Positions 1 to 29,425 of a DNA stretch of 29,425 nt are shown in pieces. The notes under the pieces are model-generated. The model was not told where the DNA came from. It ran no database searches and was given only the letters and a program-made list of their open reading frames with translations. The stretch is from positions 1 to 29,425 of the IMG/VR virus record IMGVR_UViG_3300049173_000069, one strand, 5' to 3'. The DNA is from a virus (lineage: Duplodnaviria > Caudoviricetes). Made by a program: the position numbers and the translations under genes. Position 1 is the stretch's first letter. Each line of letters opens with the position of its first letter.

Positions 1-326
1 TCCGGAAGCGCCTCACCTCCGACCAGGCCCAATGGACCGGCGTCGCGGCCGGCACGTTCTACATGGTCGCCGGGTCGATCTGGACCGTCGGGGAGAACCT
101 CAGCGATGCGTTCGCCTCGGTGTTCACTGGCGGCGGGTTCGGCACCGCTGGCATGGGCGGCGTCAGCCTGCTGCTCGCCGCGCTCATGTACTTCCGTGAG
201 CTCGCCCCGGGGAAGGCCGCGCTCACCGGGATCATCGCGGCCGGTGTGTGGGCGCAGGCCGGCGGCCTGTGGGGGCTGCCGCAGGCGTTGATTCTGACCG
301 GTGCGCACGCGATCGGCGCCGCCTGA
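1..326 (+). CDS. Membrane protein, 5'-truncated by the window edge
   Basis: The frame of ORF 63..326 is open back to position 3 (RKRLTSDQAQWTGVAAGTFYM...); several Gly/Ala-rich hydrophobic segments; stop overlaps the next ATG (TGATG at 324-328). Confidence 0.75.
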   Translation, partial: RKRLTSDQAQWTGVAAGTFYMVAGSIWTVGENLSDAFASVFTGGGFGTAGMGGVSLLLAALMYFRELAPGKAALTGIIAAGVWAQAGGLWGLPQALILTGAHAIGAA

Positions 327-997
327 TGAAGATCGTTAAGCGGGTAGGGGAGCGGCTCCTCCCCGACTGGGCGCGGGCCGAACTGCGCCCGATCCTCGCC
401 TTCACCGGAGCGGGCGCAGCCCTCGCGTACGGATCGATCGAGCTCGCCGCCCGCAGCTGGCAGTGGCTCGGCGACCGCCTCAACGGCATTGAGCGGCTCG
501 GCGTGTGCGCCGGCGCCGTGTACCTCGTCGGCTACGGCTGCGTGCACGCCCCGCACATCGCCCGCTTCGCGATCCCCGGCGCGGCCCTCGCCTGGTGCAT
601 GGCCGCCTGGTGGCTCGCCCCGCCCGCCCTTGACGCGCCGACCCCAGCACCTCAGGTCTTGACCGCCCGGGACAGCTTCGTTCTGTGGCTCGCCGCCCTC
701 ATGGACGGGCAGCCCGGCATCCACCTCCGCGACCTCTACCCGGCGATGCGTCAGATGCCCGGCCACGAGGGCCGCGACAACGCCCAGCTGCGGGCCGCTC
801 TCAGGACCCTCGGTATCCCCGTCCGCAGGAGCCTCCGTATCGGCAAGCAATCCGGCCGGTCAGGGGTCGCCTTGGCTGACCTTCAGCCGCTCCCCTCCCC
901 TGGTGGAGAGTCGCGTGTGGATTCCGATGGAGACGCAGGTCAGCCCGCAGATTCTCCGGCCGGAGAGTCGCGTGGAGAGTGGTTGGAGAGCGCCTGA
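326..997 (+). CDS. Membrane-anchored protein with C-terminal winged-helix-like domain
   Basis: ATG at 326 coupled to the upstream stop; about three hydrophobic segments, Pro-rich linker, then GIHLRDLY...LRAALRTLGIPVRRSLRIG..GRSGVALADL, resembling the C-terminal wHTH of Streptomyces TraB proteins (recognised by eye). Confidence 0.7.
   Translation: MKIVKRVGERLLPDWARAELRPILAFTGAGAALAYGSIELAARSWQWLGDRLNGIERLGVCAGAVYLVGYGCVHAPHIARFAIPGAALAWCMAAWWLAPPALDAPTPAPQVLTARDSFVLWLAALMDGQPGIHLRDLYPAMRQMPGHEGRDNAQLRAALRTLGIPVRRSLRIGKQSGRSGVALADLQPLPSPGGESRVDSDGDAGQPADSPAGESRGEWLESA
904..991 (+). repeat. Five 8-bp imperfect direct repeats (consensus TGGAGAGT)
   Basis: TGGAGAGT 904, TGGAGACG 928, CGGAGAGT 961, TGGAGAGT 973, TGGAGAGC 984; an inverted copy at 951-958. 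Confidence 0.7.
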
Positions 998-1248
998 TGC
1001 TCTACGAGTACCGGTGCCGCCAGTGCCGCGCGGCCAGCCCCCCGGTGTCCTACAGACAGGCCGAGGGCTATCGGGACGAGCACCGCAACATCGAGCACGG
1101 GGGCCTCGTCCCGGCCGGTGAGCGCATCGTTCGAGTGCCCGGCAGTACCCCGCATCCGGATGGCCGGTACGTGTCCACGGGCGCCCTGTTGGGCCTGCTC
1201 GCGGTTCTGGCTGTCGCCTCTGTCGTGGCTCGTCTGCTGGGCCACTGA
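997..1248 (+). CDS. Small Zn-finger (CxxC...HxxxxH) protein with C-terminal TM helix
   Basis: TGATG coupling at 995-999, GGAGAG RBS at 985-990; YRCRQC...EHRNIEH; hydrophobic C-terminus ALLGLLAVLAVASVVA. Confidence 0.75.
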   Translation: MLYEYRCRQCRAASPPVSYRQAEGYRDEHRNIEHGGLVPAGERIVRVPGSTPHPDGRYVSTGALLGLLAVLAVASVVARLLGH

Positions 1249-1345
1249 CCCACCCCTCAAGACCCCGGCGCGGGCCGTTCCATCCGCCAAGAGAGCGCGG
1301 CCCACGCCGGTCCACCCATCCCGATCACGAGACAGGAGCACCATC

Positions 1346-1510
1346 ATGGCGTTCAAACGGACCGGATCCCAAGACGAGCTGCGCGCGGCCGCCGACCCGG
1401 CACGGCTCGCGAAGGACGCGAGGACCTACCAGGCCAGCCGCGGCGGCCACTACCCGACCGGGCAGAAGCCGGTCCCCGGCACCCCGCAGGAAGGCCCGCG
1501 CACGAGCTGA
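1346..1510 (+). CDS. Small hypothetical protein (54 aa, MAFKRTGSQDEL...)
   Basis: AGGAG RBS at 1334-1338 before ATG 1346; high-GC3 codon use. Confidence 0.65.
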   Translation: MAFKRTGSQDELRAAADPARLAKDARTYQASRGGHYPTGQKPVPGTPQEGPRTS

Positions 1511-1563
1511 CCCGCGTGCCACACTGACGGCTACGCGCCGGGTAGCGCCCGGCAACCCCTGAA

Positions 1564-1596
1564 GGCCCCGCCTCGTTCCCCCGTCGAGGCGGGGCC
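1564..1596 (+). terminator. Intrinsic terminator-like hairpin
   Basis: Perfect 12-bp stem GGCCCCGCCTCG / CGAGGCGGGGCC with 9-nt loop. Confidence 0.75.
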
Positions 1597-1646
1597 GTCC
1601 GCGTTCCGGCCCACTTGCCGAAACGGCACGTCTCGTCTTACAGTCG

Positions 1647-1693
1647 GCCGCAGATCTGGCATGCCCGGAAGCAAACGCCGCAGATACGGCATG
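1647..1693 (+). promoter_or_regulatory. 17-bp direct repeat pair upstream of the lipoprotein gene (putative operator)
   Basis: GCCGCAGATCTGGCATG (1647-1663) and GCCGCAGATACGGCATG (1677-1693), 15/17 identical, 30-bp period. Confidence 0.55.
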
Positions 1694-1725
1694 ATGCCCC
1701 CTCACCAACAGTTCCAGGGGGGAAC

Positions 1726-2139
1726 ATGCACATCCGCCGCACCGCCGCCACCATCGCCGTCCTCGCGTGCACCCTCGCCGCCTGCTCCAGCAACGAGAGC
1801 AGCGACAAGGCCGACACCAAGCCGACGGCCACCGAGAAGCAGCTCACCCAAGCGCAGAAGGACGCGATCTCCGCAGCCGCCGGCATGCCGCCGCGGCCGA
1901 CCGGCGAGAAGCGCCAGCAGCTCCTCGACGCACTGAAGCAGGCCGCCCCGGACGTGGTCCGGTATGACGACAAGGCCGTCGACGCGGCCCGCAACCAGTG
2001 CTCAGCGATCAACGGCGGCGGCAACAAGCTCGACTACCTCGCCTCGCAGCGCTTCACGTACAAGGACGTCACGACCAGCGAGGCCCAGGGCGCCCAGATC
2101 AACAAGGCCTTGAAGGATCTCGGGTTCTGCAAGGTCTGA
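1726..2139 (+). CDS. Lipoprotein with DUF732-like domain (moron-like)
   Basis: Signal peptide with lipobox LAAC; two Cys (ARNQC...GFC) in a helical domain matching the DUF732 pattern; flanked by hairpins on both sides. Confidence 0.75.
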   Translation: MHIRRTAATIAVLACTLAACSSNESSDKADTKPTATEKQLTQAQKDAISAAAGMPPRPTGEKRQQLLDALKQAAPDVVRYDDKAVDAARNQCSAINGGGNKLDYLASQRFTYKDVTTSEAQGAQINKALKDLGFCKV

Positions 2140-2156
2140 CCCACACTTCACGGACT

Positions 2157-2189
2157 GGCCCGGCCGCACTCCACCGGAGCGGCCGGGCC
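2157..2189 (+). terminator. Terminator-like hairpin
   Basis: 11-bp stem GGCCCGGCCGC / GCGGCCGGGCC right after the lipoprotein stop. Confidence 0.7.
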
Positions 2190-2214
2190 TTCGCACACCC
2201 TGACGGAGGTGACG

Positions 2215-2721
2215 ATGAGCGAGCCCAACAAGGGCGGCCTCAACGGGGACCAGCGCGCCGTCGACGACAACGACTACCGGCTCGTCGCCGAGCTGCACGC
2301 ACAGGGCCTGGGCCGTAACGAGATCGCCCGCAGGATCAACCGCGGCTCACGCACCGTGTCCGTCATCGCCGCACGCCTCAACCTCACCTTCGACCGCACG
2401 ATGACCGAGGAAGCCACCCGCGCACGCAAGGCCGACCTCGAGGAACGGCGCGCCATCCTCGCCGAGGCCCTACAGTCCGACGCCGAGCAACTCACCGAGC
2501 AACTCTGGCAGCCCCACAGGGTCTTCCGCATCGGCGGCGCCGCGAACAAGTACGTCGAGCGGCAACTCGACGAGCCCCCCGCCGACGCGAAGAAGGACCT
2601 CATGTCCGCGGCCGGCATCGCCATCGAGAAGTCCCTCAAGCTTGTCCCGCCGGACCGTGAGGACTTGGAGGGCCTGGCCGCTGTCGACGCCTGGCTGAGG
2701 GGGATGATGCCGGGCGAGTGA
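2215..2721 (+). CDS. terS: Putative terminase small subunit (N-terminal HTH)
   Basis: GGAGG RBS at 2205-2209; HTH ELHAQGLGRNEIARRINRGSRTVS; directly upstream of terL. Confidence 0.7.
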   Translation: MSEPNKGGLNGDQRAVDDNDYRLVAELHAQGLGRNEIARRINRGSRTVSVIAARLNLTFDRTMTEEATRARKADLEERRAILAEALQSDAEQLTEQLWQPHRVFRIGGAANKYVERQLDEPPADAKKDLMSAAGIAIEKSLKLVPPDREDLEGLAAVDAWLRGMMPGE

Positions 2722-2731
2722 GGGGGCGACG

Positions 2732-4027
2732 ATGTTCACTCCCCTCTCCGGCAAGGCGCTCCGGGCAACCCAGTTGGCGGCCGCGCGCGGCAACCTGTGG
2801 GAGGGCGCGGTCCGGTCGGGTAAGACGATCGGCTCGATCATGGTGTGGCTGCGGTACGTCCGCACCGGCCCGCCTGGTGCGCTCCTGATGGTCGGGAAGA
2901 CCGAGCGGACGCTGAAGCGGAACATCATCGACGTCATCGTGCAGATGATCGGTAAGCGGCGGTGCGACTACCGGGCGGGCGCGGGTGAGGTCGTCATCTT
3001 CGGCCGCACGGTCTACGTGGCCGGGGCGAACGATGAGCGGGCCGCCGACAAGATCAAGGGGCTCACCCTCGCTGGTGCGTACATGGACGAGGTCACCACC
3101 TACCCGGAGACGTTCTTCCGGATGCTGGAGACCCGCCTCAGCGTCGAGGGCGCGCAGTGGTTCGCCACGACCAACCCTGAAGGCCCGAACCACTGGCTGA
3201 AGAGGCAGATCCTCGACCGGGCCCGCCTGCACCTGCGCCGCGACGGAACGCTCGTCGAGACGCAGGATCCCGACGCGCTGGACGTGCACCGGTTCTCGTT
3301 CGTCCTCGACGACAATCCGTCCCTGCCGGCCGCGTACGTGGACTCGCTGAAGCGGTCGCATCAGGGCCTGTTCTTCCGCAGGTACATCCTCGGCGAATGG
3401 TGCCTGGCGGAAGGCGTCATCTTCGACGCATTCAACGAGCAGCGGCACGTCGTCGACCTGGTCCCGGAGATCACCCGGTGGATGTGCGTGGGCATCGACT
3501 ACGGCACCGTAAACCCGTTCGCCGCGCTGCTGATCGGGATCGGGGCGGACAACCGCATGTACGTCGCCTCGGAGTACCGGCACGACTCGCGGGTCGCGAA
3601 GCGGCAGCTGACGGATGCGCAGTACAGCGTGGGCGTGCGCAGCTGGCTGTCGTCGTACGAACATCGCGGGACGAAGGGCGTGGCCCCGTCGTGGGTGTTC
3701 GTCGACCCGTCCGCCGCGTCGTTCATGACCCAGCTGTGGGCGGACGGCACGCCCGGCGTGGCGAAGGCGGACAACGACGTGAAGGACGGCATCCGGTCGG
3801 TGTCCACGGCGTTCGGCGAGAACATCCTGTCGATCCACCGGTCGTGTGCCGGTCTGCTGGAGGAGCTGCCGGCGTATGTGTGGGATGAGAAGGCGTCGTT
3901 GAAGGGCATCGACCAACCGCTGAAGGTCGATGACCACAGCGTGGACGGCCTGCGGTACGGCCTGCACTCCTCGGTGAATGAGTGGCGGCATCTGCTGCCC
4001 GCGACGTCGTTGGAGGTGGCTGCGTAG
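2732..4027 (+). CDS. terL: Terminase large subunit, PBSX/SPP1-like
   Basis: Walker A GAVRSGKT, Walker B AYMDE, TTNP motif, nuclease-domain GIDYG and DDHSVDGLRY. Confidence 0.95.
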   Translation: MFTPLSGKALRATQLAAARGNLWEGAVRSGKTIGSIMVWLRYVRTGPPGALLMVGKTERTLKRNIIDVIVQMIGKRRCDYRAGAGEVVIFGRTVYVAGANDERAADKIKGLTLAGAYMDEVTTYPETFFRMLETRLSVEGAQWFATTNPEGPNHWLKRQILDRARLHLRRDGTLVETQDPDALDVHRFSFVLDDNPSLPAAYVDSLKRSHQGLFFRRYILGEWCLAEGVIFDAFNEQRHVVDLVPEITRWMCVGIDYGTVNPFAALLIGIGADNRMYVASEYRHDSRVAKRQLTDAQYSVGVRSWLSSYEHRGTKGVAPSWVFVDPSAASFMTQLWADGTPGVAKADNDVKDGIRSVSTAFGENILSIHRSCAGLLEELPAYVWDEKASLKGIDQPLKVDDHSVDGLRYGLHSSVNEWRHLLPATSLEVAA

Positions 4028-4254
4028 TGGCTGTGGAAGTCGACTTCACCGCCGTCAGCGGGAGCATCGAGGTGCCCATCGTTGTCAGCGTCGGAGACGT
4101 CACGGACGCCGTCGCCGGGACCATGACCCTGCACATCCGCGACGGCGTGGTCGAGGACTGGCGCGCTCCGCTCGCCGCCGCGCTGCGCAGCATGGCTGCC
4201 GATGCCGAAGCGCTGCCTGACCACGATGAGGGGGTGAACGATGCCGCTCCCTGA
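4027..4254 (+). CDS. Small acidic hypothetical protein between terL and portal
   Basis: GTG at 4027 overlaps the terL stop, GGAGG RBS upstream; overlaps portal start by 14 nt. Confidence 0.55.
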   Translation: MAVEVDFTAVSGSIEVPIVVSVGDVTDAVAGTMTLHIRDGVVEDWRAPLAAALRSMAADAEALPDHDEGVNDAAP

Positions 4255-5851
4255 GAAGAACACGAACTGGCCGCCGATCCCCTCTCCGATCCGCGAGGAC
4301 ATGGAGGACTGGGCCGCCTGGTTCTCCGCGAACCCCGACCGTCTCGCCTACCGGTACCGCAACCGCGGCACCCGCTCCTACGCCACCGGTCAGCCCGGCC
4401 AGGTACAGAACCGGCCGAGCCAGTACCGCGGCGGCCTCGTCGGTACCGTCGCCCGCTGGTTTTGGGGCCAGCCGACACCGCTCGGCGAACAGCGCGCCAA
4501 CCTCCACATGCCGCTCGCCCGCGACATCGCCCGCACCAGCAGCGACCTGCTGTACTCCGAGCCGCCCACCCTAAAAGCCACGACGCAGGCCACCCAGGAG
4601 CGCCTCGAAGCGCTGATGGACGTCGGCATGAAGCGCACCCTCATCGCCGCAGGCGAGACCGGAGCAGCGCTCGGCGGGGCCTACCTGCGGATCGTGTGGG
4701 ACGACGACATCAGCGACCGGCCGTGGATCTCCCTGGTACACGCTGACGGTGCAGCCCCCGAGTTCGCGCACGGCGACAAGCTGCGCGCGGTGACGTTCTG
4801 GACCGTCATCGCCGTTGACGGGCAGCGCGTCGTCCGGCACTTGGAACGGCATGAGCCGGGCCTTGTCCTTCACGGGGTGTACGACGGCACCGAGGACAAC
4901 CTCGGCAAGCCCGTCGACCTGTCCGCGTTCGAGGAGACCAAGGCGTATCTGCCGGCCAGGCAGTTGCCGGCGGGGATGGAGAAGAAGCTCCTCGTCTCCT
5001 ACATTCCGAACACGATGGTCGCCCCGGACTGGCGGGACATCCCGGGCGCGGCAGGGCTCGGCACCTCGGACTACCAGGGCGCGGAGACGTTCCTCAGCGC
5101 GATCGATGAGACGTACACGTCGTGGATGCGGGACGTCCGCCTCGCCAAGAGCCGGATCATCGTCCCGGCGATGTTCCTCGACGCCAACGGGCCCGGCATG
5201 GGCGCGATCTGGGAGGACCGTGAGGCGTACTCGCCGCTGAACGTGCCGCCCAACTCGGAGCAGGCGATCACCCTGAACCAGTTCGCGATCCGGCACGAGG
5301 AGCACCGGGCCACGGTCGAGGACCTGGTGGGCAAGGTCATCCGCAATGCGGGCTACTCCGGGAACACGTTCGGCGACGACACGTCCGGGGCCGCTGTTAC
5401 GGCGACGGAGATCAAGGCTCGTACCGCGCGCTCGATGTCCACGCGTGCGCGGAAGGCGGAGCTGGCGGCGACCGGCATCGCGGACATCGTCGAGGCGCTG
5501 CTGATGCTGGAGGCGTCGCCGCTGTTCCGCGTGGCCGGGGTGGAGGTGGAGCGGCCGGACGTTGACTTCCAGGACAGCGTGCAGGACGACATCAAGACCC
5601 TCGCTGAGACCGCGAGCCTTCTCCAGCAGGCGGAGGCCGCGTCGACCGAGGTGAAGGTGGCTCTGCTGCATCCGGACTGGGACGAGAAGGAGCAGGCCGA
5701 GGAGGTGCGTCGGATCCAGAAGGAGACCGGCCGCCTCGTCGAGGATCCGCTCACGCTCGGCGCGGACCGGCCACAGTTCGGTGAACGGCCGGACGAGCAA
5801 GAGGAACCAGCCGACGGCGGCGAGGCAGAAGACGACAACGCCGAGGAGTAG
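4241..5851 (+). CDS. Portal protein (SPP1 gp6/A118-like)
   Basis: Follows terL; 536 aa; TATEI motif, LHPDWDE...EEVRRI near the C-terminus, acidic tail. Confidence 0.9.
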   Translation: MPLPEKNTNWPPIPSPIREDMEDWAAWFSANPDRLAYRYRNRGTRSYATGQPGQVQNRPSQYRGGLVGTVARWFWGQPTPLGEQRANLHMPLARDIARTSSDLLYSEPPTLKATTQATQERLEALMDVGMKRTLIAAGETGAALGGAYLRIVWDDDISDRPWISLVHADGAAPEFAHGDKLRAVTFWTVIAVDGQRVVRHLERHEPGLVLHGVYDGTEDNLGKPVDLSAFEETKAYLPARQLPAGMEKKLLVSYIPNTMVAPDWRDIPGAAGLGTSDYQGAETFLSAIDETYTSWMRDVRLAKSRIIVPAMFLDANGPGMGAIWEDREAYSPLNVPPNSEQAITLNQFAIRHEEHRATVEDLVGKVIRNAGYSGNTFGDDTSGAAVTATEIKARTARSMSTRARKAELAATGIADIVEALLMLEASPLFRVAGVEVERPDVDFQDSVQDDIKTLAETASLLQQAEAASTEVKVALLHPDWDEKEQAEEVRRIQKETGRLVEDPLTLGADRPQFGERPDEQEEPADGGEAEDDNAEE

Positions 5852-5863
5852 CAGGGAGGCCTC

Positions 5864-6973
5864 ATGCCAGTCAGCCCTGACATGGCCGAGGACCTCGCCG
5901 CCGCTGTCTCGTCACTGTACGAACAGGCCGAACTGGCGCTCATCGAGAAGGTCACCCGCGCCCTCGCCGAAGGCCTCGACAGCCCCCTGTGGGTCGAGCT
6001 CAAGCTCCAAGCGATCGGCCACCTGCGTACGGCGATCGAAGACATCATCGACGCCCTCCAAGTCGACGCGGCCGGCGCGATCCGTCAGGCTGTCGCCGAG
6101 GCGTACGACCGCGGCGCACAAGCCGCCGTCGCCGAGCTCGGCGCGCTCGCCGTGACCGCGCCCGCAATCCCCGCAGGAACGCACGCCGTGGACCGGCTGG
6201 CCGCAGCACTCGTGCAGGAGACCAGCGCAACCCACGCACGGATCCTCCGCTCTGGCCTCGACGTGTACCGGCAGGTCATCGCCCAGGCCACATCCGCCCC
6301 CCTGCTGGGGGCATCAACACGTCGCGAGGCGGCGGCGCGGGCGCTGGCCCGGTTCGCGGACCGAGGAGTTACCGGGTTCGTGGACCGAGCTGGCAAAGCC
6401 TGGAACCTCACCTCATACACGGAGATGGCGACCCGCTCCGCCCTCGGCCGCGCAGCCGTACAGGCGCACACAGACCGGCTCGGCGCCGCAGGCATCGACC
6501 TGGTGGTCGTGTCCAACGCCCCGGAGGAGTGCCCCCGCTGCAAGCCCTGGGAAGGCGAGATCCTTCGGCGCGACGGCGCATCCGGTGAGGGCACCGTCGA
6601 GGTCGAGCACGCCACCGAGGACGACCGCATGGTCAGCGTCCGTGTGGCCGGCAGCCTGCCAGAGGCCAGAGCCGCAGGGTTGATGCATCCGAACTGCCGT
6701 CACTCGGTGTCGATCTACTTGCCCGGCCTGACCCGGCCGCCGGCCCCGAAGACCGACCGGACGCGGGCGACGTACGAGCAGTCGCAGCAGCAGCGCTACC
6801 TCGAACGTCAGGTGCGGTTGTGGAAGCGGCGGGCGGCCGGGTCCGTGGACGATGCCGCGCGCACGAAGGCGAACGCGAAGGTGCGTGCGTATCAGGGGCG
6901 GATTCGTGAGCTGGTCGCGGCGACGGGCCTGCCGCGCAAGTCGCATCGTGAGCAGCTCACGTCGCCTCGCTGA
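5864..6973 (+). CDS. Phage minor capsid protein (Phage_min_cap2 / gp7-like)
   Basis: Follows portal; GFVDRAGKAWNL, ECPRCKPWEG, GLMHPNCRH, QRYLERQVRLWKR motifs. Confidence 0.9.
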   Translation: MPVSPDMAEDLAAAVSSLYEQAELALIEKVTRALAEGLDSPLWVELKLQAIGHLRTAIEDIIDALQVDAAGAIRQAVAEAYDRGAQAAVAELGALAVTAPAIPAGTHAVDRLAAALVQETSATHARILRSGLDVYRQVIAQATSAPLLGASTRREAAARALARFADRGVTGFVDRAGKAWNLTSYTEMATRSALGRAAVQAHTDRLGAAGIDLVVVSNAPEECPRCKPWEGEILRRDGASGEGTVEVEHATEDDRMVSVRVAGSLPEARAAGLMHPNCRHSVSIYLPGLTRPPAPKTDRTRATYEQSQQQRYLERQVRLWKRRAAGSVDDAARTKANAKVRAYQGRIRELVAATGLPRKSHREQLTSPR

Positions 6974-7165
6974 CTACTCCTCGGGCTCGCGCCTGTTCTC
7001 GCGGTCCCATGCGTCGAGGTCTTGCCGAGAGCACGACGGACAGTACGGATCGCTCTGCTTGCGTATCTCCTCACCTCCCCACACGGGTGTGACGGAGACG
7101 TTGCGGACCAACGGTCCCTTACAGCGGCGGCAGGCGCCTGAAGCGTTCTCTCGATGCGTAGCCAT
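6974..7165 (-). CDS. Counter-oriented 63-aa Zn-ribbon protein (CRRC...CPSC), leaderless
   Basis: MATHRENASGACRRCKGPL...YCPSCS...; ATG at 7165 lies 6 nt downstream of a TACCTT -10 box; stop abuts the minor capsid stop. Confidence 0.65.
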   Translation of the reverse strand: MATHRENASGACRRCKGPLVRNVSVTPVWGGEEIRKQSDPYCPSCSRQDLDAWDRENRREPEE

Positions 7166-7171
7166 CCCACG

Positions 7172-7193
7172 AAGGTAACCCCAGGGGCTGACA
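7172..7193 (-). promoter_or_regulatory. PafBC/RecA-NDp-type promoter TGTCAG-N10-TACCTT
   Basis: Minus strand reads TGTCAG CCCCTGGGGT TACCTT CGTGGG ATG, matching the actinobacterial TGTCRG-N10-TANNNT motif. Confidence 0.6.
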
Positions 7194-7212
7194 GCGCTGG
7201 GGTCCGCAGACT

Positions 7213-7371
7213 TCGGCCCGCCTGGTGCGGGCCGAGAACACCGATCCGCCTGGCGCGGGTCACCCCTGAAGGCCCGCCAGGCGCGGGCCGCTTGCACAAC
7301 CATCGCGGCCGCCAGGCGCGGCCCGAACCCCAGATGCCCGCCAGGCGCGGGCGACTCATGCCCTGGAGGGC
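7213..7371 (+). repeat. Array of five hairpins with core CCGCCWGGYGCGG, plus a degenerate sixth over the scaffold RBS
   Basis: Cores at 7218, 7246, 7274, 7309, 7338; stems 6-9 bp with variable but paired outer bases; GCCCTGGAGGGC at 7360-7371. Confidence 0.85.
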
Positions 7372-7374
7372 GCA

Positions 7375-8145
7375 ATGCGGAAGAAGACCCTGCCCCGACT
7401 CGCAGGCTCCGGCTGGGCGCACCCGTACGGCCACGGCCCTTTCTCCCCGTTCCTGTACGCAGACGGAGGGGACGGCGCCGGCTCCGGATCCGGCAGCGGC
7501 GACGAGGGCGGTGACAGCGGCGGATCCGGCGACGAAGGCGACTCCGACGACGGCGACGGCGGCCAGGGCGCGGGCGGTGATTCCGGCAAGGGCGGCAAGG
7601 ACAACGACCTCTCGGCCACGGTCAAGCGGCTGGAGAAGGAACTCGCCGACGCCCGCAAAGATGCCGGGAAGGCCCGTACGGCGGCGAAGCAGCAGGCTGC
7701 CGACGACGCGGTCAAGGCGCTCACGCAGCAGCTCGGGAAGGCGCTCGGCTTCGTCAAGGACGACGCCCCGCCAGACCCGGCGAAGCTCGCCGAGGCCATC
7801 GCGCAGAAGGACACCACCATCTCCGAGAGGGAGTCGGTGATCCGCGCGAAGGACGTCGAGCTGGCTGTGTGGTCCCGCGCCGACAAGCTGTCGGCGAAAG
7901 CCGGCGCGCTGCTCGACTCCCGCTCCTTCGTCAACGCAATCTCCACCCTCGACCCCTCCGACAAGGGCTTCCAGTCCGCCCTCGACCAGGCGATCAAGGA
8001 CGCGGTCAAGGACAACCCTGCGTTCGCGGCCACCGCATCCGCTGGCAAGAGCGGCGGCGATCTGTCCGGCGGGACCGGCGAGGGCGCCGCGAAGAAGCGC
8101 AACGGATCGCTCGCGGGAGCGATCGCGAACCACTACCAGACCTGA
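7375..8145 (+). CDS. Capsid scaffolding protein
   Basis: Directly before the major capsid gene; Gly/Asp-rich N-terminal region, coiled coil, LLDSRSF, AIKDAVKDNPAF, Gly-rich C-terminus; GGAGG RBS. Confidence 0.85.
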   Translation: MRKKTLPRLAGSGWAHPYGHGPFSPFLYADGGDGAGSGSGSGDEGGDSGGSGDEGDSDDGDGGQGAGGDSGKGGKDNDLSATVKRLEKELADARKDAGKARTAAKQQAADDAVKALTQQLGKALGFVKDDAPPDPAKLAEAIAQKDTTISERESVIRAKDVELAVWSRADKLSAKAGALLDSRSFVNAISTLDPSDKGFQSALDQAIKDAVKDNPAFAATASAGKSGGDLSGGTGEGAAKKRNGSLAGAIANHYQT

Positions 8146-8162
8146 CCACCAGGGAGTAACCC

Positions 8163-9227
8163 ATGCCCGTGACGCTCGCTCAGGCGCAGCTCAACACCCA
8201 GGCGGATATCGACTTCTCCGTCATCGACAACCTCCGCCGCAACAGCTGGCTGCTGAACAACTTCGTCTGGGACGACACCGTCACCCCGGGCACGGGCGGC
8301 GGCTCCCTCACCTACGGCTACACCCGTCTCCTCGCCCCGAGCCAGGCGGCGTTCCGCCGGTTCAACGAGGAGTACGTCCCGAACCAGGCCACCCGCGAGC
8401 GGAAGAGCGTCGAGCTCCACCCGCTGGGCGGCGCGTTCACCGTCGACCGGAAGCTCGCGAGGCTCGGCCCGGCCGCCTCGAACGAGATCAGCTTCCAGCT
8501 CGCGCAGAAGCTCACCAGCGTGCGGACCCGCTTCCAGCAGGAACTCATCCTCGGCGACACCGCCGTCGACGACGCAGGATTCGACGGCCTCGACAAGGCT
8601 CTGGTCGGCCAGTCCACCGAGTACCTGCCCCTCAACGAGGGCATCACCTCCGGCTACCTCGACTGGTCCCCGGCGACGGTCACCACCGAGGACATCGCCA
8701 TGGCCGCGTTCGACGCCTTCGACGACTTCCTGTCCCGAATCATGGGCTCCCAGACCGGATCCGGCGACACCGGCGCCGACGGGTCGGTCCCGGCCGGAGT
8801 GAAGGCGATCCTCGGCAACACCAAGAGCATCGCCCGCATCCAGTCCCTCGCGCGGCGGGCCAACCAGTACACGTCCGAGAAGGACGCGTTCGGCAACCAG
8901 ATCATGCGGTACGGGAACTGGGTCCTCGTCGACCTCGGTGACCGTGTGGACGGCTCCGCCCCGATCATCCCCATCCGCTCGGCGGACGTCGACGGCGCCG
9001 GTGCCGGCGGCGTCATCACCGGCCTGACCGACATCTACGCGGTGTCGCTGGGCCTGGACGCCTTCCACGGCGCGGCGATGGCCGGCACCCCGCTGGTCGA
9101 GACGTACTTGCCGGACTTCACCCAGCCCGGCGCCGTCAAGTCCGGCGAGGTCGAGATGGGCCCGGTCGCGGCCGTCCTCCGCAACACCAAGGCCTGCGGC
9201 GTCCTCCGCAACGTGAAGGTTCGGTGA
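8163..9227 (+). CDS. Major capsid protein
   Basis: 354 aa after scaffold; YGYTRL..AFRRFNEEY, LGGAFTVDR, GFDGLDKAL, GEVEMGP; very strong codon bias. Confidence 0.9.
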   Translation: MPVTLAQAQLNTQADIDFSVIDNLRRNSWLLNNFVWDDTVTPGTGGGSLTYGYTRLLAPSQAAFRRFNEEYVPNQATRERKSVELHPLGGAFTVDRKLARLGPAASNEISFQLAQKLTSVRTRFQQELILGDTAVDDAGFDGLDKALVGQSTEYLPLNEGITSGYLDWSPATVTTEDIAMAAFDAFDDFLSRIMGSQTGSGDTGADGSVPAGVKAILGNTKSIARIQSLARRANQYTSEKDAFGNQIMRYGNWVLVDLGDRVDGSAPIIPIRSADVDGAGAGGVITGLTDIYAVSLGLDAFHGAAMAGTPLVETYLPDFTQPGAVKSGEVEMGPVAAVLRNTKACGVLRNVKVR

Positions 9228-9706
9228 TCAGCATGAACCAGTACAAGGTCGAAGCCCCCGTCCGCTCCTACAACGGCGAGTCAGTCGGCGTCCAGTTCAC
9301 CCGTGGCACCGGCTTCGTGAACGACAGCACGAAGGAAGGCCGCGCGGCCATCGAGTACTTCCGCCGGCAGGGTTACGCGCTGCTGCCCCTCGACGAGGAG
9401 GACCGCGAGGAGGTGCCGGTCGAGCAGGGCCCCGTCTCCGCCGAGGACGCGATGACGAACCTGGGTCACGGCTCTGCGCCGTCGGTCGGGCTGGGTATCG
9501 GCATCCCGGACGAGCAACCGCCCGTCACCGTCAGCACCGCCCCGGAGTACGACCCGTCCAAGTACAACCAGGACGACGTCATCGCCTACCTCGACCGCAC
9601 CGACGACGCCGCCGAACGCCAGCGCGTCATCGACGCCGAGGCCGACGGCAAGAAGCGCAAGGCCATCCTCGCCCGCGGCGAGCAGAAGAAGGAGGACACG
9701 AAGTGA
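9224..9706 (+). CDS. Capsid-associated hypothetical protein with small helical C-terminal domain
   Basis: GTGA overlap with the capsid stop; C-terminal DPSKYNQDDVIAYL...AEADGKKRKAIL pattern often seen in phage head modules. Confidence 0.7.
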   Translation: MISMNQYKVEAPVRSYNGESVGVQFTRGTGFVNDSTKEGRAAIEYFRRQGYALLPLDEEDREEVPVEQGPVSAEDAMTNLGHGSAPSVGLGIGIPDEQPPVTVSTAPEYDPSKYNQDDVIAYLDRTDDAAERQRVIDAEADGKKRKAILARGEQKKEDTK

Positions 9707-10269
9707 CGCTCCTCGGCATCTTCCGCGGGAACCCCCGCAATGACCTCGGCTGGCTCAACTCCGCCGGCCGCCCCGACCCGGAAGTCACCTTCCACCGGAC
9801 GAACCTGCCCCGCGTCGGCCTCGACGACGTGGCGACCGCAGCATCGGGCGTGCTGTGCTCGGTCGCGCTGTATCTGGCCGACGGCGACACCGTCACGAAC
9901 CTCACGTTCATCAGCGGCGCCACCGCGGCGGCCACTCCGACGAACTACTTCTTCGCCCTGTACTCGGGCGCGGGGGCGCTGCTCGCGCAGTCGGCTGACC
10001 AGCTGACTGCGGCGTGGGCGGCGGACACGGCGAAGACGCTCGCGCTGTCCGCCCCGGTGAAGGTCACCAAGTCGGGGATCTACTACGCGGCGATCTCCGT
10101 CACGGCGTCAACTGTCCCGACGCTGGTCGGCACCGTCGGCGCGAAGCCTGTCCTGACCGGCGAGGGCAACCTCGCGCAGACGTCCGGGTCCTCGCTGACC
10201 GGCACGGCCCCGGCGACGATCGCGACCCCGGCGTACAAGCGCCAGGTCCCGCTCGTCATCGCGACCTGA
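9703..10269 (+). CDS. Putative head decoration / virion structural protein
   Basis: AGGAGG RBS and GTGA overlap; Ala/Thr-rich, beta-strand-like sequence. Confidence 0.65.
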   Translation: MTLLGIFRGNPRNDLGWLNSAGRPDPEVTFHRTNLPRVGLDDVATAASGVLCSVALYLADGDTVTNLTFISGATAAATPTNYFFALYSGAGALLAQSADQLTAAWAADTAKTLALSAPVKVTKSGIYYAAISVTASTVPTLVGTVGAKPVLTGEGNLAQTSGSSLTGTAPATIATPAYKRQVPLVIAT

Positions 10270-10282
10270 GAGGAACGGAATC

Positions 10283-10795
10283 ATGCCTCTTCAGGGAGCA
10301 ATGCTCGCCGTCAGCGCGTACGCCGAGCTCACGTCTGCGCTCGACCTCGGCACGGGCAGCGCGAAGCAGTCGCTGTCCCGCTCGATGTCTCTCGGCAACG
10401 GCACCGCTGCGGGCAAGGCCGACAAGGTGTTCTCCGACCGGCGCACGCTGGCCGCGTCGGCGACGGAGGACCTCGACCTGGCGGGCGTCTTGCTGGATGC
10501 CTTCGGCGCGGCGATCACCTTCGCCCGCGTCAAAGGCCTCCTCATCGCGGCGGCGGCCGGGAACACCAACAACGTCGTGATCGGGGCCGCCGCGTCGAAC
10601 CCGTGGTCAACGCTGCTGAGTGCCACCGGCACCGTCGTCCTGCGCCCGGGCGCGTTCCTCGCGGTCGGCACGGGCGTTGCGGACGCGACCGGGTACGCGG
10701 TCACGGCCGGCACGGGCGACCTGCTGAAGATCGCCAACTCGGGTGCGGGCACGAGCGTGACGTACGACATCCACATCATCGGCGCGTCCGCGTAG
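10283..10795 (+). CDS. Putative virion structural (decoration) protein
   Basis: GAGG RBS; Ala/Gly/Thr-rich beta protein in the head module; followed by a terminator. Confidence 0.65.
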   Translation: MPLQGAMLAVSAYAELTSALDLGTGSAKQSLSRSMSLGNGTAAGKADKVFSDRRTLAASATEDLDLAGVLLDAFGAAITFARVKGLLIAAAAGNTNNVVIGAAASNPWSTLLSATGTVVLRPGAFLAVGTGVADATGYAVTAGTGDLLKIANSGAGTSVTYDIHIIGASA

Positions 10796-10809
10796 CCAAG
10801 CGCCACGGC

Positions 10810-10835
10810 ACAGGGGGGCCTTCGGGCCTCCCTGT
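10810..10835 (+). terminator. Terminator hairpin with C(UUCG)G tetraloop
   Basis: ACAGGGGGGCC-TTCG-GGCCTCCCTGT, 11 bp with one G-U pair. Confidence 0.8.
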
Positions 10836-10870
10836 CGTGCGTCCGGCCACGTAGAGAGGAGGGCGAGTTC

Positions 10871-11617
10871 ATGGCCGCTACCGGTTACGTCAGCACGACC
10901 GGCGACGCCCGCAAGGTCAATAAAGCGGGCGACTCGATGACGGGCGACCTCGTCCTGCCGGACGACTCTCCGGACACGTCTCACTCCGCCGCGTCGAAGG
11001 CGTACGTCCTCAACGCGGTGGCGGGCGGGGCAACCGGTGTCGCCTCGGACACGGTCGTCTCAGAGACCGCCTTCGGGCAGGCGGCCACCGCAGGCGTGAG
11101 CACCGAGTACGCGCGCGGCGATCACACCCACGGCACCCCCGCCACCCCGGCCGCTGGGGCAACGATCCGGACCGCCGACACCCGCATCACAGCGGGCGAC
11201 GTGGCACTCTCCTCCGCAGCAGCCTGGACGATTGTCACCTCCGGGGCCACGCCTCTCGCCTGCTCGATCACTGCAGCTGTGGGCGACCGGCTCCTCGTCA
11301 GCCCGCAGTTCATGCGGACGGGGAGCGCGGCCTTCCTCGACCTGGCGGTCCTCACGTCGGGCGGCGCAATCGGCCGCTACCTCGGCTCGGGCACCAGTTC
11401 GCCGCTCGCCGAAGGCAACCCCGCCTACTACCCCCAGGCCTCAACGTTCCCAGGAGCGACAGGCCCGGTGCAGATGATCCTGGCGTCCGGCGAAGTCAAC
11501 GCCGGGCAGGTGACCGTGGCCCTCGTCTACAAGGGGTCGGGCCCGGAGACCATCTACGCGAGCGCCACGTACCCGTTCTACCTGCTGCTCACCAATCTCG
11601 GGCCGGTGCCGTCATGA
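10871..11617 (+). CDS. Fibre-like virion protein (possible head or collar fibre)
   Basis: GAGGAGG RBS; VNKAGDSMTGDL and AASKAYV, ARGDHTHG motifs typical of fibre shafts; C-terminal beta domain. Confidence 0.6.
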   Translation: MAATGYVSTTGDARKVNKAGDSMTGDLVLPDDSPDTSHSAASKAYVLNAVAGGATGVASDTVVSETAFGQAATAGVSTEYARGDHTHGTPATPAAGATIRTADTRITAGDVALSSAAAWTIVTSGATPLACSITAAVGDRLLVSPQFMRTGSAAFLDLAVLTSGGAIGRYLGSGTSSPLAEGNPAYYPQASTFPGATGPVQMILASGEVNAGQVTVALVYKGSGPETIYASATYPFYLLLTNLGPVPS

Positions 11618-12321
11618 CCGATGTCATTGCAGGCCAGACCGTCGTACTTCTCTCGCAGTGGTTCGACTTCTCCGGCGGCACCCTCACCGACCTCGACACC
11701 ACCCCCACGATCACCATCACCAACGTGGCCACCAGCGCTATCGCGGTCGCCGCGACCACGACCGGCGTCACCCACCCGGGCGTCGGCACCTACGGCTACC
11801 CATGGGCCACGTCCACGAGCCTCGCCCCCGGCGCATATCTGGCGCAGTGGGCAGGCACCAAATCGGCCACCCTGGTGACCGCATCCGAACTCGTCACCGT
11901 CACCGCAGGACTGACCGGCCGCTCCTACGCCACCACCGCCCAACTCGCCGCCTACCTTCACACCGACGCCCCGGCGAACGCCGCGAAGCTGCTCGAGGAT
12001 GCGACGCGCGCACTGGACGACGCCCTGCGAACCGCCGTGTACGACGTCGACGCCGGCGGCATGCCCACGAACCCGACGGTGCAGGCCGCGTTCGCTGAGG
12101 CGGTGTGCGCGATCGCCGAGTGGTGGGGGGAGACCGGGGATCCGGTCGGCGCTGACGGCGGATGGGACAGCGTGTCGGCCGGGCCGGTCAGCCTGTCGGG
12201 CCGGTCGGGAAGTGCGGCGGCGACGCCGATCGCCGCCGGGTCGCTTCCGCCGCGCGCTCTGGCCGCCCTTCATCGGGTGCCCTCCTCCTTCCTATGGTTC
12301 GGGGTGGGGTCGGCGTGGTGA
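11614..12321 (+). CDS. Head-tail adaptor with extra N-terminal Ig-like domain
   Basis: ATGA overlap; about 100-aa Thr-rich beta region, then YATTAQLAAYL...LLEDATRALD...AVCAIAEWW...SVSAGPVSLS (gp15-like adaptor). Confidence 0.75.
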   Translation: MTDVIAGQTVVLLSQWFDFSGGTLTDLDTTPTITITNVATSAIAVAATTTGVTHPGVGTYGYPWATSTSLAPGAYLAQWAGTKSATLVTASELVTVTAGLTGRSYATTAQLAAYLHTDAPANAAKLLEDATRALDDALRTAVYDVDAGGMPTNPTVQAAFAEAVCAIAEWWGETGDPVGADGGWDSVSAGPVSLSGRSGSAAATPIAAGSLPPRALAALHRVPSSFLWFGVGSAW

Positions 12322-12635
12322 GGCAGGTCCCCGGTTTCCTGCTGCAGCACACGGTGAGTGTCGAGGCGTATCTCGGGTCCGGCAGCAAGGGCGACGTGTA
12401 CGGGCCGCCGGAGACGGTGCGCTGCCTCATCGATGAGAAGACGACGCAGGTTGTCTCGCCGGGCGGGCAGATCGTCACCTCGGGCTCGTCGTACATCACA
12501 CGACCTGATCACCGGCCGCCGCCCAACAGCCGCGTGACGCTGCCGGACGGGCGGAAGACGACGGTCATCACGATCGCCCGCGCCGACGGCGGCACCCTCC
12601 CGGTGCCGTCGAACACGCAGGTCTTTCTCCAGTAA
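12318..12635 (+). CDS. Head closure / stopper protein
   Basis: GTGA overlap; LLQHTVSVEAYLG...YGPP..VRC...SRVTLPDG; synteny. Confidence 0.7.
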   Translation: MRQVPGFLLQHTVSVEAYLGSGSKGDVYGPPETVRCLIDEKTTQVVSPGGQIVTSGSSYITRPDHRPPPNSRVTLPDGRKTTVITIARADGGTLPVPSNTQVFLQ

Positions 12636-12646
12636 GGAGGCCAGCC

Positions 12647-12997
12647 GTGGCGCAGAACTTCCGGCTCCGATTCGACGGGGCGCTCGCCTCCCGGGCCATG
12701 CGGCAGGGCGCCGCGCGCGGCCTGCAACTCGCTGCCGAACACGTCCTGCAGTTGGCCACCGACCGGGTCCCGCTCGACGAGGGCTACCTGCAATCCACCG
12801 GCACGGCCAGCGTGGACGAGCCGTCACTGACCGCCGTGGTCAGCTTCGACGGCCCGTACGCCGTACGCCAGCACGAGGAACTGACCTGGCGGCACGCACC
12901 GGGACGTACGGCGAAGTACCTGGAGAACCCGCTGAACGCGGCCCGCCCGGAAGTCGCGGCGATCATCGCCGCCGAGATCAGGCGGGCGATGCGGTGA
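12647..12997 (+). CDS. Neck / tail completion protein (HK97 gp10-like)
   Basis: AAGGAGG RBS; VPLDEGYLQST, PYAVRQHE, AKYLENP motifs. Confidence 0.8.
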   Translation: MAQNFRLRFDGALASRAMRQGAARGLQLAAEHVLQLATDRVPLDEGYLQSTGTASVDEPSLTAVVSFDGPYAVRQHEELTWRHAPGRTAKYLENPLNAARPEVAAIIAAEIRRAMR

Positions 12998-13428
12998 GCG
13001 GATACACCAGCCAGCTGCTCGACGGAATCGCCGGTCTCCTCCAAGAGGCCGGCATCGGTCTGTTCAGGCCAGACACGGTCATCGAGGATCCGGACACCGG
13101 GATCTTTCGAGGCGTCATGCCGGACACCCCGGAGCGAGCGCTCGGCCTGACCGCGTACCCGGTCGAGGACACCGACCAGCCAAACGCGATCACCGGTGTG
13201 CAGATCCGTATGCGCGCGGGCCGCGACCCGGACGCGATCGACGACCTCGCCGACGCCGTGTTCGACGCCCTGCACAACCGCCAGCAATACAACGCCGGAG
13301 ACGTCCATGTAGCGCTGTCGTGGCGGCAGTCACAGGCGTGGATCGGTCAGGACAGCCAGAAGCGCATGGAGCTGACCGCGAACTACTACTTCCGGACCGA
13401 CAGGGCCGGGACCTACCTGATCGATTGA
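12994..13428 (+). CDS. Tail terminator (minor capsid 3-like)
   Basis: GTGA overlap; MPDTP, VQIRMRA, LADAVFDALH, RMELTANY; precedes the tail tube gene. Confidence 0.75.
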   Translation: MSGYTSQLLDGIAGLLQEAGIGLFRPDTVIEDPDTGIFRGVMPDTPERALGLTAYPVEDTDQPNAITGVQIRMRAGRDPDAIDDLADAVFDALHNRQQYNAGDVHVALSWRQSQAWIGQDSQKRMELTANYYFRTDRAGTYLID

Positions 13429-13441
13429 GAGGAACCCCCAG

Positions 13442-13915
13442 ATGAGCACTCCCACGCCCACGAACGCTCTCGCCCGGCGCTGGAAGCTGGACATCGACCT
13501 GTCGGCCGCGAAGGACGGCAGCGACTGGCAGAGCGTCATCGGGATCACCGAGTTCAACCCGTCCGCCGAGCCCAACATTGAGGACTCCTCGGACTACGAC
13601 TCCGACGGCTGGGCGGGCAACACCAAGACGGGGCAGGCCTGGGAGCTCGGCGTCACCATCAACCGGCGCATCAACGACCAGGTGAAGGTGTACCACCCCA
13701 CCCACGAGGCCTTCAGGACTGCGGCGTACGCGTTCGGCAGCGCCTCCGAGGTCCACGTCCGCTACTACGACCGCAACGGCCTCCCCGAGGCATACGAGGG
13801 CACCGCCCTGGTCACCTGGGCGCCGTCCGGCGGCGAATACACCGCCCTGGACCAGGTCGAGATGACCCTCACCGGCACCGGCCCGCTGCTCCTCATCACG
13901 AACCCGGTGGCCTGA
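13442..13915 (+). CDS. Major tail tube protein
   Basis: LARRWKLDI, DYDSDGW, VRYYDRNG..EAYEG, LTGTG motifs; synteny. Confidence 0.85.
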   Translation: MSTPTPTNALARRWKLDIDLSAAKDGSDWQSVIGITEFNPSAEPNIEDSSDYDSDGWAGNTKTGQAWELGVTINRRINDQVKVYHPTHEAFRTAAYAFGSASEVHVRYYDRNGLPEAYEGTALVTWAPSGGEYTALDQVEMTLTGTGPLLLITNPVA

Positions 13916-14442
13916 TGGCAGGCACGTTCGAGGCCCTCGACGACTTCCTCTCCGACGGCCTCACCCTGCCCGTCACCGGCCGCGACGGCGTCACCCGCGA
14001 ATACCACATCGCGGACCCGTCCGCCGAGGCCGGTATCAAGATCGAACGCATCACGTCCCTGGCCGCACGCCTCGCGGCCGGAGGCACCGCGCCCGAACAG
14101 CCGGTCCTCGACGACGAGGAGGAACTGGACCTCTACCGACTGTGCCTCGGCGACGCCTACGACAGGCTCAAGACAGAGACATCGTGGTCCATGTTCAAAC
14201 ACGTCTCGTTGACGGTGATGTTCTGGGTCACCACTGACGAGTCGACAGCCCTGGCCTACTGGAATACGGGCGAGGCCCCGGGAAAAGCGGGGAGGAACCG
14301 GGCGGAGCGCCGGCAGATCTCGCGCGGCTCCTCGGCGAAGGGCGGGGCGAACGGGACCCCGTCACCGGTCTCTACGAGTGGTACGAGGGCGGCGTCCCGG
14401 CAGCGAAGGGGCGGACGCGGCCGGGGGCCCCGCCCGACCTGA
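13915..14442 (+). CDS. Tail assembly chaperone (short form, gpG-like)
   Basis: Between tail tube and tape measure; contains an in-frame slippery site G GGA AAA. Confidence 0.85.
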   Translation: MAGTFEALDDFLSDGLTLPVTGRDGVTREYHIADPSAEAGIKIERITSLAARLAAGGTAPEQPVLDDEEELDLYRLCLGDAYDRLKTETSWSMFKHVSLTVMFWVTTDESTALAYWNTGEAPGKAGRNRAERRQISRGSSAKGGANGTPSPVSTSGTRAASRQRRGGRGRGPRPT

Positions 14443-14651
14443 GTTGGGCCAAGTTGCTTCAGCAGTGGGTGCTCATCGAGGCCGACCTGCACCAGGTGTA
14501 CGGCATCGACGTCGAAGACGACGGCCTCCTCCGGCGCCGCACGTGGCGGTGGCTTCAGCTCCGCATCCTCGGCCTCCTCTCGACCGAGTCGCGGTTGCAG
14601 CGCCACTTCAACCCTCCCGAGGAACCCCGCACCAACACCCGACGGAGGTGA
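13915..14651 (+). CDS. Tail assembly chaperone, -1 frameshifted long form (gpGT-like)
   Basis: The -1 frame from 14280 is open (GKSGEEPGG...LSWAKLLQQWVLIEADLHQVYGID) and continues into ORF 14454..14651. Confidence 0.8.
14280..14286 (+). promoter_or_regulatory. Programmed -1 ribosomal frameshift slippery heptamer GGGAAAA
   Basis: X XXY YYZ phased correctly (CCG GGA AAA); possible stimulatory stem at 14292-14333. Confidence 0.85.
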
Positions 14652-14654
14652 GCC

Positions 14655-17600
14655 ATGGCGCTGCAGGTCGGCGAACTCAACGGCATCCTGTCCATCGACG
14701 ACCGTGCCGTAGACCCCGCCCTGCGCCGCGCCGAGAACGCTCTGCGTTCCTCCGGGCAGCGCATGGGCGACGACGCTGACCGCGCCGGACGGCAGGTCGG
14801 CGAGGGCCTGGGCGACGGCATCGTCCGTGGCGCCGACGGGAGCCTGCGCGACGCCCGCGGCAGGTTCGTCGCCGCGGGCCGGCGCGCGGGTGACGACGTC
14901 GGCGAGGGCCTCAACGACGGTGCAGGGGAGGGCGCTGACGGCGCTGCCCGGTCGGTGGGCGACCGGATGCGTGGCGGCATGCAGCTGGCCATGGCTGGGG
15001 TCGGTGCGGCTGCGGGCGCCATGCTGATGGACGCCTTCGGGCAGGCCATGGAGCAGGGGCAGATCGTCGGCAAGATGCAGGCGCAGATGGGCGCCACGCC
15101 CGCCGTCGCCCAGAAGTACGGGAAACTCGCGGGCGAGCTCTTCAAGGACGCGATCGTCACCGACTTCCAGCAGGGCGCGGACGCGATCAACGTCATCGCC
15201 AGCGCTGGCCTGTTCAAGCCGGACGCGACGAACGCGCAGATCAAGTCCCTGGCCACGAACGCCGCCGACCTCGCCAACAGCTTCGACGTGGACCTCACGC
15301 TCGCCGCGCAGGCAGCGGGCAGCATGCTCAAGAACGGTCTCGCGAAGAACGGCCAAGAGGCCTTCGACCTGCTCGCCGCAGGGATGACCGGCCTCGGCCC
15401 CGCCAGCGACGACCTGATGGAGACGTTCACCGAGTACGGGCCCGTCTTCAAGGCAGCGGGAATCTCTGGCCAGACCGCGCTCGGTCTGATCCGGCAGGCG
15501 ATCCAGGGCGGTTGGACGAAAGACACCGACAAGATCGGCGATGCTTTCAAGGAATTCCAGCTGCGGGCGACTGAGGGTTCGAAAGGCGTGCAGGCAGCCT
15601 TCAAATCATTGGGGCTGGACGCCAAGAAGACCGGCGATGACATCGCGGCCGGAGGGAAGACCGGCGAAAAAGCGATGGACAACGTCCTCGACCGGATCAA
15701 GAAACTCGGACCCAACAGCCAGGAAGCACGCCAGATCGTCAGCACCCTGTTCGGCGGCCCGGGCGAGGACCTGGGCGCCGCACTGTTCGCCCTGGACATC
15801 GACAAAGCGTCCACCGCGATGGGCAACGCCGCAGGCTCCGCCGACAAACTCGGCAACGGCCTGCGCGACAACGCCGCTACGAAGGTCGCGCAGTTCAAGA
15901 ACTCGCTTCAGCAGAATCTTGTTGAATTCCTCGGAAACGAAGTAATTCCGAGGCTCTCCGGGTTCTTTGACTTCGCGAAAAACAACTCCGGGCTCTTGGG
16001 CGGACTGGCCGCCAGCGTGATCGCCCTCGGAACGGCCTTCACGATCGCCTCGATCGGCGTGTGGGCGATGAACTCCGCGATGCTCGCCAACCCGATCTTC
16101 TGGATCATCGCGGGCATCGCCGCAGGAGTCGCCGGAGTCGTCATCCTGATCGTCACCTACTGGGACGAGATCAAGGCGGCCACGACGACAGCGTGGTCCT
16201 GGGTCACCAGCAAGATTTCCGGCGCCGTGGCTGCCGTCCTCGGCGCGGTTGCCTGGCTCGGCTCCCTGCCCGGGAAGGTCGCCTCCTGGTGGCAGGGCGT
16301 GAAGGACAAGACGGTCCAAATCGCTACCGCCTGGGTGGCCTGGGTCGCGGGCCTGCCGGGCCGCGTCTGGTCGGCGATCTCCGGCCTCCAGAACCGCATG
16401 CAGACCGCCGCAACGAACGCGTTCGTCGCCTTCCGCAACGCGGCCGCCGTCAAGGCCGCCGCCTTCATCGGCTGGGTGAAGGGCCTCCCCGGGCGGATCG
16501 CGTCAGGGATCGGCTCCCTGAACAAGCTCCTCGTCACCAAGGGTGTGCAGGTCGTGCAGGGCCTGTGGTCCGGCATCCAGTCGATGGGCTCGTGGATCTA
16601 CGACAAGCTGATCGGCTGGGCGAAAAGCATGATCCCCGGCCCGATCGCCAAGGCCCTCGGCATCGCCAGCCCCTCCAAGGTCACCCGGGCGCAGGGACGT
16701 TGGATCGCCCGCGGTCTCATCGCCGGTATGACCGGCTCGTCGAAGCAGGTCAGGGCCGCATCGACGAAGCTCGCGGACATCGTCCGAGACAGCCTCAACC
16801 CCGGGAAGAAGCGCTCCAGGGCGCTCGGCGTCATCTCGGCCGGCACGAAGAAGCTCCTCAAGCTGGCCGGCCAGGAAGACAGGCTCGCCGCGCGGATGAA
16901 GACCGCGACGAAGAAGCTCGCCGACCAGATCAAAGCGAGGGACAAGCTCGCCGCGGACGTGAAGAAGGGCGTCCTGGACGGCGCGAACATCACCCAGCAG
17001 GACACGGGCGGCTGGCCGCAGACCGCCGAGACGATCCTCGCCGGGCTGCGGGCCGACACCCAGGCCGCGCAGACGTTCGCGAAGAACCTCGCCACCCTGC
17101 GGAAGAAGGGCGTCCGCGCGGACCTGATCGCGCAGATCGCGCAGGCCGGTGTCGAGCAGGGCTCCTCGGCGGCGGCCGCGCTCGCGAACGCCAGCAAGGG
17201 GCAGATCACGGCCATCAACCAGCAGCAGAAGGCCCTCGTCACGGCCGCAGGCCAAGCGGGTTCGACGGCCGGTAACGCCATGTACGGGGCGGGCATCAAC
17301 GCTGCTCAGGGCCTGATCCGAGGCCTCAAGTCGCAGCAGAAGGCGATCGACAGGCAGATGCTCGCCATCGCCAAGTCCATGTCCAAGTCCATCCGCAAGG
17401 CCTTGGGGATCAAGAGCCCGAGCAAGGTGATGGCGCTGGTGGGCTCGTACACCGGGCAGGGCCTGCGCGAGGGCATCGAGTCCGAACGCCGAGCGGTCAA
17501 CCGGTCGATGGCGTCCCTCGTCGAGACGCCGGCGCCTGGCTCGTGGGACACGGCCAGCGCGCGTGCGCGGGCGGCTGCGTCTCAGAGGATCGTGCTGGAG

Positions 17601-17717
17601 CTCCGGTCCAGTGGGCGGGGCGAGGACAACTACCTGATGGGCCGCGTGCGTCGCAGCATCCGCAAGGTCGGCGGACCCGACGCTCAGTTCGCGCTCACTG
17701 GAACGAGGAGTAGCTGA
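14655..17717 (+). CDS. Tape measure protein
   Basis: 1020 aa, Ala/Gly-rich; DKIGDAFKEF, LFGGPGEDLG, TM segments, periodic Trp repeats, two LGIxSPSKV motifs. Confidence 0.95.
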   Translation: MALQVGELNGILSIDDRAVDPALRRAENALRSSGQRMGDDADRAGRQVGEGLGDGIVRGADGSLRDARGRFVAAGRRAGDDVGEGLNDGAGEGADGAARSVGDRMRGGMQLAMAGVGAAAGAMLMDAFGQAMEQGQIVGKMQAQMGATPAVAQKYGKLAGELFKDAIVTDFQQGADAINVIASAGLFKPDATNAQIKSLATNAADLANSFDVDLTLAAQAAGSMLKNGLAKNGQEAFDLLAAGMTGLGPASDDLMETFTEYGPVFKAAGISGQTALGLIRQAIQGGWTKDTDKIGDAFKEFQLRATEGSKGVQAAFKSLGLDAKKTGDDIAAGGKTGEKAMDNVLDRIKKLGPNSQEARQIVSTLFGGPGEDLGAALFALDIDKASTAMGNAAGSADKLGNGLRDNAATKVAQFKNSLQQNLVEFLGNEVIPRLSGFFDFAKNNSGLLGGLAASVIALGTAFTIASIGVWAMNSAMLANPIFWIIAGIAAGVAGVVILIVTYWDEIKAATTTAWSWVTSKISGAVAAVLGAVAWLGSLPGKVASWWQGVKDKTVQIATAWVAWVAGLPGRVWSAISGLQNRMQTAATNAFVAFRNAAAVKAAAFIGWVKGLPGRIASGIGSLNKLLVTKGVQVVQGLWSGIQSMGSWIYDKLIGWAKSMIPGPIAKALGIASPSKVTRAQGRWIARGLIAGMTGSSKQVRAASTKLADIVRDSLNPGKKRSRALGVISAGTKKLLKLAGQEDRLAARMKTATKKLADQIKARDKLAADVKKGVLDGANITQQDTGGWPQTAETILAGLRADTQAAQTFAKNLATLRKKGVRADLIAQIAQAGVEQGSSAAAALANASKGQITAINQQQKALVTAAGQAGSTAGNAMYGAGINAAQGLIRGLKSQQKAIDRQMLAIAKSMSKSIRKALGIKSPSKVMALVGSYTGQGLREGIESERRAVNRSMASLVETPAPGSWDTASARARAAASQRIVLELRSSGRGEDNYLMGRVRRSIRKVGGPDAQFALTGTRSS

Positions 17718-20700
17718 TGGCGTTCCCCGAAGACCCGCTCGGCACTACCACCGAGCTGGGCATCGACGGCGTGTTCACCAACGTCACACCGCACACGCTG
17801 ACGCGGGACATCATCACCCACAGCCGGGGCCAGAGGGCTGAGGGACAGGCGGTCGACCCGGCCTCCTGCTCCCTCACCCTCAAATCCCCGAACGGCCTCT
17901 ACAGCCCCCGCAACCCGCGCTCGCCGTACTTCGAGAAGATCGGCCTCAACACGCCCACCCGCGTCAGCGTCTTCACCGGAAACCGATACCTGTGGCTGCC
18001 CGACAGCGCAGGCAACGGCGCCTCCACCCCCGATGCAGCCGTCCTCGACATCACCGGCGACATCGACATCCGCATCGACCTCACCCTGGACCCCTGGAAC
18101 GGGGCGGCCAACCTCCGCGAGCTGGCAGGCAAGTACGGGGTGACCGGTAATCAGCGGTCCTGGGCCCTGTTCGTGTGGACCGACGGGCGCCTGGTCTGGC
18201 GCTCTTCACCGGACGGCACCAACGTCATCCAATACCTGTCGCCCGTACCCATCGTGGTCCCCGCCTCCGGCCGGCTCGCCGTGCGGGCGACCCTGGACGT
18301 CGACAACGGGGCCGGCGGGCACACGCTCACCTGGTACACGGCCCCGACGATCGCAGGCCCGTGGACGATGCTGGGCACCCCGGACATCCACGCCGGGACA
18401 ACGAGCATCTTCTCCTCCACGGCACCCCTGATGGTCGGCGACGTCACCGACCTGGGTTTCGAACGCCCTACGGGCCGGGCTCATGCCTTCGAGCTGCGGT
18501 CCGGGATCGGCGGGACGGTGGTCGCCAACCCCGACTTCTCTACGCCTGCGGAGGGCGCCGCGAGTTTCGTGGACGGGGCCGGCCGCACCTGGACGCCGTC
18601 CGGCAGCGCAGCGATCACGAACAGGCAGATCCGATTCGTCGGCGAGTTCTCCGACTGGCCCGCCGAATGGTCCGGCCGCGGCGACCTCATCACCGTGAAC
18701 GGCGAAGCCGTCGGCATCCTGGAACGCATGAACCAGGGCAAGAAAGTCCTTGCCTCGACGCTGCGCCGCCGTATCCCCTCGTACAACCCGGTCGCCTACT
18801 GGCCCATGGAAGAGGGCGCGGATGCCACCAGCATCTACAGCCCCATCGCGGGGGTGAAGTCGTTCAAGCCGACCGCGTTCAACCAGGCCGCAGACGACAC
18901 TCTGCCCGGGTCCTCCCCGCTCCCGGTCCTGGAAGTCGGCGCCTCGTTCGTGGCGCCAGTCCCGGCCGCGCCCGCAGGGACGTGGCAGGTCGAGTTGGTG
19001 TACAACCTCGACACCATGCCGGTCGCAAAGACCACCCTCTTCGAGGTACGCACGACGGGCACAGCCCGCCGCGTACTGGCAAGCGTGGCCACCAACCAGG
19101 TGTGGATCGAAGGGCTGGACGCGGACGGCTCCAGCGTCTTCAGCCAGACCTCGACCGGCCCGGCCTTCACCGGCGCCTGGAACCGGCTGCAGATCAAGGC
19201 CGTGCAGTCCGGCAGCAACGTGCAGTACGTCCTGAGGTGGATCACCATCGGTGGGGGCGGCCTGTCTACCGGTACCACCATCGCAGCAGCGCCCGGGAGC
19301 GTCCTCGACGTCCGCTCCTCGTTCGGGACCGGCCTGGACGGGATGAGGTTCGGGCACCTGGCCGTGTTCACCACCGAGTCAGACACCCCCTTCAGCTCGG
19401 CTGACCAGGCATTCAACGGAGAGACCGCAGCAGCACGCATGACCCGTCTCTGCACCGAGGAGGGCGTACCATTCCGGCTCGCCGACCCCGCAGCCGAAAC
19501 CGCCCAACTCGGCCCCCAACGGCCCGGCACCCTGCTGAAACTGCTGCAGGACTGCGCCGACACCGACGGCGGCATCTTCGGCGAGGAACGCGACCGCATC
19601 GGCCTGCGCTACCGGCCCCGCACCACCCTCTACAACCAGACACCCACGCTGACGCTGGCGTACGGAGACCGCGGTGTGGCCCGGCCGCTGCGTCCGGTCG
19701 AGCCCGACTCGGTCCGCAACGACATCACCGTCAACCGGGTCGCCGGAGGCTCCGGCAGGGCCGTCCTGGAGGAGGGACGCCTGTCCGTGCAGGACCCGCC
19801 CGACGGGGTGGGCCTGTACGACGAGGACATCGACCTGAACCTGTACAGCGACGACCAGGCGGAACCTGCCGCGTACTGGCGGCTACACCTGGGCACGTGG
19901 GACGAGGCCCGATACCCCGTCGTCACCGTCAAACTGCACAAAGCGCCGCAGCTGATCGACACCGTCCTCGGGATCACCGAGGGCGACATGCTGAGGATCA
20001 CGGACCTGCCCGATTTCCTGCCGCCGGGGCCGGTCGACCTGCTGGTACAGGGCTACACGGAACGCCTCGGGACCTACACGTGGGAAGTCGAATTCACGTG
20101 TGTCCCGGCAGGCCCGTGGCGGGTCGGTGTCGTGGACAATGCCGCGAACCCTGCCAGGGCCGACACCGACGGCAGCGAACTCGACACCGCGGCCACCGCC
20201 ACCGCCACCACGCTGACGGTCCGCACCACGGACGGCGAACCGTGGACCACCAACATCACAGACCTGCCGTTCGATATCCGTGTCGGTGGCGAGGTGATGC
20301 AGGTCGAACCCGCCGGCACCGTCCTGACGGTGAACCCCTCCTTCGAGACGGACACGAGCGGCTGGACAGCGACGAGCGCAACCCTGACCCGCTCCAGTGC
20401 GGTGCGCCGGGTCGGCTCCTGGTCGGCGCTGCTGACCACGGGGGCAGGGTCGAACCCGCGGGCCGCCGATGCCTTGCGGGCAGTGACGGCGGGCAGCACC
20501 TACACGGCGCTGGGCTGGCTTTATGCACCGGTGGCGCTGTCGCAGCCCGTGGGCGTCAACGTCAACTGGTACAACGCGTCGCAGACCTACCTGTCCACAT
20601 CGTCGAACACGGCAACGCTCACGCCGGGCACCTGGACACCGTTCAATGCCCAGTTCACCGCACCTGTGGGCGCCGCCTACGCATCGATCCTGTTCACGGT

Positions 20701-22126
20701 GACGAACTCGCCGGGGGCCGGATACCTGCTGTACGCCGACAATGTGAAGTTGATCTCCGGGGGGACAGGGATCAAGCCCGGCTTGAAGGACGACTTCAGC
20801 CGCAGCGTCAGCCCGACGGTGACCGACTCCTTCACCCGCACCACCACGGGCGGCTGGGGCAGCGCCACCACCGGGCAAGCCTGGTCGACCAGCGGCGGCT
20901 CCGCCTCCGACTACGCCACCAACGGCACCAAGGGCACCGCCTCGGTAGGCGTCGTCAACTCCAGCCGCTTCACCGCGCTCGACACGGTCAGCCTGGCAGA
21001 CCTGGACATGCAGGCCGACATGACGGTGCCCGTCGTCGCCACCGGCGCCAGCATCAGCACCGGCCTGCGGCTCCGCTCGGCAGACACCTCCAACTACTAC
21101 TACATCGAGGCGGTGTGGGGCACGGCCGGAACCGTCAGCGTGCAGCTCGTCTCCCGGGTCGCCGCGGTATCCACGACGATCGCCGGCCCCGTCTCCAAGG
21201 GCACGTATGCGGCCGGCGACACCTGGACGGTACGGGCCCGCGTGGTGGGCTCCGTGTTGCAGGCCAAGCTGTGGAAAACCTCCGGCACGGAGCCAGACCT
21301 GTGGGACGTGGAGGCGGTCACCACCAGCCTGCCCTCGGCCGCCCCGATAGGCACCCGATCCCTCCTCAGCACCGGCAACACCAACACGCTGCCCGTCGTC
21401 GTGTCGTGGGACAACGTCCGCGTCACGGCCGTAACCCAGGGCTGGGGGACCTCGAGTTCCGGCGACGCCTGGACCACCAGCGGCGGCAACGCCTCGGAGT
21501 ACTTCGTCGACACCATCAAGGGCGAGGGCTACATCGAACTCACCAGCGTGAACAGCAGCCGCCGCCTGGTGACCGGCCCGTCATGGACCGACACCGATCT
21601 GCTGGCCGCATTCACCGTGCCGGTCGTCGCGGCCACCGACTCCATCGACCCCGGCATCATGTCCCGCTACGCCGACTCAGGCACGTACTACCTGGGCACC
21701 CTGCACTTCCACAACGACAGCACCGTGGACGTCAGGATCAGGGAGAACGTCGCCGGGGTGTTCACCACCCTGTCCATCAGCAATCTCCTGCCCGGCACGT
21801 ACAGCGCCGGCAGCACCTACTGGCTGCGGTTCCGCACCCAGGGCAGCAACCTGTACGCCCGCGGCTGGGCCTACGGCACCACCGAGCCCACGATCTGGCA
21901 CGCCTCCACCACCGACACCAGCATCACCGCCGCCGGACGGGTCGGGATCCGCGCCAACTTGCAGGTCAACAACACCAACAGCCTGCCGGTGACGATGCGG
22001 GTCGGCTCGTTCACCGTGGACAGTCCGCAGTTGTTCACCGTCGCGCGTTCCGTCAACGGCATCGTGAAAGCGCAGGCGGCGGGCGCTGTCGTCTCGCTCG
22101 CCAACCCCGCTTTCGTCGCCCTGTAG
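17717..22126 (+). CDS. Large multi-domain tail-tip / baseplate protein with LamG-like, CBM-like and beta-sandwich inserts
   Basis: 1469 aa after TMP; YSPRNPRSPY, PVAYWPMEEG, RNDITV, NPSFETDTSGW...YADNV (CBM4/9-like), DxFxR..GWG repeats, RSVNGIVKA C-terminus. Confidence 0.85.
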   Translation: MAFPEDPLGTTTELGIDGVFTNVTPHTLTRDIITHSRGQRAEGQAVDPASCSLTLKSPNGLYSPRNPRSPYFEKIGLNTPTRVSVFTGNRYLWLPDSAGNGASTPDAAVLDITGDIDIRIDLTLDPWNGAANLRELAGKYGVTGNQRSWALFVWTDGRLVWRSSPDGTNVIQYLSPVPIVVPASGRLAVRATLDVDNGAGGHTLTWYTAPTIAGPWTMLGTPDIHAGTTSIFSSTAPLMVGDVTDLGFERPTGRAHAFELRSGIGGTVVANPDFSTPAEGAASFVDGAGRTWTPSGSAAITNRQIRFVGEFSDWPAEWSGRGDLITVNGEAVGILERMNQGKKVLASTLRRRIPSYNPVAYWPMEEGADATSIYSPIAGVKSFKPTAFNQAADDTLPGSSPLPVLEVGASFVAPVPAAPAGTWQVELVYNLDTMPVAKTTLFEVRTTGTARRVLASVATNQVWIEGLDADGSSVFSQTSTGPAFTGAWNRLQIKAVQSGSNVQYVLRWITIGGGGLSTGTTIAAAPGSVLDVRSSFGTGLDGMRFGHLAVFTTESDTPFSSADQAFNGETAAARMTRLCTEEGVPFRLADPAAETAQLGPQRPGTLLKLLQDCADTDGGIFGEERDRIGLRYRPRTTLYNQTPTLTLAYGDRGVARPLRPVEPDSVRNDITVNRVAGGSGRAVLEEGRLSVQDPPDGVGLYDEDIDLNLYSDDQAEPAAYWRLHLGTWDEARYPVVTVKLHKAPQLIDTVLGITEGDMLRITDLPDFLPPGPVDLLVQGYTERLGTYTWEVEFTCVPAGPWRVGVVDNAANPARADTDGSELDTAATATATTLTVRTTDGEPWTTNITDLPFDIRVGGEVMQVEPAGTVLTVNPSFETDTSGWTATSATLTRSSAVRRVGSWSALLTTGAGSNPRAADALRAVTAGSTYTALGWLYAPVALSQPVGVNVNWYNASQTYLSTSSNTATLTPGTWTPFNAQFTAPVGAAYASILFTVTNSPGAGYLLYADNVKLISGGTGIKPGLKDDFSRSVSPTVTDSFTRTTTGGWGSATTGQAWSTSGGSASDYATNGTKGTASVGVVNSSRFTALDTVSLADLDMQADMTVPVVATGASISTGLRLRSADTSNYYYIEAVWGTAGTVSVQLVSRVAAVSTTIAGPVSKGTYAAGDTWTVRARVVGSVLQAKLWKTSGTEPDLWDVEAVTTSLPSAAPIGTRSLLSTGNTNTLPVVVSWDNVRVTAVTQGWGTSSSGDAWTTSGGNASEYFVDTIKGEGYIELTSVNSSRRLVTGPSWTDTDLLAAFTVPVVAATDSIDPGIMSRYADSGTYYLGTLHFHNDSTVDVRIRENVAGVFTTLSISNLLPGTYSAGSTYWLRFRTQGSNLYARGWAYGTTEPTIWHASTTDTSITAAGRVGIRANLQVNNTNSLPVTMRVGSFTVDSPQLFTVARSVNGIVKAQAAGAVVSLANPAFVAL

Positions 22127-22134
22127 GAGATCTT

Positions 22135-22644
22135 GTGCCTGATGTAGTGCAGCCGGGTCGTGCCATCACCAGCCAACTGCTCACCTATCGTCCGCCGTTC
22201 GTGGTCGCGCACGGAACCTTGACCAGCAACTCGTCCCCCATCACAAGCTCGACCGAGGTCACGGTCATCACCACTTCGTCCGCGACGCTCACGGCGGGCA
22301 GGGCCTACAAATTCGAGTTCACGGGCCTGATCCAGCACGCAACGGCGTCCCTCGTGGACCTGTGCTACCTGCGCCTGCGCAGGGGCAGCAACAACGCCAG
22401 CATCCGCGACATCCGGTCCGTGGTCGTCGCCAACCGCGCCACGGCAAGCAGGAACATCGGCGTCACCCTGTCGGTCACCTGCACACCGGCGACGACGATC
22501 ACGGACACAGTGATCCTCACCGCGTCCTGGGACACCGGATCCACCGCCACGTTCACGGTTGCAGCGACGGCGAGCACGCCAGCACTGCTCACCATCTGGG
22601 ATGTCGGACCGGCCAGCGACATGCCAGGGCTCGGAACTTTCTGA
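22135..22644 (+). CDS. Minor tail protein (possible receptor-binding or fibre subunit)
   Basis: AGGAG RBS at 22125-22129, GTG 22135; Thr/Ser-rich beta protein; is the C-terminal part of the listed 19897..22644 ORF. Confidence 0.7.
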   Translation: MPDVVQPGRAITSQLLTYRPPFVVAHGTLTSNSSPITSSTEVTVITTSSATLTAGRAYKFEFTGLIQHATASLVDLCYLRLRRGSNNASIRDIRSVVVANRATASRNIGVTLSVTCTPATTITDTVILTASWDTGSTATFTVAATASTPALLTIWDVGPASDMPGLGTF

Positions 22645-22658
22645 CCCCTGCCTACTCC

Positions 22659-22688
22659 GCCCCGAGCCTGCTGGCCGGGGCCTTTCTC
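22659..22688 (+). terminator. Terminator-like hairpin before the lysis cassette
   Basis: GCCCCG(A)GCC-TGCT-GGCCGGGGC followed by CTTTCT. Confidence 0.55.
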
Positions 22689-22703
22689 ATGTCTGGAGGC
22701 CCC

Positions 22704-23612
22704 ATGGCCTGGTATCCCGGCGCCACGAAGATGGAGCTGCAGCCCGAGTCGGACGATCAGGCGGCAATCCGTCCGACGCAGCTCATCGTCCACTCCATCG
22801 CCGGACCGTGGACCGCGAAGCGCACGTACGAGTACTGGCGCGACTCCACCAACCTCGAGAGCCACTTCGGGCTCGGATACGCGGGCGACCTCGCCCAGTT
22901 CATTGGCACCGAGACCCGCGCCGACGCGAACGCCGCGGCGAACCTCCGCAGCGACGGCACCGGCGCCGTGTCCATCGAGACCGCCTCCAACACCGCAGCC
23001 TCCGACAAGTGGACGGCCGAGCAGGTCGAGCAGCTCATCAAGCTCGGCGTGTGGCTGCACCAGAAGCACGGCATCCCACTGCGGATCTGCCGCACTGCTG
23101 ACGATCCGGGATTCGGCTGGCACAAGCAGTTCACCGCCTGGAATCCGAACGGGCACGCCTGCCCGGGGCCGGCCCGCATCACCCAGTTCCGGGAGGTCGT
23201 GTTCCCGGGCATCGTCGCCCGCGCGAACGGGACTACCCCACCCCCTGAGGAGGACGACATGCCGACCGCTGCCGAGATCGCCGCTGAGGTGGTAAAGCTG
23301 GTGCCGAAGGCGGTGTGGAGCGTCGATACTCTGCCCGCCGCCCGGCCGCCGTACAACAACGCCGACTACTACAAGGCCGACGGGAAGACGCCCAACAACG
23401 TCACGTGGACGGCCGGGTACACGCAGCAGGCGCAGGTGGAGGGCATCCGCGAGACTCTCGCCCGCGTGAAGGGCCTCGAAGGCCGCACCGCTGTCGAGCT
23501 GACGGACTCGCAGATCGCCACGCTCGGCGCTGCAGTGGCCGCGAACCCGGCATTGGCGGAGCGGATCGCGAACCTCGTCGCGACGAAGCTCGCGGAACGG
23601 CTCGCCGAGTGA
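22704..23612 (+). CDS. Endolysin, N-acetylmuramoyl-L-alanine amidase (Amidase_2)
   Basis: GGAGG RBS, ATG 22704; LIVHS, SHF, SIET, GWH...ACPG zinc-amidase motifs; separate C-terminal domain. Confidence 0.9.
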   Translation: MAWYPGATKMELQPESDDQAAIRPTQLIVHSIAGPWTAKRTYEYWRDSTNLESHFGLGYAGDLAQFIGTETRADANAAANLRSDGTGAVSIETASNTAASDKWTAEQVEQLIKLGVWLHQKHGIPLRICRTADDPGFGWHKQFTAWNPNGHACPGPARITQFREVVFPGIVARANGTTPPPEEDDMPTAAEIAAEVVKLVPKAVWSVDTLPAARPPYNNADYYKADGKTPNNVTWTAGYTQQAQVEGIRETLARVKGLEGRTAVELTDSQIATLGAAVAANPALAERIANLVATKLAERLAE

Positions 23613-23962
23613 TCGTCAACTACACCCCGCACCCGGTGCGGATCTACGCCGACGACCGGCCCGACGGCATCGACGACCTCGAACCAGGCCTGCGTCTCGT
23701 CATCGAGCCGGAGGGCACCCCGGCCCGGCTCAGCATGATGCCGCTCAGCAGCGACAACCGAGACGGCATCACGGTCGAAGTCGTCGAATACGGCCACGCC
23801 GTCGGCATCCCGCCCGAGCGGACGGGCGTGTGGTGCGTCGTCAGCCTGCCCGTCGCACTCGCCCTGGCCCCCCGCCGCAGCGACCTCCTCGTCTCCTACC
23901 GCGAAGTCCGCAACGCCTCCGGAACCGTCATCGGCTGCCGCCAACTCGCCCAGCCCATCTGA
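23609..23962 (+). CDS. NxTPH-motif protein (117 aa), candidate Crn4-like ring nuclease
   Basis: GTGA overlap with the endolysin stop; MIVNYTPHPVRIY...PARL...G.PP...VVSLPVA...RSDLL...VRNASGTVIGCRQL. The ORF is well supported; the function is a hypothesis. Confidence 0.6.
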   Translation: MIVNYTPHPVRIYADDRPDGIDDLEPGLRLVIEPEGTPARLSMMPLSSDNRDGITVEVVEYGHAVGIPPERTGVWCVVSLPVALALAPRRSDLLVSYREVRNASGTVIGCRQLAQPI

Positions 23963-23974
23963 AAAGAGAACATC

Positions 23975-24361
23975 ATGAAGATCTTCGGCAGAGAGCCCGT
24001 CGCGGTCCTCGCGTTCATCGCCGTCGCCCTCAAACTGTCCTCCGCCTACGGCTTCGACGTCTCCGCCAAGGAACAGGCCGCCATCATGGTCGTCCTCTCC
24101 TGCATCGTCGCGGTCGCCGAGGCATTCATCCTCAAGACCGGCGCCGCGTTCGCCGCGATCGTGAACCTCGGCCACGCCGGGCTCGCCCTGTTCCTCGCCT
24201 TCGGCCTCCGCATGGACGCCGAGACGCAAGCCCTGTGGATGCTGCTCGTCGAGGGCGCGGTCGCGTTCTTCGTCCGCCGGGAGGTCACCGCGCCGGTGCC
24301 GCTCCTGCGGATCGAGCAGTCGAGCCCGATGGACCCCGGCTCGCACGCCAAGGCAGCCTGA
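23975..24361 (+). CDS. Holin
   Basis: MKIFGREP start, about four TM helices, located in the lysis cassette. Confidence 0.8.
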   Translation: MKIFGREPVAVLAFIAVALKLSSAYGFDVSAKEQAAIMVVLSCIVAVAEAFILKTGAAFAAIVNLGHAGLALFLAFGLRMDAETQALWMLLVEGAVAFFVRREVTAPVPLLRIEQSSPMDPGSHAKAA

Positions 24362-24394
24362 CCTGCCCCATGAGTGCGTCGGGGAGGTGGTGGC

Positions 24395-24661
24395 GTGGAC
24401 GCGGCCGTGGCCGGGGCGATCTCAGCGGTGATCGTGGGCGCCCTGTCCGTGGTGGGCGTCATGTACGGCAGCCGCGGCGCGAACAGGGCGGCCCGGGAGG
24501 GCAACGCGGTGACCGGGTTCAGCAGCCTGACCAACGAGCTGCAGGAAGAACGGGCGGAGCTGAAGAAGGAGAACTCCACTCTTCGGACCGAGTTGGCCAC
24601 GGAGAGACTGGAGAACGCTCGCCTGCGGCTCATGGTCGAGCGGCTCGGAGGTACGCCATGA
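24395..24661 (+). CDS. Membrane protein with N-terminal TM and coiled coil (lysis accessory)
   Basis: GGAGG RBS, GTG 24395; TM helix then LQEERAELKKENSTLRTEL heptads. Confidence 0.75.
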   Translation: MDAAVAGAISAVIVGALSVVGVMYGSRGANRAAREGNAVTGFSSLTNELQEERAELKKENSTLRTELATERLENARLRLMVERLGGTP

Positions 24662-25347
24662 CGCGTACCGAGCTGGTGCTGTACCAGAACCGGCGCCTGC
24701 TGTGGATGGTCGCCGCCCTGCTCATCCTCGGCGGCGGAGTGGCACTGTCGCTGCTGCTGATTCACCGCGAGGCGGACGCCCGCCAGGACCTCGCCCGGGA
24801 GGCGGACCTGCGGGGCACGGCGGTGTCGACACTGGCCGGGGATGTCCGGGCGCTCCGGCAGCAGGTGAAGGCCAAGGGCGGGACCCCCGTCGCCCCGGAC
24901 CCAGCGAAGGCGGTCGAGGATCTCCCGGCGCGGGCGGAGGTGCCGGTGCCGATCCCGGGGCCGCCCGGCCCAGCGGGTAGTCCGGGCCCGTCGGGGGAGC
25001 CGGGCCGGGGTGGCGCGGACGGGACGCCGGGCGCGAGCGGTGCGCCGGGGCCGGTGGGCCCGACTGGTCCTGCCGGATCTCAGGGTGAGCAGGGCCCCGC
25101 CGGTCCTGCGGGCCCTGCTGGTCCGGTGGGTCCTGCGGGCCCCGCTGGGCAGGATGGCCGGGACGGTGTCGACGGGCGGGATGGGACGGACGGTCAGTCG
25201 TGCCCGGACGGGTACTCGCTGCAGGCCCCGTCGTACGACCCCGATGCGCTGGTGTGCCGTCGTGACGGGGCGCCGGAGCCGGGGGATGGAGGAACGGTTC
25301 CGCAAGCTGCGGGAGCGTTGGATCCGCGGCGCACGCAGTACGTGTAA
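24658..25347 (+). CDS. Membrane-anchored collagen-like protein
   Basis: ATGA overlap; TM helix, coiled coil, 27 uninterrupted Gly-X-Y triplets (24958-25200), CPDGY...LVC. Confidence 0.85.
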   Translation: MTRTELVLYQNRRLLWMVAALLILGGGVALSLLLIHREADARQDLAREADLRGTAVSTLAGDVRALRQQVKAKGGTPVAPDPAKAVEDLPARAEVPVPIPGPPGPAGSPGPSGEPGRGGADGTPGASGAPGPVGPTGPAGSQGEQGPAGPAGPAGPVGPAGPAGQDGRDGVDGRDGTDGQSCPDGYSLQAPSYDPDALVCRRDGAPEPGDGGTVPQAAGALDPRRTQYV

Positions 25348-25360
25348 GTGGTGGGCATGG

Positions 25361-25386
25361 GCCCCGTCGCCTTCGGGCGGCGGGGC
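25361..25386 (+). terminator. Terminator hairpin with C(UUCG)G loop between convergent genes
   Basis: GCCCCGTCGCC-TTCG-GGCGGCGGGGC. Confidence 0.8.
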
Positions 25387-25404
25387 TGTTCGTCATGCTC
25401 GAGG

Positions 25405-25584
25405 TCAGGCCGCTTCGACGATCTCGGCCCGTACGGCGGCCGCCCACTCAAGCAGCAGCTGCTCGTACACGGCCCGTTCCTCGTCCGTGAGCCGTCGGCC
25501 GGCACCGCGTACGAGGGCACGGATGTCCTCGTTCACGACGTCAGCGGACCGCACGGGGCCACGGCCGGAGGGGTTCGGGGGCAT
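25405..25584 (-). CDS. Small helical hypothetical protein (59 aa), leaderless
   Basis: MPPNPSGRGPVRSADVVNEDIRAL...YEQLLLEWAAAVR; TACGCT -10 box 6 nt upstream of the ATG. Confidence 0.7.
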   Translation of the reverse strand: MPPNPSGRGPVRSADVVNEDIRALVRGAGRRLTDEERAVYEQLLLEWAAAVRAEIVEAA

Positions 25585-25642
25585 GTCCCAAGCGTAGCGA
25601 CCGGCACCCCGGTTCACTCATCCGGATCGATACCCTGCCCGC
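25585..25642. promoter_or_regulatory. Back-to-back leaderless promoters
   Basis: Minus strand TACGCT-N6-ATG (25591-25596); plus strand TACCCT-N6-ATG (25631-25636); no SD on either side. Confidence 0.65.
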
Positions 25643-26284
25643 ATGATTCGTACAGCAGTGTTCGACGTCGGCGAGACCATCACCCGCGACGACCGCTACT
25701 GGGCCTCATGGGCCGACTGGCTCGGCGTCCCGCGCCACACTCTCTCCGCGCTTGTCGGCGCCGTCGTGGCACAGGGCCGTGACAACGCCGACGCGTTGCG
25801 GCTCGCCCGCCCCGGGATCGACATCGCAGCCGAGTACCACGCCCGCGAAGCCGCCGGCCTCGGCGAGACTCTCGACGAGACCGACCTGTACGACGACGTC
25901 CGCCCAGCCCTCTCCAGGCTGCGCGAGCTGGGCGTTCGTGTCGTCATCGCGGGTAACCAGACGCCCCGTGCGGGTGATCTCTTGCGTGGCCTGGACCTGC
26001 CTGCCGACCTGATCGTGACATCCGGCGAGTGGGGCGTGGCCAAGCCGCAGCCTGCATTCTTCGAGCGGGTGCTGGAGGTGGCACAGGCTGCGCCCGAGGA
26101 GACGGTGTACGTCGGCGACCATCCGGCCAACGACCTGTTCCCCGCCACGGCGGCCGGGTTGCGGGCGGCACATCTGCGTCGCGGCCCGTGGGGGCATCTG
26201 TGGGCTGACGCCCCGGAGGTCGTAGCGCGGGCAGACTGGCGGATCGACAGCCTCAGCGAACTCGCGCCGGTCATCGCACCCTGA
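25643..26284 (+). CDS. HAD-superfamily hydrolase
   Basis: Motif I VFDVGET, GN at motif II, GVAKP, YVGD...ND, AGL. Confidence 0.9.
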   Translation: MIRTAVFDVGETITRDDRYWASWADWLGVPRHTLSALVGAVVAQGRDNADALRLARPGIDIAAEYHAREAAGLGETLDETDLYDDVRPALSRLRELGVRVVIAGNQTPRAGDLLRGLDLPADLIVTSGEWGVAKPQPAFFERVLEVAQAAPEETVYVGDHPANDLFPATAAGLRAAHLRRGPWGHLWADAPEVVARADWRIDSLSELAPVIAP

Positions 26285-26296
26285 CCGGGCAACGAG

Positions 26297-26328
26297 ACGG
26301 CCCCGCCACCCAAGACAGGCGGGGCCGT
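26297..26328 (+). terminator. Terminator hairpin after the HAD gene
   Basis: 11-bp perfect stem ACGGCCCCGCC / GGCGGGGCCGT. Confidence 0.75.
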
Positions 26329-26392
26329 TCGCGCACACGCGGTGTTTCCACGCGGGTACGGTTCGGAGTGGACGCACCGAACGGGAGACAGT

Positions 26393-27574
26393 ATGCCCGC
26401 CATCACCACACGCGAGGTAGGCCAGCGCATCGCCACCATCCGGCAAGCCCGCCGGATGACGCAAAGAGACCTCGCCGCCTCAGCTTTCCTGTCCCTCTCT
26501 ATGGTCAAGGCCATCGAACGCGGCGCGAGATCGCCGAGCGATGACGCCCTCGACGCTCTCGCCGCGGCCCTGGCCGTCGATCCCAGCCACATCGTCACCG
26601 GTAACTCGCGCACGGACAGCCGCGTGCACGCCGCGATCCCCGCCATCAGCGCCACCATCGCCGCCTACGACCTCCCCACCGATGCCCCTACCCGGACTCT
26701 GACGGAACTTCACGACGCGGTCCACGAAGCCGTGAACTGGCGCCTCGCCGCCCAGTACGCACAGATCGCCATCCACATCCCCAGCCTCCTCGACGACACA
26801 CTCCGCACCCTGCACCACAGCCACGGAGCCCAGCGCCTGCAAGCCGCCCAGCTCCTCGCCTCCACCGCCCGCACAGCCGACGCTGTCGCCTACAAGTACG
26901 GCCACCACGACCTCTCAGCTCGGTTGATCGACCTCATGCGATGGGCTGCCGACCACACCGAAGACCCGCTCACCCAGGCCAGCGCCGCCTACGTGCGCAC
27001 CGAAACCTTCTTCGCCGCGCGCGCCCACAGCGCCGGACTGTGCGCCCTGGAACGCGCCATCGATGCGAGCCCGAGCCCCCGCGGCCCGGATACGACCGCC
27101 GCGCGCGGCGCCCTGCATATGCGGGCCGCGGTCATCGCAGGCCGGGCCGGGGACGGCACGGCAGCCGCCACTCACCTGGACGAGGCCCGCCAGCTCGGCG
27201 ACACGGTGCGTGAAGGGGAGTACGGGGGGACGGCGTTCGGCCCGGACTCGGTTCGCGCCCACGAGGTATCCGTCGCAGTCAGCTTGGGTGGCGATCACAT
27301 CTCCCGCGCTCTCACCGTGGCTCGCGAGTGGACACCGCCAACCGACCTGCCCGCAGAGCGGCAGTCAGGGTTCTGGATCGAACTCGCCCGCGCCCAGCTG
27401 TGGGCGGGCCTGGCCGACGACTCGTTCGAGTCACTGAAGGTCGCCCGACTGATCGCCCCGCAGCACACCCGCGAGCACCCCTGGGCCCGCGAAACGGCCG
27501 CCACCCTGCGCCGCCTGCGCCGCGCGGACGCCGAGTCCCTCACCGCTTTCGCCGAGTGGGTCGGCGCCGTCTGA
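26393..27574 (+). CDS. XRE-family HTH regulator with long helical (TPR-like) C-terminal domain
   Basis: GGGAG RBS, ATG 26393; VGQRIATIRQARRMTQRDLA...SLSMVKAIERG; GALHMRAAV, FGP, ERQS..WIELARA, APQHTR motifs. Confidence 0.85.
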   Translation: MPAITTREVGQRIATIRQARRMTQRDLAASAFLSLSMVKAIERGARSPSDDALDALAAALAVDPSHIVTGNSRTDSRVHAAIPAISATIAAYDLPTDAPTRTLTELHDAVHEAVNWRLAAQYAQIAIHIPSLLDDTLRTLHHSHGAQRLQAAQLLASTARTADAVAYKYGHHDLSARLIDLMRWAADHTEDPLTQASAAYVRTETFFAARAHSAGLCALERAIDASPSPRGPDTTAARGALHMRAAVIAGRAGDGTAAATHLDEARQLGDTVREGEYGGTAFGPDSVRAHEVSVAVSLGGDHISRALTVAREWTPPTDLPAERQSGFWIELARAQLWAGLADDSFESLKVARLIAPQHTREHPWARETAATLRRLRRADAESLTAFAEWVGAV

Positions 27575-27587
27575 CGATGCCCCAACC

Positions 27588-27628
27588 AGGGGATACAAGG
27601 GGACACACACTGTGTCCCTTGTGCCCCT
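27588..27628. promoter_or_regulatory. Imperfect inverted repeat (core GGGACA-N7-TGTCCC), putative operator
   Basis: AGGGGATACAAGGGGACACA-CAC-TGTGTCCCTTGTGCCCCT, between the regulator and the Zn-microprotein operon. Confidence 0.65.
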
Positions 27629-27681
27629 TGTAGACGGCCATGCTCTCCCTGTCCGCACAACCAGGCAGAGGGGAACGGAGC

Positions 27682-27864
27682 ATGCCCGACACAGATACGG
27701 TCTCACCGGTCCGGATGAGCGGGCCGGTGAGTATCGCCCGCCTCCACGGCCGCGCCTGCTTCGACTGCGGCGCCGTCGCCAAGGACCTCGCCCCGGCCGG
27801 CACGGTGACGGTGCCGGGCAGCGACCGCGAGTGGCCGATCGTGACGTGTGGGTGCCGGCCATGA
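27682..27864 (+). CDS. Small Cys-rich protein (CxxC...CxC), 60 aa
   Basis: GAGGGG/GGAG RBS; GRACFDCG...VTCGC. Confidence 0.65.
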   Translation: MPDTDTVSPVRMSGPVSIARLHGRACFDCGAVAKDLAPAGTVTVPGSDREWPIVTCGCRP

Positions 27865-28184
27865 CCAGCACCACCGACAGCCCGCTCTTGCTCCTCACTC
27901 TGCCCGCTCTTGACGGGCTGTCACAGGAGCAGGTACGCGGCGCGGCATGCATCTGGTGCAGCGTCTGCCTCGACACGGCCACGGCTGTCGATCTGGGGGA
28001 GCGCCGCCACAAGCGCCTGGACGGGAACTACAGCACTTTCCCCCGCAGCTGCCGCCCCTGCGTCGCCGAGGCCGCCCGCGCCACGATCACCTGCCACGCC
28101 GGAAGCTGTGAGCAGTGCACGGACGACGCCTCCGGCTGCGAGACACGCGCCGAACTGGAGCTCCTCGCACGGGAGGGACGATGA
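27861..28184 (+). CDS. Double Zn-finger-like small protein, 107 aa
   Basis: ATGA overlap; QVRGAACIWC...DLG...FPRSCRPC and HAGSCEQC...C. Confidence 0.75.
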   Translation: MTSTTDSPLLLLTLPALDGLSQEQVRGAACIWCSVCLDTATAVDLGERRHKRLDGNYSTFPRSCRPCVAEAARATITCHAGSCEQCTDDASGCETRAELELLAREGR

Positions 28185-28360
28185 CGGTCGATACCGTGAC
28201 CCCCGCAGGGGAGGCGTTCGTCGTCCTCGCAGATCACTGCATCCTCTGCCCCGGCTGCAAGGTCGACCTCGGCCAGCCGGACGAGCCCCCTGAATGCCCG
28301 CAAGCCATGGAGTTGTACCGGGCCTGGTTCATTCTCTGGCGCAAGGAGATCCGACGGTGA
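28181..28360 (+). CDS. Small His/Cys-rich protein (HxxxCxxC...C), 59 aa
   Basis: ATGA overlap, GGAGG RBS; DHCILCPGC...ECPQAMELYRAW. Confidence 0.7.
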   Translation: MTVDTVTPAGEAFVVLADHCILCPGCKVDLGQPDEPPECPQAMELYRAWFILWRKEIRR

Positions 28361-28512
28361 AGATCTGCTTCAGCTGCGACAAACCGATGCGCGACAACGA
28401 GGCCAAGGCCCTCCCCAAGACCTCGGCATCGGGCCCCGGTACGACCCTCTACTTCCACAAGGTGCCGTGCAAGCCGAAGCCCCACCAGGGCACGCCCGCG
28501 CGGCGACACTGA
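28357..28512 (+). CDS. Small Zn-finger protein (CxxC...HxxxC), 51 aa
   Basis: GTGA overlap, AAGGAG RBS; ICFSCDKP...SASGPG...FHKVPC. Confidence 0.7.
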   Translation: MKICFSCDKPMRDNEAKALPKTSASGPGTTLYFHKVPCKPKPHQGTPARRH

Positions 28513-28588
28513 CCCCCGCCATCGGCTCGCGCCGACGCCGATAGCGGGACGCGCGGCCGCCCCGTACGCCCCGTGACGGGTGGCCGCG

Positions 28589-28628
28589 GGTCCGCCGCCG
28601 GTTGCTCCCCTGTGGCCGGCGGCGGGCC
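28589..28628 (+). terminator. Long GC hairpin between convergent transcripts
   Basis: 17-bp stem including G-U pairs that form only in the plus-strand RNA. Confidence 0.65.
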
Positions 28629-28630
28629 AT

Positions 28631-28864
28631 TCAGCGCACGAGATCGGACAGCGGGATGTCGAGCGCACCCGCGATGAGGATCAGATGGTCGATCAGCGTT
28701 GCGTGGGTGCCCTGTTCGATCCGGTTGATCGTCTTGCGGTCGAGGTCGACGAGTTCGCCGAGCTTCTCCTGGCTGAGTCTGCGCGCGGTACGGGCGGCGC
28801 GGACGTGATCCCCGATGGCCTGTCGGCGGGTGATGACCCAAGCGGGCAGGGGATCGGTTGGCAC
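28631..28864 (-). CDS. Small XRE-family HTH repressor (77 aa)
   Basis: IGDHVRAARTARRLSQEKLGELVDLDRKTINRIEQG...LIAGALDIPLSDLV. Confidence 0.9.
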   Translation of the reverse strand: MPTDPLPAWVITRRQAIGDHVRAARTARRLSQEKLGELVDLDRKTINRIEQGTHATLIDHLILIAGALDIPLSDLVR

Positions 28865-28877
28865 CCGTCAACGTTGT

Positions 28878-28915
28878 CGATCACCGTGATCGTTGTCTGT
28901 ACCATCCATGGGACA
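28878..28915. promoter_or_regulatory. Two palindromes upstream of the small XRE gene
   Basis: CGATCAC-C-GTGATCG (28878-28892, perfect) and TGTACCAT-CC-ATGGGACA (28898-28915, one mismatch). Confidence 0.55.
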
Positions 28916-29073
28916 AAATGAGTGCGCTACCCATCGGAAGCGCAAGTTCTGCTCATATAAAACGCCCGTTCGAGTGACGTGATCATTACCCCATTGTCAA
29001 CAGCATGTTTCTAGCCAACGATTAACCCTCGCGCCCCCCACGCGTCCCCCCACCCATCAGCACCAGGTGACAG

Positions 29074-29319
29074 ATGAACGACGAGTATGCCCGGACCGCT
29101 CCGGGGCGCCTCACCAACTCTCAAACCACACGCGTCGACTACGCCCGCCGCGACCTCGAATATGCCCGCTCCGAAGACCTCGCCCAACTCCCAGCCGCCA
29201 GCCTCATACTCCTCGTTGAGCGCCTACGCGGACGCCTCGGCGACATGCTGGACCTCATCGGAGAAGTCTGCGCCGCCGAGCAGCCTGGCCAGCGGGACCC
29301 CACAAGAGACAACCCCTAA
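29074..29319 (+). CDS. Hypothetical helical protein (81 aa), divergent from the small XRE gene
   Basis: AGGTG RBS before ATG 29074; amphipathic helix LILLVERLRGRLGDMLDLI. Confidence 0.7.
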   Translation: MNDEYARTAPGRLTNSQTTRVDYARRDLEYARSEDLAQLPAASLILLVERLRGRLGDMLDLIGEVCAAEQPGQRDPTRDNP

Positions 29320-29379
29320 GCCACTTTGTGGCTCCACAATCACCCTTAGGGATCGTTCAGTTCCGGTAGCATCACCCGC

Positions 29380-29425
29380 ATGCCGTACGCGCCCGAGTAC
29401 CTGCACATGGTCTTCCCCGGCGTCC
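29380..29425 (+). CDS. Start of a probable serine integrase/recombinase (3'-truncated by the window)
   Basis: TAGCAT -10 box at 29367-29372, 7 nt before ATG; MPYAPEYLHMVFPGV resembles N-termini I recall from Streptomyces prophage recombinases. Only 15 codons are visible. Confidence 0.4.
   Translation, partial: MPYAPEYLHMVFPGV

Follow-up and report, generated by a model that had tools for sequence, protein, structure and literature searches.

The DNA analysed here, referred to as the window, is a stretch of 29,425 nucleotides from a virus of the Caudoviricetes, and includes a head module in the order terminase, SPP1-like portal, PF06152 minor capsid, a 63-aa ORF on the minus strand, a 256-aa gene and the major capsid. 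The minor capsid gene (5864..6973, plus strand; PF06152, E 8.8e-64) is followed by the 63-aa ORF with two CxxC motifs (6974..7165, minus strand; Zn-ribbon-like), the 256-aa gene (7375..8145, plus strand) and the major capsid gene (8163..9227, plus strand; phrog_212, E 3e-67). The 256-aa gene, located between the minor and major capsid genes, was assigned as the head scaffold gene by tblastn to annotated scaffolding proteins; its product matches the protein of this annotation in Streptomyces phages including Darolandstone and Vondra (21 records), and the named homologues are of Streptomyces origin. The Pfam family PF06810 (Phage_scaffold) was detected at E<=0.05 in 12 of 41 aligned scaffold relatives (best 4e-6), and gave no match to the window protein. 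A basic, Ala-rich segment of the scaffold, designated helix A (7651..7710, plus strand; residues 93-112), is a candidate RNA-reading element, as described below. Seven of its residues (A97, R101, A104, K105, A108, A109 and A112) are invariant in 41 rows. The segment lies inside a predicted helix of residues 76-124, with pLDDT of 79-85 for the block and 69 for the whole model, and a Foldseek comparison with the PDB gave no match at E<=0.001.

The N-terminal peptide of the scaffold (7375-7467 in the window) is a swappable module among the relatives, occurring in two or more conserved forms, W.HPY...YADG and GYRR.G.PIYAIAGG, each followed by a variable Gly/acidic linker, or being absent. This peptide may act as a signal for processing or docking. 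Between the stop codon of the minor capsid gene and the array described below lies a gap (6974-7193 in the window, minus strand; also in L020, L027, L070, L214 and others) that is a hot spot for the insertion of small antisense genes of the leaderless kind. The pattern TAnnnT-spacer-start was hit 27 times in 165 upstream regions, some of these hits probably arising by chance. Within the gap of the window, a leftward motif, TGTCAG-N10-TACCTT-N6-ATG, is present upstream of the array, and its closeness to the PafBC consensus given as tGTCgg(N10)tA(N3)T (PMC8635444) suggests a putative DNA-damage-inducible promoter. In the Raleigh-like phages (L001-L003, L024, L030), a small conserved CPY...W..GY gene precedes the array and is itself preceded by a long head-morphogenesis gene. 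Homologues of the 63-aa Zn-ribbon-like ORF were found in four of the 165 upstream regions, and this ORF reads as an inserted passenger outside the leader/scaffold system.

Upstream of the scaffold gene, CCGCCWGGYGCGG is present in five exact copies on the plus strand, at 7218, 7246, 7274, 7309 and 7338. These are the sole exact matches in the window, and the copies with their periods of 28, 28, 35 and 29 and their differing outer stems are as an earlier note on this DNA had described them. With two or fewer mismatches, 19 matches to CCGCCWGGYGCGG were found in the window, the level expected by chance (mean 20.1). The five copies correspond to hairpin 1 (7212..7236; 10 pairs, loop CUGGU), hairpin 2 (7243..7261; seven pairs including one U-G, loop CUGGC), hairpin 3 (7271..7289; seven pairs, loop CAGGC), hairpin 4 (7303..7326; six pairs plus an outer extension, loop CAGGC) and hairpin 5 (7335..7353; seven pairs, loop CAGGC), all on the plus strand, the last ending 22 nt upstream of the start codon. 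Next to them is the SD hairpin (7360..7371, plus strand; -6.9 kcal/mol), in which GGAGG at 7365-7369 lies 5 nt upstream of the ATG at 7375. The earlier note had recognized this sixth unit as the carrier of the scaffold SD, correctly, but had drawn it with a 5-nt loop, whereas its best fold is four pairs with the 4-nt loop UGGA. Likewise, the loop proposed as CWGGY holds for the five copies of the window but must be widened to C-N-G-G-N for the family, and the spacers, called unrelated, are mutually unrelated but show partial conservation among relatives (58% per column on average).

When hairpins were defined less strictly (CNGGN loop closed by a C-G pair, at least six pairs), five were found in the 29.4-kb window, every one of them within the array and on the plus strand; in 200 shuffles of the window this definition gave a mean of 2.0 hairpins per window and never more than two within 130 nt. 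The folding energy of the array region was no better than that of shuffled sequences (z -1.12). For the naked leader of the window, the predicted equilibrium favours inter-repeat pairing (-89.6 kcal/mol) over the six-hairpin fold (-78.9 kcal/mol) by 10.7 kcal/mol. In this prediction only hairpin 1 is well populated, with a closing-pair probability of 0.96, and the values for hairpins 2-5 are 0.02, 0.04, 0.53 and 0.10. The local hairpins would thus depend on co-transcriptional folding or a bound protein.

The conservation of the array was examined in 99 distinct leaders, collected as loci found via the scaffold or the DNA motif after removal of duplicates and incomplete leaders. Among hairpins with 5-nt loops, the CNGGN share was 278/605 on the sense strand, 44/757 on the antisense strand and 138/1158 in coding sequence, in a set of leaders that includes some loci found by the CNGGN motif itself. 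The loop letters C1, G3 and G4 are constant and the stems are variable; the spacing of units is irregular, mostly 20-40 nt. In an alignment of 16 five-hairpin leaders, 93.4% of cells were paired (100% for hairpin 2) and both-side changes were detected in 9 of 43 pairs (3 of 10 for hairpin 1), levels reached by 0 of 500 shuffles and compared with 40-49% for slid controls, the counts being inflated by relatedness according to the warning of the tool. The same alignment contained G-U in 55 cells and A-C in 6 (13 versus 5 columns), an excess that favours function of a single strand, the plus strand; when 138 distinct units were pooled, the interior ratio of G-U to A-C was only 24:14 (P=0.07). These data altogether bear out the earlier proposals of compensatory change, of arrays kept in position before the scaffold gene of relatives, and, with the strand bias of the loops, of function as plus-strand RNA. 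The array is a real conserved leader, and most likely it acts as RNA.

Leaders with CNGGN arrays are hereafter called type A; this label, type B and the corresponding helix A and helix B were coined in this analysis. Among type-A leaders having an SD call, the SD was located within the last hairpin in 89 of 90, and this hairpin had the canonical 5-nt loop in 68 of 90. The earlier idea of a cis element, multivalent and covering the ribosome-binding site of the scaffold gene, is supported. In the clade of the window, the SD hairpin is without the canonical loop in 21 of 29 leaders with at least three upstream hairpins; upstream copies were multiplied to five or six and the SD unit degenerated, a trend confounded with descent. 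As a consequence of this loss, repression in the clade would need hairpin 5 or a refolded SD unit. A switch by pairing of the penultimate loop with the SD loop was rejected, complementarity being present in 32 of 90 leaders against 30.5 expected.

The array was then compared with known families. No significant match to Rfam was obtained for the array region or for 14 related loci, a comparison that the earlier note had proposed, and the covariance models of GP20-a and GP20-b gave no match at E<=10 in the window and none at E<=1 in the 14 related loci. From the Csr-type families there was one rsmX hit, on the opposite strand of one relative (E 0.59, 26.6 of 56 bits). The CsrB/RsmZ RNAs and CsrA operators consist of several short hairpins with a repeated purine-rich GGA loop, one of them overlapping the SD. 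The present array is similar in these respects, with short hairpins in series, a recurrent purine-rich loop and one hairpin over the SD, but its invariant element is C-N-G-G and not GGA, which is present in none of the five upstream loops of the window and in 22 of 138 distinct upstream units. It is also a leader rather than a free RNA with its own terminator, the window region having no plus-strand terminator-like site, that is, no hairpin followed by a U tract; an intrinsic terminator in the window was rejected on the same finding. CsrA (PF02599) was not found in any of five Streptomyces genomes that contain related prophages, the search being positive in 3 of 14 controls. The earlier analogy with a CsrB/RsmZ-type sponge is therefore not supported.

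REP and BIME elements are present in many copies scattered over the host chromosome. Single units of the array were matched one to four times per genome in the five Streptomyces genomes, compared with zero to five times for a reversed control, so that a scattered host repeat, named in the earlier note as a possible refutation, is not what the array represents. The two-unit type-A pattern was found in 18 of 301 genomes, as was its reversed control; 12 of the 18 are scaffold leaders, and the remaining six, among them several tandem repeats, are not followed by a scaffold gene. The scaffold leader accounted for 14 of 18 motif matches in five complete phage records, and phylum-wide profile searches yielded few loci, in 3 and 6 of the 301 genomes. 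CRISPR arrays carry identical repeats, unique spacers of about 30 nt and cas genes nearby. Here the spacers are only 6-17 nt in length and 58% conserved between relatives, the stems differ between copies, and no Cas protein was detected among 12 head-region proteins scanned; processing into repeat-spacer units, as suggested earlier, is thus not supported. The array is a member of none of the GP20-a/b, Csr, REP and CRISPR families, GP20-a/b being excluded by model score.

A second widespread leader class, type B (L330-L409, L287, L293), is built from CC-GCAC/GCAU/GAAA-GG hairpins in arrays, with the SD usually at the final one, and the corresponding helix-B segment of the scaffold has the motif W..EARKWE.RAK.N. 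Further leaders with repeated loops are associated with different mid-regions of the scaffold, the loops being GCGAU (L053), GAGA (L322, L323), UAGAC (L318, L327) and CAAGG-like (L004, pMLP1). An Rfam scan of 14 type-B and other leader loci, 10 of them type B, gave no match. The type-B leader and helix-B scaffold of L358 are preceded by a single type-A hairpin that has a U tract; this hairpin is probably a remnant of recombination, retained as a terminator. The phages A118 and LL-H share a short scaffold leader (L244:4505-4590 and L245:6410-6495) with CGAC...GTCG followed by an A-run, and scaffold loci of this type matched no Rfam family.

The first sign of a relation between leader and scaffold came from ten scaffold relatives with the type-B leader. 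Nine of them have no BLAST similarity to residues 77-148 of the window scaffold and the tenth has a 35-residue match of 40%, yet the capsids of the same ten are up to 91% and the N-terminal peptides up to 90% identical to those of the window. The set was enlarged by protein searches with both mid-regions to a total of 170 distinct leaders, after removal of duplicates and three loci without a start call. Scaffolds were classified with a short profile for each helix at a 15-bit cut-off of our choice, and leaders by hairpin counts, the type-B pattern being defined after inspection of the data. Among 88 helix-A scaffolds, 84 were preceded by type-A arrays and four by neither type; among 70 helix-B scaffolds, 69 were preceded by type-B arrays and one by neither. 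Mismatch of helix and leader was thus found in 0 of 153 classified leaders, the rows of this table being related to each other. The four exceptions with helix A are L316 and L324, in which no array was seen, and L318 and L327, which carry a helix-A variant and the UAGAC loops. The remaining 12 of 170 scaffolds were unclassified, seven of these having type-A arrays and falling below the helix-A cut-off. Searches that started from DNA, outside the 170-leader table though with contigs partly shared, gave the same association: all 14 type-B motif hits, including two from very different phages, were upstream of helix-B scaffolds, and the two-hairpin type-A pattern preceded helix-A scaffolds (helix read by eye) in the 12 of 18 genomes noted above.

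Other parts of the head module do not follow the leader type. The N-terminal peptides, encoded between leader and helix, are present in both classes (WAHPY in 59 type A and 9 type B; GYRR in 10 type A and 16 type B). Among 12 capsid families, type A is found with six and type B with seven, two families holding both, and mapping of the B label onto a quickly built tree of 62 capsid rows required 12 changes, at least seven of them forced by well-supported branches; the major capsid gene thus does not track leader type. Minor capsid homologues are located upstream of both leader types (58 of 82 for type A, 30 of 67 for type B), and the four Zn-ribbon genes are divided equally, two to each type. 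Among the binders put forward in the earlier note, co-segregation accordingly favours the scaffold and disfavours the capsid and the Zn-ribbon protein, which are shuffled across both leader types. In a direct comparison of L034 (type A, helix A) with L377 (type B, helix B), DNA identity was 95% between leader and helix and 50-60% on either side. Such common sequence should permit crossovers that mismatch leader and helix, and the absence of these suggests selection for the matched pair, although the leader-helix distance of about 280 nt means that linkage contributes to the co-segregation. Since L322 and L323, with GAGA loops, share only the post-helix segment, the candidate was narrowed to about residues 93-112. 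The new finding of this analysis is that leader type tracks this one basic segment of the scaffold. Co-segregation as such is compatible with repression or with another use of binding.

The position of the array, its strand, its covariation, the SD in the last hairpin and the co-segregation of loop and segment are the observations that speak for an operator. It is fairly probable that the scaffold binds its own mRNA leader via the CNGGN loops and represses its own translation. We infer that the leader would act as RNA and be bound directly: scaffold that has not yet joined a prohead would contact the CNGGN loops with the basic segment at about residues 93-112, several hairpins would be loaded at once in a cooperative manner, and the bound scaffold would deny ribosomes access to the SD hairpin. 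Scaffold synthesis would then drop when scaffold exceeds capsid, and capsid assembly would titrate the scaffold and lift the block.

The same co-segregation is also explained if the leader serves assembly rather than repression, gathering scaffold molecules on the scaffold-capsid mRNA and nucleating proheads at the site of synthesis. This role could account for the growth to five or six copies with a degenerate SD unit in the clade of the window, and for P22 an interaction of portal and mRNA has been suggested, in the wording of one source 'with little experimental evidence' (PMC5529062). The placement of the SD in the last hairpin, in 89 of 90 leaders and with the canonical loop in 68, is however expected for translation control and unneeded for nucleation, and this role retains a small but real probability. 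It is unlikely that the hairpins act independently of the scaffold, as sites of termination, pausing, host-factor binding or blockage of RNase that determine the level of scaffold-capsid mRNA, with the match to the helix due to linkage. A hairpin with a U-rich tract is indeed present in 23 of 91 related type-A leaders, the same stem is found as terminator-like hairpins in unrelated phages, and in L358 such a hairpin, of type A, stands ahead of a type-B leader; but the window region is without such a plus-strand site, the loop letters C1, G3 and G4 are kept as the stems vary, and the segment common to both classes offers homology for crossover, yet no mismatch was found among the 153. Recognition of the loops by another protein, namely the major capsid, the minor capsid, the Zn-ribbon protein or a host CsrA-like factor, is quite improbable: these are neighbours or known binders of multi-hairpin RNAs, and GGA is present in 37 of 37 distinct SD units in addition to the 22 of 138 upstream units, but capsids up to 91% identical to that of the window occur with type-B leaders, minor capsid homologues precede both types, the Zn-ribbon gene is rare and evenly split, and CsrA was found in none of the five Streptomyces genomes. 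Double-stranded DNA palindromes bound by a dimeric protein (scaffold or regulator) for control of transcription would fit the inverted repeat with conserved inner GC core in every unit and the leftward promoter-like site just upstream, but are highly improbable given arms that vary with pairing kept, G-U exceeding A-C on one strand, copies all in the same orientation, irregular spacing and a last unit that tracks the SD.

Beyond repression by the scaffold of the window, there is about an even chance that actinobacterial phages in general carry orthogonal, swappable helix/loop pairs, in which a basic helix of 20 residues would read a phage-specific loop and both halves would be inherited together. 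The pairs would be helix A with CNGGN and helix B with GCAC/GAAA, with the GCGAU, GAGA and UAGAC types as further members. If this is true, scaffold autoregulation would be a widespread coded system, with RNA and protein halves co-inherited despite mosaic exchange. The array supplies a natural genetic map of the likely reader, the 20-residue segment, and the second orthogonal pair is a built-in control of specificity; the matching of scaffold to capsid in tailed phages thereby becomes testable with peptides, short RNAs and a reporter. A possible yield is a set of small orthogonal peptide-RNA switches for Streptomyces.

Among known systems, the MS2 coat operator and the boxB of lambda and P22, the latter read by the arginine-rich helix of N, are cases in which a phage protein recognizes a small hairpin loop. 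The system proposed here would be alike in the use of a phage protein on a small loop, in the basic Ala-rich candidate helix and in orthogonal helix/loop pairs between phages, but no sequence relation is apparent, the array is multivalent, and the reader would be an assembly chaperone.

With respect to position, the closest relatives are RNAs described by Fremin et al. 2023 (PMC10690425), namely GP20-a (RF02991), GP20-b (RF03003) and six more candidates lying immediately upstream of the genes for GP20, proposed there as cis-regulatory, with GP20 called a gene of unknown function and no binder named in that account. GP20-a and GP20-b are similar to the array as structured RNAs, proposed as cis-regulatory, directly upstream of a scaffold gene, which for the array is tied to PF06810 by the weak hits in 12 of 41 relatives, but are different in that their models do not match here and the hosts named for them are not Streptomyces. 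The same paper lists three Streptomyces-phage candidates, DNAVirus_1060, 1362 and 1369, which may overlap with the CNGGN motif. The titles and abstract openings of the papers found in literature searches contain no description of a CNGGN scaffold-leader motif. The novelty proposed in the earlier note thus holds as far as Rfam is concerned, but the class is less new, since both autoregulation of the P22 scaffold and RNA motifs ahead of GP20 scaffold genes have been published.

Translational autoregulation of the P22 scaffolding protein was the subject of 1985 reports (Casjens & Adams; Wyckoff & Casjens), and its determinant in gp8 is given as the N-terminus (10.1101/2022.12.13.520362). Two differences from P22 are apparent: a fixed-loop hairpin array is present here in a dedicated leader, whereas in P22 the portal gene and the start of gene 8 are 14 nt apart, and the segment is central here but N-terminal in P22. 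The comparison is one of role and position. In both cases, a scaffold gene has a putative cis site at its start, represented here by the SD inside the last hairpin of 89 of 90 type-A leaders, and the scaffold is the likely regulator, so that the array would resemble P22 scaffold autoregulation in its working.
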